A stretch of DNA of 64,000 nucleotides from Candidatus Cloacimonadales bacterium. Lineage in GTDB: Bacteria > Cloacimonadota > Cloacimonadia > Cloacimonadales > DAONDQ01. The notes under the pieces were generated by a model that ran no database searches, was not told the DNA's origin, and saw only the letters and a list, made by a program, of their open reading frames with translations. Numbering within the stretch: position 1 is the stretch's first letter; each line of letters starts with the position of its first letter. Position numbers and translations under genes: made by a program. Shown in pieces: positions 1 to 64,000 of the stretch. The stretch is taken from the NCBI GenBank assembly GCA_963662275.1, contig OY759316.1, positions 704,001-768,000 of the forward strand. Reading direction: 5' to 3'.

Positions 1-497
1 ATCAGATATTTCCAGGCAGCTTCCAGGGAGCGTCTGTTCTGATGATAATAGATCAAGGGAGCGCTTGCCAGTGTGGTGGCTTCAATTGCCATCCACTGCA
101 AGCCTAGATGCCTGCTTAGGATAGCCAAGCTCATGGATGCCAGGAAAAGCAGCATACTGCCGGTAAATACAGATTCAGGAGCATTATTCAGTAAACCTCC
201 TGCTTCAGAATCAGGTCTTTGATCTGCTGGTTCTCTTGAAACATAGCCCAGTCCGTAAACGGATACAATCATAAACAGGAAACTGGTTAATGAAAGAAAC
301 AAAGCACTGAGCGAATCCATGCCAATCCATTGTTCAGCCAGCAAATATTCAGTAAAATAAGCAGCTTTAATAGTAAGAACAAAATGAGCCACTGCTGTGA
401 TCACCCACAATGATCGTCTAACACGGTCATTCTTGATAAAATATGCCAGGATACCAGTCAATACAGGGATGAGGATGATACATAAAAGCAGCATCAT
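1..497 (-). CDS. hyfF: HyfF-like proton-translocating membrane subunit (runs off the window edge)
   Basis: Manual translation MMLLLCIILIPVLTG...LGLQWMAIEATTLASAPLIYY...SLEAAWKYL; the ATG overlaps the hyfE stop (ATGA). Confidence 0.85.
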   Translation of the reverse strand, partial: MMLLLCIILIPVLTGILAYFIKNDRVRRSLWVITAVAHFVLTIKAAYFTEYLLAEQWIGMDSLSALFLSLTSFLFMIVSVYGLGYVSREPADQRPDSEAGGLLNNAPESVFTGSMLLFLASMSLAILSRHLGLQWMAIEATTLASAPLIYYHQNRRSLEAAWKYL

Positions 498-1162
498 GAT
501 TCCCCTTCCTCATTTAGCTCCAGTACTGCAGGTACTTCAGATAATTCCGTGAAACGATCAACATCTGTATGCTGGAATTCACGATCAAGATGAAACAGCA
601 TGTTACCCATCAGGAATACACCCACAAATACATCGAGTAGAATACCCAGTTCAACAATTAAGGGAAATTCAAGACTGATACTCACACCAAGTGCATACAC
701 TCCGTTTTCTAATAAAAGATAGGCAAGTGTTTGCATAATGGCTTTGCGCCTGGAAATCATTAAAAACAAACCTACTAATATCAGGAATAATGCTGTTGCC
801 GTCATCACAATGGATATATGTGACGGCAACTGCATTTGAATCGAAAGCCAAGCTGATAATCCTAATAAAACAACACCGATAAGAATGGAACCACTGAAAG
901 AAACAATCGGGTGTTCTTCCCTCATAATACCAGTCTGTTTTAGAACAGTCTGCATCAGTAATGGAAGAATGATACCCTTAAATAGAATACCGCTTAACGC
1001 TAAAATCAATATAGCAACTGAGATATGCCCAACACTTCTCACCAGTGGCAGTAATCCCAGGAATATTCCTTGTATAGCTACTACTCTGATAGCTGTCCTG
1101 GGACGACTGGAACCTAGGATAAATAGACAGGATAGAATCAGGATAATCGATATCGTATTCAT
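494..1162 (-). CDS. hyfE: Hydrogenase-4 component E-like membrane protein
   Basis: Hydrophobic 222 aa with YLLLENG and VELGILLDVFVGV motifs; position in the operon. Confidence 0.85.
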   Translation of the reverse strand: MNTISIILILSCLFILGSSRPRTAIRVVAIQGIFLGLLPLVRSVGHISVAILILALSGILFKGIILPLLMQTVLKQTGIMREEHPIVSFSGSILIGVVLLGLSAWLSIQMQLPSHISIVMTATALFLILVGLFLMISRRKAIMQTLAYLLLENGVYALGVSISLEFPLIVELGILLDVFVGVFLMGNMLFHLDREFQHTDVDRFTELSEVPAVLELNEEGES

Positions 1163-2082
1163 TGATAATACCCCAAAAGTTTGATCATCAGTGCAATCAA
1201 ACCTAAAGCAGCAGAGCTGATAAGCATGATGGGTATTTGCAGTAATTTAAAACGAGCCATGACTGATTCAACAATACCTATGATGACATTCACAAAAAAC
1301 ATGCCGATGATAAACACAGCAACTTGCTGCCAGAGAGCTTCAAACCTCAACGGCACTACCAAATTCACGAGTAGTCCGCTAAATATCCACAACTTGAGGG
1401 AAGAGGCATATTCAATATAGGCTAGATCCGGTCCGCTTGCATCAAGGATCATGACTTCATGAATCATAGTCAGTTCAAGATGAGTATTCGGATCATCGAC
1501 TGGAATACGTGAATTCTCAGTTAATAGAATAAAAAACCAGGCAAAGGAAACCATCACAAGTAATGCTGCGGAAGTCTGCCAATCAGTGATGGAAATACCA
1601 GAGGATATATCTGATAAACCAAGGCTGCCTGTATGAAGAATTAGCACAAGGAAGCCTAAAAATAAAGCCGGTTCAGCCAATGCAGCAAATTGTACTTCTC
1701 TGCTGGCTCCCATACCCTCAAATGCAGAACCGGTATCCAATGCCAGTAGAACAGTTGCAAACCTAGCCAAGCCAAGCAAGTAGATCAGCAGGATAAAATC
1801 TCCTGAAAAAGTAACAGGAGCAGACATTCCACCCCAGGGAAGTATCAGGGTTGCAAGAATTAGACATGTTAAAATTACTGAAGGAGCTAAGCGTGTTACT
1901 AAAGTCGTTGTTCTGCTATACACGCTTCCCTTCTGCAAGAGTTTAAATATGTCAAAATATAATTGAAAGACACTTGGTCCTTTCCTTCCTGCAAATATAG
2001 ACTTCACACGATTAATCACACCGAAAAGAAGCGGAGATAATATCCAGGCACATGCAGGAAAAATGAAAGATGAATAGTTCAT
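1159..2082 (-). CDS. hyfC: HyfC/HycD (NuoH-like) membrane subunit
   Basis: GRKGPS, DTGSAFEGMGASRE and ENSRIPVDDPNTHLELTMIHE motifs; start moved to the ATG at 2082, which overlaps the hyfB stop. Confidence 0.88.
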   Translation of the reverse strand: MNYSSFIFPACAWILSPLLFGVINRVKSIFAGRKGPSVFQLYFDIFKLLQKGSVYSRTTTLVTRLAPSVILTCLILATLILPWGGMSAPVTFSGDFILLIYLLGLARFATVLLALDTGSAFEGMGASREVQFAALAEPALFLGFLVLILHTGSLGLSDISSGISITDWQTSAALLVMVSFAWFFILLTENSRIPVDDPNTHLELTMIHEVMILDASGPDLAYIEYASSLKLWIFSGLLVNLVVPLRFEALWQQVAVFIIGMFFVNVIIGIVESVMARFKLLQIPIMLISSAALGLIALMIKLLGYYQ

Positions 2083-4064
2083 TGTGCAAATCCAACTTTC
2101 CAGATGAGAAGAATGATCAAAGTCAATGCAAGGTATAAAAGGTATCCGTGCAAATTGCCATGCTGTAACTTCCGAAAAGGAGAAATCCATTTAGCGACTA
2201 GCTTGAATAATGGTTCAAAAAGCTGTTTCTTCATCACATCAGGTGTATCAGTATGGAACGTGGATTTCGCAGGGAAATATCCTTCTATCTCCTTCCCTTC
2301 TTTCTTCGTACTTAAAACTATCTTGAATAAGCTTGCCAGGGGTTGTGCGTATGAGGAAGCAGTGTATTGCATGCGGGATGTAGGTTTAGCATATCCGCAA
2401 TCCCAAGTTCCTGTAATCCCAATTTGTTTGGCACGAGGCAAAGCCTTTCTGAATAAATATATTAAACCAGCTAGTAAAAAAACAGCTATAAAAAAGATAC
2501 TGATCTTGGTTAAAATGGTTATCATACCTAAAGTAGGATTCACAAAACCATAGACACTGCTGCTTGCCAGTGTTTGTACAGGTGGTAAGATCCAATTGAT
2601 GGTAAGAGGAGCAAAAAGACCGATTAATATACATGAAATGGCAAGAATTGCCATAGGATATTTCATCATCCCATCCACTTCATGTACATGTTCAGAATAT
2701 TCAATTCTTTGCTCTCCTAAGAAAATGATGCCAAATGCCTTGGTAAAGCAAGCAACAGCTAGACCACCAATTAATGCTAATCCAACTAGAACACATGCTG
2801 CCAGGATGATAGGACCCGGTAAGGCAGACTGGATACCGCTGATGCCTGCCAGGTAAATATAAAACTCACTGATAAAACCATTCAGGGGAGGCAATCCGGC
2901 AATGGCAGCAGAACCTATGAGGAAAGTTGTTCCTGTCCAACGCATACGTTTAATTAAACCACCCAATTGCTCAATGTCTCTTGTTCCGGTACTATGAGCT
3001 ACAGCTCCGGCACCGAAGAATAATAGGCTTTTAAAGATAGCATGATTCAGCACATGCAGCAATCCACCACCAAAGCCGAAAAGGATGAGGGCAGGAATAT
3101 TCCAGGATACTCCTAAAACACCTACACCAAGACCAATGGTGATGATACCGATGTTTTCCACACTGTGATAAGCGAGTAAACGTTTGATATCATGTTGTGC
3201 TAAGGCAAAAACAACTCCAAAAACACCGGATGTGATTCCGATCAGTACTAAAGCCCATCCCCAAAAGGCTGAAGGCGTTCCCAATAAAACCAGTACTCGT
3301 AAAATACCGTATATGCCTGTTTTAATCATCACACCGGACATTAAAGCTGAAATATGGCTCGGTGCAGCAGGATGCGCTTCCGGGAGCCAAATATGCAAAG
3401 GGATGAAACCAGCTTTCACACCAAATCCGAAGAGAGCTAAAAGAAATAAAATACCGCCTTGCCAGGCGATTGGATGCACAAGCGACATTTGATCGAACTG
3501 CATGGAACCGGCACTGCTTCCCAGCCAGGCAAAAAATATCAGCAAGGCTGCAGTTCCAATATGTGTAGCTACGAGATATGTCCAACCCGCTTCCCTCACT
3601 TTCGCATTTTCATGATCAAACATCACCAGGAAGAAGGAACTGACAGCCATTAGTTCCCAAACAATTAGAAACATCAGCCCATTCCTGGATACCATGAGCA
3701 GAAGCATACTAATAACCAGGATGCAATAGAAAAACCAGTGAGAAGATAATCTTCGCTTTTCTTGGGCTAGATATGATTTACCATACAGGATGGCTAATGG
3801 AGAAATGAGTAGGATGGGAATACAGAAAAATGCTGATAAAGCATCCATCCCAAAAGAAAGGGTTCCCCCAAACAGAGACCAATTGAAGTCGAGGGGTATT
3901 TGAGTATTACCACGTAAAGTATTAAAAACGGGCACAAATATGATTGCACTACCTAACCAAACACCAATAATAGAAGTTAGGGAATTGCTACGATTGTCTT
4001 CTAAAATAAGTGAAAATACCCCGCCGCAAAAGATAATGAAACACCCAGCTATAAATAAGAGCAT
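2079..4064 (-). CDS. hyfB: HyfB/HycC-like (NuoL/MrpA family) proton-translocating subunit
   Basis: HIWLPEAHPAAPSHISALMSG, KRLLAYHSVENIG and TWDCGY...RMQYTASSYAQP motifs. Confidence 0.9.
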   Translation of the reverse strand: MLLFIAGCFIIFCGGVFSLILEDNRSNSLTSIIGVWLGSAIIFVPVFNTLRGNTQIPLDFNWSLFGGTLSFGMDALSAFFCIPILLISPLAILYGKSYLAQEKRRLSSHWFFYCILVISMLLLMVSRNGLMFLIVWELMAVSSFFLVMFDHENAKVREAGWTYLVATHIGTAALLIFFAWLGSSAGSMQFDQMSLVHPIAWQGGILFLLALFGFGVKAGFIPLHIWLPEAHPAAPSHISALMSGVMIKTGIYGILRVLVLLGTPSAFWGWALVLIGITSGVFGVVFALAQHDIKRLLAYHSVENIGIITIGLGVGVLGVSWNIPALILFGFGGGLLHVLNHAIFKSLLFFGAGAVAHSTGTRDIEQLGGLIKRMRWTGTTFLIGSAAIAGLPPLNGFISEFYIYLAGISGIQSALPGPIILAACVLVGLALIGGLAVACFTKAFGIIFLGEQRIEYSEHVHEVDGMMKYPMAILAISCILIGLFAPLTINWILPPVQTLASSSVYGFVNPTLGMITILTKISIFFIAVFLLAGLIYLFRKALPRAKQIGITGTWDCGYAKPTSRMQYTASSYAQPLASLFKIVLSTKKEGKEIEGYFPAKSTFHTDTPDVMKKQLFEPLFKLVAKWISPFRKLQHGNLHGYLLYLALTLIILLIWKVGFAQ

Positions 4065-4065
4065 C

Positions 4066-4737
4066 TCAGCCTTTCAATTGTCCTTCACATAAACGTTCTT
4101 CAGCTTCCTGGAAGACTTGAAGAATAGTATCTTCTGAGGCTACAGAAATAATTGTCTCCTTGCAGTGTTGATCATGTAATAAACAAGCAAGTTTTGCCAA
4201 TATACGCAGATGTGTGCTGACATTTGGAGAGATGATGGAAAATAGTATATGCACAGGTTTTCCATCTAAAGCGCTATAATCAATCGGATTTTCCAGGAAT
4301 GCTAATGAGATTAAAGGCTGATTAACGTAACCTACCAGAGTACCGCTGGCATGGGGAATAGCAATGCCATTTCCGATTCCGGTGGAGTAAAGGTCTTCCC
4401 GTGCAAGGAACATTTGAAGTATGGGTTTCATTTCGGGAGAGGCAAGCCCTTTAACCAATTTCAAGGCATTATGCAGTACTTCACTTTTTGTGACTCCACC
4501 AACCTGGTAAAAGATTCCACCATGCTGCAGCATATTACTAACTGAAATATCAATATCTTTCTGGGGAAATTCAAAGCTGACTTTCCTGGTAAGTGCCAGT
4601 AGATTATCCACATCAACCAATTCTAAGTATATCTCATTCCCAAGTTTATGTGTATTGAGACGACCGCTGTCAATCCATTGGTAAACTTTCTTTTGTGAAA
4701 CACCTAGTCTGTCTGCTGCTTCTTTCACTGAAATCAC
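4066..4737 (-). CDS. Excisionase-type HTH fused to a PTS EIIA (Ntr/Fru-type) domain
   Basis: N-terminal SVKEAADRLGVSQKKVYQWIDSG; STGIGNGIAIPHA phospho-His motif; GGAGG RBS before the GTG at 4737. Confidence 0.85.
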   Translation of the reverse strand: MISVKEAADRLGVSQKKVYQWIDSGRLNTHKLGNEIYLELVDVDNLLALTRKVSFEFPQKDIDISVSNMLQHGGIFYQVGGVTKSEVLHNALKLVKGLASPEMKPILQMFLAREDLYSTGIGNGIAIPHASGTLVGYVNQPLISLAFLENPIDYSALDGKPVHILFSIISPNVSTHLRILAKLACLLHDQHCKETIISVASEDTILQVFQEAEERLCEGQLKG

Positions 4738-4842
4738 GTGTCTACCTCCGTAGCTGATTAATTTGTTGATTGTCATTTTTAGAATGATTATTTAAAATGT
4801 CAAAGAAAAGAGGTAATTATTCGTAATTAATGCAAAAAGAGG

Positions 4843-4972
4843 TTAGGTGCTAGGTGTTAGGTGCTAGGTGCTAGGTGTTAGGTGCTAGGTACTAGGTGTT
4901 AGGTTTTAGGTACTAGGTGTTAGGTGTTAGGTACTAGGTGTTAGGTGTTAGGTACTAGGTGTTAGGTGCTAG
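4843..4972. repeat. Tandem heptamer array (YTAGGTR), about 18 units
   Basis: ttaggtg/ctaggtg/ctaggta repeated directly. Confidence 0.95.
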
Positions 4973-5244
4973 TGGTTAGAGGATAGAGCTTTTTTATACA
5001 CCCCCTTTAAAATCAGGAGAACGCTAAAGAGAAATAAGCGGAACATGACTGAACTATCAACGAGAAAAGTCTCGATTATGCCTCGGTTATTATATAGGTG
5101 GCTTTCTTGTGACAAGAAAGAGTTAAGAGTGGGGAAAGAGGATGGGGATAAGTTAAAACTGTTAAAACAATTATGGATATATCGATAAAACACTTCAAAG
5201 GAAAATAAATACGTATTGAAAGAATATGAAGTTCGGAGAACGGA

Positions 5245-5284
5245 ATTCTGCTAGCCCAGGAAGGACTTCCTGGGCTAGCAGAAT
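5245..5284. repeat. Perfect 19-bp inverted repeat (REP-like); related copy at 54444-54471
   Basis: ATTCTGCTAGCCCAGGAAG-GA-CTTCCTGGGCTAGCAGAAT. Confidence 0.9.
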
Positions 5285-5366
5285 GACATCCTACGGATTG
5301 AATTTAGGCAGAGTAGGGGCGCATGGCAATACGCCCTTCATTACTTATTCGGGTGTTAAATGAGGA

Positions 5367-5562
5367 TTTGGAGTTCAATTGCCCTTAATCGATTACCAAT
5401 GAATACCTGACTAAAAGGGAAAATGGACTGTATATGAAAGTTAAGAGTTTGGAGTTCAAATGCCCTAAACAAATTATTATTGAATACCTGATTAAAAGGG
5501 CATTCGGACTTCAAACTCGACCTTTCATCGTTGGTAGCGAAAACCTGTTTCTGAGAAGTTCA
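5367..5562 (+). repeat. Dispersed ~130-200 bp element, copy 1 (internally duplicated)
   Basis: TTTGGAGTTCAAnTGCCC...AAAAGGG twice, then GGACTTCA...GGTAGCGAAAACCTGTTT; homologous to 6381-6580 (inverted) and 29335-29465. Confidence 0.85.
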
Positions 5563-5757
5563 AAGCCGATCTTTCATGTAAAGTTCGAATTTCAATTTAT
5601 CTGGATAATTTCCAAAGTCTCGAAGGAAATCTGAACTCTAAACCAGCAGAAGCCAGGGGAGTCCGAAACGCACGGGGTGAGGTGTTCAGGTCTGCTCTTT
5701 AAAACTTAATTAGCTTTAACCAATCGATAAAAAGTCTGCTATACAATTAAGTATGTT

Positions 5758-6000
5758 TCATCTAGGACTCATCTAGGCATTATCTAGGGATCATCTAGAC
5801 TTTGTTAGATTTTCCTAGGAAGATGCTGTATTCATATTCTTTTTCAACTTTTTTTGTATTGGAAGAGGAATCCTTGTGGCACACTCTTTGTACCTAAATG
5901 AGATACCAAACAGGTACTAGCCAGGAACTAGTCAGGTAGTAACCAGGTTCTAAAGTATTTTAGTTTTTGACTAGCTTCTGATTAGTAGGTTATTAGTTTT
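5758..6000. repeat. Two degenerate 11-bp-period arrays (CATCTAGGnnT and GAACTAGTCAG type), the second with an inverted arm
   Basis: catctaggact/catctaggcat/tatctagggat/catctagact; gtactagccag/gaactagtcag/gtagtaaccag followed by ttgactagctt/ctgattagtag. Confidence 0.7.
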
Positions 6001-6093
6001 ACTTGTATTTGTCTTTCAAGGGCGGTTTGAAGAAGCCGGAAAGGGTAGAAGTGACATGAGACCAGAAGCTAGGAACTACGTGCAGATGGATAT

Positions 6094-6351
6094 TCACATT
6101 CTCTTTGCATATGCCTTCCAAGCCGGATGCTTGATCATTTCTGCTTTTGCAGTTTTCTCCGCGATCCCATATTCAAGTTTCATTGTTGTTATCATGTATT
6201 GTGTCATTCCTTTGAGTACATCATCGTAGCTTGTCAAATTACCCACTTGATCAGTACATTGAGTACAATATGGATTCAGCGGATTTTCTCCACCATACTG
6301 TTCAGTTGTTTCCATAGGCATTCCACAGCTTTTGCACGTTTGTGTGACCAT
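6094..6351 (-). CDS. Small zinc-ribbon domain protein
   Basis: CKSCGMPM...NPYCTQC...HPAWK; GAGGAG RBS. Confidence 0.8.
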   Translation of the reverse strand: MVTQTCKSCGMPMETTEQYGGENPLNPYCTQCTDQVGNLTSYDDVLKGMTQYMITTMKLEYGIAEKTAKAEMIKHPAWKAYAKRM

Positions 6352-6380
6352 TAATTCTCCTCGTAATACTGTCAGTTTTT

Positions 6381-6580
6381 AAACTTCCCGGAAGACAGGT
6401 TTTCGCTGCCGATGATGAAAGGTCGATTATGAAGTCCACTTGCCCTTTTAATCATATGCTCATTTAAAATTAGCTAGGGCAAATGAACTCCAAAATCTTA
6501 GCTTTCATGCAAAATCCATTTGTCCTTTTAGTTAAGTATTCAATGATAATTTGTTAAGGGCATTTGAACTCCAAACTCTT
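6381..6580 (-). repeat. Dispersed element, copy 2 (inverted relative to 5367-5562)
   Basis: Reverse complement reads AAGAGTTTGGAGTTCAAATGCCC...GCATGAAAGCTAAGATTTTGGAGTTC...GGCAGCGAAAACCTGTCTT. Confidence 0.85.
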
Positions 6581-6755
6581 GGCAATTATATGAACTCCAA
6601 AGCCATTGTTTTCATACAAATTCATTAATAAGATAACGTAATAAAAACAGAAAACAATAAGCAATTTGCTGATGAAGATCAGATCGGAAATGACAACTCA
6701 CTTTTCGCTGGAATGACAGATCTCTTTCACTTTGTGTATAGTTTTTTTTAATATC

Positions 6756-7697
6756 CTAATCAAAATTCAGAGTTTTTTCGATGGAAACAGTATCTCCATG
6801 ATTCTGTCTTCGTCCCTGGTGCACAATGAGTTCTGCAAGAAGTCCGAGAGAGAAAAGCTGCAAACCGGCAAGAATGAGTAAAACACCCAGGAAGAGTAAA
6901 GGTCTGTTGGTTAGAGGCATACTAAAAAACAACTTGGCAATACTTAAATAGAGGGTAATGAGAAAACCAAGCAAGGTAAGTACAGTACCCAAGCCACCAA
7001 AAAAATATAAGGGGCTGCGAATGTACTGGGTGACAAGTTTCACAGTAAGCAGGTCAAAGAAACCTCTCAGGTAACGTTCAATTCCATATTTTGAAACACC
7101 ATGTTCACGGGAGCGGTGCTGTACAGGAATTTCCCCAACTTTGTAGCCTTTTGCATAAGCTAAAGCTGGAATATATCTATGCATTTCACCATAGACATCG
7201 ATGTTTTTGATTACTTCGCGTTTGTATGCTTTAAAACCACAATTATAATCATGCAGTTTCAATTTGAATGTATTTTGGGTTACTGAGTTGAATAACTTAG
7301 AAGGAATTCGCTTATGAAGAGGGTCGAGTCTCTTTTTCTTCCAGCCGGATACCATATCGTAGCCTTCTTCAATCTTTTTCAGAAAATTTGGTATTTCAAT
7401 AGGATTATCCTGTAAATCTGCATCCATTGTGAATACAATATCACCACTTGCTAATCGAAAACCGGTATTCAATCCGGCAGCCTTACCAAAGTTCTTTCGG
7501 AATTTGATGACTTTGACTTTCGGGTCATTAGAAGCTATTTTGCTTAAAACATCGAAACTTCCATCATTACTGCCATCATCAATAAAAATGATTTCATAAT
7601 CATGACCATTCAGGTTCTGTAGAATTTCTTTGTACAGAATTTCGATTGTGTCTTTTTCATTGAACAATGGAATTACAAAGGATAACAGCATAATCAT
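6756..7697 (-). CDS. GT2 polyprenyl-phosphate glycosyltransferase (ArnC/GtrB/DPM1-like)
   Basis: IDDGSND, RKNFGKAAG, MDADLQD and DYNCGFKAY motifs; two C-terminal TM helices. Confidence 0.88.
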   Translation of the reverse strand: MIMLLSFVIPLFNEKDTIEILYKEILQNLNGHDYEIIFIDDGSNDGSFDVLSKIASNDPKVKVIKFRKNFGKAAGLNTGFRLASGDIVFTMDADLQDNPIEIPNFLKKIEEGYDMVSGWKKKRLDPLHKRIPSKLFNSVTQNTFKLKLHDYNCGFKAYKREVIKNIDVYGEMHRYIPALAYAKGYKVGEIPVQHRSREHGVSKYGIERYLRGFFDLLTVKLVTQYIRSPLYFFGGLGTVLTLLGFLITLYLSIAKLFFSMPLTNRPLLFLGVLLILAGLQLFSLGLLAELIVHQGRRQNHGDTVSIEKTLNFD

Positions 7698-7738
7698 TCC
7701 TCTTTCTAATTTCTTATACATTGAACTGGGAGTTACCC

Positions 7739-7810
7739 AACCGCCTGAAGTCGGCGCTACTAAACTGCCTGAAGACGGAGCTACTAAACCGCCTGAAGAC
7801 GGAGCTACCT
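7739..7810 (-). repeat. Three tandem 24-bp GTAG-type REP-like units; related copy at 60326-60347
   Basis: AACCGCCTGAAGACGGAGCTACTA x3; the reverse complement begins with GTAG before an imperfect hairpin. Confidence 0.85.
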
Positions 7811-7811
7811 T

Positions 7812-8408
7812 TTAAATAAATATAGAAACCAGTGACATCACGATTCCTGCGATTAATGGAATCCTGATATTATCGTCAACCGGAATATTCGAGATTTCGG
7901 ATAAAGTAGTTGCCAGGGCACCAGCTAAAGCGATGAAAGGAGGCAAGAAAAAAAGACCAAAGATAAAGGTACTGGTAAAACAAGCTATTCCTCCTTCAAG
8001 ACTCTTCTTCGTTCCGGCGATCTTTCTTTTACCAAATGGCATCCCGATAATGGCTGCAAAAGTATCTCCAATCGAGAGAAAAGCCATGGAACAAAAACAT
8101 ATTGTCGGACTTAAAAAAGCAACACAAAGAACTGAAGATACCATCATATAGGTAGCACCGGTAAAATCTTTCCGTTCGTGTGAACGAAGCAGCAAACCGA
8201 ATAATTTATGAAAAATCCTTTTCACGGTCGGTCTTTCCAACCTAATCAGCTCGATGATAATAGCAAGAATGCAGAGAACGAGTACAATCCTAAACATCAA
8301 GGTTCGATTATTATGCAGAATATACCTGTAGGTGAGTGGTATCACCATAGAACTCAGGTGTATCGATTTTCGAAGAGTTTCCTTGATGGCTTGAGGGTTA
8401 ATTACCAT
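7812..8408 (-). CDS. CTP-dependent prenol/diacylglycerol kinase family (SEC59/DGK1/VTE5-like)
   Basis: RKSIHL, GDTFAAIIGMPFG, KKSLEG and DDNIRIP motifs. Confidence 0.85.
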   Translation of the reverse strand: MVINPQAIKETLRKSIHLSSMVIPLTYRYILHNNRTLMFRIVLVLCILAIIIELIRLERPTVKRIFHKLFGLLLRSHERKDFTGATYMMVSSVLCVAFLSPTICFCSMAFLSIGDTFAAIIGMPFGKRKIAGTKKSLEGGIACFTSTFIFGLFFLPPFIALAGALATTLSEISNIPVDDNIRIPLIAGIVMSLVSIFI

Positions 8409-8490
8409 GAGCCGTCCTCTTTAATGAATCATCTTCGCAGCTCCGGGTTTAGCCGGTTGATATATGGATAAAAACATGAACCATTCCTTA

Positions 8491-9684
8491 TCAATGAATC
8501 ATATCAGTTAAATACGATTTCGCAATTTTCGCAAACAGTAAAGGATGATTCTTCAGTATTGAGAAGAATAATGCCTTTAAGGAGAGACTTTGTATCGGTA
8601 TTTTAGCAATTTCATGAAACAATTCATTCATTCTCTTATCAGTCGCAGAGTAAAGTTTATTTTTTAGAATATAGGCGATTTCCTGTTTCTTTCTAAATTG
8701 TGCATCCCATGCCGATTGATAAGAAGAAAGGAATTTACGGCTGTAATCTTTTTGTTTGATTGCTTTTGCACCAATCTCTCCAGCCATCTTTCCTGCATGC
8801 ATGGCATATTCAATACCTCCGCCTGTGAGCGGATTTGTCTGCCGGGCAGCATCTCCTACAAGCATCACCTGATCATGATAGATCTTTGATAGTGAGACAG
8901 CAATCGGTACTCCTCCTGCAATAAATGAAGAAGCACTACTGCCGGGGAAATGTGTTCCTATGAATGAATCCAGATATTCTTTTGCCGTTTTATCTGTTTT
9001 ACGGGCTGCAACCAAACCCAGTCCAACGTTTGCTTGTGATTTGGATTTGGGAAAAACCCAGGCATAACCTCCAGGGGCAATTTCGTTCCCGAAATACACC
9101 GCACAGCGGTTATGAGGAATATCCAGATTTTCCAATCGATATTGGACACAGGAATCAATATCCATTAATGCCAGGTTAGTATTCAAGCCAAACCAGCGCC
9201 CGACTCTAGATTCAACACCATCAGCACCTATCACAATATAGCATTTCACGATATGAATTTCATCAAAAATCCTATAGGTCACTTCTATCTTAGAATCATT
9301 ACTATACATTGAATTGATTACGTCTGCTTTAGTCAGCAGTTCTGCACCAGCAGTGATCGCCAATTGAGCGATATAATTATCAAAACGTGTCCGATCCAGG
9401 ACAAAACCCACTTCCGGGCTGATCATTTCGACCATGGTATTATCCGGTGAATATATATTGACTCCTGATATGGCGCAGCATTTCATTTCATCAGGGATAT
9501 CCAGAATGTCAGACAGATTAGATTGAAATACACCTTCTGCACATCTTACAGGAATTCCAATCGTACGATCTCTTTCCAATACCAGTACCCTCACTCCGTT
9601 TTGAGCTGCATACAATGCAGTAGTTAAACCGGCAGGTCCACCGCCAATAATTACGATATCGTAGAAATCAGAACGTTCTTTCAT
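8491..9684 (-). CDS. Geranylgeranyl reductase family FAD oxidoreductase (DGGGPL-reductase-like)
   Basis: GGGPAG, VRCAEG, GADG, APGGYAWVFPK and GDAARQTNPLTGGGI motifs. Confidence 0.88.
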   Translation of the reverse strand: MKERSDFYDIVIIGGGPAGLTTALYAAQNGVRVLVLERDRTIGIPVRCAEGVFQSNLSDILDIPDEMKCCAISGVNIYSPDNTMVEMISPEVGFVLDRTRFDNYIAQLAITAGAELLTKADVINSMYSNDSKIEVTYRIFDEIHIVKCYIVIGADGVESRVGRWFGLNTNLALMDIDSCVQYRLENLDIPHNRCAVYFGNEIAPGGYAWVFPKSKSQANVGLGLVAARKTDKTAKEYLDSFIGTHFPGSSASSFIAGGVPIAVSLSKIYHDQVMLVGDAARQTNPLTGGGIEYAMHAGKMAGEIGAKAIKQKDYSRKFLSSYQSAWDAQFRKKQEIAYILKNKLYSATDKRMNELFHEIAKIPIQSLSLKALFFSILKNHPLLFAKIAKSYLTDMIH

Positions 9685-9750
9685 TGGTTTCTAACTCCCT
9701 AACCCCTTCTTGACAAGAGAGCGGGGAAAAGATTCAGTAAGATCGGAATC

Positions 9751-9942
9751 TTACTCCACATTATTCAGAGATTCGGCTTTTTGCTCTACAGCACCAATTG
9801 GACAGGTCTTAACACAGTTCAAACAATTGGTACATTTTGCGGGATTGAAATCTACAAGATTCTCACGAAGAATAAGGGCATCTGCCGGGCATACACTGAT
9901 GCATGCACCGCATAGATCACAAATTGTAGGGTTTATTATCAT
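9751..9942 (-). CDS. 2x[4Fe-4S] ferredoxin
   Basis: CDLCGACISVCP and CTNCLNCVKTCP. Confidence 0.9.
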   Translation of the reverse strand: MIINPTICDLCGACISVCPADALILRENLVDFNPAKCTNCLNCVKTCPIGAVEQKAESLNNVE

Positions 9943-11500
9943 CTTTCAAAGCTAAGCGATAGTCAATAATTCTAAGTGTATGATGCGATTTCCATTGTAC
10001 CAGGAGATCATAATGAAGACCATCAGTAATGGGTTTTGTTTCATATTCAAGAGTAAAACAAAGCAGGTTATTTGGAACTAATACATTCCTTAATAGTAGT
10101 ATTGGTTCGGTATTTCCCATTCCATAAGGTTGTAACAGATTTAGTTTATCCCACAATTCATCGGTGAAATCCTCTAACATGATAGGACAGGAAATTTGAA
10201 TACTTTGACCTTCTAATATTTGATGTTCATTTAAGTGAAGAAATTCCGTAAATTTCTCAATAAATAAGTAGATTTCTTCTGGTTTCATCGTAAATCCAGC
10301 AGCTTTCACATGTCCACCATACTGGATGAGATGCTCTTCACAATAGCGGAATGCATCCACCATATTGAAACCTTCTGAACATCTGCCTTCACAGACGATC
10401 ACATCCTGTTTATTCTTTAAGAATATGGCGGGAACATGAAGCTTATTTGTGACTTGACTGGCAGCCATTCCAAGTAAGGAATATGGAATTTTATCCGTAT
10501 TATCATAATAAATAAAACCAGGACCATCATGATCTTCAATGAGGGAAACAACAAAGTTCTGAATATTCCGTACCTGGCTTTCATGTTCAGTTCTAATCGC
10601 ATCCAGATTCCTAAAATAATCATTCTTTTCCGCTCCGGAAGCTAAGAGAAATTGCATGATCAGATGATTTCCACCTTCCTGCCGTCCATTCGAGAAGAGT
10701 TTCGCAATATTATTCAGAAAATTCATTTTTTCACAATATGTATATAGGTCATTCGTGAAATTCAAAAGAAAATCAAAGCTGTCATCATGCATTTGATAAA
10801 TGTTGTCTAAGGCATAACGGACTAGAATGCGATTCACTCCATCAATCGGTACTTTATCTGCCACCGAACCAATGGCAGTCCATATATAATAACAGCGAGG
10901 GACATCAATCTTCAACATCTTTGCTAAATAACGGATGATCAATAATGTGAGACCAACACCTGCCGGCATTTTATAAGGATATTTATCGTCTGTCCTTTTA
11001 GGATTCACAACCGCATACGCTTTAGGTAATTGATCATTGTAGGTCAGGTGATGATCTGTGATTATCACATCACATCCCATTTGATTTAACTTCTCCACAC
11101 CGTCGAAAGCCACTATACCATTATCAACGGTTACTACCAGCGTATATTTCCCTTGTTCTACAAATTGCAGGAAACTCTCTTGTATGCCATGAGATTCTGT
11201 CATTCGATTGGGAACAAAATAATGATGATTTTGAAATCCGCATTTATCAAGAAAATCATAGAGAATATAGGTGCTGGTTAATCCATCGGCATCATCATGA
11301 CCGAAGATTACGATCTTTTCCTTACGATATAAGCCATTGATGATACGTTGTGCAGCCATATCAATATCTGAAAGGAAAGCCTCATCGGGAAGTTGCTCCA
11401 AACCTGCCCGTAATTGTTGGACAGTTAGATTCTTTTGGATCAGAATCTGATCGAATATAGGGAGTTTAGACTTTTCGGGAAGAACCCATTTCAGGTTCAT
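9917..11500 (-). CDS. recJ: RecJ-like DHH-family exonuclease
   Basis: GHDDADGLTS, TVDNG, TDHH, GGHVKAAG and LQPYGMGN motifs. Confidence 0.8.
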   Translation of the reverse strand: MNLKWVLPEKSKLPIFDQILIQKNLTVQQLRAGLEQLPDEAFLSDIDMAAQRIINGLYRKEKIVIFGHDDADGLTSTYILYDFLDKCGFQNHHYFVPNRMTESHGIQESFLQFVEQGKYTLVVTVDNGIVAFDGVEKLNQMGCDVIITDHHLTYNDQLPKAYAVVNPKRTDDKYPYKMPAGVGLTLLIIRYLAKMLKIDVPRCYYIWTAIGSVADKVPIDGVNRILVRYALDNIYQMHDDSFDFLLNFTNDLYTYCEKMNFLNNIAKLFSNGRQEGGNHLIMQFLLASGAEKNDYFRNLDAIRTEHESQVRNIQNFVVSLIEDHDGPGFIYYDNTDKIPYSLLGMAASQVTNKLHVPAIFLKNKQDVIVCEGRCSEGFNMVDAFRYCEEHLIQYGGHVKAAGFTMKPEEIYLFIEKFTEFLHLNEHQILEGQSIQISCPIMLEDFTDELWDKLNLLQPYGMGNTEPILLLRNVLVPNNLLCFTLEYETKPITDGLHYDLLVQWKSHHTLRIIDYRLALKDDNKPYNL

Positions 11501-12720
11501 TATCGAATTTCCTCAACTTTAGGGATTTCACGGGGAGCAGTTCGTCTTTGTTCCTGTTTGAAAATATCAAAACCTGTAATCCCAAAAAGAAACATTAGAG
11601 AACTTTCTTGAACGGCGTTCTTATTTGAATCTCCACGCATCAAGTATTGAAATCCAAGATCAATGCGATTTTCCGGATTCTTCAAAGGTAAGGAGAAACC
11701 AATGGATGCACCTTTTTCATCAATACTGGCATTATTTTTTTGGAAAGGAAGCTTTCTCCATGAAATGCCTCCCCGCAAGGGAAGCCTGCGAAAGAATTTA
11801 TCTGCGTTTTGATTTGCATCATAAGCAATACCAATACCAACTTTCCAGCTATCTTCAGTATTCTCAGGATTATCAACTGCTTTCCACATATCATAATGGA
11901 CATCGTATGAAGTACGTAATACATCGGAATGATTGAATGTCATTCCCAATCCAAAACGATTGGGCAGGTTATAATGAGATGTTCCTTGATTCTCTGTTGA
12001 GGATAGAGTTTTGTATATTATTTCACCTTTCAGTTTTGAAGCTGAAGTATAGGTAAAAGCTGTTGAAAAACGATCCGTTTTCTTCATGATACCAATGGAA
12101 ATACCTCCATTAGAATAAGATTTTGTCATGCTATAGTATGTATTAAAAGGACTACTCCCTGAATCTTGGGAAATCGCACGATTCTCATGTCCGAGGTAAT
12201 AATTGATGGCTACACCAAAATCAACTAATTTGAAAGGATAGGAATACATAAGATCAACGCGATATAAATAAGAATCAACAGAATTATATTCAGTGAAGTG
12301 AATAGAAGATAAAGTATCGGTACTTTGATCCTTCACTACTCCTGAAGAAAGAGATTGGAATTGAAATCCTAACTTATGACTTGCAATTGGAATAGCCATA
12401 TTAAAATAAGGAAAATCCAGAGAATTATCTGTATATTTGGGATGAGATTTATCTTCATACCAAGTATCACCTGTCATGATTCCTGTCGAAAAAACAGCAT
12501 TTTTAATTCTTGAAATAAGTGCAGGATTCCCAAAACCGGTATTTAATCTATAAGAATCAGCCATTCCAGTATCACCCATACTGAAGCCATAGATATCATT
12601 GCCATAATACTGGTTGGGCAATCCCTGGAAGGAAAAGATTGAGTTCCCTGCCCATACGGGAACTATACTAATAAGTAATATAAATATGATTCCTACAAAT
12701 CTCTGTGTGGAAAGAGTCAT
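11500..12720 (-). CDS. Probable outer-membrane beta-barrel protein (FadL/OmpP1-like)
   Basis: Signal peptide, GNPA motif, alternating aromatic beta-strand pattern; its stop overlaps the recJ start (TAATG). Confidence 0.55.
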   Translation of the reverse strand: MTLSTQRFVGIIFILLISIVPVWAGNSIFSFQGLPNQYYGNDIYGFSMGDTGMADSYRLNTGFGNPALISRIKNAVFSTGIMTGDTWYEDKSHPKYTDNSLDFPYFNMAIPIASHKLGFQFQSLSSGVVKDQSTDTLSSIHFTEYNSVDSYLYRVDLMYSYPFKLVDFGVAINYYLGHENRAISQDSGSSPFNTYYSMTKSYSNGGISIGIMKKTDRFSTAFTYTSASKLKGEIIYKTLSSTENQGTSHYNLPNRFGLGMTFNHSDVLRTSYDVHYDMWKAVDNPENTEDSWKVGIGIAYDANQNADKFFRRLPLRGGISWRKLPFQKNNASIDEKGASIGFSLPLKNPENRIDLGFQYLMRGDSNKNAVQESSLMFLFGITGFDIFKQEQRRTAPREIPKVEEIR

Positions 12721-12805
12721 TCAATTCTCCTATAATCCTTTTCATATTATCAAAAATTAAGGAGGTTTGTCTATTGTCAATTTATCTTTATGGAGGCAGA
12801 AGGGA

Positions 12806-12945
12806 ATAGGTACTTGGTGCTAGGTGATAGGGAGCAGGGAGCAGTGGGTGAGTAGAAGGTTCATTGAGTGATTTCTCGCAGCTCTAAATCCCTCGATGAA
12901 CCGGTCTGGGCGAACACCTAACACCTAGTACCTAGCACCTAATCG
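12806..12945. repeat. Inverted heptamer repeats enclosing a REP-like hairpin
   Basis: TAGGTAC/TTGGTGC/TAGGTGA ... GTTCATTGAGTGATTT...AAATCCCTCGATGAAC ... ACACCTA/GTACCTA/GCACCTA. Confidence 0.7.
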
Positions 12946-12947
12946 CC

Positions 12948-14165
12948 CTACTCATACCTTAGAGCATTGATAATCTTCAGATTTGCTGCCTTCCTGGCTG
13001 GATACCATCCAAAGAAAATACCGACGGCTGTGGAAAAACAGAAAGCAAGAACAACTGACCAGATGCTTATACTCACAGGCCAGCCCTGTGTTTTGGAAAT
13101 AATTTGAGTTACACCGGAACCTAGAGCGATGCCTAGAAATCCACCTAAGAAACTGATCATGACTGATTCGACTAGAAATTGAAGCAGAATGTCTCTTTTC
13201 TTTGCTCCCACTGCTAAACGAATACCAATTTCCTTCGTTCTTTCCGTGACAGAAACAAACATGATATTCATGATCCCGATACCGCCCACTAGCAAGGAAA
13301 TACCAGCAATGCTGGCAAGTAATATGGTCATTGTCTTGGAAGTAGAATCGGCAGTTTGGGCAATATCAGTTTGCGAACGTATTTCAAAATTATCTTCATC
13401 ACCTTCATTGAGTTTATGACGAGTACGAAGTATTTGTCGCACTTCCTCCTGTACAAAAGGGATATCAGCTTGACTGGTGCAGGATATCTGAATCGACATA
13501 GGACGCCATTCGCCTAACAATCGTTTTTGAACTGTAGAAAATGGTGCCAGTATAGTATCATCCTGATCCTGTCCCATGGCATTTTGTCCTTTGGATGCAA
13601 TAACACCAATCACTCGGCAAGGGATGCTCCGAATTCTGATAACCTTGTTGATTGGATCATCATCAGCAAAGAGATTTGTTGCAACTGTTTGACCTATGAC
13701 ACATACTTTCGTAGAACCTCGCATATCATTATCAGTAAATGATATTCCGCTTGAAAGCTGCATATCACGAATTGTCAAATAAGATGGATAAACACCCATA
13801 ACAGATGTCCGCCAATTCTGGTTACCATAAATAACCTGGGCACCTGTCCTGACGACAGGAGAAATTTCATTGATGCGGATAGCCTGTTGCTGTATTGCGA
13901 TTGCATCTTCTTCACTCAAACTTAAAGCACTCCCTGCTTCCCCACGAGCACCGGACATTTGCCGGAATGATGGAAAAACCATCAGAACATTAGTACCCAT
14001 ACTGGCAATTTGAGCTTGGACAGAATTTCTGGCTCCTTGTCCTATGGCAAGAACAGAGATAACAGCAGCAACACCAATAATGACACCCAGCATCGTTAAA
14101 AAAGTACGTGTTCTATTTCTTTGTAATGAAAGCAAAGAAATGCGGAATGTTCCGTATAATGTCAT
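12948..14165 (-). CDS. MacB-family ABC permease
   Basis: LTMLGVIIGVAAV and GGIGIMNIMFVSVTERTKEIGIRLAVGA motifs. Confidence 0.92.
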   Translation of the reverse strand: MTLYGTFRISLLSLQRNRTRTFLTMLGVIIGVAAVISVLAIGQGARNSVQAQIASMGTNVLMVFPSFRQMSGARGEAGSALSLSEEDAIAIQQQAIRINEISPVVRTGAQVIYGNQNWRTSVMGVYPSYLTIRDMQLSSGISFTDNDMRGSTKVCVIGQTVATNLFADDDPINKVIRIRSIPCRVIGVIASKGQNAMGQDQDDTILAPFSTVQKRLLGEWRPMSIQISCTSQADIPFVQEEVRQILRTRHKLNEGDEDNFEIRSQTDIAQTADSTSKTMTILLASIAGISLLVGGIGIMNIMFVSVTERTKEIGIRLAVGAKKRDILLQFLVESVMISFLGGFLGIALGSGVTQIISKTQGWPVSISIWSVVLAFCFSTAVGIFFGWYPARKAANLKIINALRYE

Positions 14166-14905
14166 TCTGTATCCTCTAAAGGAGGGATTTTCTCCAATTC
14201 TATCGCAGCATCCTTAATTTGCGTAACCTGAAAATCTTTACTGATCTTCCCATCCCTGAAAATTACATTGCGTTGAGCAAATTGGGCAATATCTGCTTCA
14301 TGAGTAATCAGTAGAATTGTTTTCCCTTGCTTATTCAATTTTTGTAATATAGACATGATTTCATAGCTTGTATGAGTATCAAGATTACCGGTTGGTTCAT
14401 CAGCTAAAATCAGAATCGGATCATTCACTAAAGCACGGGCTATAGCAACTCGCTGCTGCTGTCCGCCGGATAATTGGTTAGGTAAATTATGAGAACGATC
14501 CTTCAATCCAACTCTTTCCAAAGCATCCTCAGCAATCTTTCGCATCTCTGCATGAGAGCGTTTCTTCCCATATAGAAGAGGTAGCATGACATTATCAATT
14601 GCTGAAGTCCTGGGTAGAAGATAGAATGATTGGAATACATACCCGATTCGCTCATTACGTATGATGGCTAATTCTTCCATCGAAAAGCCAGCAATCTCTT
14701 GACCATTCAGGAAATACTCACCTTTCGTAGCTGTATCCAAGCAGCCTACAATATTCATGAGTGTTGTTTTCCCAGAACCGGAAGCACCCATGATTGCCAC
14801 AAATTCTCCCTCTTTAATTGAGAAATCTACGCCACGTAACGCATGTACTGCCATGCCTTCAGCATCATAAATTTTTATCAGATGCTTGACTTCAAGGAGA
14901 TTCAT
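14162..14905 (-). CDS. MacB/LolD-family ABC ATPase
   Basis: [24 protein letters not shown] and [11 protein letters not shown]; start set to MNLLEVK. Confidence 0.92.
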
Positions 14906-14906
14906 A

Positions 14907-16337
14907 TTAATGACCTCTTGGTCCACCGCCACCAAAACCAGGAGCCTGGTTTTGACCGCCATTGGCTGAATTGTTCTTGGATTTGGAAGGTTGAATCCCA
15001 ATAACTACCTGGTCTCCAGCTTTCAATTTTCCTTGTATTTCTGTAAAAGTACCATCAGATATGCCTGTCATGACTCTACGAACTTGTAGAGAATCATTCA
15101 CTAAGATATATACTTTCCCTGGTTCCATCCCTTTAATAGGATTTTGTCTTCTGTTATTTTTTCCTCCGAATCCATGACCACGACCCATCCCGGCAAATCT
15201 TTCACCTAGCTTTTGTCCAGAACCGGATAGACTATCTCTCTGTCCTTTTCCTTTCCCTGATATTCTATCACCCTGTCTTCCTCCGGCTGGCATGCGTTGA
15301 CCTTCTGCTAAATTCGTTTTTGCAGGTTGTGTAACATGAGTTGAATTCATATTCATTGTCGTTGAGTGTATTCCCTGACCACTAGATGAATCTCTTGCTC
15401 CACCTTTGTTTCTTCCGAAACTGCCGGCAGGCTTAAAACGCAAAGCAGCAACAGGAGCTTTCAATATTTTATCTTTAGAATCTATCAGAATTGTCAGATT
15501 CGCTGTCATACCGGGTAGTAAAGATTGATCTTCATTCACAACCGTCACAACAACATTGTAAGTGACGACATTATTTGCTGTAGAAGGCTGCATACGAACC
15601 TGTTTCACTTTTCCATCATACTCACGGTCAGGATAAGCATCTACATTGAACGTGACAGTTTGATCTGTTTTCACTTTTCCAATATCTGCTTCATCCACAC
15701 TGGCAATCACTTCCATTTGAGTCAAATCCTTGGCAATACTGAATAGAGTTGGAGTACTGAAGCTTGCTGCAACTGTCTGACCAACATCTACAGCGCGAGC
15801 AATTACAATACCGCTGATTGGTGCCGTAATCGTTGCATTTTCAAGATTTGTTTTTGCACGAGTCAATTGAGATAGCGATGTTTTGACATTCTCTTGCGCT
15901 AATTCATAGGAGATTGTTGCATTATCGACTTCTGATTGGGAAACCATTTTCTGTTTCGCTAAAGTTAGAATTGGATCCATTTGCAGTTTAGCTAATTGCA
16001 TGGAAAGCTTGGCTTTTTGGACATTCGCAGTTGCTTCCGTCACAGCAGTCTGTAATGAAGTAGGATCAATTTGAGCGATTATTTCACCTTTTTGTACATG
16101 AGAATTAAAATCTACATTAATCGTTTCTATCGTCCCGGATACTTGAGTACCCACATTCACCATTTCAACAGCTCCAAGTGTACCAGTTGCTGTTACAGTT
16201 TCACGGATTTCACCTTCAGTTATTTCTGAAGTACGATATTGTATCTTTTCCTTTTTGAAGATCAGTTTCTTTCCAAAAGTGAAGAATGCAATGACAATGA
16301 TCAATAATACGATAATCCAGATATATCGTTTCTTCAT
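14907..16337 (-). CDS. macA: MacA-type periplasmic adaptor (efflux membrane fusion protein)
   Basis: VGTQVSG, APISG, GQTVAASFSTPTLF, VDEADIG and LLPGMTA motifs. Confidence 0.88.
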   Translation of the reverse strand: MKKRYIWIIVLLIIVIAFFTFGKKLIFKKEKIQYRTSEITEGEIRETVTATGTLGAVEMVNVGTQVSGTIETINVDFNSHVQKGEIIAQIDPTSLQTAVTEATANVQKAKLSMQLAKLQMDPILTLAKQKMVSQSEVDNATISYELAQENVKTSLSQLTRAKTNLENATITAPISGIVIARAVDVGQTVAASFSTPTLFSIAKDLTQMEVIASVDEADIGKVKTDQTVTFNVDAYPDREYDGKVKQVRMQPSTANNVVTYNVVVTVVNEDQSLLPGMTANLTILIDSKDKILKAPVAALRFKPAGSFGRNKGGARDSSSGQGIHSTTMNMNSTHVTQPAKTNLAEGQRMPAGGRQGDRISGKGKGQRDSLSGSGQKLGERFAGMGRGHGFGGKNNRRQNPIKGMEPGKVYILVNDSLQVRRVMTGISDGTFTEIQGKLKAGDQVVIGIQPSKSKNNSANGGQNQAPGFGGGGPRGH

Positions 16338-16411
16338 GGGAACTCCTTATCGAAATAGCTTATATCAAAGTATAACAACGATAGTTTGGTTTTCCAGCTA
16401 CATTTTTTCAG

Positions 16412-16876
16412 AAGGTGTCAGATATCAGGTGTCAGGTGCTAGGTTTTAGGTGTTAGGAAATAGTCCAGAGTGAGTTCACTGATTTGTCATCCTGCGGGGA
16501 TCTATCTGGTTCGTATCAGGGAGAAGGCATCATTTACCGAGTTTCGTTGCATACATCGGTCATTTCGATACAATTTCTCCTTCATCGACTCACCCTCTAA
16601 TCCCTCTCTTGTTCCAAAAGAGGGAAGTCTTTGTTCACTCAAAGAACCTTACTCTCTATTACCCAACACCTAGCACCTTCTTCCTGTGCATCTCGATACA
16701 ATTACTCGCAAGCTCGTAATCACTCGATGAACAGTCCGGGCTAACACCTAGCACCTAACACCTAGCACCTAACACCTAGCACCTAACACCTAAAACCTAA
16801 CACCTAGCACCTAACACCTAGCACCTAACACCTAGCACCTAACACCTAGCACCTAACACCTAAAACCTAACACCTA
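16412..16876. repeat. Composite repeat region: AGGTGTY heptamers on the left, REP-like hairpins inside, about 19 CTARCAC heptamers at 16741-16876
   Basis: Direct reading; the right array is the reverse complement of the 4843-4972 unit. Confidence 0.9.
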
Positions 16877-16892
16877 TTTTATACCTTCTGCC

Positions 16893-17651
16893 CTACTTTG
16901 CTGGTATGTTGAAGAACTTCAGGGCGTTTCTTGTTGTAATTTCAGCGATTTCCTTTGGCGTTTGCAAACGGATATCTGCTATCTTCTCGACAACCAGTAA
17001 TAGATTTAAGGGGCTGTTTCTTTTCCCCCGTAAGGGTAAAGGAGAAAGATAAGGACAATCTGTTTCAACAAAAAAAGAATCCTCAGGTATCATCCTGATA
17101 ACATCATGCAAGTTCGAATTGTTATATGTTATATTGCCTGTAAAGGATAGTTTCCATCCTTCCTTGATGAGTTTTTCTGCAAACACAATATCCCCTGAAA
17201 AACAATGGAATACTACTTTTTTTGCCTGGAGTTTCTTGAGTATCTCGTAACATTCTTCATGGGCATCCCGATCATGAATAACGAGAGGCAGATTGTATTC
17301 CTGGGAAAGAATAATCTGATCTTCAAAGACTTCTTTTTGAGTTTTCTTTGGTGATATATTCCTGAATAGATCCAATCCTATTTCTCCAATTGCCACAACT
17401 TTCGGATGACGAGCTAATTGTTTTATAACATCCGGTTGATAATCAGAAGCCTCATGGGGATGATAACCAACTGTGGCATAAACAAAATCATATTTTTCTG
17501 CAAGACGAACTGCGTCTTCAGACGTTTCTTTATTATAACCGATATCGATAATATTAATAATATCTTCCTGACGGCATTGACGAATCAATTGATCTCTATC
17601 CTGATCAAAATCTGGTAAATCCAAATGGGCATGTGTTTCTACGATTTTCAT
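16893..17651 (-). CDS. tatD: TatD-family nuclease
   Basis: ETHAHL, GYHPH, AIGEIGLD, IHDRDAH, HCFSG and ETDCPYL motifs. Confidence 0.93.
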   Translation of the reverse strand: MKIVETHAHLDLPDFDQDRDQLIRQCRQEDIINIIDIGYNKETSEDAVRLAEKYDFVYATVGYHPHEASDYQPDVIKQLARHPKVVAIGEIGLDLFRNISPKKTQKEVFEDQIILSQEYNLPLVIHDRDAHEECYEILKKLQAKKVVFHCFSGDIVFAEKLIKEGWKLSFTGNITYNNSNLHDVIRMIPEDSFFVETDCPYLSPLPLRGKRNSPLNLLLVVEKIADIRLQTPKEIAEITTRNALKFFNIPAK

Positions 17652-17909
17652 TGTTCTTAACTCCGTTAAAATAAGGCATTGAGTTGCGAACCTGCATCAA
17701 ACCTGATACTATGTCTTTTTTTCTTTTCCAAATGAAGCAGATTCCTTATGAGAACCATAACCTTGATTATCCCAAATTTTGGCAAAGAAAATTTCAGGTT
17801 TTTAAGATACATCAAAATAATCTGGACAAAATATAGGTCAGTCAAAGGAATGGCTTGCTATATCGAAACGTATTCATTTACGTTGAACAAATATCAAGAG
17901 GGTGCGCAC

Positions 17910-19397
17910 ATGAGTGAAACCAATATGCAAGAAGATTACAAGAGACTATTGGAAGAGTCGTTTACAAAGACAGCCGAATGGAGCAAAGGTGACGTTGTGG
18001 AAGGTAAAATTGTAACGATCTCCGATAACCATTTATTCATCAGCCTGGACGGCAAATATGATGCCTACGCTGATAAAACAGACTATACTGACGACAAGGG
18101 CAAGCTCCCTTATGAAGTTGGTACTGTTTTAAAGGGCTTCATCATTGATATCAATGATACTGGTATCGTGATTGCTCCAAGCCTTAACAAATCCCATGTG
18201 GATAAAAAAGCGGTGAAAGACGCTTTCGAACAGGAAATACCTGTGAAGGGCAAAGTATTTGGTCAGGTCAAAGGTGGCTTTAGCGTTGATATACTCGGTG
18301 CACGTGCATTCTGTCCAGTTTCTCAGATTGACCTTCGCCCCAATGACAATCCCGGACAATATCTGAATAGAAGTTACGACTTCAAAATAGTCGAATATTC
18401 GGAAAATGGCAGAAACATCATTGTTTCCCGTAAACCTTTATTAGAACAGGCAAACGCTGAAAAAAGAGATAAAGTTATGGGTTCCATCGTTGTTGATGCA
18501 AATCTGAAAGGGATTGTGACAAGAATGACTCATTTCGGCGCTTTTGTTGATTTGGGTGGAATTGAAGGACTTCTTCACGTCTCTGAGATTTCCTGGTCAC
18601 ATGTTGGAAAACCTGAAGAAGTATTAAAAATTGGTGAAGAAATTGAAGTAAAAGTTTTAAAAATTGATGGCGATAAGATATCCCTTTCCCGTAGACAATT
18701 GATGGAAAACCCATCTGATGCAGCTTTCCTAAACTATAAGGAAGGCGACCTCATAAACTGTCGTGTGATGCGTTTACAAAATTTTGGTGTTTTTGTGGAA
18801 TTAATACCGGGTGTTGAAGGACTGATTCCGCTCTCCGAAATGACTCGCGGAAGAAGAATCAATCATCCCCGTGATATCGTCAAGGAAGGTGATTTTGTGG
18901 AAGCCCAAATCTTGAGACTGGACCCGATTGAAAAGAAGATTTCTCTTTCTATGAAAGCTCTCCAGCAGGATCCTTGGGATAATATTGATGAAATTGCTAA
19001 AATTGGTGAAGAAGTTCAGGGAATTGTTGAAAACACTACCGATTTTGGTATTTTTGTCTCTATCCAGGATGGTGTTACAGGATTACTTCCTCGTTCACGT
19101 GTTCCCAGGGATGCACAGTATCATAATGGTGAGGCAATTACTTTAAGAGTATCTTCCGTTGATAAGGAACAAAAGCGCATTTCCTTGGAAACACTCGATT
19201 TCGTACCTGAAGAAAGGGCACCTAGACAGCAGGGGCAACAACAATCCAGTACGCAGTTCAATCCACAGGATCGCGATCGCAAAGGCGGTGGTGATAGAAA
19301 ACAACGTGGACGCGGTAGTAGTAATGATAGCGAATGGAAAAAATATGCCAACGAAAAGAATAGCGTTCCAGAGGATAACCCTTTCAGTAAATTATAA
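17910..19397 (+). CDS. rpsA: Ribosomal protein S1-like protein (five S1 domains plus a charged low-complexity tail)
   Basis: RAFCPVSQ, FGAFVDLGGIEGLLHVSEISW and FGVFVELIPGVEGLIPLSE motifs; start set at MSETN. Confidence 0.8.
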   Translation: MSETNMQEDYKRLLEESFTKTAEWSKGDVVEGKIVTISDNHLFISLDGKYDAYADKTDYTDDKGKLPYEVGTVLKGFIIDINDTGIVIAPSLNKSHVDKKAVKDAFEQEIPVKGKVFGQVKGGFSVDILGARAFCPVSQIDLRPNDNPGQYLNRSYDFKIVEYSENGRNIIVSRKPLLEQANAEKRDKVMGSIVVDANLKGIVTRMTHFGAFVDLGGIEGLLHVSEISWSHVGKPEEVLKIGEEIEVKVLKIDGDKISLSRRQLMENPSDAAFLNYKEGDLINCRVMRLQNFGVFVELIPGVEGLIPLSEMTRGRRINHPRDIVKEGDFVEAQILRLDPIEKKISLSMKALQQDPWDNIDEIAKIGEEVQGIVENTTDFGIFVSIQDGVTGLLPRSRVPRDAQYHNGEAITLRVSSVDKEQKRISLETLDFVPEERAPRQQGQQQSSTQFNPQDRDRKGGGDRKQRGRGSSNDSEWKKYANEKNSVPEDNPFSKL

Positions 19398-19420
19398 GTA
19401 ATTATAAAATCAATGATTAT

Positions 19421-19448
19421 AACCCCATCTCCTAGATGGGGTTCTTTT
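19421..19448 (+). terminator. Rho-independent terminator after the S1 gene, interrupted by intron 1
   Basis: AACCCCATCT-CCT-AGATGGGGTT-CTTTT; the T-tract continues after the intron (TTGTTT). Confidence 0.85.
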
Positions 19449-21560
19449 GTTTGCCCAGAATGTTTTCTGCGCCGATGGACTGGAAGAAGTCCTGACACCT
19501 AATCAGCGGGAAGTCAACTCGAGGTCAAGGGCGTTGCCGGCAACGGCAGGGTCTGAAGTAAGACGCAGAGGGAATATGGAACATAGCGCAAGTGAACTGA
19601 TGTTGGTTTGTAGAGTGGGTAACCTTTCAAAAAGTGGGAAAGCCCGAAAGCTGGATATCTCTACAGATTATGACAGATGGCTTCATATTCAGGCAGGAGA
19701 ACTTAACTGGGGAAGCCTGTTATTGTCTACTTAAGGTAGTCGTTTCGATCAAGTTGAAAGATAAGTGAGAAGCCAAGCGATAGCAGGTGGCAGATGATTC
19801 CGTAGTAGTGACAAACCTTTTGCCTATGAAAGCTGGTGACAGTCTGGAGGATAAAACAAAAGGGACAGCATTCACGGTAATGCTGAGGGCTGTATCTCAA
19901 AAGGATACAGTTCATGCGAAGGGATGAAGATAATCCAAAGGGATGATTTGAAATGTGGAAAGTAATCGATGAAAAGTGAGAAACGAAGGAAGAAGCTGAA
20001 ATGCTTCGAGGCTCGGTTTGACAGTGGTGACGAACTTCCTTTCAACCCCGACCGCACGAGACTGATTAGTCAGGCAAAGCTCAAAAGCAGCAGTTCTGTC
20101 ATATTGCTATATGCTAAAGAAGGCAGGACACCCTGATGAAGAGACATTCATCCTCGATGAACACCGCAAAACGAATCACAATGAGACAGGAAATGTCATG
20201 AGAAAATACTACAGTTTAATCGACAAAGTGTACTCACTGTCCAACCTGTATGCTTCCTTCACTTCGGTGAAACAGAATAAAGGTGCATCAGGCATTGATG
20301 GGCAGAGTCTAGAAAACTTTGACGAACAACTGGTAGTGAACATCAACCAACTTCACGATGAACTAATGGCAGGCACTTATGAGCCTTCACCGGTAAGACG
20401 TGTAGAGATACCCAAACCCAATGGCAAAATGAGACCGCTAGGCATTCCAACGGTAAGAGACAGAGTAGTGCAGCAGGCAATCCTGAATATCATACAACCG
20501 ATATTTGAGCCTGACTTCCATCCGTCCAGTTATGGCTACAGACCGCATCGGTCTTGCCAACATGCCGTAGCGAAAGCTCAGCGTTTTCTTACAGCGTACA
20601 ATTTGGGTTATGCTGTGGATATGGACTTATCCAAGTGTTTTGACACCTTAGACCACGAACTGATATTGAGCCGTCTGAACAGGAAAATCAGTGATGGTAC
20701 ATTGCTGAGATTAATCAGCCGTTTTCTCAAATCAGGAGTAATGGTCGATGGGGATTTCAAAGCTACTGAGATAGGCAGTCCGCAAGGTGGAGTAATCTCA
20801 CCCTTATTGATGAATATCTATCTGGATGAGTTTGACCAGAGGATGAAACAGCGGAATATCAGGATAGTACGTTATGCTGATGACATCCTGATATTTGCTC
20901 CGACCAGGAAAAAGGCAGAGCAATATCAAAAGATAGCGACAGCGATACTTGAAGAACTTCGCTTGCAAGTCAATCTGGAAAAGACTCATATCAGCAGTGT
21001 CGAAACAGGAATCAGCTATCTGGGATTTTTCATCAAAGGAAGCCGTGTCTGCATCGACAAGGAGCGTTTGAAACGTTTCAAGGATAAGATACGTAAGCTT
21101 ACTCCCCGCAACAGTGGCATCCCAATATCCATGACGATAGGAAGCCTGAATCCTGTACTAAGGGGATGGGGTAACTATTTCAAAGTTGCGAGTTGTAAAA
21201 GCATCTTTGCGAGCCTGATGGAATGGATACGAAGGAGGCTTCGAATGAAGAAGATGCGTGAATGGAAGAGCTGGAAAGCATTCCATAAAGCAATGCGCAG
21301 ACAAGGCTTCAAGGGAGAATGCCCAAAACTATCTATGACCAGATGGCGTAACGCTCAGAGCTTCCACTTATGCTTTGCCTTGCCGAACAAGTGGTTTGAA
21401 GAAATGAAGTTGTTTGATTTGACATCACTTCAGACAAGTGTTTTATTTAATTACTACGAGTAATTACAAGGATTATCAGGAGCCGTGTACGAGACCCGTA
21501 CGCACGGTTCTGTGAGAGGGATGATGCTGGAATTAATTAGCCAGCATCACCCTACTCGAT
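19449..21560 (+). mobile_element. Group II intron, IIC-like, copy 1 (2112 nt)
   Basis: 5' GTTTGCCCAGAATG; DV GAGCCGTGTACGAGACCCGTACGCACGGTTC; DVI ending CCTACTCGAT; the boundaries match the limits of identity with copy 2. Confidence 0.93.
20198..21463 (+). CDS. ltrA: Group II intron reverse transcriptase/maturase (no endonuclease domain)
   Basis: RPLGIPTVRDRVVQ, GSPQGGVISPLL, RYADD and LNPVLRGWGNYF motifs. Confidence 0.95.
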   Translation: MRKYYSLIDKVYSLSNLYASFTSVKQNKGASGIDGQSLENFDEQLVVNINQLHDELMAGTYEPSPVRRVEIPKPNGKMRPLGIPTVRDRVVQQAILNIIQPIFEPDFHPSSYGYRPHRSCQHAVAKAQRFLTAYNLGYAVDMDLSKCFDTLDHELILSRLNRKISDGTLLRLISRFLKSGVMVDGDFKATEIGSPQGGVISPLLMNIYLDEFDQRMKQRNIRIVRYADDILIFAPTRKKAEQYQKIATAILEELRLQVNLEKTHISSVETGISYLGFFIKGSRVCIDKERLKRFKDKIRKLTPRNSGIPISMTIGSLNPVLRGWGNYFKVASCKSIFASLMEWIRRRLRMKKMREWKSWKAFHKAMRRQGFKGECPKLSMTRWRNAQSFHLCFALPNKWFEEMKLFDLTSLQTSVLFNYYE

Positions 21561-21693
21561 TTGTTTACAACTGAAATCAATGTATGATGGAGATATCAAA
21601 TTTCAGAAATATAAATTGACATATTGATTCATTCTTTGATTTGACCACAATATCTATTCTCTTTTGATTCAAAGAATAGAAATCGAGGCTTAT

Positions 21694-22593
21694 ATGCATT
21701 TAACAAGTTTTATAAAAAAAGAGCTGATCTTTTTGGATCGTTCTTTTGAGAACGTTACCGAATTGATACAACAAATTGTTCCAACCATGACACAAAATCT
21801 TCATCTAAACAAATCTTCAGATGAATTGGTTGAATTATTTCTAGCTCGTGAAGCTCAAGATTCAACAGCATACCCAATTGGTATCGGTATACCACATATA
21901 CGAGTCGATAATCTGGCTAATCCCATTATCGCTATTGTTGTTCCCATGAATCATGTTCTGGTGAATAAGATACCTCTCAAGATGTTCATTTTGATCATCA
22001 CTGATAAAATAGCTTCTAAATTGTATTTGAACATTGTGAAAGCCATCCTGACTATTGCTAAAAACACAAAATTTTTCGATGATTTATGTCTGATGACAGA
22101 ATCCGGTTCATTTTTCGATCGATTACATAATGAAGAAATTCGTGTATTAAATGAAATTACAGTTGCTGATATTATGAGTTCACAATTCACAACTATACAA
22201 GAAACAGCCAATATCAAAGAATTAGGGAATTTGCTGGAATCAACCCAATCAGACTATTTTCCAGTATTGAATTCAAATAATCAAGTCACTGGTGAAGTGA
22301 CCCTTTTTGATTATTTGAAAGTAGGAATTCCTAAGTATACTCTTTTACTGGAGAATGTTAAGTTTCCACAGACAATCGAACCTCTTGAAGATATCTTCCG
22401 GAAAGAAGATACCCTCACGATCAAGGAAATAATGACTCCAATCATCTATAAAGTAACAACCGCGTCTTCGATCTCGGAAGCAGTTTTTCAAATGGCGAAA
22501 CGACAAAGCAGATATCTACCAATTTTTCAGGACAATCATTTAGTTGGTATCGTTAGTATTAACGATATCTTCAAAAAAGTAATACGAGGTTAA
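21694..22593 (+). CDS. PTS EIIA-like domain fused to a CBS pair
   Basis: REAQDSTAYPIGIGIPH; TVADIMS...HLVGIVSINDI. Confidence 0.8.
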   Translation: MHLTSFIKKELIFLDRSFENVTELIQQIVPTMTQNLHLNKSSDELVELFLAREAQDSTAYPIGIGIPHIRVDNLANPIIAIVVPMNHVLVNKIPLKMFILIITDKIASKLYLNIVKAILTIAKNTKFFDDLCLMTESGSFFDRLHNEEIRVLNEITVADIMSSQFTTIQETANIKELGNLLESTQSDYFPVLNSNNQVTGEVTLFDYLKVGIPKYTLLLENVKFPQTIEPLEDIFRKEDTLTIKEIMTPIIYKVTTASSISEAVFQMAKRQSRYLPIFQDNHLVGIVSINDIFKKVIRG

Positions 22594-22595
22594 TC

Positions 22596-23915
22596 ATGTC
22601 ACCACAAATGTTCCTTTCAATAGCTATATTCCTAATAGCATATATTTTTATTTCTACGGAGGTTGTAAATAAGATCATTTCTGCTTTAGCCGGTGCACTA
22701 CTGATGATCGCACTAGGTATTATGAGCGAGAAAATGGCTTTTGGTACTTACGTAGATTGGGATGTGTTATTCCTCCTGATTGGAATGATGCTTATCATCG
22801 GTATTGTTAGACAATCGGGCATATTCCAATATATCGCCATCAAAACAGCAAAGCTGGCAAAGGGCGATCCCGTTCGCATTATGTTGTTCATGTTTGTAGT
22901 CACAGCCGTGATTTCTGCATTTTTACCGAATGTGACGACTATCATGATCGTTGCTCCTGTCACTCTATTAATCGCTACCGAATTAGGAATTACGCCTGTT
23001 CCTCTGATCATTACTCAAGCAATTGCCTCAAATATTGGCGGTACTGCCACTCTTATTGGTGATCCGCCTAACGTTATGATTGGAAGTGCTACCGGTTTGA
23101 ATTTCCTCTCCTTTATTGTCAATCTTGCTCCCGTCATTGTGCTCATCATGACTGCATCCATGTTTGTAGTATATCTGATGTTTGCAAAAAAACTGAAAGT
23201 AACAGAAGCTTCTAAGCTAAAAATCATGGCTTTCAATGAACAGAATGCAATCCAGGATTATCCTCTTTTAATCAAATCTTCTGTCATATTAGGTTTATTA
23301 ATTGCCAGTTTCTTTGCCCAGGGCATTCTTCATCTTGAAGCTGCTACGCTTGCTATGCTTGCTGCTACGTTGCTTCTTATCGTAAGTAAGACAAATGATG
23401 TGGAGAAAATGCTGATGGAAGACATTGAATGGGGCACTATTTTCTTTTTCATCGGTTTATTTATCATTGTCGGTGGGCTTGTTGAATCTGGGGTAATAGG
23501 TAAATTGTCTGTTCTCTTAATGCAATCGACTCACGGTAATTTGACTATAACAGCTATTGCTGTCATCTGGATATCGGGCTTTCTTTCAGCAATAGTGGAT
23601 AATATTCCCTATGTTGCTACCATGATTCCGTTGATTAAAGATGTCGCAGTTCAGATGGGACTTGCCCATCCGGGTATGACTCCTGAGCAAATTGCTAAGA
23701 TGGTGGAACCTCTTTGGTGGTCATTATCATTAGGCGCATGCTTAGGCGGTAATGGAACACTGGTTGGCGCTTCTGCGAATGTCGTCGGCGCAGGTATCTG
23801 TACGAAAGCCGGTTACAAAGTTACATTCTGGGAATTCACAAAATACGGAGCTATATTAACAGTAATATCCTTAATCATCAGCACAGCTTATATTTATCTT
23901 CGTTATCTGATGTAA
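22596..23915 (+). CDS. ArsB/NhaD (ion transporter superfamily) permease 1
   Basis: ASNIGGTATLIGDPPN, SAIVDNIPY and LGACLGGNGTLVGASAN motifs. Confidence 0.9.
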   Translation: MSPQMFLSIAIFLIAYIFISTEVVNKIISALAGALLMIALGIMSEKMAFGTYVDWDVLFLLIGMMLIIGIVRQSGIFQYIAIKTAKLAKGDPVRIMLFMFVVTAVISAFLPNVTTIMIVAPVTLLIATELGITPVPLIITQAIASNIGGTATLIGDPPNVMIGSATGLNFLSFIVNLAPVIVLIMTASMFVVYLMFAKKLKVTEASKLKIMAFNEQNAIQDYPLLIKSSVILGLLIASFFAQGILHLEAATLAMLAATLLLIVSKTNDVEKMLMEDIEWGTIFFFIGLFIIVGGLVESGVIGKLSVLLMQSTHGNLTITAIAVIWISGFLSAIVDNIPYVATMIPLIKDVAVQMGLAHPGMTPEQIAKMVEPLWWSLSLGACLGGNGTLVGASANVVGAGICTKAGYKVTFWEFTKYGAILTVISLIISTAYIYLRYLM

Positions 23916-24068
23916 TTTATACGCTATCACTTTCATATAAACCGGCTTCCCATAAGAAGCCATTTTTTCTTTTTTGAAGCATATAGAATAGAAGTAAATG
24001 AAAAATATCTTGCATGAAAGAAGCTGAAGCACATATTGTAATTTATCAATCTATGAATGGAGATAAAA

Positions 24069-25376
24069 ATGTCTTTTGATATGATCGTTGCTTTAGTAAT
24101 TTTTGTAGTTACATTCATCATCATATCAACAGAAATTATTCATAAACTGATTGCCACTATGCTTGCCAGTATGATTCTGATCTTATTTGGAGTCATGACT
24201 CAAGAGAAAGCCTTTAGTTATATTGATTGGAATGTGCTTTTCCTCCTGGCAGGAATGATGATCATTGTCGGCATCATGAAACATACGGGGGTATTCCAAT
24301 ACATTGCGATCAAAACTGCTAAAGTCGCCAAGGGAAATCCCATACTGATACTATTACTACTTTTTTCTATTACAGCTTTTGTTTCTGCTCTCTTAGATAA
24401 TGTAACTACTATTCTGGTTGTTATTCCAGTAGCTCTTTTAATATCATCAGAACTTCAGATATCACCTATCCCCTTCATAGTGACTCAAGCAATCGCTTCC
24501 AATATCGGAGGTACTGCTACACTAATAGGTGATCCGCCCAACATCATGATTGGCAGCGCTGCCAACCTGAATTTCATGGATTTTATAGTCCATGTTGCCC
24601 CTGTGATTATTATCATCATGATCTTCAGTGTTCTCTTGGCATATTTTCTTTTCCGTAAACAATTCCATGTCCCTGAACACCTGAAACAGCGAATCATGCA
24701 ATTTAATGAACATGATGCAATCACAGATCATAAACTCCTTAAGCAATCTTTGTTCATTTTTGGTTTATTCCTGGCAGCTCTTTTCACCCAGAGTTTACAT
24801 CATATGGAAGCAGCCACTTTGGCTATCTTCTGCGCTGCTGTTTTAATTATTATTGGTAAGAAGCATGTGGATATACTACTAACAGATGAAATTGAATGGG
24901 GAACCATCCTGTTCTTTATGGGTCTTTTTATGGTAGTCGGCAGTTTGGTGGAGACAGGTCTCATTGCTCGAGCAACAGTGTACTTGATGAAAGCAACTGG
25001 TGGTGATATAAAGATTACAGCCATATCCACGATTTGGCTTTCCGGTTTTGCCTCCGGTGTTATTGATAATATTCCTTTTGTCGCAACCATGATTCCCATC
25101 ATCAAAGGAATGGGGATAGAATATGGGCAAATCCATCTCCTGAGCCAACTGCAAATTGCTGAAGTCATCAAACCCCTTTGGTGGTCACTTTCTCTTGGTG
25201 CCTGTCTTGGTGGTAACATGACATTGATCGGTGCTTCCGCCAATGTCGTTTCCGTAGGCTTAGCAAAAAAGGCCGGACATAAAATCTCTTTCTGGCAATT
25301 TACCAAATACGGCATCATCTTCACACTCACGTCCCTAGTCATTTCCACTATTTATATCGTTGTCAGATATTTTTAG
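24069..25376 (+). CDS. ArsB/NhaD permease 2 (paralog of the upstream gene)
   Basis: SALLDNVTT, ASNIGGTATLIGDPPN and LGACLGGNMTLIGASAN motifs. Confidence 0.9.
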   Translation: MSFDMIVALVIFVVTFIIISTEIIHKLIATMLASMILILFGVMTQEKAFSYIDWNVLFLLAGMMIIVGIMKHTGVFQYIAIKTAKVAKGNPILILLLLFSITAFVSALLDNVTTILVVIPVALLISSELQISPIPFIVTQAIASNIGGTATLIGDPPNIMIGSAANLNFMDFIVHVAPVIIIIMIFSVLLAYFLFRKQFHVPEHLKQRIMQFNEHDAITDHKLLKQSLFIFGLFLAALFTQSLHHMEAATLAIFCAAVLIIIGKKHVDILLTDEIEWGTILFFMGLFMVVGSLVETGLIARATVYLMKATGGDIKITAISTIWLSGFASGVIDNIPFVATMIPIIKGMGIEYGQIHLLSQLQIAEVIKPLWWSLSLGACLGGNMTLIGASANVVSVGLAKKAGHKISFWQFTKYGIIFTLTSLVISTIYIVVRYF

Positions 25377-25380
25377 CTGA

Positions 25381-25775
25381 AGCGTACAGGGTACAGCGTA
25401 CAGCGTACAGGGAATAGGGAATAGTTCAGAGCAGAAGTGAGATGTAGCTTCGGGTTAAATCGATTGCAGCTTTGCTATTCCCTTCTGTTTCTCAGCCCTG
25501 TCCGCTGTCCGCTGTATGCTTCCCCTATTCGCTATTCGCTATTTGCTATTCCCTTCTGTTTCTCTGCCCTGTCCGTTGTCCGTTGTCCGTTGTCCGCTGT
25601 ATGCTTCGGCTATTCGCTATTTGCTATTCCCTTCTGTTTCTCAGCCCTGTCCGCTGTCCGCTGTATGCTGTACGCTGTATGCTTCGGCTATTCGCACTTC
25701 GAACTTCGTACTTCGAGATGGGAAGTTAGTTCTGCTCTTCTCTGAAACCTGACACCTAACACCTAACACCTGCCA
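25381..25775. repeat. Complex heptamer-based repeat (AGCGTAC, GGAATAG, TGTCCGY, CTATTCG, ACACCTA) with a larger thrice-repeated unit
   Basis: TTTGCTATTCCCTTCTGTTTCTC...CCCTGTCCG occurs three times. Confidence 0.85.
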
Positions 25776-25828
25776 CCCTCTGCAATATGCCCATTCCTAT
25801 CCAACTGCTTCGCTTTAGTACTTTCCTC

Positions 25829-25857
25829 TTGACATTAATTCGATATCGAACTAATAT
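25829..25857 (+). promoter_or_regulatory. sigma70 promoter with a MarR-type operator in the spacer
   Basis: TTGACA-17 nt-TAATAT; the spacer holds the palindrome TTCGATATCGAA; the ATG lies 7 nt downstream. Confidence 0.7.
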
Positions 25858-25863
25858 GACTTC

Positions 25864-26304
25864 ATGATAAATAAACAAAGCCTGATTGGTAAAATTTCGC
25901 TCCTGCGTGAGCAATTCAATGTTTCCATAGAGAAGCACTTGCAACAATACGGTGCTCCAGACCTGCAGCCATGTCATGGCAGTATCCTGAGTGCTCTTTA
26001 TCGAAATAACGGCAAACTTCAGATGAAAGATATACCTCCTCTCATCCATCGTACTAAGTCAACCGTTAATAGCTTAGTGGAGAATTTAGAGAAAAAAGGC
26101 TATATATGCAAAGTACCTTGTCCTTTGGATGGACGTTGCAGTTTTGTAGAGCTGACAGAAAAGGGACGCTCGTTCCAGGAAAATTTCTGGATAATCTCAG
26201 AACAGGTAAATGCTCAAATATGGCAGGGTTTCAGCGAGGAAGAGAGTTCTATTTTCATGCTGTGGCTGACAAGAATCATGAACAATATGGAAAAGAAAAA
26301 TTAA
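25864..26304 (+). CDS. MarR-family regulator
   Basis: TKSTVNSLVENLEKKGYI...DGR...VELTEKG. Confidence 0.9.
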   Translation: MINKQSLIGKISLLREQFNVSIEKHLQQYGAPDLQPCHGSILSALYRNNGKLQMKDIPPLIHRTKSTVNSLVENLEKKGYICKVPCPLDGRCSFVELTEKGRSFQENFWIISEQVNAQIWQGFSEEESSIFMLWLTRIMNNMEKKN

Positions 26305-26358
26305 CTACCCCTACGATTGATATCCAAAATATGATAAGAAATTTGACATATGCAAAAG

Positions 26359-26372
26359 GTTCGATAACGAAC
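26359..26372. promoter_or_regulatory. Second putative MarR operator
   Basis: GTTCGATAACGAAC, nearly identical to the palindrome at 25839-25850. Confidence 0.65.
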
Positions 26373-26388
26373 TATAAAAGGAGAAAGA

Positions 26389-26937
26389 ATGATGAAAGTA
26401 ATCGCAATTTCAGGAAGCCCCCGCAAGAATGGCAATAGTGAACGGATGATGAACAAGATATTACAGGGAGCTAAAGACAAAGGACATGACACACAATTCT
26501 TCAGAGTGGAAGATATGAACATTCACGGCTGTCGTGGCTGTAATGCCTGCTTTCAACTTGGGCACTGTGCTCATACCGATGACATGCAAAAGATCTACAG
26601 TGCTTTGCAGGAAGCTGATCATGTCATTCTGGGCACTCCTGTTTACATGGAACAGATGACTTCACAGCTCAAAACCATAACGGACAGATTCTTAGCTTTC
26701 ATGAACATGGATTTCACACCCAGATTAACCAAACATCCAAAGCTTACTCTTGTAGTCAGCCAGGGACAGGCAGATGACACATATCTGGAATATTTCCGCA
26801 AGACCATCAAAACCTATTCTATCTTTGGATTTGAACCTGCAGAGATTTTAGTGAGCGGTGGAAATCGAATGCCCGATGACGTGGAAGGCAAGAAAGAAAT
26901 CATGGATAAAGCTTACGCCATAGGTTCTAGGTGTTAG
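26389..26937 (+). CDS. Iron-sulfur flavoprotein / flavodoxin-like protein
   Basis: ISGSPRKNGNS, CRGCNAC-x5-C and GTPVY motifs. Confidence 0.88.
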   Translation: MMKVIAISGSPRKNGNSERMMNKILQGAKDKGHDTQFFRVEDMNIHGCRGCNACFQLGHCAHTDDMQKIYSALQEADHVILGTPVYMEQMTSQLKTITDRFLAFMNMDFTPRLTKHPKLTLVVSQGQADDTYLEYFRKTIKTYSIFGFEPAEILVSGGNRMPDDVEGKKEIMDKAYAIGSRC

Positions 26938-26950
26938 GTGTCAGTGAGTA

Positions 26951-27390
26951 CAGGCATCCTGTCTAATTTCCCTCCCTTTGGATAAAGAGAGGAATGGATA
27001 ACCTGCATCCTGTCTGATCTCCCTCCCTTTGGATAAAGGGAGGGATTAAGGAGAGTTTGATTCTGCTACTATGAAAGTTACATGAAAGCTAAGATTCGAA
27101 GTTCCTAATCAGCTTTTCAAACTCTCCGACACTGAAGTGCCACCTCTCTTTATCCAAAGAGAGGAATGGATAACCTGCATCCAGTCTGATTTCCCTTCCT
27201 TTGGATAAAGAGAGGAATGGATAACCTGCATCCTCTGATCTCCCTCCCTTTGGATAAAGGGAGGGATTAAGGGAGAGTTTGATTCTGCTACTATGAAAGT
27301 TACATGAAAGCCAAGATTCGAAGTTCCTAATCAGCTATTCAAACTCTCCGACCTGAAGGTCACCTCCCTTTATCTAAAGGGAGGAATGGT
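26951..27390. repeat. ~220-bp tandem duplication built from CTCCCTTTGGATAAAGGGAG REP-like hairpins
   Basis: The block ...GGATTAAGGGAGAGTTTGATTCTGCTACTATGAAAG...TCAAACTCTCCGAC occurs twice; inverted heptamers flank it. Confidence 0.9.
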
Positions 27391-27612
27391 CACTGAAACC
27401 TGATACCTGACACCTAATACCTGATGTATCTCCAGAGATTTCCAAAACAACAAAACTCTTGACAAGTACTATATAGTTGTGTATGAATAAAATATATAGT
27501 GGAGATTGAGGATTATCACTTAGCACTTCGTTCTCTTTCAGAATTGAATCTTGATTTAGTCTATGGTAAAATTATAAATAATATATCCGAACTATAATTT
27601 AAGGAGGATACA

Positions 27613-28604
27613 ATGAAAGTTATTTTTTTAGTCCTGTGCTTCTTTTCTTTAGTTGCTTTGTTGAGTGCTACGGTTTGGCATGTAAATAATATACCACGGA
27701 TAATAGTAGATTTTATAAGCTTAACCGATGCCGTGAGCTGTATTGATGTTTTAAATGGGGACACTCTCTACGTATATGGTTCTCCAACCTCGTATGGGAC
27801 GATAACGATCAGCAAAGTTCTCACGATCATAGGTCCCGGCTATTTCCTCAATGAAAATGAAGGCTTACAGCAAAATATAAGTTCAGCTTATATTGATGTA
27901 ATTACTCTTAACACCGGAGCTATGGGTTCTGTAATATCCGGAATAAAAATTGGAACTCTTTCTGTTAACTGTAACGATGCAATTATCCAGCGTAATTATA
28001 TAAACACGATAAATATCACCTATACTGCCAATTGCATTATTATGCAAAATTACATTGAACAGGGTTCAAATGCAGTTAATATGAGTTCAGCCGTAAACTA
28101 TATTTTAGCTAATAATTATATAGGCTGGACGCCAGGCTACCGGGCAATGCAAATATATTATGCATCCAGTGGTTTGATTTACAACAATATTATCAATGGA
28201 ACATGTTCTATCAGAAATGCAGAAATGTATAACAACATCTTTATAGGAATTGGAAACCAGGGATGGTATAATTGGGATTATGTCAGTTCTTGCAGCATCC
28301 ATCATAACATCTTCGGCAGTGTACAATACTTCGACTGGACTGGTCGAATTACGGGAGAAGATAACCAAATTAATGTTTCAGCGCAAGTATTTCTAAACAC
28401 AGGAACCAGCGACGGAAGATTTCAATTATGCGAAGGTTCTCCAGCGATCAGTGCAGGAATGAACAATGTAGATTGTGGTATATATGGAAGACTTGCTCCT
28501 TATAAGCTATCAGGAATTCCAACAATCCCGACAATATATGAATTTGACGCACCTGTCACAGGATTTCAATCCCTGTGCACTTAGGTACTCGCTCAAATAA
28601 TTAG
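27613..28604 (+). CDS. Secreted right-handed beta-helix protein; probable frameshift near the C-terminus (called ORF ends at 28584)
   Basis: Signal peptide, IIGPGYFL, Asn/Ile-rich repeats, DCGIYG..PYKLSGIP; the alternate frame ends IPVHLGTRSNN* at 28604. Confidence 0.7.
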
Positions 28605-28610
28605 GTTATC

Positions 28611-29468
28611 ATGCTTAAGTACATTCTGATCATACTTGTATTCAACCTGACGCTGTCCATCTTTGCACAGATCGTTAGGGTAGAATATTTCTTTGATGAC
28701 GATCCAGGTTTTGGTAATGCAACCGCTATAGCTTTTACGGGAACAACAGATATCAGTCTTAGCCCCGATATTTCAACTAATGCATTATCGATTGGATTGC
28801 ATTATTTGTATATCAGGTCTGAGGATTCCTCAGGCAAGTGGAGTTTATGTTCTTATAGACCCTATTTTAAAACAGACGCGAGTTTAAACAAGGTGGTCAA
28901 ATTCATATGGCATTTCACAGGTAGCGACGCTAACCCTGATGAAATTTTCAGTCATGTAATTACAACTCCGGCAAATGATTTAAGTATCGATATAGCGCCA
29001 TCGGTAAGTGCTTTAACTGAAGGTAATGAATATCAGATGCATTTTCAAGCTGTAAATAGCTTGGGACAGGCAAGTCAGGAATATGTATACTTTTTCACCA
29101 AAAACACTACTCCCAAGAACCTTACAATTGAAATAGACGGATCTTTGCTGACACTTTCCTGGGATATAATACCTGATGCTGATGAATACAAAGTTGAAAT
29201 TTTCCACAAACCAGGTACTTTGGAATCAAGTCATAATGTTTCGGAGAATATTTTCGCTTGGACCGTAAATGAGCCAGTACAATTGTTTGATGTCAAAGCA
29301 ATCAAAAACGATAGAGTCGCACGAAATAATCTTTACATGAAAGCTAAGAGTTTGGAGTTCAATTTCCCAAGCAAAACTATCAATATCCACCTGGGTAAAA
29401 GGGAAATTGGACTTCAAACCGTTTTTTTATTGTCGGTAGCGAAAACCTGTTTTCAGGGATGTTCATGA
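28611..29468 (+). CDS. Secreted Ig-like protein (EYFFDxDPG motif), C-terminus running into a repeat element
   Basis: Signal peptide, VEYFFDDDPGFG and GLHYLYIR...GKWS motifs. Confidence 0.7.
   Translation: MLKYILIILVFNLTLSIFAQIVRVEYFFDDDPGFGNATAIAFTGTTDISLSPDISTNALSIGLHYLYIRSEDSSGKWSLCSYRPYFKTDASLNKVVKFIWHFTGSDANPDEIFSHVITTPANDLSIDIAPSVSALTEGNEYQMHFQAVNSLGQASQEYVYFFTKNTTPKNLTIEIDGSLLTLSWDIIPDADEYKVEIFHKPGTLESSHNVSENIFAWTVNEPVQLFDVKAIKNDRVARNNLYMKAKSLEFNFPSKTINIHLGKREIGLQTVFLLSVAKTCFQGCS
29335..29465 (+). repeat. Dispersed element, copy 3
   Basis: ACATGAAAGCTAAGAGTTTGGAGTTC...GGACTTCAAA...GGTAGCGAAAACCTGTTT. Confidence 0.85.
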
Positions 29469-29664
29469 TACGACCTTGAACGAGAGACGGTTCATTGAGT
29501 GATTTCTCGGTCATTGAGCGTAGTCGAAATGTGAGAAATCGTATCGGAATGAGCTAATGTGATGCCAAGATTTCTTGTCTACTTTTTCCACTTTATTCTA
29601 AAGAATCTAACTATATATCCACTATCAATTCTGAACTCAAGGACGACTCAATACCACTTGATTG

Positions 29665-29787
29665 ATACCAAGTTCAATCCACGTTCATACTAAGTTTATA
29701 CTAAGTTCATACCAATCTCTCGAAACAGGAATGAAACAGGATTGAAACAGGTATGAAACAGGATTGAAACTGGTATGAACTTGGTAT
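29665..29787. repeat. Mirror-symmetric 11-mer array
   Basis: 5 x ATACYAAGTTY-like units, a 2-nt centre, then 6 x GAAACAGGWWT-like units. Confidence 0.85.
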
Positions 29788-30378
29788 AAATTAAGTGGAA
29801 TCTTTTGGCAAAGTAGTTGGAACGCTGTTTTCAAACGGCTATGCATTTTCAAATGGCGAGATCGTAACATAATTTGGTAAATTGTTGTATTCGATAATGG
29901 TATTATCGAATTCTGCTTTTCATCGGGGATTACCAATAACCTCATACAACAAAATGCCATTTTATGTTGCTATACGATCATTTCCCATAGCTCACGCTAT
30001 GGGTTATTATCTGCCATCTCTACGAATTGGAAGGGAAGGATAGACACATGGGTCTATCCCTACTTCCATATTCCCTGACGTTTACACGTTAGCTATCGAA
30101 TTTCATCTCTCCGAGATTCATATACAGCATAAGGTATTCACAAATCATATTTATATTCTTTGATATATAAATATATAATTTGAGATGGAAAATGGAAGAT
30201 TTGCACAGCAGACGGAACGCCTCACCCCGTGAGGAGGCAAAACGCACCCTGTGCGTTTATGTTAATTTTCCCGGCGATACTTCAACTTCGCACAGTAACC
30301 GGACCTTCCCGTTTGTTAAAAAAGGAAGTCGATGGCAGAATTAGACCCCCCTACCCCCCTTCTCAAGGGGGGATTTTG

Positions 30379-32490
30379 GTTTGCCCAGAATGTTTTCTGC
30401 GCCGATGGACTGGAAGAAGTCCTGACACCTAATCAGCGGGAAGTCAACTCGAGGTCAAGGGCGTTGCCGGCAACGGCAGGGTCTGAAGTAAGACGCAGAG
30501 GGAATATGGAACATAGCGCAAGTGAACTGATGTTGGTTTGTAGAGTGGGTAACCTTTCTAAAAGTGGGAAAGCCCGAAAGCTGGATAACTCTACAGATTA
30601 TGACAGATGGCTTCATATTCAGGCAGGAAAACTTAACTGGGGAAGCCTGTTATTGTCTACTTAAGGTAGTAGCTTCGATCAAGTTGAAAGACAAGTGAGA
30701 AGCCAAGCGGTAGCAGGTGGCAGATGATTCCGTAGTAGTGATTAACCTTTTGCCTATGAAAGCTGGTGACAGTCTGGAGGATAAAACAAAAGGGACAGCA
30801 TTCACGGTAATGCTGAGTTCTGTATCTCAAAAGGCTACAGTTCATGCGAAGGGATGAAGATAATCCGAAGGCATGATTTGAAATGTGGAAAGTAATCGAT
30901 GAAAAGTGAGAAACGAAGGAAGAAGCTGAAATGCTTCGAGGCTCGGTTTGACAGTGGTGACGAACTTCCTTTCAAACCCGACCGCACGAGACTGAGTAAT
31001 CAGGGAAAGCTGACAAGCCGTAGTTTTGTCATATTGCTATATGCTAAAGAAGGCAGGACAACCTGATGAAGAGACAATCATCATCGATGAACACCTCAAG
31101 ACGAATCACAATGAGACAGGAAATGTCATGAGAAAATACTACAGCTTAATCGACAAGGTGTACTCCCTGCCCAACCTATATGCTTCCTTCACTTCGGTAA
31201 AACGAAATAAAGGTGCATCAGGCATTGATGGGCAGAGTATAGAAAACTTTGACGAACAACTGGCAGTGAACATCAACCAACTTCACGACGAACTAATGGC
31301 AGGTACTTACGAGCCATCACCTGTAAGGCGGTTAGAGATACCCAAACCCAATGGCAAAATGAGACCGCTAGGCATTCCAACGGTAAGAGACAGGGTAGTG
31401 CAGCAGGCAATCCTGAATATCATACAACCGATATTTGAGCCTGACTTCCATCCGTCCAGTTATGGCTACAGACCGCATCGGTCTTGCCAACATGCCGTAG
31501 CGAAAGCTCAGCGTTTTCTTACAGCGTACAATTTGGGTTATGCTGTGAATATGGACTTATCCAAATGTTTTGACACCTTAGACCACGAACTGATATTGAG
31601 CAGTCTGAACAGGAAAATCAGTGATGGAACACTCCTGAGGTTAATCCGCAGTTTTCTCAAATCAGGAGTAATGGTCGATGGGGATTTCAAAGCAACTGAG
31701 ATAGGCAGTCCACAAGGTGGGGTAATCTCACCCTTATTGATGAATATCTATCTGGATGAGTTTGACCAGAGGATGAAACAGCGGAACATCAGGATAGTAC
31801 GTTATGCTGATGACATCCTGATATTTGCTCCGACCAGGAAAAAGGCAGAGCAATATCAAAGGATAGCGACAGCGATACTTGAAGAACTTCGCTTGCAAGT
31901 CAATCTGGAAAAGACTCATATCAGCAGTGTCGAAACAGGAATCAGCTATCTGGGATTTTTCATCAAAGGAAGCCGTGTCTGCATCGACAAGGAGCGTTTG
32001 AAACGTTTCAAGGATAAGATACGTAAGCTTACTCCCCGCAACAGTGGCATCCCAATATCCATGACGATAGGAAGCCTGAATCCTGTACTAAGGGGATGGG
32101 GTAACTATTTCAAAGTTGCGAGTTGTAAAAGCATCTTTGCGAGCCTGATGGAATGGATACGAAGGAGGCTTCGAATGAAGAAGATGCGTGAATGGAAGAG
32201 CTGGAAAGCATTCCATAAAGCAATGCGCAGACAAGGCTTCAAGGGAGAATGCCCAAAACTATCTATGACCAGATGGCGTAACGCTCAGAGCTTCCACTTA
32301 TGCTTTGCCTTGCCGAACAAGTGGTTTGAAGAAATGAAGTTGTTTGATTTGACATCACTTCAGACAAGTGTTTTATTTAATTACTACGAGTAATTACAAG
32401 GATTATCAGGAGCCGTGTACGAGACCCGTACGCACGGTTCTGTGAGAGGGATGATGCTGGAATTAATTAGCCAGCATCACCCTACTCGAT
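30379..32490 (+). mobile_element. Group II intron, IIC-like, copy 2 (2112 nt)
   Basis: Near-identical to 19449-21560; inserted 6 nt after the hairpin CCCCCCTT-CTC-AAGGGGGG. Confidence 0.93.
31128..32393 (+). CDS. ltrA: Group II intron reverse transcriptase/maturase
   Basis: Same motifs as copy 1, including YADD. Confidence 0.95.
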   Translation: MRKYYSLIDKVYSLPNLYASFTSVKRNKGASGIDGQSIENFDEQLAVNINQLHDELMAGTYEPSPVRRLEIPKPNGKMRPLGIPTVRDRVVQQAILNIIQPIFEPDFHPSSYGYRPHRSCQHAVAKAQRFLTAYNLGYAVNMDLSKCFDTLDHELILSSLNRKISDGTLLRLIRSFLKSGVMVDGDFKATEIGSPQGGVISPLLMNIYLDEFDQRMKQRNIRIVRYADDILIFAPTRKKAEQYQRIATAILEELRLQVNLEKTHISSVETGISYLGFFIKGSRVCIDKERLKRFKDKIRKLTPRNSGIPISMTIGSLNPVLRGWGNYFKVASCKSIFASLMEWIRRRLRMKKMREWKSWKAFHKAMRRQGFKGECPKLSMTRWRNAQSFHLCFALPNKWFEEMKLFDLTSLQTSVLFNYYE

Positions 32491-32706
32491 TAGCGCAGAC
32501 AGTTCTTCTTTCCTCCTTTTATCTTCCATTCTCACCTTTTATCTTCCATTCCAACATTTTGTCCTTCTTCCTTCCCTCCTTCAATTCTTCTGTCCACTAC
32601 AACCTACGCCCAACAACCTTCTGCCAAACCATTTCTCTTGACATAGTTTCCGTATAAAAGTTACATTCATTAGGAATTACAATTATGTTAAGAAAAGTGA
32701 GGTATC

Positions 32707-34944
32707 ATGAAAACAGCATTTGTTCTTTTATTTCTATTCACATCCTTTTGTTTTGCGTTACCGCGTGGGACGACACAGAATCCTTATCCTGATGGAGGCA
32801 TCATAGTTGGTCATGCTCCAGCAATAGAGTTACCTCAACACAACCAATCAATACTGATTTCGCATCCGCTGGATAGGGATAACTGGGAACCTGTGGATAC
32901 ACTTCATTTTGATACAATCCTTCCAGCAGGAAGTTATTTGGGGTTTCAATATCAGCAAAATAGTCATCATACAATGTTGTTCACGAATATTGGAGAACTA
33001 ATACCGGAATCAAAAACGGCAATACAAAAATCTCCAGCATGGCTCAGGGTTGATTTGGAAAGTGTGCTGAATAAACTTTCAGTTGCAAAGCAACTGATAT
33101 GGGCAAGTGTCATCAATGATGCTGTTGATCCGTATATTGATGAGATCGCTTTCAGTATTGCTCATTCTTCCATTCAATATTTATCGTCAACCTATGCAAA
33201 TCCACAGCTCATGATAGAAAATGCCAACATGATTTACCAGGTAGATACTAATTTGCCATATGTGGATATCATGGATTACGGTACTTCCACAACGAATCCT
33301 GATTATTATTCAACAACACGTTACAGAAGGATGAATGCTGATAGTACGATCAGTTATATAGAAGTGCCCCGCGATATCTATTATTGGTATATTGTGCATC
33401 CTAAAATTACGGATGAAATACCTGCTTATATAGATCCGTCTATCGTTGAAAGCAATACATCACATGTGAATAATATCGCTGCCCCACCTACCGGCAAGTT
33501 CTGGCGTACTTTTTTGTATTCTGTACAGCAGGACACTCTTCCTGTTCTTAGTCAGGTATTAGCAAATTGCCAGACATTAAGAAACTGGAATGGAACTCCT
33601 GGAGATGCAATAACCGCTATCCAGGATTGGATCAATGCAACGATCAGTTTTACTTCTAATGCAGAACGACCTCATCAGCCTGTTCGTATTTTTCAAAAAC
33701 ATTTTGGAAGATGTGGAGAACATGCTGATTATACAGCAGCCGCTGCTCGGTTAGCTTTAATTCCTTGTACAAGTATTCAAGCCATTTCAGTTGATCATAC
33801 CTGGAATGAGTTTTGGGATGAGAATTGGATTCATTGGGAGCCTGTAAATCATTCAATTAATGACCCTTTTGTCTATGAAAACGGATGGACTTGGAGTTTT
33901 GGATCAGTATTTGAGACAAGAAGCGATGGTTTCCTGACACCGATTACAGAGAGATATTCTGAAGGAATTGCCACGATTAATATCGTTGTCCTCGATAACC
34001 AACAACAACCAATCGACGGAGCCAGGGTATTGTTAATGGTGAATGCTGCCGGAACACTGAAATTCGATATGCAGGGAATTACTGGGAATGATGGGATTTG
34101 TACATTTCCGGTTGGAGAAAATCGTCATTTCGCTGCTCGAGTGGAAACATCCATTGGATCATTACCTGAAACTGGAGGAGAATATCTTGATCTAGTTGAA
34201 AGTACGTCTGATGGTAATGTGTATTCATATCAGTTTGATATCAGTAATAGCATGCCCGCAGCTAATATAAATCTGATTGAACCAGCTCCGATTGATGAGA
34301 ATTACCGCCTGGTAACATCACTGAATGTCTCCAAACAGGTTTTATGCGGGGTTGTTATGTGGGATGATATCATGGATGTCTCAACCAGACCCTCTGTATA
34401 TAAGACCCTAGACATACCTGGTGATGCGAATTTTATTCTGACAGACTCAGATAATATTATGTTCTATCAAGCAGTTTCAGTGGCAGATGCGTATAACTTT
34501 TCAGGTTCATTTTCCCAGGAAACAGGAATATATCATATTCCTTCGACAATCGATTGGTATGGCTGCGTCGATAATTTTAATCATCTCTCAAATGCACAAT
34601 ATATATCAGGCTCAATGAGATTAGAACAACTTGTTGTGAGTACAGATGATCATCTGGCTATTGATTCTGAATTTAGGGGCTTTCCCAATTATCCAAATCC
34701 TTTTAATCCCAATACAGAGATCAGGTTTCAGTTGCCAAAATCAAACCTGGTTGAGCTTTCCATCTATAATATCAAGGGACAGAAAGTCAAGACCCTACTG
34801 AATCAGTTTATGGAAGCTGGTCAGCAGAAAATCATCTGGAACGGCACAGATGATACAGGGTGTTCAGTCTGTTCAGGTATATACTTTTATCGTTTGGAAG
34901 CAGGTGATAAGTGCTATATACACAAGATGGTGCTGTTAAAATAG
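32707..34944 (+). CDS. Secreted transglutaminase-like protein with a FlgD/T9SS-type C-terminal tail
   Basis: Signal peptide; GRCGEHA, DHTWNEFW; NYPNPFNP...IYNIKGQKV...KMVLLK. Confidence 0.8.
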   Translation: MKTAFVLLFLFTSFCFALPRGTTQNPYPDGGIIVGHAPAIELPQHNQSILISHPLDRDNWEPVDTLHFDTILPAGSYLGFQYQQNSHHTMLFTNIGELIPESKTAIQKSPAWLRVDLESVLNKLSVAKQLIWASVINDAVDPYIDEIAFSIAHSSIQYLSSTYANPQLMIENANMIYQVDTNLPYVDIMDYGTSTTNPDYYSTTRYRRMNADSTISYIEVPRDIYYWYIVHPKITDEIPAYIDPSIVESNTSHVNNIAAPPTGKFWRTFLYSVQQDTLPVLSQVLANCQTLRNWNGTPGDAITAIQDWINATISFTSNAERPHQPVRIFQKHFGRCGEHADYTAAAARLALIPCTSIQAISVDHTWNEFWDENWIHWEPVNHSINDPFVYENGWTWSFGSVFETRSDGFLTPITERYSEGIATINIVVLDNQQQPIDGARVLLMVNAAGTLKFDMQGITGNDGICTFPVGENRHFAARVETSIGSLPETGGEYLDLVESTSDGNVYSYQFDISNSMPAANINLIEPAPIDENYRLVTSLNVSKQVLCGVVMWDDIMDVSTRPSVYKTLDIPGDANFILTDSDNIMFYQAVSVADAYNFSGSFSQETGIYHIPSTIDWYGCVDNFNHLSNAQYISGSMRLEQLVVSTDDHLAIDSEFRGFPNYPNPFNPNTEIRFQLPKSNLVELSIYNIKGQKVKTLLNQFMEAGQQKIIWNGTDDTGCSVCSGIYFYRLEAGDKCYIHKMVLLK

Positions 34945-34958
34945 ACAAATAGCTTTAG

Positions 34959-35075
34959 TGAATCATCTATGTAACATTGTTTCAACTATGAAACAGTGTT
35001 ATAGTGTAACGTAACTTATTGATTTAGAATATGTTATGATCTATTCTGCAATCTACGTGTATCATCTATGTAACA
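34959..35075. promoter_or_regulatory. Three putative enhancer (UAS) sites and an IHF-like site
   Basis: TGAATCATCTATGTAACA (34959), TGTTTCAACTATGAAACA (34978), TGTATCATCTATGTAACA (35058); TAACTTATTGATT at 35012. Confidence 0.7.
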
Positions 35076-35151
35076 GTGAAGGTATCAGGCTATCTGGAAG
35101 ATGCTTCTCTAACTTATTGAAGTATAAACACATAACAGAAATAATAATTTG

Positions 35152-35167
35152 TGGCTCACCTCTTGCA
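35152..35167 (+). promoter_or_regulatory. sigma54 (-24/-12) promoter
   Basis: TGGCTCACCTCTTGCA, which is GG-N10-GC, about 30 nt upstream of GGAGG and the ATG. Confidence 0.78.
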
Positions 35168-35199
35168 CTTATAGATACACAATAGAACAGGAGGTTAAA

Positions 35200-37389
35200 A
35201 TGAAACTGAGATTTTTTGTGTTTCTTCTAATTGTAAGTCTGGCGGCACTTCTTAATGCAGCCTCCATCACAGGTAATATTGCAGATCAACAAGGTCTTCC
35301 GCTTGCTCAATGTAATGTCACTTTACATGGTATTGGTGATAATCCTATGGATCCTCCACATGTTGGACATCATAGTGACCAAATCAGTGTTACAGATGAA
35401 CAAGGTATTTATACTTTTGAAAATGTCGAAATCGGTTCTTATACCATTCAAGCTGATAAGCGTGGCTATCTTGAGCAACCTTATATTGATCCCACTACTG
35501 GACATCTGAATGTGATTGAAATTGATGCAGATGAACAAGAAGTCGAAGGGATTAATATTGTTATGACCCGCGAAGGTGGACCTCTTGAACGCTTCGGTAG
35601 CGTTAGTGGTTTAGTAAAAGGTACAGATGATCTGCCGCTTAGCGGTATCATGGTTGGTGTTGCATTAGCATCACAACCTGATTCCCTGATTCCTTTCCAT
35701 TATGCAGAATCGAATTGGGAAGGATTTTATAGCATCATGGGTTTGGAAACAAATCAAAGTTATGTTGCAAAAGCAATCAACAACTTCACCATGACTGCAA
35801 TTTCTAATGATGTTCCTTTCACGACTACCACCTCATTACCCTATGTGAGAAATTTGGATATTACTCTTCCTTATCAAGGTTATTCCATATCCGGTACTGC
35901 TTACAATAGAGAAGGGCTTCCGATTCCACATGCCTTTGTTGTACTGTACAATATTGTTCCCAATACCACAAATAGCATTTATCTTTGGATTGGTACATTT
36001 GCTGATATGGATGGACACTACACATTACAGCATATTGTTCCGGGTTCCTATAATATGGCATTGGTCAATCACTTCTGGATGCCTGTATTTTATCCTTCAA
36101 CAACCGATTATGATGCCGCAGGTGTCGTGACTGTTGTTGATGCCAATGTTGAAGGCATCGATATTACCATTCCAATACCTCAAACTTATACCCTGAGCGG
36201 GTTTGTTACTGATGCAACTACAGGTTTAGCTTTATCCGGTATCAAAGTACGCATCGATCGTCCTGGGATGGGACATCATGGTGATCCAACAACCGGACCA
36301 GCAGATTCTACAAGCTGTCCTGATTTTATCACCAATGCAACGACTGATGAGACTGGATATTGGTCTTTTGTCGTTCCACAAGGTGATTATGTCTTAGTGG
36401 CTGTTGATCCGACCCATGTTTATCGTGCCCAATTCTATGGTGGAGCTTCAAATCCATTCGAAGCAACTCATCTTATCGTTGATAGCGATCTGGATAGTCT
36501 TAACTTTGCGATGTCAATTAATGTACCTACTGTAACTAACAGTATCAGTGGATTGATCACTGAAAACGGTGCAATACCTTCATACCCGGTTATGGTAGTA
36601 GCTGTATCCAGTGATGAAGATTGGGAAGATGCCACAATGACAGATCAGAACGGTGCATATACTTTACGTCATGTTCGTCCTGGTGATTATTACGTTGTCG
36701 CATGTGCTCCTTCTGCACCTCCAACATACTATCAAAATTCAATTACTTGGGAAGATGCTCAACTTGTCACAGTTAATGGAAGCGTCTTAGGCATAGATAT
36801 CCAGTTGAATTATACCCCACTCAGCGGACCGGGTACATTAGAAGGTACTGTAGTCTCAGCGGGTGGTACTCCCCTTGCAAATGTAACGGTTGCTCTTCAG
36901 GATAATCAGGATAATGTAATTACTTTCGCCACAACTGATGCAAACGGACAATACTCGATTCCGCAACTTGCTGATCAGAACTATAAAGCGATTGTGACTA
37001 TTCTGAATGTTCCTACATATGAAGAGCAAGTCTTGGTAACTGGAAATGTGAATCGTGATTTTGTTTTAAACGCACCTACTGGAACTGATGATCAATACCA
37101 GACTTTACCGACTACATCTGTATCTCTTAGAAACTACCCGAATCCCTTTAATCCTGTCACAACGATTGCTTTTAACGTCCCTAAAGCATCCAATGTGACC
37201 GCAGAAATCTACAATCTGAAAGGACAGAAAGTTAAGACCTTGGTCCATGGTTTCCTTTCAACCGGTCTGCAGCAATTGAGTTGGAATGGTACTAATGATA
37301 TGGGTAAGACTGTATCCAGTGGTATCTACTTCTGCAAAGTAAAGGGAAACAATTTCCACAGCACCCATAAAATGGTCATGCTGAAATAA
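35200..37389 (+). CDS. Secreted protein with carboxypeptidase-regulatory-like Ig repeats and a FlgD/T9SS-type tail
   Basis: Signal peptide MKLRFFVFLL; repeated SISG/TD..G.Y motifs; NYPNPFNP tail. Confidence 0.8.
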   Translation: MKLRFFVFLLIVSLAALLNAASITGNIADQQGLPLAQCNVTLHGIGDNPMDPPHVGHHSDQISVTDEQGIYTFENVEIGSYTIQADKRGYLEQPYIDPTTGHLNVIEIDADEQEVEGINIVMTREGGPLERFGSVSGLVKGTDDLPLSGIMVGVALASQPDSLIPFHYAESNWEGFYSIMGLETNQSYVAKAINNFTMTAISNDVPFTTTTSLPYVRNLDITLPYQGYSISGTAYNREGLPIPHAFVVLYNIVPNTTNSIYLWIGTFADMDGHYTLQHIVPGSYNMALVNHFWMPVFYPSTTDYDAAGVVTVVDANVEGIDITIPIPQTYTLSGFVTDATTGLALSGIKVRIDRPGMGHHGDPTTGPADSTSCPDFITNATTDETGYWSFVVPQGDYVLVAVDPTHVYRAQFYGGASNPFEATHLIVDSDLDSLNFAMSINVPTVTNSISGLITENGAIPSYPVMVVAVSSDEDWEDATMTDQNGAYTLRHVRPGDYYVVACAPSAPPTYYQNSITWEDAQLVTVNGSVLGIDIQLNYTPLSGPGTLEGTVVSAGGTPLANVTVALQDNQDNVITFATTDANGQYSIPQLADQNYKAIVTILNVPTYEEQVLVTGNVNRDFVLNAPTGTDDQYQTLPTTSVSLRNYPNPFNPVTTIAFNVPKASNVTAEIYNLKGQKVKTLVHGFLSTGLQQLSWNGTNDMGKTVSSGIYFCKVKGNNFHSTHKMVMLK

Positions 37390-37405
37390 TTCATCTGTAC
37401 ATCTG

Positions 37406-37436
37406 AAAGGGAAAAGCTTAGGCTTTTCCCTTTTTT
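37406..37436 (+). terminator. Rho-independent terminator
   Basis: AAAGGGAAAAGC-TTAG-GCTTTTCCCTTT followed by Ts. Confidence 0.8.
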
Positions 37437-37496
37437 AATTGACATATCTGTTACTGAAATGTTACAGGTGTAACAAATGAATATATGGGGTGCTAT

Positions 37497-40400
37497 ATGC
37501 CTTCCGAACAAATTATGTTCTCTCAACTGGAAGTAGTTGAAACATTAGGCGAAAGTATCTTTTCCCGAACCTTCCTTGTACAGGACTCCCGAGGAAAGAG
37601 ATTTGTCAGGAAAGAGTATAAAAGCGGATTACTTAGTGAAGCCAGAAGAGAATATATGTTTCTTCAAACAATCCGTGGTGATGGTATAGTTTCTCCGATC
37701 ACGTATGGGGAAGATGGACATCCGTGGCTTCTCATGGAGTATATTGAGGGAAGTCCTTTAAATCCAAATGTTTTTAAAAGCAGTAAAATAACCTATCGTT
37801 TTTTAGCTCAGCTTGCCTCGATCATAGCAAAAATCCATGCCTGCGGTATTGTTTTAAATGATTTGAAACCAACTAATTTATTAATCCATGAAAATAAGCC
37901 TGTACTGCTTGATCTCGGACTGGCAACGGTCAATCTCTACCAGGATGCAAATTTTCGAGGTACAACAGCCTATGCTGCTCCAGAGAAGATATTAAGACAG
38001 ACAAATCACCAGGCGGGGGATATCTTTTCCATGGGTATGCTGATTTACTTTGTAGAACATGGGAAAACACTTGTCGATGAGGTTGGCATCAATTCATACC
38101 AGAATTTCCTTAGTTCTGAGGAAACATGGCAGGAATTTATTAACGGTCATATTGAAGATGATTTCTTATTGAGTATGCTGGATTACCAACCCAAGGATCG
38201 TCCGGCTGCTTATCAAATAGCAAAGCATTTTGCTGAATTGGGTACGATAACCTGCACAGATCTGAATATATATGAAATTCAATCGGTCATTTTCAAGTCT
38301 CAGCAGGTAGCTGTAGAACGATTATGGAATAAAAAGCAGTTAAAATGCCAGTTTGCAGATGAACCATTCCATTTGGAGCAATTACTCTCACTATGGTCTG
38401 AATCCAATGGGAAAAGACTGCTGGTACTTGATGAACGTTCATTTATTTCTCAGCCGGATTTATTCTTCCAATCTTTTCCTATTGGTTACAGAGATAAAAG
38501 CGTATTCCGCGATCTCTTCATGGATTGGATCAGCGAACAACCAGTTTCTCTGCTATTGAAGCGCAATAAAACCAGGGGACTTAGCAGTTTCTTTGATGAA
38601 TTAGCAGAATTTCATTCCGCCATGGTTCTATGGGATGACTTAGAAAGTGACTTGAAGCCTGTTGGCACAACGGAGATTCGTTCAATTATTGATAACTTAT
38701 GTATTCCAGATACACAAAAGCAGCAGATGATCAAGCAACTGAAATCAAGCAGAGCATTTCACTTACGCCTGGCGTTAACAGAATTTTTACGTAAGAAAAG
38801 CGATCATAACTCTCAAAACGATTTGGTTGATTTTCTAGCCTGGCTTGAATCTCCTATACCAGTCTCTTTAGCTGAACATGCTTGGGAGAATTGGTATCAA
38901 TTAATCCAGGATGGTATCATCAAACATCAGTTAAGACTTGAAGGAGAGCAAATCAGTGTTGAAAAATCACGTAAATCGATTCATCTACCTCAAGAGGATT
39001 TGTTGCAGAAAATTGATTTAGCTGCTCTCCATAATGGACAGTTTTACGTTTCCGGTTTGATTCATTTTGCCTTGGGAGATGTGGGAAAAGCTCTTTCTTC
39101 ATGGGTGATATATGTGGACGATTTAAGCCATAAGCAGTACTATTTTTCTGCCTATGAATTTCTGCGTCAGTTGCATTCGATGATACCTAATGCGGACTAT
39201 CCCTTTGAATTACGCAAGAAAGAAGCTTTCATAGCTCGAATTGTTGGTCGTTTTGAAGAAGCGATGGACTTATATACACAATTAAGAAAGGAAACTAAGG
39301 GATTAACAGAAGCTGTTCTGGCAGTAGATCAGGCAATCGTACTTCAATCGTTGAATCGCCATGATGAGGCAATCGAAATTTACCAGGAAGCTATAGAGCT
39401 TTTCCGGATAAACCAGGATTGGAAAGCAACCTTACGAGCCATGAATAACCTGGGAGCTGTCTATTTTGGACTCCAGCGTTACTTTGATGCAGAGCGTCTT
39501 TTCAATGAGGTCTTACTGCAGGCGCGAGCCATCAATAATCTGCAATTTGAAACGATATCATTTCTGAATCTTGCTGACATATATTTAAAAAGAGGAGATT
39601 GGAATAAGGCTCTCTTCTTTACGGAAAAGGCAATTGCCATAACAATCAGGAATCAGAAGTGGAATCTCCAGGTTAATGGAACAATACTAATGTGCAGAGC
39701 GCTATTTGCGCAGGGTGAATCAGGAAAAGCAATTCAGTGTCTGACAGATATTTTGGATGATAGCAGATGTAAGGAGAATCCAATACTTACTTCAGAAATT
39801 AATGCCTGGCTGCTTCATTTTTCTGAGCTGAACACGAATGATATTGTGGATTCTTTGTATAAGGAATTACTCGAACATCATGAACCAGAGCAAGAAATAC
39901 TGATTCGTGAGCTTTTCTTTTCAGCGTATGGTCGCAAACATTATTGGCAAGCTGTTCTATTGGCAAAAAAACTGGACAAGGTTACGATGTTGAAGTTTTT
40001 TTTAGATAATGACGTAGAGTCCATTGAAAAGCGTTTGCAGGAACTGAAGCAGCAACAGGAAATAGATTCCTATCTATATTATGCTCTTCATCTAATGAGA
40101 ACGGGCATGATTTGCGAAAAAGATACTCTCTACGATGAAATCTGGGAATCAGCAGAGCTTTTTGCCTATGAACCTTTACGGAAGTTCAATAAACATTTTA
40201 CGGGAGTTTATGATCACAGTTCAGATGTCTTGGAATATCTATGGATGGATATATCCACAGGTTTTGATTTTTCATCGGCTATCAGTAAAGCGCTAGAATT
40301 AATCACTCGTATGACTCGTATGGAAAGAACCATCTACCTGGAGTATCAGAATGGCACACTGAAAAGTATTGCTGCAATGAATCATGAAATGAAGCCAATA

Positions 40401-41708
40401 GAGTTGGATTCGATTATCCTGAGCCAAACTATTTTACAGAATTCGATAAAAAACCGAGGAGTGAAGTTTTTCTCCCATCTTAATGAAACAGTATCTATCG
40501 ATGTGCATTCCAGCATTTTAGGCTTAGGGCTTCGTTATGCTATTAGTTGCCCAATATATGCTAAGGATCAAATCTTGGGGATATTCTATTCTGATTCCCG
40601 TGAGGAGATGATTCAAACGGAAGAAGAGAAGCAGGTTATCCGCATTATGATGCTGCAAGTTCAGAATGCCCTGGAACGTCTTGTTTTCTATCAATACTTA
40701 CAGGAACATGGGGAAGTGACTAACTTGGATAATGATGTATTACAATCGCATCAAATGGTTGGAAGCAGCAAAGTCATACAGGAAGTGCTTCAGAAAATCA
40801 ATATGGTTGCCAGGTATAATGTTAATGTGCTTATCACAGGACCGACGGGCAGCGGTAAAGAACTTGTGGCTCGTGCTATCCATGAGCAATTTGCTGAACA
40901 GAATCCCTTTGGTGTTAAAACTCCTTTTATTGCTGTGAACTGTGCTGCAATCCCTGAGCAGTTATTAGAATCTGAACTCTTTGGATATAAGAAAGGCGCC
41001 TTTACCGGCGCTTCTTCAGATAAAAAAGGAAAAATAGAATCTGCTGATAAAGGTACTTTATTCCTGGATGAGATCGGGGAAATGCCCATGCTTCTTCAAG
41101 CAAAATTATTGAGAGTAATCCAGAATATGGTTGTGACTCCGCTAGGCAGCAGCCAGGATGTACCTGTTAGCGTGAGAATCATCACAGCAACAAACCGTAT
41201 GTTGGATGACCAGGTAGCCAATGGTCATTTTCGTGCTGATTTATACTATCGTTTGAAAGTTGTGACTATCGATGTACCCGGATTGTCTGAGAGAAAAGAA
41301 GATATTCCATTACTGATACATTCGTTCATGCAGAAATTCAACCAGAAATTTGGTAAGTCTGTGACTGGAATCCATCCTAAGGCAATCCAATATCTACAAC
41401 AGAAGGAATGGAAAGGCAATGTACGTGAACTCGAAAATACCATGGAGAGAGCTGTTCTTTTGTGTCAGAGAGAATATCTGAGTATAGAGAATTTCCAGGA
41501 AACATCTGAAGCAGAGACACCAGCTCTATTTACTCAAGTTCCACTTGTCTGGGCAGAATATCAGCAATATCGAGCTAGAGTGATTGATGAACTTGATCAT
41601 CGATATGTTAAGCATCTACTGGAAAAAACAGATGATAATGTCATGGCAGCCAGTAAACTGGGACAACTGGAAAGAGTGCAGATCTATCGTCTGCTTAAGA
41701 AGACATGA
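37497..41708 (+). CDS. Ser/Thr kinase-TPR-GAF-sigma54 enhancer-binding protein
   Basis: NDLKPTN, DLG and GTTAYAAPE; TPR helices; GAF-like segment; GPTGSGKE, GAFTGA, FLDEIGE and WKGNVREL; C-terminal HTH. Confidence 0.9.
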   Translation: MPSEQIMFSQLEVVETLGESIFSRTFLVQDSRGKRFVRKEYKSGLLSEARREYMFLQTIRGDGIVSPITYGEDGHPWLLMEYIEGSPLNPNVFKSSKITYRFLAQLASIIAKIHACGIVLNDLKPTNLLIHENKPVLLDLGLATVNLYQDANFRGTTAYAAPEKILRQTNHQAGDIFSMGMLIYFVEHGKTLVDEVGINSYQNFLSSEETWQEFINGHIEDDFLLSMLDYQPKDRPAAYQIAKHFAELGTITCTDLNIYEIQSVIFKSQQVAVERLWNKKQLKCQFADEPFHLEQLLSLWSESNGKRLLVLDERSFISQPDLFFQSFPIGYRDKSVFRDLFMDWISEQPVSLLLKRNKTRGLSSFFDELAEFHSAMVLWDDLESDLKPVGTTEIRSIIDNLCIPDTQKQQMIKQLKSSRAFHLRLALTEFLRKKSDHNSQNDLVDFLAWLESPIPVSLAEHAWENWYQLIQDGIIKHQLRLEGEQISVEKSRKSIHLPQEDLLQKIDLAALHNGQFYVSGLIHFALGDVGKALSSWVIYVDDLSHKQYYFSAYEFLRQLHSMIPNADYPFELRKKEAFIARIVGRFEEAMDLYTQLRKETKGLTEAVLAVDQAIVLQSLNRHDEAIEIYQEAIELFRINQDWKATLRAMNNLGAVYFGLQRYFDAERLFNEVLLQARAINNLQFETISFLNLADIYLKRGDWNKALFFTEKAIAITIRNQKWNLQVNGTILMCRALFAQGESGKAIQCLTDILDDSRCKENPILTSEINAWLLHFSELNTNDIVDSLYKELLEHHEPEQEILIRELFFSAYGRKHYWQAVLLAKKLDKVTMLKFFLDNDVESIEKRLQELKQQQEIDSYLYYALHLMRTGMICEKDTLYDEIWESAELFAYEPLRKFNKHFTGVYDHSSDVLEYLWMDISTGFDFSSAISKALELITRMTRMERTIYLEYQNGTLKSIAAMNHEMKPIELDSIILSQTILQNSIKNRGVKFFSHLNETVSIDVHSSILGLGLRYAISCPIYAKDQILGIFYSDSREEMIQTEEEKQVIRIMMLQVQNALERLVFYQYLQEHGEVTNLDNDVLQSHQMVGSSKVIQEVLQKINMVARYNVNVLITGPTGSGKELVARAIHEQFAEQNPFGVKTPFIAVNCAAIPEQLLESELFGYKKGAFTGASSDKKGKIESADKGTLFLDEIGEMPMLLQAKLLRVIQNMVVTPLGSSQDVPVSVRIITATNRMLDDQVANGHFRADLYYRLKVVTIDVPGLSERKEDIPLLIHSFMQKFNQKFGKSVTGIHPKAIQYLQQKEWKGNVRELENTMERAVLLCQREYLSIENFQETSEAETPALFTQVPLVWAEYQQYRARVIDELDHRYVKHLLEKTDDNVMAASKLGQLERVQIYRLLKKT

Positions 41709-41805
41709 GGCTAGAGGCTAGAGACTGGAATTAGGTGTCAGGTATTTGTAGCTATCATTGAAACTTGGAATATACTTTCGAATAAAAAAATAGAGAGGGG
41801 TCATT

Positions 41806-43074
41806 ATGCAATCATCAACGATTAGGTTACGATACCTGGATTTGATTAAAGGACTTTCTGAAGCAGTTGATCTGATTAATCCTGCTGTTTCAAATCATCA
41901 CAGGCAAGTTTCTCTAATCACCTGGATGTTTTGTAAAGTGTTGGATTATAATCCCAAACGTACTCGAGACTTGGTCATCGCGGCTGCTCTTCATGATATT
42001 GGTGGTCTATCACTTCAAGAAAGGTTGGATGCTCTGCAATTCGAAATAAAACATCCTCATCAGCATTCAGAAAACGGGTATCTGCTGCTGAAGGATTTTC
42101 CTGCATTAAAACTATCTGCTCGTCTCATTCGCTTTCATCACGTATCCTGGGATAATGGTAAGGGAAGAAAATTCATGGGGCACATGGTTCCATACGATAG
42201 TCAAGTACTGCATCTAGCTGACCGTGTAGCTGTTCTCATCAGTAAAAATCAGGAAATACTTGGTCAGGTGAAGAGAATAACCGATGTGATTGCCAGTAAT
42301 TCAAGTAAGTTATTTGATCCAAAACTTGTTAGTATGTTCCAGGAGATTGCACAAAAAGAGTATTTCTGGCTGGAACTTGATTCAACAAGTTCTGAGCTGC
42401 TATTAGGGGAAAGACTCAAATTGCGCCAAACATATTTAAAAACGAGGGATGTATCTCTGATTTCCAGGCTTTTCTCCCATATCATTGATTTCCGAAGTCA
42501 TTTTACTGCTACGCATTCCAGTGGTGTTGCTGCAGTAGCTCATTTTTTGGCAATATCAGCAGGTTTAACGGAAGCGGAAGCAGAATTGATTCGGATTGCT
42601 GGATACTTACATGATCTAGGCAAATTAGCAGTACCGGCAGAAATCTTGGAGAAACCTGGGAAACTCACGGAAGAAGAATTCAATATTATCAGAAAACACA
42701 CTTACTATACACACTATTTGCTACTCAAAATTGGCTTACCACTTGAAACCATCCATTGGGCTGCCTATCATCACGAAAATCTATCAGGTCATGGCTATCC
42801 CTTTCATGTCGATGATCCTAAAATCAGCTTTCCAGCTCGTATTATGGCTGTAGCAGATGTCTTTACTGCTTTGACTGAAGATAGGCCTTATCGGCTGGGA
42901 ATGAATCGGGAAGAGACTATTTCAGTATTGAATAACTTCGTGGAATCAAGGAAATTGGATTCTGATATTGTTGCTCTACTTATTTCATCCTTCAAGGAAA
43001 TCAATCAATGCCGACGGCTTGCCCAAGCAGATGCTGTTGTGTCTTATCTAGCTTTTAAAGAACAGATGCTCTAA
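41806..43074 (+). CDS. Tandem HD / HD-GYP cyclic-dinucleotide phosphodiesterase
   Basis: LHDIG, LHDLGK, HHENLSGHGYP and VADVFTALTEDRPYR motifs. Confidence 0.88.
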   Translation: MQSSTIRLRYLDLIKGLSEAVDLINPAVSNHHRQVSLITWMFCKVLDYNPKRTRDLVIAAALHDIGGLSLQERLDALQFEIKHPHQHSENGYLLLKDFPALKLSARLIRFHHVSWDNGKGRKFMGHMVPYDSQVLHLADRVAVLISKNQEILGQVKRITDVIASNSSKLFDPKLVSMFQEIAQKEYFWLELDSTSSELLLGERLKLRQTYLKTRDVSLISRLFSHIIDFRSHFTATHSSGVAAVAHFLAISAGLTEAEAELIRIAGYLHDLGKLAVPAEILEKPGKLTEEEFNIIRKHTYYTHYLLLKIGLPLETIHWAAYHHENLSGHGYPFHVDDPKISFPARIMAVADVFTALTEDRPYRLGMNREETISVLNNFVESRKLDSDIVALLISSFKEINQCRRLAQADAVVSYLAFKEQML

Positions 43075-43131
43075 AAGGAATGTTTTTTAAATTCAATCTC
43101 AACCACTTATCAATCTGATTTTTCGATTTTA

Positions 43132-44559
43132 TTACTTTGAGATAACCATTGTTACACGATAGAATTGCTGTCTTATACTTGGTATGGCTGTAGTCCAAGT
43201 TACTCGACCAGAGACTGTCTGGAATGTGCCATCAGAAGTAACATTTGTTAATACCGGGGTTATTGGGTCGGTAAAAGAATACACTTGATATGAACCTGTT
43301 CCGTAATCATCCCAGGATATTTGTATTTGACTAGTTGTTTTATTTATAACAATATCTGTGGGGACATAGGTGTCGCTGATTCCCATATAGTTCTGAGCTG
43401 TAGCAGCAGCATTTACATTTGTATAAGTGAGGTTGGACGGGAAAAAACTGTAACCTGTAAAGGAGGGAATCATTGATCCTGACCACCAATAGGGAACAGA
43501 GACACTATATATTCCACTTGAGTTAGTAATTGCTGAATATCCATTACCATCGCTCACAGTGACTCCGAGCATAGGCAATGAATCCCCATCGACAATTGTA
43601 CCAGATATAGCATATTGTGGGGCTGCAGCCAGTTGAAGAATACCGACTCCATAATGTGCCTTACCACTATAGGAACCTCCCCAAGTCATTGTATGAGTGG
43701 AATAGTTCCAAGTATCATGAACGTAAATTGTAGTGCTTGTACTTTCATAACCGATACCCAACATAGTGTGTCCCTGTAACTGGATTAACACTGGAATCCC
43801 GGCATCGATAGAAGCTTTATAAGAATCATACGTGTATCCTAATGTATTGCCGTTCCAACCGTATATATATTGATTGTAATTCGTACTAACAGTATAATCC
43901 CGTGATTCAAAAAATAATCTTAATCCATGATTTCCATCTCTTTTACGTGTTTCGTGGTCTTCGGAATTGGTATAATTGTATATTGCAGAGCCATTTGCAA
44001 AGTAGAAAAAGGTGGTCGATCCATCTGAATTATTCCACCAGTCCTGGTTAGTTCCCATATAATCAGCAGTACACTCGGAATAATTTGCGGTTGGATCTCC
44101 TGTACCAAAAGGGTCGTCATCATGATTATTATAACCGGTCCAGAACCGATTCACGTGTCCTTGGGTTAATAAATTGTCGTACCCGGTATGGGTAGCGCTC
44201 AGAGGACATTCACCTGAACCCCAGGTACTGTTGTTTAAAGGGACAACTCCGCTATTTGTTGAACCAATGTAGACATGACCATAGTCGTGGCGATCGTAAT
44301 ATCCAGCCATCATTGCTGCTGATGTAGCTGCACATCCATAGCTCCAATCGAATGCAGGAACATCACTAAGCATGACAGAAGAACGTGTAGGAATGGCAAT
44401 AGGACCGGGTATCCTCTGTTCAACTGGAATACCTGGAACAGTGACTTCATCAATCAACTGTCCGGATGGATCGCGGAACGTACGTACAAGTGTTTGATCA
44501 GCAGAGAGCATTATGAAAAACAAGCTACAAAAAACAGTCATCATCCATCTTGACATCAT
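43132..44559 (-). CDS. Secreted papain-like cysteine peptidase-like protein
   Basis: Signal peptide; YGCAATSAAM (Cys), GHTMLGIGY (His), VHDTW. Confidence 0.65.
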   Translation of the reverse strand: MMSRWMMTVFCSLFFIMLSADQTLVRTFRDPSGQLIDEVTVPGIPVEQRIPGPIAIPTRSSVMLSDVPAFDWSYGCAATSAAMMAGYYDRHDYGHVYIGSTNSGVVPLNNSTWGSGECPLSATHTGYDNLLTQGHVNRFWTGYNNHDDDPFGTGDPTANYSECTADYMGTNQDWWNNSDGSTTFFYFANGSAIYNYTNSEDHETRKRDGNHGLRLFFESRDYTVSTNYNQYIYGWNGNTLGYTYDSYKASIDAGIPVLIQLQGHTMLGIGYESTSTTIYVHDTWNYSTHTMTWGGSYSGKAHYGVGILQLAAAPQYAISGTIVDGDSLPMLGVTVSDGNGYSAITNSSGIYSVSVPYWWSGSMIPSFTGYSFFPSNLTYTNVNAAATAQNYMGISDTYVPTDIVINKTTSQIQISWDDYGTGSYQVYSFTDPITPVLTNVTSDGTFQTVSGRVTWTTAIPSIRQQFYRVTMVISK

Positions 44560-44726
44560 ATCCTCCCTCACAGAGTTTTTAGATTTCACAATTTAATTTA
44601 ATTTAATATGCGAAGATAAATTAGCAACAGTTTTTTTTTATTTGAACAAAAAGACTCATGTTTATGAACTAAGAATGAATTCTTCTTGTTTTTGTAAAAG
44701 CAAAGCACGTAACGTATATAAAAATA

Positions 44727-44753
44727 ACGGGCTACCTATTATAAGTAGCCCGT
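44727..44753 (-). terminator. Rho-independent terminator
   Basis: ACGGGCTAC...GTAGCCCGT with a T-tract on the minus strand. Confidence 0.7.
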
Positions 44754-44815
44754 CTATCAATTAGCTTTTCAATTCAAGAATTAGAATTCTAGCCTCTTGT
44801 CTCTAGTCTCTTCTG

Positions 44816-47800
44816 CTATTTCACTATCATCATTTTCTTTGTGATATTCATGCTTTCAGTACTGAGCTTGTAGAAATAGATACCACTGCCACAGGCTGTT
44901 CCATTTTCATCGAGACCGTTCCAGGAAATCTGGTGTGAACCTGCTTCCTTACTATAGGTCTTTACGATTTGACCACGAACATTATAGATGGTCAGAGTTG
45001 CCGTTTCTCCATTCTTCACATCCAATCCAATAGTGGTTGAATGGTTGGAATTAAATGGATTTGGATAAGCATTTTTCAGCATGGTAGTAGTCGGAATCAC
45101 TGGTGCTGTATTGGTGGTATTAACCATCACATAGTTGCTGAAGTTGCTTGTACCATCAAAGTTCACCATTTCCAGCCAGTAGTAATATGCATTTTGTGCT
45201 TCAATTTCATGATCTACAAAGCTATAGTTATGGGTAGTCGTTGTATTCGTTCCAGTAATCATACCCACGTTAACCTGTACGGCATTTGCAAGAATACCAT
45301 CATTGGAACGCAGAACATTGAAGCCTTGGTTATTTGTTTCTGATTCAGTCGTCCATTGCAGATTCACGAACATTTGCGCTGAAACCAGGGCTGTGAAAGA
45401 TGATAATTCTACAGGAAGGTCTCCACCGTTTTCGAAACCAATTGTAAAAGGAGCCTTTGAAAGAGAAGCGATGGCAACCGTTACACTCCTTAGAGCTGAA
45501 GAGATGGTTGTTAGTCTTGTAGTTCCCTGGAAAACAACAGGGGCATTTCCTGTCCAATTGAAATCGCCGTCATCCAGAGCTGTCCAGGTAAATGTGGCAT
45601 GCAGCTCTGAAGTGATTCCACCTGAAACAAGCCATTGCCTGTTGATTTTTGCAGGCAATAAAGGATCCGTCGCTTCTGCAGCGCTTAAACTTGTTACGAT
45701 ACCTGCTCCGGTGAAGGTCAGGTTTGGAGCACCGCTGAAAGTCAAGGAATTACCATTGAGGTTCAAAATACCGCTGGTGATAGTTAATACCCCGACAGTT
45801 ACATCATTTGGAAGCATGACAACACCTGAATTATCTAATGTCAGGGTATTGATGATTGCAGGTAATTCGATGGTTCCTGTTGAACCGACATTGACATTAC
45901 CGTTTACATTACCTATGATCGAACCACCAGAATGGTTCACGTTGCCATTGATAGTCAATGTATTTCCATCACCAATCGTATAATTACCGACCAGGTTCAG
46001 AACACCATTGATCGTGGCTGTAGTAGAAATTGGCACTCCTAAAGTAATAGCATCAATTTTCATGTTATCTAAATGGCAATTATTACCATAAGCGCCGGTA
46101 AATAGAAAGGCAATATAAAGAGTTGCCTGGTTTTCAGCACCGGCAGGTAAATAGAAACTATTTATCACCCAGCCATTTGTAGCACGATATCTGTAATATT
46201 TATTCGTACTATTCCATGCTGTTCCATTTGTTGACCATTGGACTACAACATTGTCGTCATTATTATAACCACTATCCATATACCAATCGAAAGTAATAGC
46301 GATATTTATCTTTCCGGTAGTAACAAGGGGAGAGGAAACCATCTTTAATCGTATCTGATCTCCAGCTTCACAAGTATATGAATTGAATTGAACACAATTT
46401 GTTCCTTCTGAAGGAGTAACAGTAGGATTTGTACTCGTTGCGGCAGTAACATAGGTGATGGTGGGAGCATTTCCTGCAGGATTGGTCACAATTTCAGTTG
46501 CCCAATCAGCCGGTGCTGCATTAAAACCTTGTGTATATATGGTTGAAACTGAACCTGTTGGCGTTCCGCTTTGAGTTACTCCACCTGCATTTGTAGTCAA
46601 ATTATTAAGAACAGTGCTATTTAATGGTAACTCATATCCTGTATTCATAGCATGAGCTGCTGTATAGATTAAATTCACAGTTCCTGCAAATATCGGAGCA
46701 GCGTTTAAACCGCCTGCATCACGAGATATTGTTGCCCCGGTAGCCATTGTCAAGTAAGAACTATTTACTAGTCTTCCGTTTGTAAGCGTTAATGTGCCAT
46801 ATATTGTAACGGCTCCGCCAAGAGCAACGTTTCCGGCATTATTTATCGTAAGATTATTCAATCCACCCGTTATGGCATTCAGAGTGGTTGATCCGTTCAT
46901 AATCAGATTGGATGATGCTCCACCATTAAATGAGCCTGCAGCATTATAGGTTATAACACCATTCAACGTCAAAGTATGGGTGCCAATCCTCAAGGCTGCT
47001 ACCCCAGTTCCACCAGAAAAACGCAATTCACTCGTTACGGTCAGATCAGAACTTAGCGTTACATCAGCTGCATCGAAGAGGTAAAATATCATAGCAGTAT
47101 TGGAGCTGGGGACTTCATAGCCAGTGCTGTAAGCAACGGAACCATTATCATAGAGCAATCTTAATCCGCCACTGCCAACATTGAAATTTGGAGCCACAGC
47201 AAAGCTTCCGGCAGGAGTTGTAGCTGAAGATACACCTCTTTGCACAATAGCAGAAGTAGTTCCACCGTCTCCTAAAGTGATCATGCCTGAATTTGAAACG
47301 ACTCCGGCAAATAAGTTCGCCCTGGATACAACAAAACCATTGGAACCTGCTATGGTCAATCCTAATGCGCTGGTATTTGAAACATCAAAACTTGTCATTG
47401 GTGAAGAAATGGTTCCATTATTGGTAAAAGTCTGCGCATAGGGAGAGTTAAAAATAAATCTAGTATACGAACCTATAGCAGATATGGTTCCTGCATTGGT
47501 TAGATTTCCAACCAGAACTAACCAGGTACTTGTAGTACTAGTGCCTGCAGTCAGAACAAAATTAGAACTATTTGTTAAAGTACCATTTACTGTCATAGTC
47601 TTTGATGCTGCAAGCGTTTTGGTACCTGCTCCTGAGAGATTCAGGATACCGTATGTGCCTGGAGCAATGGTCTGGGCAAGGGCGCCTGTATAGTTGACAG
47701 TGCTGGTTGTTGCTAATGTCATTGTTGGTGTACTGGAAAAAGTACCGCCAAAATTCATTGATCCAGTACCTGAAATGGCAAAAATACAACCCGTGGTTCC

Positions 47801-48409
47801 TGAAGTTACGTTTCCTCCAATGCTGAATGAACCTGTCGTTACGTTGATATTGTCCGTACGTGTTCCCGCTGCTATTAAGGTTCCAGACATGGTCAAAGTG
47901 GTGCCAATTGTACATGTACCTGCATTTACGTTAATAGTGCAGAAGAAGCCTGTATCTGGTCTTGGCATGGATACTGTTGTTGTAACTGCGAGAGAGTTGG
48001 TTCCACTGATTGTAATGGCTGAGCTTGCAGTCACTGCTGCAAAAGTAATGGAATAACAGGCAGCCGGGATGTCCACAGTAACTGTGATTCCTGCATTGAT
48101 CGTCACAGCCTCTGAGGAAGTAGGGACGGGAGCGCCTCCCCAAGTTGCGGTATCACTCCAGTTACCGGAGACAGAAGCTACCGTGGAATTTGTAGCCCGT
48201 GTTCCATCCTGTTGAAGTGGCTGTTGGATGCTTTCATTGAAATCTGGGAAAGCCTGTGCATCTTCATTGTTGTTTTGATTAGATAGATCCGGAAGCCGAT
48301 CAGCCTGGATAGTTTGATGTCCTGTGTTGGCAGTTTCTTTAGTGCCTGTTAGGCAATACAGAAACGCCAAACTGCTCAGGAGAAGTACAAAAAAGACAAG
48401 TTTTTTCAT
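44816..48409 (-). CDS. Large secreted beta-helix/adhesin-like protein with a FlgD/T9SS-type tail
   Basis: SGNWSDTATW, Thr/Gly/Asn-rich repeats, DLPVELSSF, AYPNPFN...IYNVRGQIV. Confidence 0.78.
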   Translation of the reverse strand: MKKLVFFVLLLSSLAFLYCLTGTKETANTGHQTIQADRLPDLSNQNNNEDAQAFPDFNESIQQPLQQDGTRATNSTVASVSGNWSDTATWGGAPVPTSSEAVTINAGITVTVDIPAACYSITFAAVTASSAITISGTNSLAVTTTVSMPRPDTGFFCTINVNAGTCTIGTTLTMSGTLIAAGTRTDNINVTTGSFSIGGNVTSGTTGCIFAISGTGSMNFGGTFSSTPTMTLATTSTVNYTGALAQTIAPGTYGILNLSGAGTKTLAASKTMTVNGTLTNSSNFVLTAGTSTTSTWLVLVGNLTNAGTISAIGSYTRFIFNSPYAQTFTNNGTISSPMTSFDVSNTSALGLTIAGSNGFVVSRANLFAGVVSNSGMITLGDGGTTSAIVQRGVSSATTPAGSFAVAPNFNVGSGGLRLLYDNGSVAYSTGYEVPSSNTAMIFYLFDAADVTLSSDLTVTSELRFSGGTGVAALRIGTHTLTLNGVITYNAAGSFNGGASSNLIMNGSTTLNAITGGLNNLTINNAGNVALGGAVTIYGTLTLTNGRLVNSSYLTMATGATISRDAGGLNAAPIFAGTVNLIYTAAHAMNTGYELPLNSTVLNNLTTNAGGVTQSGTPTGSVSTIYTQGFNAAPADWATEIVTNPAGNAPTITYVTAATSTNPTVTPSEGTNCVQFNSYTCEAGDQIRLKMVSSPLVTTGKINIAITFDWYMDSGYNNDDNVVVQWSTNGTAWNSTNKYYRYRATNGWVINSFYLPAGAENQATLYIAFLFTGAYGNNCHLDNMKIDAITLGVPISTTATINGVLNLVGNYTIGDGNTLTINGNVNHSGGSIIGNVNGNVNVGSTGTIELPAIINTLTLDNSGVVMLPNDVTVGVLTITSGILNLNGNSLTFSGAPNLTFTGAGIVTSLSAAEATDPLLPAKINRQWLVSGGITSELHATFTWTALDDGDFNWTGNAPVVFQGTTRLTTISSALRSVTVAIASLSKAPFTIGFENGGDLPVELSSFTALVSAQMFVNLQWTTESETNNQGFNVLRSNDGILANAVQVNVGMITGTNTTTTHNYSFVDHEIEAQNAYYYWLEMVNFDGTSNFSNYVMVNTTNTAPVIPTTTMLKNAYPNPFNSNHSTTIGLDVKNGETATLTIYNVRGQIVKTYSKEAGSHQISWNGLDENGTACGSGIYFYKLSTESMNITKKMMIVK

Positions 48410-48773
48410 GAGGTACTCCTTTTTATTTAGTATTGTTTCTTTTAATTTCTTTCATATATAAATACAATGACAGTTTTATTCCAAAAGTACCATATTTTGA
48501 AAAATTCGTAATTGCTTTAAAATAAGACAGTTACACGTATCTCGAAAATCTGGTTTTGCGAGTTATTTCAAAAATGCCTGAAATTATATGAAAGTGAAAT
48601 TTCATTTGAAATTTATTGTTCCTAACTGTAGTGATTTCTTTAGGAATCGTGATGACATGGTTTACCTTGCTTGAATAAGTTTATTTCAACAAAAATGAGT
48701 TGGATAAATAGTGGCTAAGTAGTATTAATACACATAATTTGCCCATAGATGCTACACAATTGCATCCAACTTG

Positions 48774-48868
48774 AAACCTATATCAAACTTGTCCCATACC
48801 TGTTTCGCGAAACAGGAATGAAACAGGAATGAAACAGGTACGAAACAGGTATGAAATTGGTATAAATT
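48774..48868. repeat. Mirror-symmetric 11-mer array homologous to 29665-29787
   Basis: ...ATACCTGTTTC-GC-GAAACAGGAAT GAAACAGGAAT GAAACAGGTAC GAAACAGGTAT GAAATTGGTAT AAATT. Confidence 0.85.
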
Positions 48869-49004
48869 GGGACATAAGATACCGATCTTATAGACATTTT
48901 GTATATATGATTGGGAAAAATTATGAATACTAAACAAACGAATTGACAAGTGACAGGTTGTCTCTTATATGAATATGTCGAACAATATTGGAAGGAGATT
49001 AGAT

Positions 49005-50054
49005 ATGTCGAATGTTTACTTTCGAAAGATAGATAAAAGTACTTCGGTTCAAGAGGTACAAGCCATAACACAATCATTGCTGGAAGAAATTGTCGAAAAG
49101 GAAAAGATCAAACTTGAGAAAGAGATTCCCCTAAAAGTCCATTTTGGAGAGATGGGTAACACTTCCTACATAAAGTCCGAGAATTATGAAGGAATCATCA
49201 AATATCTCCAGGATCATGATATTGAGACATGCTTTATGGAAACCAGCGTTATGTATGGCGGGCAAAGGCATAATCGGGAATTGCATATAAAAACAGCTAA
49301 AGAACATGGTTTTACACAATTACCAATTGTCATTGCGGATGGAGAGAGGGGAGAAGGCTTTACAGAAGTTGAAATTGACCAAAAACACTTCAAGACATGT
49401 AAAATTGGCAGAGCATTCCTTGATTATGACCAGTTGATTGTCGTGTCTCATTTTAAGGGTCACATGCTTGCCGGTTTTGGCGGAGCAATCAAGCAGCTTG
49501 CCATGGGGCACGCTTCCAAAGGCGGTAAGATGGCGATGCATATGGGAATCAAACCTCATATTGTGAACAGAAAATGTAAAAAATGCAACTTCTGTAAAAC
49601 CCGCTGTAATGAACATGCTATCACCATTGGCAGGAAGTCTTATATCAATCATGAGAAATGTGTGGGATGCGGAGCTTGTGTTTCAATTTGTCCGCACAAA
49701 GCGGTTTCGATTTTCTCCCTAACGAGTGTGATGCACTTTTTGGGAATTGGGAACAATTTCCAGGAAAAGCTGATTGAATATGCATATGCTGCTCAAAAAG
49801 GGAAACGCAATCTCTATATCAATTTTGCCATGAATATCACTGCCGGATGCGATTGTGAGCCGAGAAAGATGAAAAACCTGGTCGATGACTTTGGTATATT
49901 CATTTCCACAGACCCCGTTGCTATCGATAAAGTATGCCTCGATTTGCTCAAGGAAAATGGAAAGAAATTTAGAGGTGCCAAGCAATTGGATTATGCAGAG
50001 CATATTGGGTTTGGTACAACGAAATACAAGCTGATTGAAATCCTTGGGAAATAG
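49005..50054 (+). CDS. DUF362 domain Fe-S protein with two 4Fe-4S motifs
   Basis: KVHFGEMGN, SHFKGH..AGFGGAIKQLAMG, CKKCNFC, CVGCGAC, CDC and STDPVAID. Confidence 0.88.
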   Translation: MSNVYFRKIDKSTSVQEVQAITQSLLEEIVEKEKIKLEKEIPLKVHFGEMGNTSYIKSENYEGIIKYLQDHDIETCFMETSVMYGGQRHNRELHIKTAKEHGFTQLPIVIADGERGEGFTEVEIDQKHFKTCKIGRAFLDYDQLIVVSHFKGHMLAGFGGAIKQLAMGHASKGGKMAMHMGIKPHIVNRKCKKCNFCKTRCNEHAITIGRKSYINHEKCVGCGACVSICPHKAVSIFSLTSVMHFLGIGNNFQEKLIEYAYAAQKGKRNLYINFAMNITAGCDCEPRKMKNLVDDFGIFISTDPVAIDKVCLDLLKENGKKFRGAKQLDYAEHIGFGTTKYKLIEILGK

Positions 50055-50288
50055 CATGGATAATAATATCTGAATAAATAGAAAAAGGTGTCGCCCCGCT
50101 GGGGCTTTTAGGTGACTTTGATGTTGTCTGCACCGGGCTTACGCCCGGTGTTATGGTCGGAAAGCCCGTACCGGGCTGAAAAGGTAGTGATGATAACGAA
50201 AGTATCAGATAGTGGCGATAACGATAGTATCAGGTAGAGATTCGAGAGTAATCTTCTGCTTCTTCACCCCATCGGGATTTTCTTGCTA

Positions 50289-52158
50289 ATAGGGGTAGGG
50301 GAGTAATCCATTACTGGCTCCCCTCCCTCCGAACCGTACGTGCGGTTCTCCCGCATACGGCTCTCCAGAAAACGAGTTCTCATTTAAGAGATTGACATAA
50401 TTCCTGATGGGCTTTGGTTAATGAGAAAAACCCAGCATTATCAAAGATGTAATTTGGATACCTGATATTGTCTTTTCCTGTGGCAATACCATAGCGCTTT
50501 TTCCTCTTTCTGAGGATACTGCGTAGCCTGTGTCTTACCCAGCCATCCAAGTTAGGAAAGACTGTTTTGTAACAGTGTTTGTAATACTCGAACCAACCTC
50601 TTTGAATCGGCTTGATTTTAGCTATTATGGTTTGTAAGCTGTGGGCATTACTGCGTCCGGTACATTTACGGATGCTGTCTTTGAACTTGTTGATACTCTT
50701 CTGTCTGGGGTATCTTTTACCCTTGAAGAAGTGGTATCCTAAAAATTCCACCGCTTCCGTTTCTGCGTCCAGTATTTTAGTCTTTTCAGGATGCAAAACC
50801 AGACCTGCTTTTTCAACCCATTCGCCTATTGTACATAAAGCCATTTCTGCTTCCTCTCGACTTTGACACATGACTACAAAATCATCCGCATAGCGTATCA
50901 TTCTATAGCCTTTGCCTGCCATAAGCCAGTCCAGAGGATTCAGATAAATGTTTGCCAGTAATGGACTGATAACTGCTCCCTGAGGTGTTCCCGTTTCCGG
51001 TGTCCAGGTTGACGTTGTATCCATTACTTTTTGATTCAAATAGTCATTGATAAGATTCAGAACTTTCCCGTCTGCTATCTTTTCTCCTACACGCTTCATC
51101 AGCTTGTCCTGCGGTATACTGTCAAAGTATCCTTTCAGGTCTGCATCCACAACAAAGACGTATCCCTGCTTGAGAAGTCCATCGACTTGTCTTAAAGCAT
51201 CTTTGCAGTCGCGTTTGGGACGAAAGCCATAACTGTGTTCGGCAAATCCCTGTTCAAATATCGGTTCGATTACATTGCGCAGTGCTGTTTGTACTACTCT
51301 GTCCGTGACGGTCGGTATGCCCAAAGGTCTCTTTTCCTTACTGCCCGGTTTATCTATCCAGACACGTTTGATTCCATTGGGTTGATACGCTTCCTTTTGC
51401 AACAGTTCGGAGGTTCGTACTAATCTTGCCAGCGCATGTCTTTTGTAGTGCTGGATGCTGACATTGTCGATACCGGCACTACCTCTGTTGGATGCCACGT
51501 GTTTCCAAGCTGATGCAAGGTTTGCCATGGCATATACCTTGTCTATCAGACTGAACCATTTTCCACCTTTGACGCCCATTTCGAGCGCTGCCAACATTTT
51601 GTCAGACCATACTGACGGTTCCACCCAACTCCATTGCGGAGGGATTTCTCGTTCTTGTTTAGCCGTTTTCGGCAATAATGAACGTTGATCTTCCATCAAT
51701 ACTCCTTTCAAAATTCATTTTCCTGTGCCCCTTCGCTACTTTCAGGTTATAGTGTCCTGAATATCATCGCTACTATGAACACTCTGACTCCTGCTGATGT
51801 CTCTTCCCATCAGCAGGTCTCATAGCTTGAGATAGAAACCTTCACAACATTCCGTCTCCAGTCACTTGATACAATCAGTACATGGCTTTTGCACGTCATC
51901 TCAGCCTGTCTGCCATCTTCCGGGGGAAACTCCGGTTCACCCGAAGTGCATCATTCCAGAAGATTTTGGTCTTCGCTTAAGGCTAGCAAGCTCGACATTG
52001 TATCCTGCCGAATCGAGTTCGTTATCCTACGGACTGCTGTTTCGTCATTTGTTACTCCCCACCCCATCTCACGATGAAGCAGTTACATAGACTACCAGGC
52101 ATGACGTAGCCTGAAATGGGACTTGCACCCATCCGATTTCTATCTATCACTATCGTAC
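50289..52158 (-). mobile_element. Group II intron, IIB-type (class E/F-like), 1870 nt
   Basis: 5' GTACG...GGGTGCAAGTCCC; full-length DV GAGCCGTATGCGGGAGAACCGCACGTACGGTTC; 3' ACCCCTAT; removing it restores a repeat unit. Confidence 0.9.
50380..51696 (-). CDS. ltrA: Group II intron reverse transcriptase/maturase
   Basis: GGKWFSLIDKV, RPLGIPTVTDRVVQ, GTPQGAVISPLLANIYL and RYADDF motifs. Confidence 0.95.
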   Translation of the reverse strand: MEDQRSLLPKTAKQEREIPPQWSWVEPSVWSDKMLAALEMGVKGGKWFSLIDKVYAMANLASAWKHVASNRGSAGIDNVSIQHYKRHALARLVRTSELLQKEAYQPNGIKRVWIDKPGSKEKRPLGIPTVTDRVVQTALRNVIEPIFEQGFAEHSYGFRPKRDCKDALRQVDGLLKQGYVFVVDADLKGYFDSIPQDKLMKRVGEKIADGKVLNLINDYLNQKVMDTTSTWTPETGTPQGAVISPLLANIYLNPLDWLMAGKGYRMIRYADDFVVMCQSREEAEMALCTIGEWVEKAGLVLHPEKTKILDAETEAVEFLGYHFFKGKRYPRQKSINKFKDSIRKCTGRSNAHSLQTIIAKIKPIQRGWFEYYKHCYKTVFPNLDGWVRHRLRSILRKRKKRYGIATGKDNIRYPNYIFDNAGFFSLTKAHQELCQSLK

Positions 52159-52335
52159 TAACACCCGGGCGTAAGCCCGGCGGGAGAGACACAAGAATAA
52201 CGTGACACAATCTTCTTCTGCTGCTTCTTCTTCTTCCTTCTCCATCCCATCGGGATGTTCTTTCTATAACGCTCGGGCGTAAGCCCGGCGGGAGAGATAC
52301 AAGAATAACGTGACACAATCTTCTTCTGCTTCTTC

Positions 52336-54228
52336 GGAGATGTCCCGAAACTAGCATGATTTTATTTTCTTCTGTTGTAAAATATGTGATTGTTTTTACA
52401 GGCAAACTAAATTACTCAATAGTTTCCGAAAAGCGATGCAAAGACAAGGAAAAACGGAGTAATATTTACCTAATTCATGTTTGAATTCTGGTAGGAAGAG
52501 TCTTCATCAGGCTTTTCCTTCAGTATTTTGTAAGTGCAGAAACATTTTCCCTATATTATGTCCTAAAAAGAGGAGGGATAACTGTTCCTTGCATTTTCTC
52601 AATGAACGGACAGTAAATCTCTCAAACTTCCTGTTCCACTTCATGAAAGCAAATACAGCCTCCGGTTCGATGCCTCTTTGCTTTCTCAGCTTGTCGCCTT
52701 TTTCAGAAAGCAGATTATTGACTGTCTGACGTTTTAGTGGAGCTATATGAGGATCGTAGGTCAGTGATTTATGAGTTTTATCCTTGTAGGGAATACACTT
52801 TTTATTGTGAGGACATTCTCTGCAGTCATTACATATATAGGTTTTCACGATTCGTTTCGGACCGTTCTTCTCTGTCTCTTCTTCCTTGATTTTGACCAGT
52901 CTCCGATTAAATTGACAGACCCACTCATCATGCTCCTCATCATAGCTGAAGCCTGTCAGAAGAGAGTCCCGATAATCTCTCTTATAATCCTGGGTCTTGA
53001 GATAGCTTGTTATCTCTTTTTCAGCAGCATAATTCAAATTCAGCGCAGTGCCATAGGCAGCATCTCCAACAACGTCGGTAGGATATTGTCCCAATTCATC
53101 ATGCATTTGCTCCATGAGATTGGGAAATTCAACGGTTTCTTTAGGGATATTGAATAAGTGAATGCCTGTGACAAATTGCTCTGAAGTTCCGATACTGGCA
53201 ACATAACCCGGTGCCAGCTGTCCATTTTTCAATCGCATAAATGTGGCATCATTATCAGTCTTGGATGTGCTGCTGCGTCCTTCTCCAATTATCTCAAGCT
53301 GTTGCTCATATTTCTCCAGCTTAGTTATATCATTGCTCTTTGATTTGGAGATTTCGCGCAAAAGAGATTTGATTTTCTTGATAGCCCGAGTATCTGACGG
53401 ATGATTTTTCTGTAGTCGGGACATTGCTTCTTTCAGCTTGTTTTCTGCTGAGACCAGTCTATCTCTGATCTGTTCAGATGCGACTGTAGCAGTTTTCTCT
53501 GATTCAACCGCATGCAATTGCTCACCAAGCTCAAGAAGATCAGCGGTTCCATATTGCTGTTGCTCTTCCTGATTATATTCCTCGATCTTTTTAAACAATC
53601 CCTCAACTCGTGTCTTGACCAGTTCCTGATAACGAAGCGCATTGCTTTTCCAGATGTAGGAATTCTTGCCGGCATTTGCGTGAATCGTCGTCCCGTCAAC
53701 AAAACAGGTGTCGAGATCAAGATATCCTAATGATGATGCTTTCAGTACTACCTGATAAAATACATCAATAAGAATATCAGAACACTTAGTCCAGGCAAAG
53801 GTGTTGATCGTTCTGAAATCAGGTTCCTGTTCTCCTGCCAGCCAGATAAAATTGATGTTCTCCCGAACAGCCTTAGCTATCTTCCGACAGGTATAAATAC
53901 CATTGATATAGGCATACACAATGATCTTCAACATCATCTTGGGATGATAAGCAGGTGTACCTTCATCAGAGTATCTTGTGTATAGCTCAGATAAGTCCAG
54001 TTGCTCAACGACATCGTTAACATAACGAACCATGTGCTGGGGAGGTATTCTCTCTTCAATATTAAGTCCATAGAGTGTCCCCTGATTCGGATTGTGCTCT
54101 CTGAAATTCATAATTCTCTCTATGCTTAGTTTTTAAAGGCAACAATACACCCTATAACAATATGTCAAGTAATATGATTAATATTTAATAGTTGCTATTT
54201 TTCTATCATTTAGTTTCGGGACATCTCC
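52336..54228 (-). mobile_element. IS1182-family insertion sequence
   Basis: Perfect 18-bp terminal IRs GGAGATGTCCCGAAACTA / TAGTTTCGGGACATCTCC; no target duplication seen. Confidence 0.9.
52507..54111 (-). CDS. IS1182-family DDE transposase
   Basis: GTPAYHPKMMLKI, PDFRTI, VDGTTIHANA, SKTDNDATFMR, GDAAYG, Cys cluster and EPEAVFAFMK. Confidence 0.92.
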   Translation of the reverse strand: MNFREHNPNQGTLYGLNIEERIPPQHMVRYVNDVVEQLDLSELYTRYSDEGTPAYHPKMMLKIIVYAYINGIYTCRKIAKAVRENINFIWLAGEQEPDFRTINTFAWTKCSDILIDVFYQVVLKASSLGYLDLDTCFVDGTTIHANAGKNSYIWKSNALRYQELVKTRVEGLFKKIEEYNQEEQQQYGTADLLELGEQLHAVESEKTATVASEQIRDRLVSAENKLKEAMSRLQKNHPSDTRAIKKIKSLLREISKSKSNDITKLEKYEQQLEIIGEGRSSTSKTDNDATFMRLKNGQLAPGYVASIGTSEQFVTGIHLFNIPKETVEFPNLMEQMHDELGQYPTDVVGDAAYGTALNLNYAAEKEITSYLKTQDYKRDYRDSLLTGFSYDEEHDEWVCQFNRRLVKIKEEETEKNGPKRIVKTYICNDCRECPHNKKCIPYKDKTHKSLTYDPHIAPLKRQTVNNLLSEKGDKLRKQRGIEPEAVFAFMKWNRKFERFTVRSLRKCKEQLSLLFLGHNIGKMFLHLQNTEGKA

Positions 54229-54805
54229 GTTCTTTCTATAACGCTCGGGCGTAAGCCCGGCGGGAAAAGCTCTAAAATAACGGGACACTATCTTCTTCTG
54301 CTTCTTCTTCTTCCTTCTTCATCCCATCGGGATGTTCTTTCTGTAACGCTCGGGCGTAAGCCCGGCGGGAGAGGATCGAGAATACGGGACACTATCTTCT
54401 TCTGCTTCTTCATCCTATGGGGATGTTATTTTTATAAATGTACTCTGCTAGCCCAGGAAGTCCTTCCTGGGTTGAGATGGCACGACAACGTTTGAGTTCG
54501 GTAGGACGGCACAATACATATACCGAAGCAATCAACGCCTGAAGGAGTTACCACACAGGCTAAAGGAGTTGCCACCAATCGTATTACGGCTTGTTAAGCC
54601 GTTAATAGAGTGGTTGTTAACCCCGAATCTCTATATACCAGAACTTTGTAAGATGTTATGAGGTTTGGGTGAATCATAAATCTAAAACTTAAATTGATTG
54701 TTACTAATTCAAGTATTCTGCTGAAGTAATTTCGTTGACACATTTATTTAGAACATCATTACTGCCATAGAAATCGAAAATCATCATTTGAAGGGCAGTG
54801 AAAAT

Positions 54806-55660
54806 ATGGAAATTATTGATAGCTTTCATTCTTCAGTTCCCCAAATCCTATATAAATATCGCTCATGGTCTGATGTATATCACAAAAGATTATTAACAAA
54901 CTGTGAGTTGTATTTTCCATCTCCATTAAAATTCAATGATCCATTCGATAGTTGTGTTGCTTTAACACCTTATGGATCAAAATCAGATATTTTGCTCTTA
55001 GGAATCGAATTATTAAGGACTCAGAATCCAGGAATGCCTTATAAGGAAGCTTTGAAAAGAGCCAAGATAGTGAATAAAGAACAAAATTATAGAAATGAAG
55101 AAATGATAAAAGAACAACATAGGCAGATGCTTGAAAGCAATTACGGAGTATGTTCTCTAACCTCTGATTTTGATAACCTTGTTATGTGGTCTCATTACTC
55201 AAACTCTCATGAAGGATTTTGTATTGGACTGGATGTTGATTTATTAGTTCATGATATATATAGACAAATACCAGATTATTCTCCAGATAAACTATTCTTA
55301 TTATGCGATGAAGTAATTTATTATACAGATTATCCTGAACTATGGTACAAACTAGCTCCAAAAAATAATGATACTCGCACAATTGATGAAATATACAGAG
55401 AAGCTTTGCAGCCACTATTTGCCAAATCGAAACAATGGGAATATGAGAAAGAGTGGAGATTGATTACTTTTCAAAGAAATGATTTAACTTTAACTTTTTT
55501 CACTCCGGCAATCAAATCTATTTATCTTGGATGCAAAATGATAGCCAAGCATAGAGCAGAGATTTTGACTATCATCGAGCATAGGTATCCAGGACTACAG
55601 GTTTATCAAATGAAAATGAAAGCAAAGGAGTTTGGCTTAGATTATGAGCAAATTCTATGA
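54806..55660 (+). CDS. DUF2971-like protein
   Basis: LYKYR, FNDPFD, MWSHYSNSHEGFCIG, KSKQWEYEKEWR and IYLG motifs. Confidence 0.8.
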   Translation: MEIIDSFHSSVPQILYKYRSWSDVYHKRLLTNCELYFPSPLKFNDPFDSCVALTPYGSKSDILLLGIELLRTQNPGMPYKEALKRAKIVNKEQNYRNEEMIKEQHRQMLESNYGVCSLTSDFDNLVMWSHYSNSHEGFCIGLDVDLLVHDIYRQIPDYSPDKLFLLCDEVIYYTDYPELWYKLAPKNNDTRTIDEIYREALQPLFAKSKQWEYEKEWRLITFQRNDLTLTFFTPAIKSIYLGCKMIAKHRAEILTIIEHRYPGLQVYQMKMKAKEFGLDYEQIL

Positions 55661-55719
55661 ACAAAGATATTTTGACTATGCATATATGAGAATCTTAGTT
55701 ATAAATAAAAGGGAACCAT

Positions 55720-58700
55720 ATGTCGATTATAAATGAGTTTATCGATGCTTTGCAAATTGAGATTGATGAATGTAAGAAAGGAAAGGGCGGTAACAAGGTT
55801 TCTATTACTAATGGAATCTTAATTCGTCAGGATTCAGATTCGTTTATTTATGAGTTTTCAATGGATAGCATTCTACAGGTATTAGACGGAACCCCTGCCA
55901 GCATTGAAATCAGAGGAAAAGAGTATGAATGTGAAGTAATTTCAACAAATGGAAATAAAATACAACTTAACCTTCAACAACTTGTTGCTCAACAAGTACC
56001 ATCAGCAAAATTGAAAATCAATACTTGGTTTTTGTATGAAAGACTTAAGAAAAAATATGAAGATAATTTGAATTGCATTTCAAGATTCAATAATAGTATG
56101 AGATTCTTCGAAGGTCTGGATTCCAAAATATGCGATACAGAAGTAATACCTTCATATGTGGATAGAGAAGATTCGCTCAACCCTTCACAGAAAGAGGCTG
56201 TCAAATCTTCACTCAATGATTTCAAATCTATCATTTGGGGACCACCGGGTACTGGTAAAACCCTGGCAATTTCAAGAGCAATTGCAAATCATATTAATCT
56301 GGGTCGCAAAGTTCTTCTTGTTTCGCATTCAAACAATGCCGTTGATCAAGCGCTCATAAAAACAGCCGATTATATATATCAAAAACAACCAACGAATGAA
56401 TACTCAGAATTCAAGCTTGTTAGATTTGGAATTCCTCAAAAGGACAAATACGATGAGATAAAGAAAGATTTTAAGTTATTACTAATAGAAGATATAGTTA
56501 GAGAAAAGTCATTAGTGTTAGTTAAAGAGAAAGATGAACTAACACAGAAGTGTAATCAAATCAAAGAAATAAGGGAACAGTTTAGTTCTTATGACTCATA
56601 TATCCAAGAAAACGTAAGATTAACTACCAATTACAATAACGAAAAAACTCAGTTTGAATCTCAAAAAGAAGAACTTATCGAATTAAGAGAAAAGCATCAT
56701 TTACAAACTTTGAAGCTTTCAAAAGCTCAAACTGCTGGTATTTTGCAAAGGACTTTCTTAGGTTTGAATGAACAAAAGATACAAGTGAATTTACAGAATA
56801 TTCAAAGAAAAATTAATGAAACAGAAGTACTAATAAATAAATCAAATGTGCAGTTAAACATGCTTTCAAAAGATATCATTACTAATCAAAAGAATTTGGA
56901 AACCTCGAAATCAATTGTTTCCGCAAGATTGTTGGAACTGGGGAAAAGAACCATTGATATTGGGCATGAAATTTCTATTTTAACAAAAGAGTATGAAAAT
57001 TATCAGTTGCGTCTAAACATAATAAATCAAACAATCAACGATTTGAAAGCTAAAATACTTAGTGAAGCAATGCTCATTGCTACAACACTGACGAAATCAT
57101 ATCTATCAAAAGAACTTGAGAATTTGGATTTTGATATCCTAATCGTTGATGAAGTAAGTATGGCTCCAATGCCTATGCTTTTCTGGGCTATTTCAAAAGC
57201 AAAAAAAGGTGTTACTATTATCGGTGATTTCAAACAATTACCGCCGATATGTATTTCCAAAGATGAGTTAGCAATCAAATGGCTTGGTAAGAGCATTTTT
57301 GACTTGCTAAAAATTCACAACTATTCAAGCGCTCAAACCAACGGAGTTAAATTACTCGGAGAGCAATTCAGAATGAATAAATCAATTTGTGATTTAGTCA
57401 GATCAAATATATATGAGAATAAACTGCATGATTCTACTCATGTAAAAGATAATGTAATTCTTGATGGAATAAGTGGTACTTCTGCAATCTGTTTAATTGA
57501 TACTTCCCCGGCACAATCCATGGTGTTGTCAATTAGATGAGGGAGGAAGATATAACCCAATCAATGCAATGATCTGTATTTCATTGATAAAAATGATTTG
57601 GAATGATATTGTGAAAGATAAAACAATCGGGGTTATTACACCATATCGAAATCAAGCAAAGTTAATCCAAAAAATGATAGATGATGATAAGAAAATTAAA
57701 TCCAAAATCAGTGTTAATACTGTTCATAGTTTCCAAGGGGGCGAATTTGACATTGTCATTTTTGATAGTGTAGAAGGTGATGGAGCAAAAAAATGGTCGA
57801 TAATAAAAGACTCAGATAAACAAGATGCTCATCTTTTACTGAATGTTGCAATCACAAGGGCTAAATGTAAACTATATGTTGTATCTAATAAACAATATAT
57901 TGATAAATGTTTCGAAGCGAGTTCATTTTTTAGAATCACACTTAATGAAATAGTAGAGAATGGGATATCGGTATTATCAACAAGTGTGTTTTCAACTTTA
58001 AAAGACGAAAATTATGATAAATGGATAGATATAATCAACGCAAGAATCGATGAACCAATTCATTTTGGGAACGGGTTTTCTCATGATGAATTCTGGCCTA
58101 GTTTCCATAACGATCTACTAAAAGCAAAATCGGAATTAATTATCTTTTCTCCATTTCTTACAAGCGAACGATTAGGAAAACTACAATTACTATTAATTTC
58201 TTTATTAAAAAAGAACATAAAGATATATATAGTAACGCTTTCTCCAAAACAAGCACCGGCAATTATGAATGACACACCTATCGTTATTAGCAAATTGAAA
58301 GAATTAGGCATATGTGTTAAATTTCGAAATAACATGCATGAGAAAATCGCTATCATTGATCGTAACATTAAATGGATAGGTAGTTTGAATATATTAAGTC
58401 ATAATACCAGAACAGAATATATGGAGAGATTTGAAGGTGAAAAATCAGCAAAGGAATTGTTTGATAGGTTTGAGCTTGAAGATTTACTTATGAAACCTAA
58501 TATCAATGGTGAAAAGTGTCCTAGCTGTGCAAGTGGTTTCATAGAAACAAAATATAACCAACGTCAGAAGAAGTATTTTTATGGCTGTTCGGGTTTTCCA
58601 GATTGTGATTTTACTGCTGAAGTCTCGATTACAGCTTTAGATCAGATAAATTACCATCAAACAAAGAAGACAAACACAGTTACAAAATCAAACATGTCAC

Positions 58701-58843
58701 AAAAAGTAACAAAAAGTAGGGTATCCAAGAAACATGTTGGAGAGGATGAATATGAGACATCCGAATGTTACTGGAGAAAAGATAAAGCACCAGGTTTTAC
58801 TTATGCAGCTTCAAGAAATGAATGGTACAAAAAAAAGAAGTAA
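55720..58843 (+). pseudogene. SF1 (Upf1/DNA2-like) helicase-coiled coil-PLD nuclease-Zn ribbon protein split by a +1 frameshift (ORFs 55720-57540 and 57497-58843)
   Basis: GPPGTGKT, DEVSM, GDFKQLPP and QFRM in ORF1; ITPYRNQ, TVHSFQGGE, NVAITRAK, HEKIAIID...GSLN and CPSC...GCSGFPDC in ORF2; deleting one C at 57506-57509 fuses them into 1040 aa. Confidence 0.85.
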
Positions 58844-58898
58844 TTCAATTTTTGATTTAATGACATGAAGCAATCAGCTTTGTTCTTTCAGATTAGTC

Positions 58899-58961
58899 AT
58901 GTCGTTTCTATCGACATGTTCCAATAACGTGTCGATTTTAGAGACAAAAAAACGACACGTA
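58899..58961. repeat. Double-hairpin direct repeat downstream of fic
   Basis: ATGTCG-N7-CGACATGTT...AACGTGTCGATTTT...AAAAACGACACGTA. Confidence 0.85.
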
Positions 58962-58970
58962 TTGTTTCTG

Positions 58971-60053
58971 TCATGCAGTCAGTACTTTAATCAAAGCAGG
59001 ATGTTTATAGATAGTTTCTTTTCCAATTTTGGTTGATTCGAGAATGCCAATTCTTTCTAATTCTCGCAGATATACAGATGCAGCTTGTCTTTTTACAATA
59101 CCAGCCTCAACAAGAAAAGCTATCTTGCAATAAGGCTGACGAAAGATAAGCTCAATAAGCTCTTTAGAGTATATGGTTGGAAGTTGAGTTCTGCATTTTT
59201 CTACTGTTGAATCGAAAAGATCTCGAATGGTTATGATTCGATTTGTTGTCCAAAGGGCTGTCTGTTCAATTCCTTCCAGCATAAACACAATCCATGGTTC
59301 CCATTCTTCATATTCTGTAACTCTTTCCAGTAATCTGTAGTATTCGGGTTTATTCTGTATAATATAACGACTCAGATAGAGAACAGGAATTTGCAGCAAG
59401 CCTGAATTAACGAGTAATAGAATATTAAGAATTCTACCTGTACGTCCGTTCCCATCAGTAAAAGGATGAATCGCTTCAAACTGGTAATGACATACAGCCA
59501 TCCTGATCAAAGGGTCAAGGTCACTTTCTTTCAATATGAAATCTTCGAGATTCTGCATCAGCTCCTTAACTATTTTACCACCTGCGGGTGGAGTATATGT
59601 TCTGGTTCCTCTATTTGGGTTTCCAATGTAAACTTGTTCATTCTGTGTGCGGAAATTGAAAGGTTTGTCGTGGATAAGACTGCAGATTTCTTTAATCAAA
59701 GTCAATGATAGTGGTTTTGATGCCAACGATTCATATCCGTATTTAAGAGCTTTCCGATAATGAAGAACTTCTTTGGTAGGCTGGTCGGTAACATTTGATT
59801 CATCCAAAGTACCTCTGAACAGTTCATCCTGTGTTGTGACAATGTTCTCAATTTCAGAACTCAGCTTTGCTTCCTGTAAAGGAATTGCGTTAATCAGAAT
59901 TGCCTGGTCAGGAATAATGCCGCCACAGCCTTTCAATTCAGCTAACGCCCTGGTTGCAGAAAGACACTTTTTCAAGACTGCCTTGGTTTCAAGTTCGATA
60001 TTCGGTGGTAAGGGAGGTAAAACATCATAAGGTCTCTGTGGATCATTCTGCAT
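58971..60053 (-). CDS. Fic-family AMPylase, class II (N-terminal inhibitory helix, C-terminal wHTH)
   Basis: SSEIEN inhibitory motif and HPFTDGNGRTGR catalytic motif. Confidence 0.93.
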   Translation of the reverse strand: MQNDPQRPYDVLPPLPPNIELETKAVLKKCLSATRALAELKGCGGIIPDQAILINAIPLQEAKLSSEIENIVTTQDELFRGTLDESNVTDQPTKEVLHYRKALKYGYESLASKPLSLTLIKEICSLIHDKPFNFRTQNEQVYIGNPNRGTRTYTPPAGGKIVKELMQNLEDFILKESDLDPLIRMAVCHYQFEAIHPFTDGNGRTGRILNILLLVNSGLLQIPVLYLSRYIIQNKPEYYRLLERVTEYEEWEPWIVFMLEGIEQTALWTTNRIITIRDLFDSTVEKCRTQLPTIYSKELIELIFRQPYCKIAFLVEAGIVKRQAASVYLRELERIGILESTKIGKETIYKHPALIKVLTA

Positions 60054-60146
60054 TTTGATCCCTCCAATGTTGTACGAGATATGCTATAATCAGATATTCG
60101 GTATTATTTTGTCAAGAAACATAGCAGTATTTTCAATAAATTCGAT

Positions 60147-60208
60147 ATGTCGCTGCAAACGACATGTTCTCATAACGTGTCGATTTTGTGATTGAAAATC
60201 GACACGTA
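60147..60208. repeat. Double-hairpin direct repeat upstream of fic
   Basis: ATGTCG-N7-CGACATGTT...AACGTGTCGATTTT...AAAATCGACACGTA. Confidence 0.85.
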
Positions 60209-60325
60209 AAGATTCTTAATTAATTTTAGGCTTTAAATTTAACTAAGGAAACAAAGGAAGTGCGAAGTCCGAAGTACGATGTAAGAAAGAAGACAAGATA
60301 CCATAAGATTGGAATTATGGTTAAC

Positions 60326-60441
60326 AACCGTCTGAAGGCGGAGCTACAACCAGCAGGAACGGCGTCCTACTCTACGAAGAAAGACAGTAGGATCGGCATC
60401 CTACTCCACGAAGATAGATAGCAAGAACGGAGTCTTACTCA
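60326..60441. repeat. Cluster of GTAG-type REP-like hairpins
   Basis: CCGTCTGAAGGCGGAGCTAC; AGCAGGAACGGCGTCCTACT; AGTAGGATCGGCATCCTACT; AGCAAGAACGGAGTCTTACT. Confidence 0.7.
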
Positions 60442-60523
60442 ACAATAAAAAAAATCCTTGCTCAATTTATTAAAAATCTACATCTTGGAAAAATGAATAA
60501 AATTAAGATAAAAAGGAGTCATC

Positions 60524-62113
60524 ATGCAGAAATTACTTTTGTTAGGTGATGAGGCTTTGGCACAGGGAGCGCTTGATGCTGGAATGTCAGGGGTCTATGC
60601 ATATCCCGGAACGCCATCCACTGAAATCACAGAGTATATCCAGGAAAGCCAGGAAGCGATCGATCGTAATATTCACCGCACTTGGGCTTCCAATGAAAAA
60701 ACTGCTGTTGAAGCTGCAATCGGTATGTCTTATACGGGTAAACGTACGATGACTTGCATGAAGCATGTGGGTTTGAACGTAGCAGCTGATCCGTTTATGA
60801 ATTCTGCCTTTACAGGAGCCAATGGCGGTCTGATTATCACAGTTGCAGACGATCCTTCCATGCATTCATCCCAGAATGAACAGGATTCCCGCTTTTTTGC
60901 CAAGTTTGCCATGCTTCCCTGCCTGGAACCCTCGAATCAGCAGGAATGCTATGATGTGGCTTTTCATGCCTTTGATCTTTCTGAAAAGTATCATTTACCT
61001 GTGATGGTTCGTTTAACGACCCGTCTTTCCCATTCCCGGGCAGGTGTGGCTCGTAAGCCAATATTAGCTGAAAAGCCCTTAAAAATGCCTGAAGATCCCA
61101 ATCAATTCATCCTACTGCCGGCAATTGCCCGCAGAAAATATAAAGCTCTCCTTGCTGTGCAGGCTGAGCTAGAGAAAGAATCAGAAAATTCTCCCTTTAA
61201 TCATTATTATGACGGTACTGATAAATCCATCGGCATTATCGCCTGTGGTTTAGCCTACAACTATGTGATGGAGAATTTCCCTACGGGACGTTGCCCATAT
61301 CCTCTATTAAAAGTCTCCCAGTATCCCCTTCCCAGGAAGATGGTCACCCGTCTTTTTGACGAATGTGAAACGATCCTGGTTGCTGAAGAAGGTATGCCTG
61401 TCGTGGAAGAATTGCTAAAAGGTTATATGGGAAATCCTAAGACCATACATGGCAGATTGGACGGAACGATTCCCCGTGATGGTGAATTGAACCCCAATAT
61501 CATTGCCAAAGCCTTAGGCATGGAAAACAAGTTTGGTTTAGCCGTTCCTGAAGTCGTTGCTCCAAGACCGCCGATGCTTTGTGTCGGTTGTCCTCATTCT
61601 GATTCATTCTATGCATTGAATGATGCGCTTGAAGCTCATGGCAAGGGACATGTTTTCTCTGACATCGGCTGTTATACATTAGGTTTCCTGCCACCATACC
61701 ATGCCATTAATTCCTGCGTAGACATGGGTGCTTCCATCACGATGGCGAAAGGTGCTGCAGATGCAGGTTTCTTCCCATCTGTTGCCGTCATTGGTGATTC
61801 CACATTCTCACATTCCGGTTTAACTGGTTTGTTGGATGCCGTTTATGATAATTCCAATGTTGTCATTGTCATTTTAGATAATTCAACGACAGGAATGACC
61901 GGCGGTCAGGATTTCACAGCGTTTGGGAAATTAGAAGAGATTTGCCTCAGTATTGGCGTTCCACGTGAACACATTCGTGTTGTGAAGCCACTGAAGCAGC
62001 ATCACGATGAAATGGTGCAGGTTTTTAAAGAAGAAATTGCATATACAGGTGTTTCTGTGGTGATTCCCCGTCGGGAATGTCTGCAAGTCACACGTAAAAA
62101 ATATAAGGCATAG
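60524..62113 (+). CDS. iorA: Indolepyruvate:ferredoxin oxidoreductase alpha subunit
   Basis: YPGTPSTE, MKHVGLNVAAD, SSQNEQD, RPPMLCVGCPH, DIGCYTLG and GDSTFSHSG motifs. Confidence 0.93.
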   Translation: MQKLLLLGDEALAQGALDAGMSGVYAYPGTPSTEITEYIQESQEAIDRNIHRTWASNEKTAVEAAIGMSYTGKRTMTCMKHVGLNVAADPFMNSAFTGANGGLIITVADDPSMHSSQNEQDSRFFAKFAMLPCLEPSNQQECYDVAFHAFDLSEKYHLPVMVRLTTRLSHSRAGVARKPILAEKPLKMPEDPNQFILLPAIARRKYKALLAVQAELEKESENSPFNHYYDGTDKSIGIIACGLAYNYVMENFPTGRCPYPLLKVSQYPLPRKMVTRLFDECETILVAEEGMPVVEELLKGYMGNPKTIHGRLDGTIPRDGELNPNIIAKALGMENKFGLAVPEVVAPRPPMLCVGCPHSDSFYALNDALEAHGKGHVFSDIGCYTLGFLPPYHAINSCVDMGASITMAKGAADAGFFPSVAVIGDSTFSHSGLTGLLDAVYDNSNVVIVILDNSTTGMTGGQDFTAFGKLEEICLSIGVPREHIRVVKPLKQHHDEMVQVFKEEIAYTGVSVVIPRRECLQVTRKKYKA

Positions 62114-62122
62114 GAGGATATC

Positions 62123-62713
62123 ATGAAAAAAGACATTATACTTGCTGGTGTTGGCGGACAAGGTATCCTGACGATTGCCACAGTGATTGGTTCTGCTGCT
62201 GTTGATGCTGGTTTATATATCAAACAGGCAGAAGTACATGGAATGAGTCAACGTGGGGGAGATGTGCAATCCCACCTGCGTCTGTCAGATAAAATGATCT
62301 ATTCAGACTTGATCCCTTTTGGGGGAGCGGATATCATTTTATCCGTGGAGCCGATGGAATCCCTGCGTTATTTACCTTACCTCGCGAAAGATGGCTGGTT
62401 GATCACGAATACTACCCCTTTCAACAACATTGCGAAATATCCTGAGATGGAAAATGTCATCACAGCTATAGAAAAAATTCCTCACCAGATCATGCTGAAT
62501 GCGGATGAAATAGCAAAGAGCCTGAATGCTGCACGTTCCATGAATATGGTCATGCTGGGTGCATCCTCCCATTATCTTGACATCTCTGCGGAAAAGTTAG
62601 AAGAGGGAATTAGGGCAGTATTTGAAGAAAAAGGTGAGAAAATCATAGAAAGCAATATCCTTGCGTTTCGCGCCGGTAGAGAATTTGCTGCAACTGCTTT
62701 AAAAAGCGAATAA
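62123..62713 (+). CDS. iorB: Indolepyruvate:ferredoxin oxidoreductase beta subunit
   Basis: GVGGQG and EVHGMSQRGG motifs. Confidence 0.93.
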   Translation: MKKDIILAGVGGQGILTIATVIGSAAVDAGLYIKQAEVHGMSQRGGDVQSHLRLSDKMIYSDLIPFGGADIILSVEPMESLRYLPYLAKDGWLITNTTPFNNIAKYPEMENVITAIEKIPHQIMLNADEIAKSLNAARSMNMVMLGASSHYLDISAEKLEEGIRAVFEEKGEKIIESNILAFRAGREFAATALKSE

Positions 62714-62726
62714 GGAGAAAAAATTC

Positions 62727-64000
62727 GTGGCTAAACAGGTCAGAACTGCTATAGAACCCACTCGTGAACAGAACTATGCGGAATGGTATCAACAGGTCAT
62801 TAAAGCTGCTGAACTTGCAGAAAACAGTGATGTACGCGGTTGCATGGTCATTAAACCCTGGGGCTTTGCCATTTGGGAAAATATACAAAGAGTTTTAGAT
62901 GAGATGTTTCGTGAGACAGGTCATAAAAATGCCTATTTCCCTATCTTTATACCAAAAAGCTTCTTTGAAAAGGAAGCAGAACACGTGGAAGGATTTGCCA
63001 AGGAATGTGCGATTGTTACCCATTCCCGTTTGGAAGATGATGGAAAAGGCGGATTAAAAGTCGCCGGAGAACTTGCGGAACCGTATATTGTACGTCCGAC
63101 AAGTGAAACCATTATAGGTGCGTCATTTGCACGTTGGGTCAATTCCTATCGGGATTTACCGCTTCTTATCAATCAATGGGCAAATGTGGTTCGCTGGGAA
63201 CTTCGGACACGTTTATTTTTGCGTACTGCAGAATTCTTATGGCAAGAAGGACATACTGTTCATGCCACAAGTGAGGAAGCAGTTGTCGAGACGATGAAGA
63301 TGCTTGATGTTTATGCCACATTTGCAGAGGAATATCTCGCTCTTCCAGTGATCAAAGGTGAAAAGACAGATTCAGAAAGATTTCCAGGGGCAATTGCCAC
63401 ATATTGCATTGAATCCATGATGCAGGATAGGAAAGCATTGCAATCCGGTACTTCCCATTTTCTCGGACAGAACTTTGCCAAATCTTCACAGATCAAGTTC
63501 CAAAGTCAAACCGGTGATGTGGAATATGCCTGGACTACATCCTGGGGTGTTTCAACACGCTTAATCGGTGCCTTGATCATGGCTCACAGCGATGATAACG
63601 GTATGGTGATTCCACCACGCATTGCACCTGCACATATCGCTTTGATTCCAATCTATAAAAATGATGAGGAAAAAGTAGAAGTCATGAGTTTCGTCAAGGA
63701 ACTTGGAGAAAAACTACATAGTATTCGTTATCTTGAACAGAAACTGCGAATCGAAATTGATAATCGTGATATGACATCCAGCGAAAGAAGCTGGAGTTGG
63801 ATCAAGCACGGTATTCCTTTACGAGTCGAGATCGGGATGCGTGACCTGGCATCTGGAACTGTCATGGTTGGACGTCGTGACCAGGATTCTAAAGATAAGA
63901 AATCCATGTCTGTTGAAGAGCTATTGACACAAGTATTAGATATACTTGAAGATATTCAGAAAACGATTTATGAACGCGCCTTGGCATTTAGAAGTATAAA
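62727..64000 (+). CDS. proS: Proline--tRNA ligase, archaeal/eukaryotic type (runs off the window edge)
   Basis: GTG start after AAGGAG; EWYQQVI, RPTSET, NQWANVVRWE, FLRTAEFLWQEGHT and GTSHFLGQNF. Confidence 0.93.
   Translation, partial: MAKQVRTAIEPTREQNYAEWYQQVIKAAELAENSDVRGCMVIKPWGFAIWENIQRVLDEMFRETGHKNAYFPIFIPKSFFEKEAEHVEGFAKECAIVTHSRLEDDGKGGLKVAGELAEPYIVRPTSETIIGASFARWVNSYRDLPLLINQWANVVRWELRTRLFLRTAEFLWQEGHTVHATSEEAVVETMKMLDVYATFAEEYLALPVIKGEKTDSERFPGAIATYCIESMMQDRKALQSGTSHFLGQNFAKSSQIKFQSQTGDVEYAWTTSWGVSTRLIGALIMAHSDDNGMVIPPRIAPAHIALIPIYKNDEEKVEVMSFVKELGEKLHSIRYLEQKLRIEIDNRDMTSSERSWSWIKHGIPLRVEIGMRDLASGTVMVGRRDQDSKDKKSMSVEELLTQVLDILEDIQKTIYERALAFRSI

Follow-up and report, generated by a model that had tools for sequence, protein, structure and literature searches.

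Ferredoxin–geranylgeranyl reductase and kinase homologue–glycosyltransferase as two gene pairs in an inherited gene string of Cloacimonadota

We identified two independent two-gene units within a string of six co-oriented genes in a Candidatus Cloacimonadales genome. One unit comprises a ferredoxin (Fd) and a geranylgeranyl reductase (GGR), the other a prenol kinase homologue and a family 2 glycosyltransferase (GT2). This division, within a string OMP-RecJ-[Fd-GGR]-[kinase]-GT2 that is vertically inherited in Cloacimonadota, is well supported. The best overall explanation, which we consider about evenly balanced between right and wrong, is that the Fd-GGR pair was kept after the genome lost the ether-lipid synthase cassette and that it now likely acts on geranylgeranyl diphosphate (GGPP) or bactoprenol. 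The window analyzed is a stretch of 64,000 nucleotides, in which the six ORFs occupy positions 6756..12720:

OMP, 11500..12720, minus strand: 406 aa, FadL/TodX-like (BamG-like) outer-membrane beta-barrel, first gene of the conserved string
RecJ-like, 9917..11500, minus strand: 527 aa, DHH single-strand exonuclease by its domains
Fd, 9751..9942, minus strand: 63 aa, 2x[4Fe-4S] ferredoxin
GGR, 8491..9684, minus strand: 397 aa, FAD-dependent geranylgeranyl reductase of the archaeal ferredoxin-linked type
Kinase homologue, 7812..8408, minus strand: 198 aa, small eight-helix membrane protein of the CdsA/SEC59/VTE5 superfamily
GT2, 6756..7721, minus strand: 321 aa, polyprenyl-phosphate-type glycosyltransferase (ArnC/GtrB/DPM1-like)

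The gene string and its distribution in Cloacimonadota

The ORF coordinates agree with the original prediction of six co-oriented genes with overlapping junctions at OMP/RecJ (1 nt) and RecJ/Fd (26 nt). The remaining intergenic gaps are 66 nt (Fd-GGR), 82 nt (GGR-kinase) and 90 nt (kinase-GT2), and no terminator-like sites were found in the 66–90 nt gaps of the GGR-kinase-GT2 stretch. Synteny in relatives, proposed earlier as a check, is evident: the string is kept across Cloacimonadota, and the gene arrangement is not due to chance. OMP matches Pfam FadL/Toluene_X (35.9 bits) and NCBIfam BamG (141 bits, under the cut-off of 250), while the RecJ-like protein contains DHH, DHHA1 and RecJ_OB domains and matches TIGR00644 with 306 bits, under the cut-off of 396.9. 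Both genes lie upstream in relatives' loci with and without Fd-GGR alike; OMP is outside the lipid function and RecJ is an unrelated neighbour.

The kinase homologue occurs in 140 and GGR in 76 of the 151 Cloacimonadota genomes sampled. In one family (f3) the kinase is present in 69/69 genomes and GGR in 4/69, and in genus g20 GGR is found in 6/6 genomes and the kinase in 0/6; together with g30, seven genomes have GGR without the kinase. Mapped loci show the same separation, with OMP-RecJ-kinase-GT2 (n=7), OMP-RecJ-Fd-GGR-GT2 (n=3) and kinase-GT2 alone (n=2), and GT2 adjoins the kinase in all nine mapped loci that bear the latter. The kinase-GT2 pair is thus separate from Fd-GGR. Since g20 retains GGR without the kinase, GGR has no need of it, and since f3 retains the kinase, GT2, the prenyl synthase IDS2 and UppS without GGR, saturation is dispensable for the carrier. 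The single module of six or four genes proposed originally does not hold.

These distributions bear directly on a bacterial dolichol pathway of one obligate sequence, in which GGR would saturate polyprenol, the kinase would phosphorylate exactly that product and GT2 would glycosylate it. The short gaps free of terminator-like sites fit such a pathway, as does gene order. Downstream of GGR in 33 Cloacimonadota loci we found a kinase homologue in 31, a GT2 homologue in 29 and the order GGR-kinase-GT2 in 28; one contig that ends at GGR (L046) is counted among the two kinase-less and four GT2-less loci. There is also an archaeal precedent, as the Haloferax volcanii GGR reduces isoprene units of dolichol phosphate (Naparstek et al. 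2012, as cited in PMC10821996 and PMC5088576). However, the kinase and GT2 persist side by side in f3 genomes that lack GGR, g20 and g30 have GGR but no kinase, and the functionally unrelated RecJ and OMP also belong to the conserved string. Additionally, the adjacency of GGR, kinase and GT2 is inherited within one phylum and therefore counts as a single event. We consider the obligate pathway unlikely.

The ferredoxin-linked reductase

The GGR matches GGR_cat (91.2 bits) and TIGR02032 (228.3 bits, over the cut-off of 158.8), and its top NCBIfam model is the Thermoplasmatales digeranylgeranylglycerophospholipid (DGGGPL) reductase NF041160 (262 bits, under the cut-off of 780). The models for MenJ (85 bits, cut-off 700) and BchP/ChlP (152 bits, cut-off 343.3) both score below the DGGGPL-reductase models. 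The closest solved structure is the Thermoplasma acidophilum GGR (PDB 3oz2, E 6.3e-67, residues 6–384), which has in common with the protein described here the FAD fold, the cysteine motif and the PxxYxWxFP motif. The motifs named in the original prediction are present in the translation as VRCAEGV and PGGYAWVFP, and the assignment to the archaeal lipid-reductase type is borne out by these scores and this structure. The T. acidophilum enzyme differs in its reducer, given as NADP in the accessible text of PMC10821996, whereas the GGR in this genome is paired with a ferredoxin.

The ferredoxin matches Fer4 families (Fer4_10, 53.2 bits), and its translation contains two CxxCxxCxxxCP motifs. Of 80 related loci, which come from Cloacimonadota, other FCB phyla and Archaeoglobaceae, 76 have an Fd homologue immediately 5' of GGR. 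Seven Fd-GGR fusions of 463–471 aa are found among the 120 homologues listed; in the five that were aligned (P0005, P0049, P0068, P0093, P0101) Fd is N-terminal to GGR. In a genome of the same genus (G123) Fd is fused in frame to GGR as a 467-aa ORF. The suggestion that Fd is the partner of GGR is upheld by these loci and fusions, which indicate a true functional pair, and Fd is the predicted electron donor. In Methanosarcina acetivorans a ferredoxin encoded at the locus is the specific in vivo reductant of GGR (Isobe et al. 2014, as cited in PMC10821996), and the arrangement of a small 4Fe-4S ferredoxin gene beside an FAD-dependent GGR is alike. However, the host here is a bacterium without a DGGGP substrate pathway, and electron transfer from Fd to GGR is predicted from the genes. 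By analogy with Methanosarcina and Archaeoglobus, the pair would reduce C=C bonds in isoprenoid chains, the reductase being FAD-dependent and driven by ferredoxin. From knowledge of the family, electrons would pass from the reduced 2x[4Fe-4S] ferredoxin to FAD, and the conserved cysteine in RCAEG, together with the PGGYxWxFP pocket, would act on the prenyl chain.

Ether-lipid genes in the phylum and in this genome

The expectation that part of Cloacimonadota encodes GGGP and DGGGP synthases proved correct: GGGPS is present in 66 and DGGGPS in 78 of the 151 genomes. GGR is found in 63 of the 65 genomes with a strong PcrB (GGGPS) match. Of 47 loci outside Cloacimonadota, 18 have a UbiA gene upstream and 17 have a CDP-alcohol phosphatidyltransferase gene downstream. 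As GGR accompanies the DGGGPS-GGGPS cassette, which has another fixed site, in most of the phylum, it serves archaeal-type ether lipids there. An archaeal-type ether-lipid gene set has been published for Ca. Cloacimonetes (Villanueva et al., PMC7852524), described in the accessible text as Euryarchaeota-related GGRs, two polyprenyl synthases, and GGGPS and DGGGPS with a polyprenyl synthase on a single scaffold. That study concerns the same phylum, and we find the same IDS2-UbiA-PcrB arrangement in relatives' loci; in its main text, as far as accessible, 'ferredoxin' occurs once, within a reference title.

Unlike that gene set, the genome described here has neither GGGPS nor DGGGPS. No PcrB/GGGPS or UbiA-family gene was detected by HMM in this 99.97% complete, single-contig genome, while the PcrB and UbiA models were positive in 7 and 14, respectively, of 14 named control genomes. 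Searches with tblastn using relatives' proteins gave no GGGPS or UbiA match in the genome, and no CarS was detected in it. The cassette's fixed site is between IDS2 and a CpsB-like gene: UbiA-PcrB occupies it in 2/2 PcrB-positive loci, and IDS2 is followed directly by the CpsB-like gene in 8/8 PcrB-negative loci and likewise here (L112 of G000). This genome has lost the ether-lipid genes that GGR normally serves. With GGGPS, UbiA-family genes and the cassette missing, the exclusion of ether-lipid, menaquinone and chlorophyll roles in this genome is well supported. The isoprenoid-lipid reading first proposed therefore stands for the archaeal-type GGR, its Fd partner and the synthases in the phylum, and fails as to a single module and ether-lipid saturation here.

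After such a loss, Fd-GGR could be a nearly or wholly functionless remnant on its way to disappearing, as in f3. Most GGGPS-less genomes have indeed lost GGR (65/69 in f3, 2/2 in g11), and in a quick tree the GGRs of GGGPS-less lineages fall outside the main Cloacimonadota clade, on long branches. Mean identity to that clade is 0.35 for f6 and 0.34 for g25, compared with 0.43 for archaeal GGRs. Among 61 columns at least 95% conserved across 78 reference GGRs, the GGGPS-less lineages f1, f6 and g25 differ in 5, 16 and 12, respectively. These branches and changed columns could reflect a change of substrate or a relaxation of constraint. However, the GGR of this genome is an intact ORF with 59 of the 61 columns and all core motifs, and its Fd is retained, with the in-frame fusion in G123. 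The f1 lineage GGRs are 100, 75, 73 and 61% identical, and P0001, P0002 and P0004 keep all 66 invariant positions of an alignment (A1) that left out P0003, the 73% homologue. All 15 pairs compared within g20, a genus without GGGPS, give a dN/dS of about 0.1 (0.066–0.148), with dS saturated. A remnant is improbable on this evidence.

It is considerably less probable still that GGR continues to saturate archaeal-type ether lipids, made by unrecognised non-homologous synthases or acquired from archaeal neighbours. DGGGPS and GGGPS are the usual partners of GGR orthologues, and IDS2, the head of the relatives' ether-lipid operon, is retained (96% identical in G123). Against this stand the missing genes and the empty cassette site, and we know of no analogues of the GGGPS, DGGGPS and CarS enzymes. 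Identity as a MenJ-like menaquinone reductase or BchP/ChlP-like reductase, suggested by a weak family-level likeness, is effectively refuted by scores far under the cut-offs and by the absence of any UbiA-family gene in the genome, and hence of MenA and chlorophyll synthase.

The candidate substrate and the kinase-glycosyltransferase pair

GGR probably works on another isoprenoid in this genome, where the isoprenoid machinery detected consists of two short-chain trans-prenyl synthases and one UppS. Among the families searched, squalene/phytoene synthase (SQS_PSY) and squalene-hopene cyclase were not found; the terpene-synthase model PF19086 matched none of the control genomes and so adds nothing to the elimination. 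Elimination among these families therefore leaves GGPP, the bactoprenol chain made from it, or both as the likeliest substrate, an assignment that we put forward tentatively, at somewhat below an even chance. GGR would then partly saturate the carrier lipid handled by the kinase and GT2, without an obligate three-enzyme pathway. A dolichol-like carrier is possible, on the basis of elimination and an adjacency inherited within one phylum. The H. volcanii enzyme provides a precedent, being a lipid GGR that additionally reduces isoprene units in a polyprenyl-phosphate carrier of sugars, but that case is archaeal, and the accessible text of PMC10821996 and PMC5088576 describes no bacterial one. 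According to PMC5088576, polyprenols in bacteria are fully unsaturated, which speaks against a saturated carrier.

The 198-aa membrane protein is probably a CTP-dependent prenol (polyprenol) kinase by sequence, although the data do not separate kinase from cytidylyltransferase. Its match to PF01148 is weak (E 0.026); 18 of 25 family members match at E<=0.1, the best with 4.7e-6. Homologues are named phytol kinase, dolichol kinase or SEC59/DGK1/VTE5 family protein in public sources. The AlphaFold model (pLDDT 92) has CdsA (4q2g) as the nearest solved fold (Foldseek probability 0.98, E 0.05). The homologue names, the weak PF01148 likeness and the nearest fold, CdsA, link this protein to the CTP-dependent, CdsA-related SEC59/DOLK dolichol kinase, VTE5 phytol kinase and DGK1. 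However, it is much shorter than these and under the Pfam cut-off, and its kinase role is putative. It would make or recycle polyprenyl phosphate, onto which GT2 may load a sugar, so that the envelope would be supplied with a lipid-phosphate-sugar donor.

GT2 matches PF00535 (125.9 bits), ArnC (184.6 bits, cut-off 529) and PgfS (165 bits), and aligns over nearly its full length with solved structures of ArnC (E 6e-46, residues 11–299), GtrB sll0501 (4e-30) and DPMS (4e-23). It has the layout of ArnC, GtrB and DPM1, in which hydrophobic helices lie C-terminal to a GT-A domain, but scores under every equivalog cut-off, and is best described as polyprenyl-phosphate type without a sugar assignment. 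A canonical CdsA gene adjoins UppS elsewhere in the genome. In many relatives a UGPase gene lies 3' of GT2; here it is located elsewhere (C1:425382-426728).

The six-gene string and its ferredoxin-reductase pair

Six open reading frames lie in a string on the minus strand of the window, given here from 5' to 3':

11500-12720, minus, outer membrane protein (OMP), FadL/Toluene_X-like (FadL/Toluene_X 35.9 bits; BamG-like 141 bits, under the cut-off)
9917-11500, minus, RecJ-like protein with DHH, DHHA1 and RecJ_OB domains
9751-9942, minus, ferredoxin (Fd), 63 aa, 2x[4Fe-4S]
8491-9684, minus, geranylgeranyl reductase (GGR), 397 aa, TIGR02032 228.3 bits
7812-8408, minus, membrane protein of 198 aa, putative prenol kinase, weak PF01148 match (E 0.026)
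6756-7721, minus, family 2 glycosyltransferase (GT2), PF00535 125.9 bits

The original prediction described this arrangement correctly, including the overlaps at OMP/RecJ (1 nt) and RecJ/Fd (26 nt). The other gaps measure 66, 82 and 90 nt, and no terminator-like site was identified within them. The top minus-strand promoter-like site (12773-12746, 10/12 matches), which is weak evidence as it comes from a consensus scan, is found just upstream of the OMP gene.

The GGR passes the cut-offs of both TIGR02032 (GG-red-SF, 158.8 bits) and Pfam GGR_cat (91.2 bits against 27). Its translation contains IIGGGPAG (the FAD-binding GxGxxG), VRCAEGV (the RCAEG cysteine), PGGYAWVFP (PxxYxWxFP) and LVGDAA (LxGD), named here after the available text of PMC10821996, and these motif positions are invariant across our alignment of GGR homologues. 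The closest solved relative is the Thermoplasma acidophilum GGR (3oz2, E 6.3e-67). The top NCBIfam model is the Thermoplasmatales DGGGPL reductase NF041160 (262 bits, under the cut-off of 780), and the other DGGGPL reductase equivalogs, NF041080 (155.7 against 580) and NF041385 (115 against 700), are not reached. Placement relative to ChlP/BchP and MenJ was judged by NCBIfam model scores. MenJ menaquinone reductase scores 85 bits (cut-off 700) and BchP/ChlP reductase 152 (cut-off 343.3); the genome contains no UbiA/MenA-family gene, and hence no chlorophyll synthase. The predicted resemblance of the CAEG and PGGYAWxFP motifs to archaeal DGGGPL reductases is therefore borne out, and a MenJ- or ChlP-like role can be set aside as having practically no chance of being correct.

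Fd is located directly upstream of GGR, separated by 66 nt. A search for related loci gave 601 pattern matches, 551 of which were confirmed. Among the best 80 of the 551, 76 have an Fd homologue 133-279 nt ahead of the GGR match, as the predicted synteny would have it. These loci include ones from Archaeoglobaceae, KSB1, Kryptoniota, Ignavibacteriota, Bacteroidota, Calditrichota and others. The four loci without an upstream Fd are L042, where GGR begins at the contig end, L052, L064 and L069. Seven homologues of 463-471 aa with Fer4 domains occur among the 120 matches listed, and all five long homologues aligned carry an N-terminal ferredoxin fused to GGR. In the same-genus genome G123 a single 467-aa ORF matches both proteins. 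Such fusions argue for contact between Fd and GGR, and on these comparisons the two are a real pair. The arrangement is like that of the ferredoxin-dependent GGR of M. acetivorans, which, according to the part of the review PMC10821996 available to us, requires a ferredoxin encoded at its own locus; here too a dedicated small ferredoxin gene adjoins GGR.

Two cassettes at two fixed sites

We surveyed a sample of 151 Cloacimonadota genomes for the associated lipid genes.

Genes identified in 151 Cloacimonadota genomes
PcrB (GGGPS), above cut-off: 66 genomes, 65 of them strong (E<1e-39)
UbiA family: 78 genomes
GGR (E<=1e-40): 76 genomes
Putative kinase: 140 genomes
IDS2 (second prenyl synthase): 151 genomes

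As predicted, some Cloacimonadota encode both GGGP and DGGGP synthases. IDS2, UbiA and PcrB are neighbors in many of the 151 genomes, and GGR is present in 63 of the 65 strong-PcrB genomes, the genome lists having been compared by hand. This co-occurrence and the adjacency within the cassette indicate that GGR goes with the archaeal-type ether-lipid genes across most of the phylum. The same association is seen farther afield. In 47 loci from outside the Cloacimonadota, where neighboring ORFs were clustered and one representative per cluster scanned, a UbiA-family gene is immediately upstream in 18 and a CDP-alcohol phosphatidyltransferase immediately downstream in 17. Parts of this picture are already in print: the available text of PMC7852524 describes the IDS2-UbiA-PcrB adjacency for one scaffold, the ether-lipid potential of Cloacimonetes and their archaeal-type, Euryarchaeota-like GGRs, and that of the preprint 10.1101/2021.10.08.463351 reports that GGGPS and DGGGPS are patchily distributed in the phylum.

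The genome containing the window is a single contig of 4.38 Mb, rated 99.97% complete. The names that the closest homologues bear in public sources assign the window to Cloacimonadota. No PcrB, UbiA-family or CarS gene was identified in it by HMM (controls were positive in 7, 14 and 6 of 14 named genomes, respectively), and a tblastn search using PcrB and UbiA sequences from four relatives gave no match. In relatives the gene order is IDS2-UbiA-PcrB-CpsB/CapC-like. Here the CpsB-like gene comes 81 nt after IDS2 (C1:3163942-3164823). The string IDS2-[UbiA-PcrB]-CpsB-epimerase-methyltransferase-LPG_synthase_TM-MoxR is kept in ten further loci, the methyltransferase being undetected in three of them (genera g20/g30 of family f6). 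UbiA-PcrB lies between IDS2 and the CpsB-like gene in 2/2 PcrB-positive genomes and 0/8 PcrB-negative ones, G123 among the latter. From these fixed-site comparisons, two cassettes of two genes each, UbiA-PcrB and Fd-GGR, occupy fixed sites of their own in the phylum. Usually both are there or both are missing; the genome described here has Fd-GGR only. The original suggestion that the module saturates ether-linked lipids thus fails for this organism, as the search for GGGPS, DGGGPS and CarS was empty and the cassette is missing from its site. Hidden ether-lipid synthesis, to which the usual company of GGR would point, is very unlikely against the same results.

GGR without a strong PcrB match is found in 13 of the 76 GGR-positive genomes: this one, G123, six of g20, G085, G063, G128, and G012 and G149, whose weak matches could represent a paralogue. 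The UbiA family is entirely missing from ten of the 13. A second UbiA-family type (~330-aa frames, profile positions 19-232, ~90-95 bits) occurs in some Cloacimonadota lacking GGGPS, namely G123 (C13:8877-9527) and several genomes of family f3, and is absent from the present genome. The region around IDS2 (C1:3158000-3170000, outside the window) carries the phylum-wide string IDS2-CpsB/CapC-like phosphatase-NAD epimerase-methyltransferase-LPG_synthase_TM-MoxR-LVIVD, through which IDS2 may be connected with a glycolipid or carrier pathway.

In a literature search of listings and excerpts, excerpts of PMC7852524 among them, we found no published description of GGR kept without GGGPS and DGGGPS, of bacterial Fd-GGR fusions, or of the two-cassette pattern. 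One case for bridging the lipid divide has been published on the archaeal-type lipid genes of the FCB group, and this genome is a natural dissection of that gene set, in which the ether-bond-forming cassette is gone and the ferredoxin-reductase cassette is still constrained.

The putative kinase and the glycosyltransferase

The putative kinase is found in 69/69 genomes of family f3, where GGR is found in 4/69 and PcrB in 0/69. The g20 genomes have GGR (6/6) and no kinase (0/6). Gene order around the string was mapped in 14 genomes.

Gene order at 14 loci
OMP-RecJ-kinase-GT2: 7 loci (five f3, two f6 g11)
OMP-RecJ-Fd-GGR-GT2: 3 loci (f6 g20/g30)
Kinase-GT2 alone: 2 loci (f12)
Full or nearly full string: 2 loci (G123, G063)

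The occurrence of the kinase without GGR in f3 and of GGR without the kinase in g20 implies that kinase-GT2 is a separate unit. The six genes are not, then, the one module originally proposed, and an obligate GGR-kinase-GT2 pathway, which their adjacency in the window would favor, is unlikely. Three other Cloacimonadota loci (L040, L042 and L058) have GGR-kinase with no GT2 detectable in the available downstream sequence and are exceptions to the kinase-GT2 adjacency. Neither kinase nor GT2 homologues were found in the 47 loci from outside the phylum (E<=1e-5). Clusters like the kinase locus also occur in other phyla, as leads only.

The kinase itself scores 14.8 bits against PF01148, under the cut-off of 24, and 18 of 25 aligned homologues match this model at E<=0.1 (best 4.7e-6). 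The family alignment shows a conserved GDxxAAxxGxxxGK stretch and a C-terminal DDN motif. Its profile matches CdsA alone in the PDB (E 0.015), and CdsA is also the nearest Foldseek neighbor, weakly (E 0.05, probability 0.98), of an eight-helix AlphaFold model (pLDDT 92). Profile and predicted fold place the protein in the superfamily only. A canonical CdsA (205.5 bits) is encoded elsewhere in the genome, beside UppS, so the putative kinase is not the housekeeping CdsA. Nor is it a good candidate for the missing CDP-archaeol synthase, as none of the 69 f3 genomes that carry it has GGGPS. Homologues bear the public names phytol kinase, dolichol kinase and SEC59/DGK1/VTE5 family protein.

GT2 aligns over nearly its whole length with solved ArnC (E 6e-46, residues 11-299), GtrB (4e-30) and DPMS (4e-23). 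With a GT-A GT2 domain and near full-length similarity to characterized members, it is of the ArnC/GtrB/DPM1-like type. It falls under the cut-off of every equivalog that would assign its sugar (ArnC 184.6 against 529, PgfS 165.4 against 500, AglJ 83.6 against 325). The putative kinase would be a CTP-dependent prenol kinase that feeds this glycosyltransferase.

Constraint and candidate substrates of the orphan reductase

Of 61 columns conserved at >=95% in 78 reference GGRs, the reductase described here retains 59, together with all core motifs. Relatives in lineages without the ether-lipid cassette depart further.

Divergence of GGR groups (conserved columns changed; mean identity to the main Cloacimonadota clade)
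Family f1, including the present GGR: 5/61; 0.41
Family f6: 16/61; 0.35
Genus g25: 12/61; 0.34
Archaeoglobaceae, for comparison: part of the reference set; 0.43

In g20, which lacks PcrB, UbiA and the kinase, GGR dN/dS is 0.066-0.148 in 15/15 pairs and that of RecJ and OMP 0.03-0.10, rough values given that dS is saturated, exceeding 1 in every g20 pair; for several pairs of Fd, GT2 and RecJ it is undefined. A quick tree with SH-aLRT support only puts f1+f6 (support 96) and g25 outside the 78-sequence group (support 92), which consists of the main Cloacimonadota clade, Archaeoglobaceae and other FCB sequences; long-branch attraction between g25 and the paralogue outgroup is a concern in this tree. 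Retained columns, low dN/dS and distant branches together mark the orphan GGRs as constrained but divergent. This pattern fits a change of substrate or some relaxation of selection. That Fd-GGR is a mere remnant accords with the changed columns and sits poorly with the constraint, and we consider it improbable; if the pair is one, the locus still records the order in which the pathway was dismantled.

The isoprenoid inventory of the genome comprises two short-chain prenyl synthases and one UppS. Squalene/phytoene synthase and squalene-hopene cyclase were, like UbiA, PcrB and CarS, not found in the genome. Eliminating the families covered by these searches leaves GGPP and the bactoprenol chain as tentative substrates; the terpene-synthase model PF19086 was silent in every control genome and adds nothing to this elimination. 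According to the available text of PMC5088576 and PMC10821996, archaeal GGR also saturates dolichol-phosphate units. It is conceivable, if rather doubtful, that the lineages that lost the cassette (f1, g20, g30 and g25) keep Fd-GGR to saturate GGPP-primed bactoprenol, giving a partly saturated, dolichol-like sugar carrier used by the adjoining kinase and GT2. The literature covered ascribes such a polyprenyl-phosphate carrier only to archaea and eukaryotes. If GGR has a second substrate, most plausibly a polyprenyl carrier, a further supposed difference between bacteria and archaea, that of unsaturated bactoprenol and saturated dolichol, would soften, and what else lipid GGRs reduce would become testable with one small gene pair.

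A second GGR-family gene, a divergent paralogue, is located outside the window (C1:1286133-1287413, positions 5133-6413 of locus L113; TIGR02032 188 bits, GGR_cat 44.9 bits). Its neighbors are an FAD-dependent protein of 547 aa on one side and an MprF-like lysyl-phosphatidylglycerol synthase of 850 aa on the other, a membrane-lipid context.

Several sequence features lie beyond GT2. An intergenic tandem repeat at 4844-4972, beside a PtsN-like gene, has a 7-nt unit (TAGGTGC-like) within a 21-nt super-unit (6.1 copies, 95% matches). A perfect-like 30-nt hairpin at 5234-5295, whose arms are 83% complementary around a 2-nt loop, is probably of the REP-like or terminator kind; it has a sub-threshold Rfam miRNA-family match, and we take the two such matches in 4700-6800 as chance. 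No UGPase remnant was found downstream of GT2 in the window, and the UGPase gene sits elsewhere in the genome. At the position of UGPase in relatives, directly downstream of GT2, blocks of an 81-nt-period repeat (5367-5548 and 6395-6599) form inverted arms in pieces of 77-101 nt that are 80-82% complementary. They flank ~0.85-1.0 kb, the sole content of which is an 85-aa zinc-ribbon ORF (6094-6351), and could be the scar of a rearrangement or else a small mobile element.

Follow-up and report, generated by a model that had tools for sequence, protein, structure and literature searches.

A complete group II intron of 1870 nt, inserted at 50289-52158 on the minus strand of a 64,000-nt stretch of Cloacimonadota DNA (the window), is a recently active element that does not fit the textbook class C (IIC) description. 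It is best explained, with a probability of about 75%, as an endonuclease-less intron from an unnamed lineage sister to class C plus g6, next to but outside class C, whose insertion sites are chosen by a DNA hairpin together with IBS1 and IBS3. Association with hairpins is a habit of the whole lineage. The RNA combines this IIC-like targeting with traits of the IIE/IIF introns, namely an alpha' on the tip of a stem-loop, a 5-nt loop in domain V (DV) and an EBS1 of 5-6 bp.

That the element is a group II intron had been recognized in an earlier note on the window and is borne out. Rfam model RF00029 matches DV and domain VI (DVI) at 63.6 bits (gathering score, 40), and the genome contains six copies that are 100% identical over nt 1-1870. 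Because these copies are identical and have sharp edges at nt 1 and nt 1870, both intron ends (5' GUACG and 3' CCCCUAU) are fixed. The genome also carries three partial copies of the 5' end, one of 272 nt and two that have diverged (~78% identical). All copies and fragments lie 3-7 nt downstream of a hairpin, and four different hairpin sequences are used. Contigs assembled from four sequencing runs stop at the edges of the intron, and no contig spans 50289-52158 or gives an empty-site form; they are uninformative on empty alleles and on splicing. Domain IV holds an intact ORF for a reverse transcriptase (RT) plus maturase (X) of 438 aa (50380-51696, minus strand; Pfam RVT_1, 8e-40, and GIIM, 2.8e-17). 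The ORF starts with ATG behind an AGGAG box and encodes the YADD motif but no endonuclease domain. Its homologues are 438-439 aa long, and its best solved relatives are the IIC RTs 7uim and 6ar1 (~1e-62).

The elements of exon recognition were located by covariation in about 46 relatives. EBS1 is UAGCC(U), intron nt 174-178(179) (51980-51985, minus strand), in the 9-nt loop of the hairpin at nt 168-184. Its columns pair with exon positions -1 to -5 at 0.95, 0.88, 0.88, 0.84 and 0.80, with 5-6 pair types each, and in 31 of 46 sequences EBS1 and IBS1 form at least five (5-6) contiguous pairs. EBS3 is A297 (51862, minus strand), which lies in the internal loop of ID, on the strand with the conserved sequence GUG-N-UUGGAG; its column pairs with the 3' exon +1 position at 0.88 with six pair types, and the two are paired in 34 of 36 sequences. 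The IBS3 that pairs with A297 in the window copy is the T at 50288 (minus strand), the first base of the 3' exon, and the +1 base is T in 6/6 copies. The IBS1 of the window copy, GUGUUA (52159-52164, minus strand), pairs with EBS1 at four contiguous positions, including one G-U, before a mismatch, as read from the per-sequence pairing table. An EBS2-IBS2 pairing, which the earlier note had suggested looking for, is absent: the covariation search over exon positions -6 to -15 of the relatives reached a maximum of 0.66, and the best columns were non-adjacent.

The hexamer UGACGU (51893-51898), previously proposed as EBS1, is ruled out in that role by covariation, since across 47 aligned relatives its column pairs with exon position -1 at 0.51 as against 0.95 for the true column. 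Six pairs between it and GUGUUA can indeed be written, but they do not constitute EBS1-IBS1. The hexamer is part of alpha', AUGACGU (nt 260-266; 51893-51899, minus strand), in the terminal loop of the hairpin at nt 253-275 and not in the EBS1 loop, and forms a kissing interaction with the nt 51-58 loop. Its complement alpha, ACGUCAU (nt 52-58; 52101-52107, minus strand), sits in the loop of the IB hairpin at nt 46-63. At least five Watson-Crick alpha-alpha' pairs are retained despite altered sequences in 27 of 37 distinct relatives, and the mean pairing run is 5.11, compared with 3.55 +/- 0.16 for swapped partners.

At the insertion site, excision of the intron joins 50259-50288 to 52159-52227 and thereby reconstitutes a unit of a repeat with a period of 108 nt, as the earlier note had seen. 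The left part of the split unit is 87% identical to 52237-52266 and the right part 94% identical to 52267-52335, within the intact next unit (52237-52335). The same array is divided by an insertion sequence (52336-54228, minus strand; ends approximate), identified from its transposase ORF at 52507-54111 (DDE_Tnp_1_6, DUF772 and DDE_Tnp_1). The array resumes at 54229 with two further units (54229-54414; blastn, 85-89% identity), each with the hairpin and GCGUUA. Empty look-alike sites are present, again as claimed: on the intron strand at 52267-52289, ~54250 and ~54360, the latter two past the insertion sequence, and on the plus strand at 50133-50153, where the same hairpin is followed by UGUUA/U (the slash marks the junction). 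The array thus comprises about two units beside the intron and two past the insertion sequence. A blastn search of both flanks against the rest of the genome gave only four short, weak partial matches, and the exact hairpin CCGGGCnnnnGCCCGG is found at just 2 loci in the genome. The window's repeat is thus a local array rather than the dispersed one into which homing had been supposed. The best-matching sites belong to a different, multi-copy hairpin repeat, family A, which consists of CCCATAGC-N4-GCTATGGG followed by CTA/T. It offers six EBS1 pairs and hosts 4/6 copies, and of the 20 GGGCTA/T sites in the genome four are occupied. Most likely, family A is the cognate target, and the window copy, at a second-best site with four contiguous pairs instead of six, is an off-target insertion behind a look-alike hairpin.

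The hairpin at the window junction, CCGGGC/GCCCGG (52165-52180, minus strand), has a 6-bp stem and a 4-nt loop and ends 6 nt upstream of the 5' junction, the spacing given in the earlier note; the 30 nt upstream have a DNA minimum free energy of -8.0 kcal/mol. The same arrangement recurs across the lineage, which agrees with the earlier observation that an intron other than a textbook IIC element inserts behind hairpins. Under a rule requiring a perfect stem of at least 5 bp, a loop of 3-9 nt, an end no more than 9 nt from the junction and a flank of at least 35 nt, a perfect hairpin ends 2-8 nt upstream in 41/44 lineage junctions, partly non-independent as several come from one genome or repeat family, compared with 175/2000 (9%) random 45-mers from the same loci. 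Folded as DNA, the 30 nt upstream have a median energy of -7.65 kcal/mol, versus -2.0 kcal/mol for random 30-mers (Mann-Whitney p = 5e-24). Records of the lineage come from Cloacimonadota, Acidobacteriota, Proteobacteria, Firmicutes and Verrucomicrobia. The hairpins of relatives are mutually unrelated in sequence; stem sequence, stem length and loop vary but position does not. What the targets have in common is therefore a shape together with an IBS1 of 5-6 nt, rather than membership in a single repeat family. Multi-copy repeats as targets, as suggested in the earlier note, are supported in this genome by family A; at the window site, where the repeat is local, homing into a dispersed repeat is not supported. 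The stems are not followed by a T-run (their tails are CTA, GTGTTA, AGCGTTA and similar), in contrast to the sites of the genome's type-2 intron, where T-runs mark classic terminators. In a tandem re-insertion adjoining a resident copy, the hairpin and IBS1 are retained and IBS3 is not. Applied to labelled references, the hairpin rule was positive for 2/13 (one class E and the g6). It missed both class C rows (0/2) and so fits the close spacing of this lineage rather than serving as a general IIC detector. A neighbouring RT clade from the same scans, judged by eye, has no such hairpins.

In the RT tree the lineage is monophyletic (SH-aLRT 100), and its sister group is [Sulfobacillus, (C, (g6, type 2))], the joint node having a support of 97. 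It groups with class C/g6, not with the A, B, D, F, CL1A or E references. These references were single rows for A, B, D, F (L108) and CL1A and two for E (L103 and L104). The C/g6 clade consisted of one class C row, one g6 row, the type-2 intron of this genome, which groups with g6, and one unlabelled Sulfobacillus row; with so few C/g6 rows, the tree leaves room for a placement within a broader class C. One clade member, Paraburkholderia pBN3, carries the label "Unclassified" in Table S3 of Miura 2022 (PMC8919778).

The consensus fold of domain I (DI) contains 77 pairs, of which 64 show compensatory changes. DI measures 337 nt and the ribozyme outside the ORF ~553 nt; a variable extra arm lies between the EBS1 and alpha' hairpins. 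In the Rfam alignment, DV (50331-50363, minus strand) is 33 nt long, with an AGC triad, an upper helix of 4 bp and the 5-nt loop GAGAA (GCGG-GAGAA-CCGC); by comparison, the DV of the type-2 intron is 3 nt below consensus length. DVI (50291-50328, minus strand) has its branch A bulged at 50296, and its basal helix consists of 3 bp and an A-C mismatch, which carries a non-canonical mark in the alignment. A 3-bp basal helix is described as usual in IIC introns (PMC4748821). The Rfam D1-D4 models gave only a sub-threshold match to the intron: DI scores 31.9 bits with RF02001 (threshold 32), a model with which the g6 introns of this genome are found at ~51 bits and to which the EBS1 hairpin motif of the present intron aligns. 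The label "IIB-type" used in the earlier note is not supported, given the lack of an EBS2 pairing, the grouping of the RT with class C/g6 and this near-threshold DI match.

These features suggest a mechanism in which the ribonucleoprotein (RNP) would pick DNA sites by a short hairpin of almost any sequence that ends 2-8 nt upstream of the junction, recognizing it as a DNA shape. The second determinant would be the 5-6-nt IBS1, read by EBS1 (nt 174-179), and the third the single base IBS3, read by A297. A point against this reading is that IBS1 often overlaps the last 1-3 bases of the stem, so that EBS1 pairing and the full stem exclude each other. The hairpin may stand in for the EBS2-IBS2 pairing, by analogy with the DNA stem in solved IIC particles, which is reported to occupy the position of the EBS2 arm of IIA/IIB introns (PMC10190682). 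At replication forks, the intron would reverse-splice into the template of the lagging strand and be copied from a nascent strand. The intron is co-oriented with fork movement in 5/6 copies, and the genome's g6-type intron in 11/11; the window copy is oriented against fork movement.

Three other explanations were weighed against hairpin-guided insertion by a separate lineage. The hairpins might be incidental, the intron homing by its 5-6-nt IBS1 and protein contacts and surviving in palindromic intergenic repeats that are harmless and numerous. Hairpin-rich repeats are the commonest multi-copy intergenic DNA, which counts against the main reading, and mobile elements in general are expected to show survival bias. 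EBS1 is long enough for some specificity, and within genomes of the Cloacimonadales relatives the copies share repeat-like flanks (L002/L003 and L004/L008). This explanation is nevertheless rather improbable: sites of 6 nt occur much too often to explain the fixed position of 41/44 junctions 2-8 nt from a perfect stem, the stems differ in everything but position, the tandem re-insertion kept the hairpin and IBS1 while losing IBS3, and the neighbouring RT clade, by eye, has no such hairpins. Far less credible still is a IIB-type intron that homes by sequence, through UGACGU as EBS1, into one dispersed repeat of which the hairpin is a mere feature. The six writable pairs with GUGUUA, the restored repeat unit and some IIB-like RNA traits of the E/F type speak for it, but the hexamer's column pairs poorly with exon -1, the hexamer covarying instead with the nt 51-58 loop, GGGCUA at the end of 4/6 copies would leave an A-C mismatch at the third pair, the repeat is local and the relatives use unrelated hairpins.

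The least unlikely of the three, though still doubtful, is that the intron is a divergent member of class C set apart by sequence drift only. Targeting by hairpin, IBS1 and IBS3 without EBS2, the IIC RTs as best solved relatives, the sister position to C/g6, the 3-bp DVI basal helix and the near-threshold match to RF02001 all point in this direction, and g6 too was first filed as divergent class C, according to Toro & Nisa-Martinez 2014 (PMC4244168). Against it stand the fully supported separation of the clade from the C, g6 and type-2 rows, an EBS1 of 5-6 bp versus 3-4 (PMC7923331), the lack of a T-run behind the hairpins and a ribozyme of ~550 nt versus 412 nt for O.i.I1. The alpha' on a stem-loop tip and the 5-nt DV loop are given as IIE/IIF traits (PMC3753933), and pBN3 is labelled "Unclassified", not C, in the Miura 2022 table.

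Recognition of a DNA stem-loop has been called exclusive to IIC introns in reviews and in a 2022 cryo-EM study (PMC4424553, PMC10190682 and PMC12584367). A well-supported sister lineage with the same hairpin habit widens the known range of structure-guided retrotransposition, and it does so with a longer, variable EBS1, non-terminator hairpins and IIE/IIF-type RNA traits that differ from IIC. The habit accounts for the pile-up of these introns in hairpin repeat arrays and in tandem, and the correct EBS1, EBS3 and alpha' are now available for annotation of this intron family. The lineage also provides material for testing how the EBS2 arm relates to the DNA stem. More tentatively, and with clearly less than an even chance, it might be a living intermediate in which an E/F-style (IIB-like) ribozyme with a full 6-bp EBS1 has a DNA hairpin in place of the EBS2 arm. 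Were this so, the proposal made in PMC10190682 that EBS2 originated as an RNA imitation of the stem in the DNA, or the opposite course, a loss of EBS2 with the hairpin assuming its role, would become directly testable, and the mode of targeting by shape plus 6 nt could potentially be reprogrammed.

Among known systems, the closest likeness is to class C/IIC introns (E. rectale intron/MarathonRT, GsI-IIC, B.h.I1 and O.i.I1). Shared features are an RT without an endonuclease domain, a target in which a short spacer separates a DNA stem-loop from IBS1, with an IBS3 of one base and no EBS2, a strand bias with fork movement, and the 3-bp DVI basal helix. The present lineage differs in its separate RT clade, its longer EBS1, its non-terminator hairpins nearer the junction, its larger DI with alpha' on a stem-loop of its own and a variable extra arm, its 33-nt DV with a 5-nt loop, and a ribozyme larger than that of O.i.I1, the length of which is taken from PMC3753933. 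The IEPs of class C, g6, U1 and U2 are reported to lie close together, often with the introns directly behind predicted terminators (PMC8919778). Likeness to these groups is seen in the type-2 intron of this genome, which groups with g6 and sits behind classic terminators, and in pBN3, although its "Unclassified" label does not imply assignment to U1 or U2. In the parts of PMC4244168 and PMC8919778 consulted, g6, U1 and U2 are described by their distance to predicted terminators, with no EBS1, hairpin rule or non-terminator repeats.

The IIE/IIF introns, as described by Nagy et al. 2013 (PMC3753933), resemble the present RNA in the alpha' on the tip of a stem-loop (DId3), the 5-nt DV loop, a ribozyme of 450-700 nt and a 6-bp-class EBS1. 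They differ in having a covarying EBS2-IBS2, absent here; the RT of the lineage falls outside the E and F references, and the relevant parts of that study mention no preference of E/F introns for hairpins. IIC-attC introns, and IIB introns found beside attC (PMC7923331), likewise use structured repeated DNA as a landing pad, but the sites of the present lineage are short perfect hairpins with no attC, TTGT/T consensus or integron context.

The minus strand carries a complete group II intron (52158-50289, 1870 nt), which matches the Rfam DV-DVI model at its 3' end (63.6 bits). Its RT/maturase ORF (438 aa; 51696-50380, minus strand) carries RVT_1 and maturase domains; no endonuclease domain was found in this ORF by domain search. 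The host genome is a single contig (C1; 4.38 Mb, 39% G+C), of which the window is 704001-768000; the names attached to close relatives of the RT indicate an uncultured Cloacimonadota bacterium. Searching it with the intron (blastn) recovered six full-length copies (nt 1-1870) with 100% identity, a 5' fragment of 272 nt, and two pieces of a relative, roughly 105 nt each and ~78% identical. The six identical copies fix both intron ends and argue for recent activity. The element is real and was recently active. In all six, the 3' exon begins with T. The 5' end, GUACG, is unusual: A at nt 3 (window 52156) co-occurs with U in a GAGUAAC motif near nt 105 in the intron and in relatives L002, L004 and L014, and GUGCG introns have C at that site of the GAG-N-AAC motif, L016 being an exception. 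This correlation looks like epsilon-epsilon' covariation.

Removal of the intron restores a repeat unit, as the earlier note had proposed: 50259-50288 plus 52159-52227 match the following unit of a 108-nt repeat (52237-52266 plus 52267-52335). The junction lies, on the intron strand, 6 nt past a 6-bp hairpin (52165-52180), and vacant look-alike sites occur in the adjoining repeat unit and at 50133-50153 on the opposite strand. The structural part of the note therefore largely stands, but its EBS1 does not, nor does its "dispersed" repeat, a reading that does not fit the window site. The array is small and local, with ~2 units beside the intron and two more at 54229-54414; elsewhere in the genome its flanks have only four short weak matches, and the exact hairpin is found at only two loci. 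The two parts are separated by a minus-strand insertion sequence (about 52336-54228) with a DDE_Tnp_1_6/DUF772 transposase (ORF 52507-54111). One end of this element also occurs from C1:926491 onward, 9 nt past a different copy of the intron, located at a hairpin of family A (see below), so it may also favour these hairpin repeats.

Every copy or fragment in the genome sits behind a hairpin, and the hairpins differ. Four full copies follow the 8-bp hairpin of family A, with CTA leading to the junction; one full copy and the 272-nt fragment follow another hairpin, then AGCGTTA; the window copy has a hairpin of its own, then GTGTTA; and a fourth hairpin, then AGCTA or AGCAA, precedes the two diverged fragments. 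The intron fills four of the 20 cognate GGGCTA|T sites in family A, each of them co-directional with the fork; the other 16 are vacant (8 co-directional, 8 not). Family-A hairpins (8-bp stem) also form tandem arrays with a period of ~64-70 nt (C1:1446998-1451741 and 1482732-1486892); one of these arrays contains five vacant cognate sites and two copies of the intron separated by 140 nt.

The association extends to the relatives. Two RT-query scans gave 19 genome and 80 metagenome loci (99 in total); the 5' ribozyme part was recognisable in 52. The junction set was obtained by placing 5' ends, dropping duplicates and adding two plasmid members (Paraburkholderia, Cupriavidus). With a flank of at least 35 nt, a perfect stem of at least 5 bp with a 3-9 nt loop, ending at most 9 nt from the junction, was present at 41 of 44 junctions, not all independent since some share a genome or repeat family, compared with 175 hits among 2000 45-mers drawn at random from these loci. 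Two of the three exceptions are introns directly behind another intron copy. The 30 nt preceding the junctions have a median DNA folding energy of -7.65 kcal/mol versus -2.0 for random 30-mers. The stem sequences are unrelated across relatives, whose records carry the labels Cloacimonadota, Acidobacteriota, Proteobacteria, Desulfosporosinus and, in one case, Akkermansia (a MAG). The core idea of the note, that hairpins are targeted outside textbook IIC, finds support for the whole lineage.

A separate RT clade, picked up through weak similarity (L057, L063-L079, L081, L086, L088, L090; 35-42% identity), groups near class F. Judged by eye, these introns have no hairpin before the 5' end; ATG closes most of their 5' exons, and a TAnnnT hexamer resembling a -10 box lies ~6-9 nt further upstream, suggesting a promoter-proximal or start-codon-type target.

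The exon-binding sites were located by covariation in an alignment of 47 non-redundant introns (first 470 nt), each column being tested against each exon position. EBS1 is nt 174-178, pairing with exon positions -1 to -5 at 0.95, 0.88, 0.88, 0.84 and 0.80, with 5-6 pair types each (rerun with 45 sequences). Contiguous pairs from -1 number six in 16 of 46 sequences, five in 15, four in 6, three in 4, two in 2 and one in 3. EBS3 is A297, which pairs with the first 3' exon base in 34/36 sequences. For exon -6 to -15 the best score was 0.66, with no adjacent columns (45 sequences), so there is no EBS2-IBS2 pairing. With family-A GGGCUA the intron's EBS1, UAGCC(U), makes six pairs; with the window's GUGUUA, and likewise with GCGUUA, contiguous pairing stops at four. 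In the DI consensus fold (nt 1-337, 35 sequences), 64 of the 77 pairs show compensatory changes. EBS1 occupies a hairpin loop of 9 nt; a variable arm comes next, ahead of the alpha' hairpin, and EBS3 lies within the 3' strand of an internal loop.

The hexamer UGACGU (51893-51898), which the note had taken for EBS1, scores only 0.51 against the exon; it lies in the terminal loop of a hairpin (nt 253-275) and is complementary to loop nt 51-58. The two loops share at least five Watson-Crick pairs in 27 of 37 distinct relatives, with varying sequences; the mean pair run is 5.11, against 3.55 +/- 0.16 (maximum 4.16 in 500 permutations) when partners are swapped. The two loops make up the alpha-alpha' contact.

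GC skew points to an origin at about 4.16 Mb and a terminus at about 2.15 Mb. Orientation with the fork is shared by five of the six copies of the intron, the exception being the window copy, and by all 11 copies of the g6-type intron. An RT without an endonuclease domain fits insertion into the lagging-strand template, which would be primed by the nascent strand, as reported for IIC introns in the available text of PMC4424553. Head-to-tail pairs occur at six loci (L009, L030, L042, L056, L080 and L115, the last being Paraburkholderia plasmid pBN3 104914-108630), the second copy beginning at the base following the last nucleotide of the first. Most simply, the intron re-inserted at a site already filled, which keeps its hairpin and IBS1 and is altered only at the +1 base; alternatively the DVI stem of the first copy could serve as the hairpin.

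The g6-type intron (2117 nt; window 19445-21561 and 30375-32491, plus strand) has 11 genome copies of 94-100% identity, each directly after a G+C-rich hairpin and T-run (classic terminator). Its EBS1-type loop is A-rich; its RT, 38% identical to the intron's, groups with g6.

In the portions of the literature available, all lineages except class C are said to home to sequence sites (Zimmerly & Semper 2015, PMC4424553). The DNA stem-loop is described as exclusive to IIC, occupying the place of the EBS2 arm of IIA/IIB (Chung 2022, PMC10190682), an upstream-structure role as never reported for IIB (Sonbol & Siam 2021, PMC7923331), and hairpin recognition is again credited to IIC (Gomes 2025, PMC12584367). 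The nearest precedent is the g6, U1 and U2 IEP types near C, often directly after predicted terminators (Miura 2022, PMC8919778). The openly readable literature yielded no account of the EBS1 or the hairpin rule of the lineage, and none of hairpin repeats other than terminators serving as targets.

Class labels were taken from Miura 2022 Table S3, and the labelled introns from plasmid records. With the intron's RT as phmmer query, scores (bits) were 257 for the genome's second intron type, 225 for g6, 219 for C, 209 for a Rhodococcus "Unclassified" intron, 197 for F, 170 for G(g1), 157 for D, 156 for B, 131-151 for E, 131 for CL1A, 126 for ML and 113 for A. The lineage forms one clade in all three RT trees: FastTree (70 rows after near-duplicate filtering from 93, fragments <380 aa and L106 removed; support 94) and two quick IQ-TREE runs (56 rows, 14 named rows dropped for speed, and 41 rows, 31 dropped and two added; both 100). 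The pBN3 intron, labelled "Unclassified" by Miura, is nested within it. In the 41-row tree the lineage is sister to [Sulfobacillus, (C, (g6, type 2))], type 2 being the second intron (joint node 97 SH-aLRT), apart from D/E and from F plus the Rhodococcus row; as the trees hold only one C and one g6 row, it may lie inside a wider class C. The RNA traits are mixed. Like IIC, the intron targets a hairpin, has no EBS2 and has a 3-bp DVI basal helix, and its DI scores 31.9 versus 32 bits on the Rfam model that detects the genome's g6 introns. Unlike IIC, it has an EBS1 of 5-6 bp, targets without a T-run and a ribozyme of ~553 nt, and its DV is only 1 nt under consensus, compared with 3 nt for type 2. 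With IIE/IIF, as far as the available text of PMC3753933 describes them, it shares the location of alpha' at the end of a stem-loop, a DV loop of 5 nt and a ribozyme in the 450-700 nt size range.
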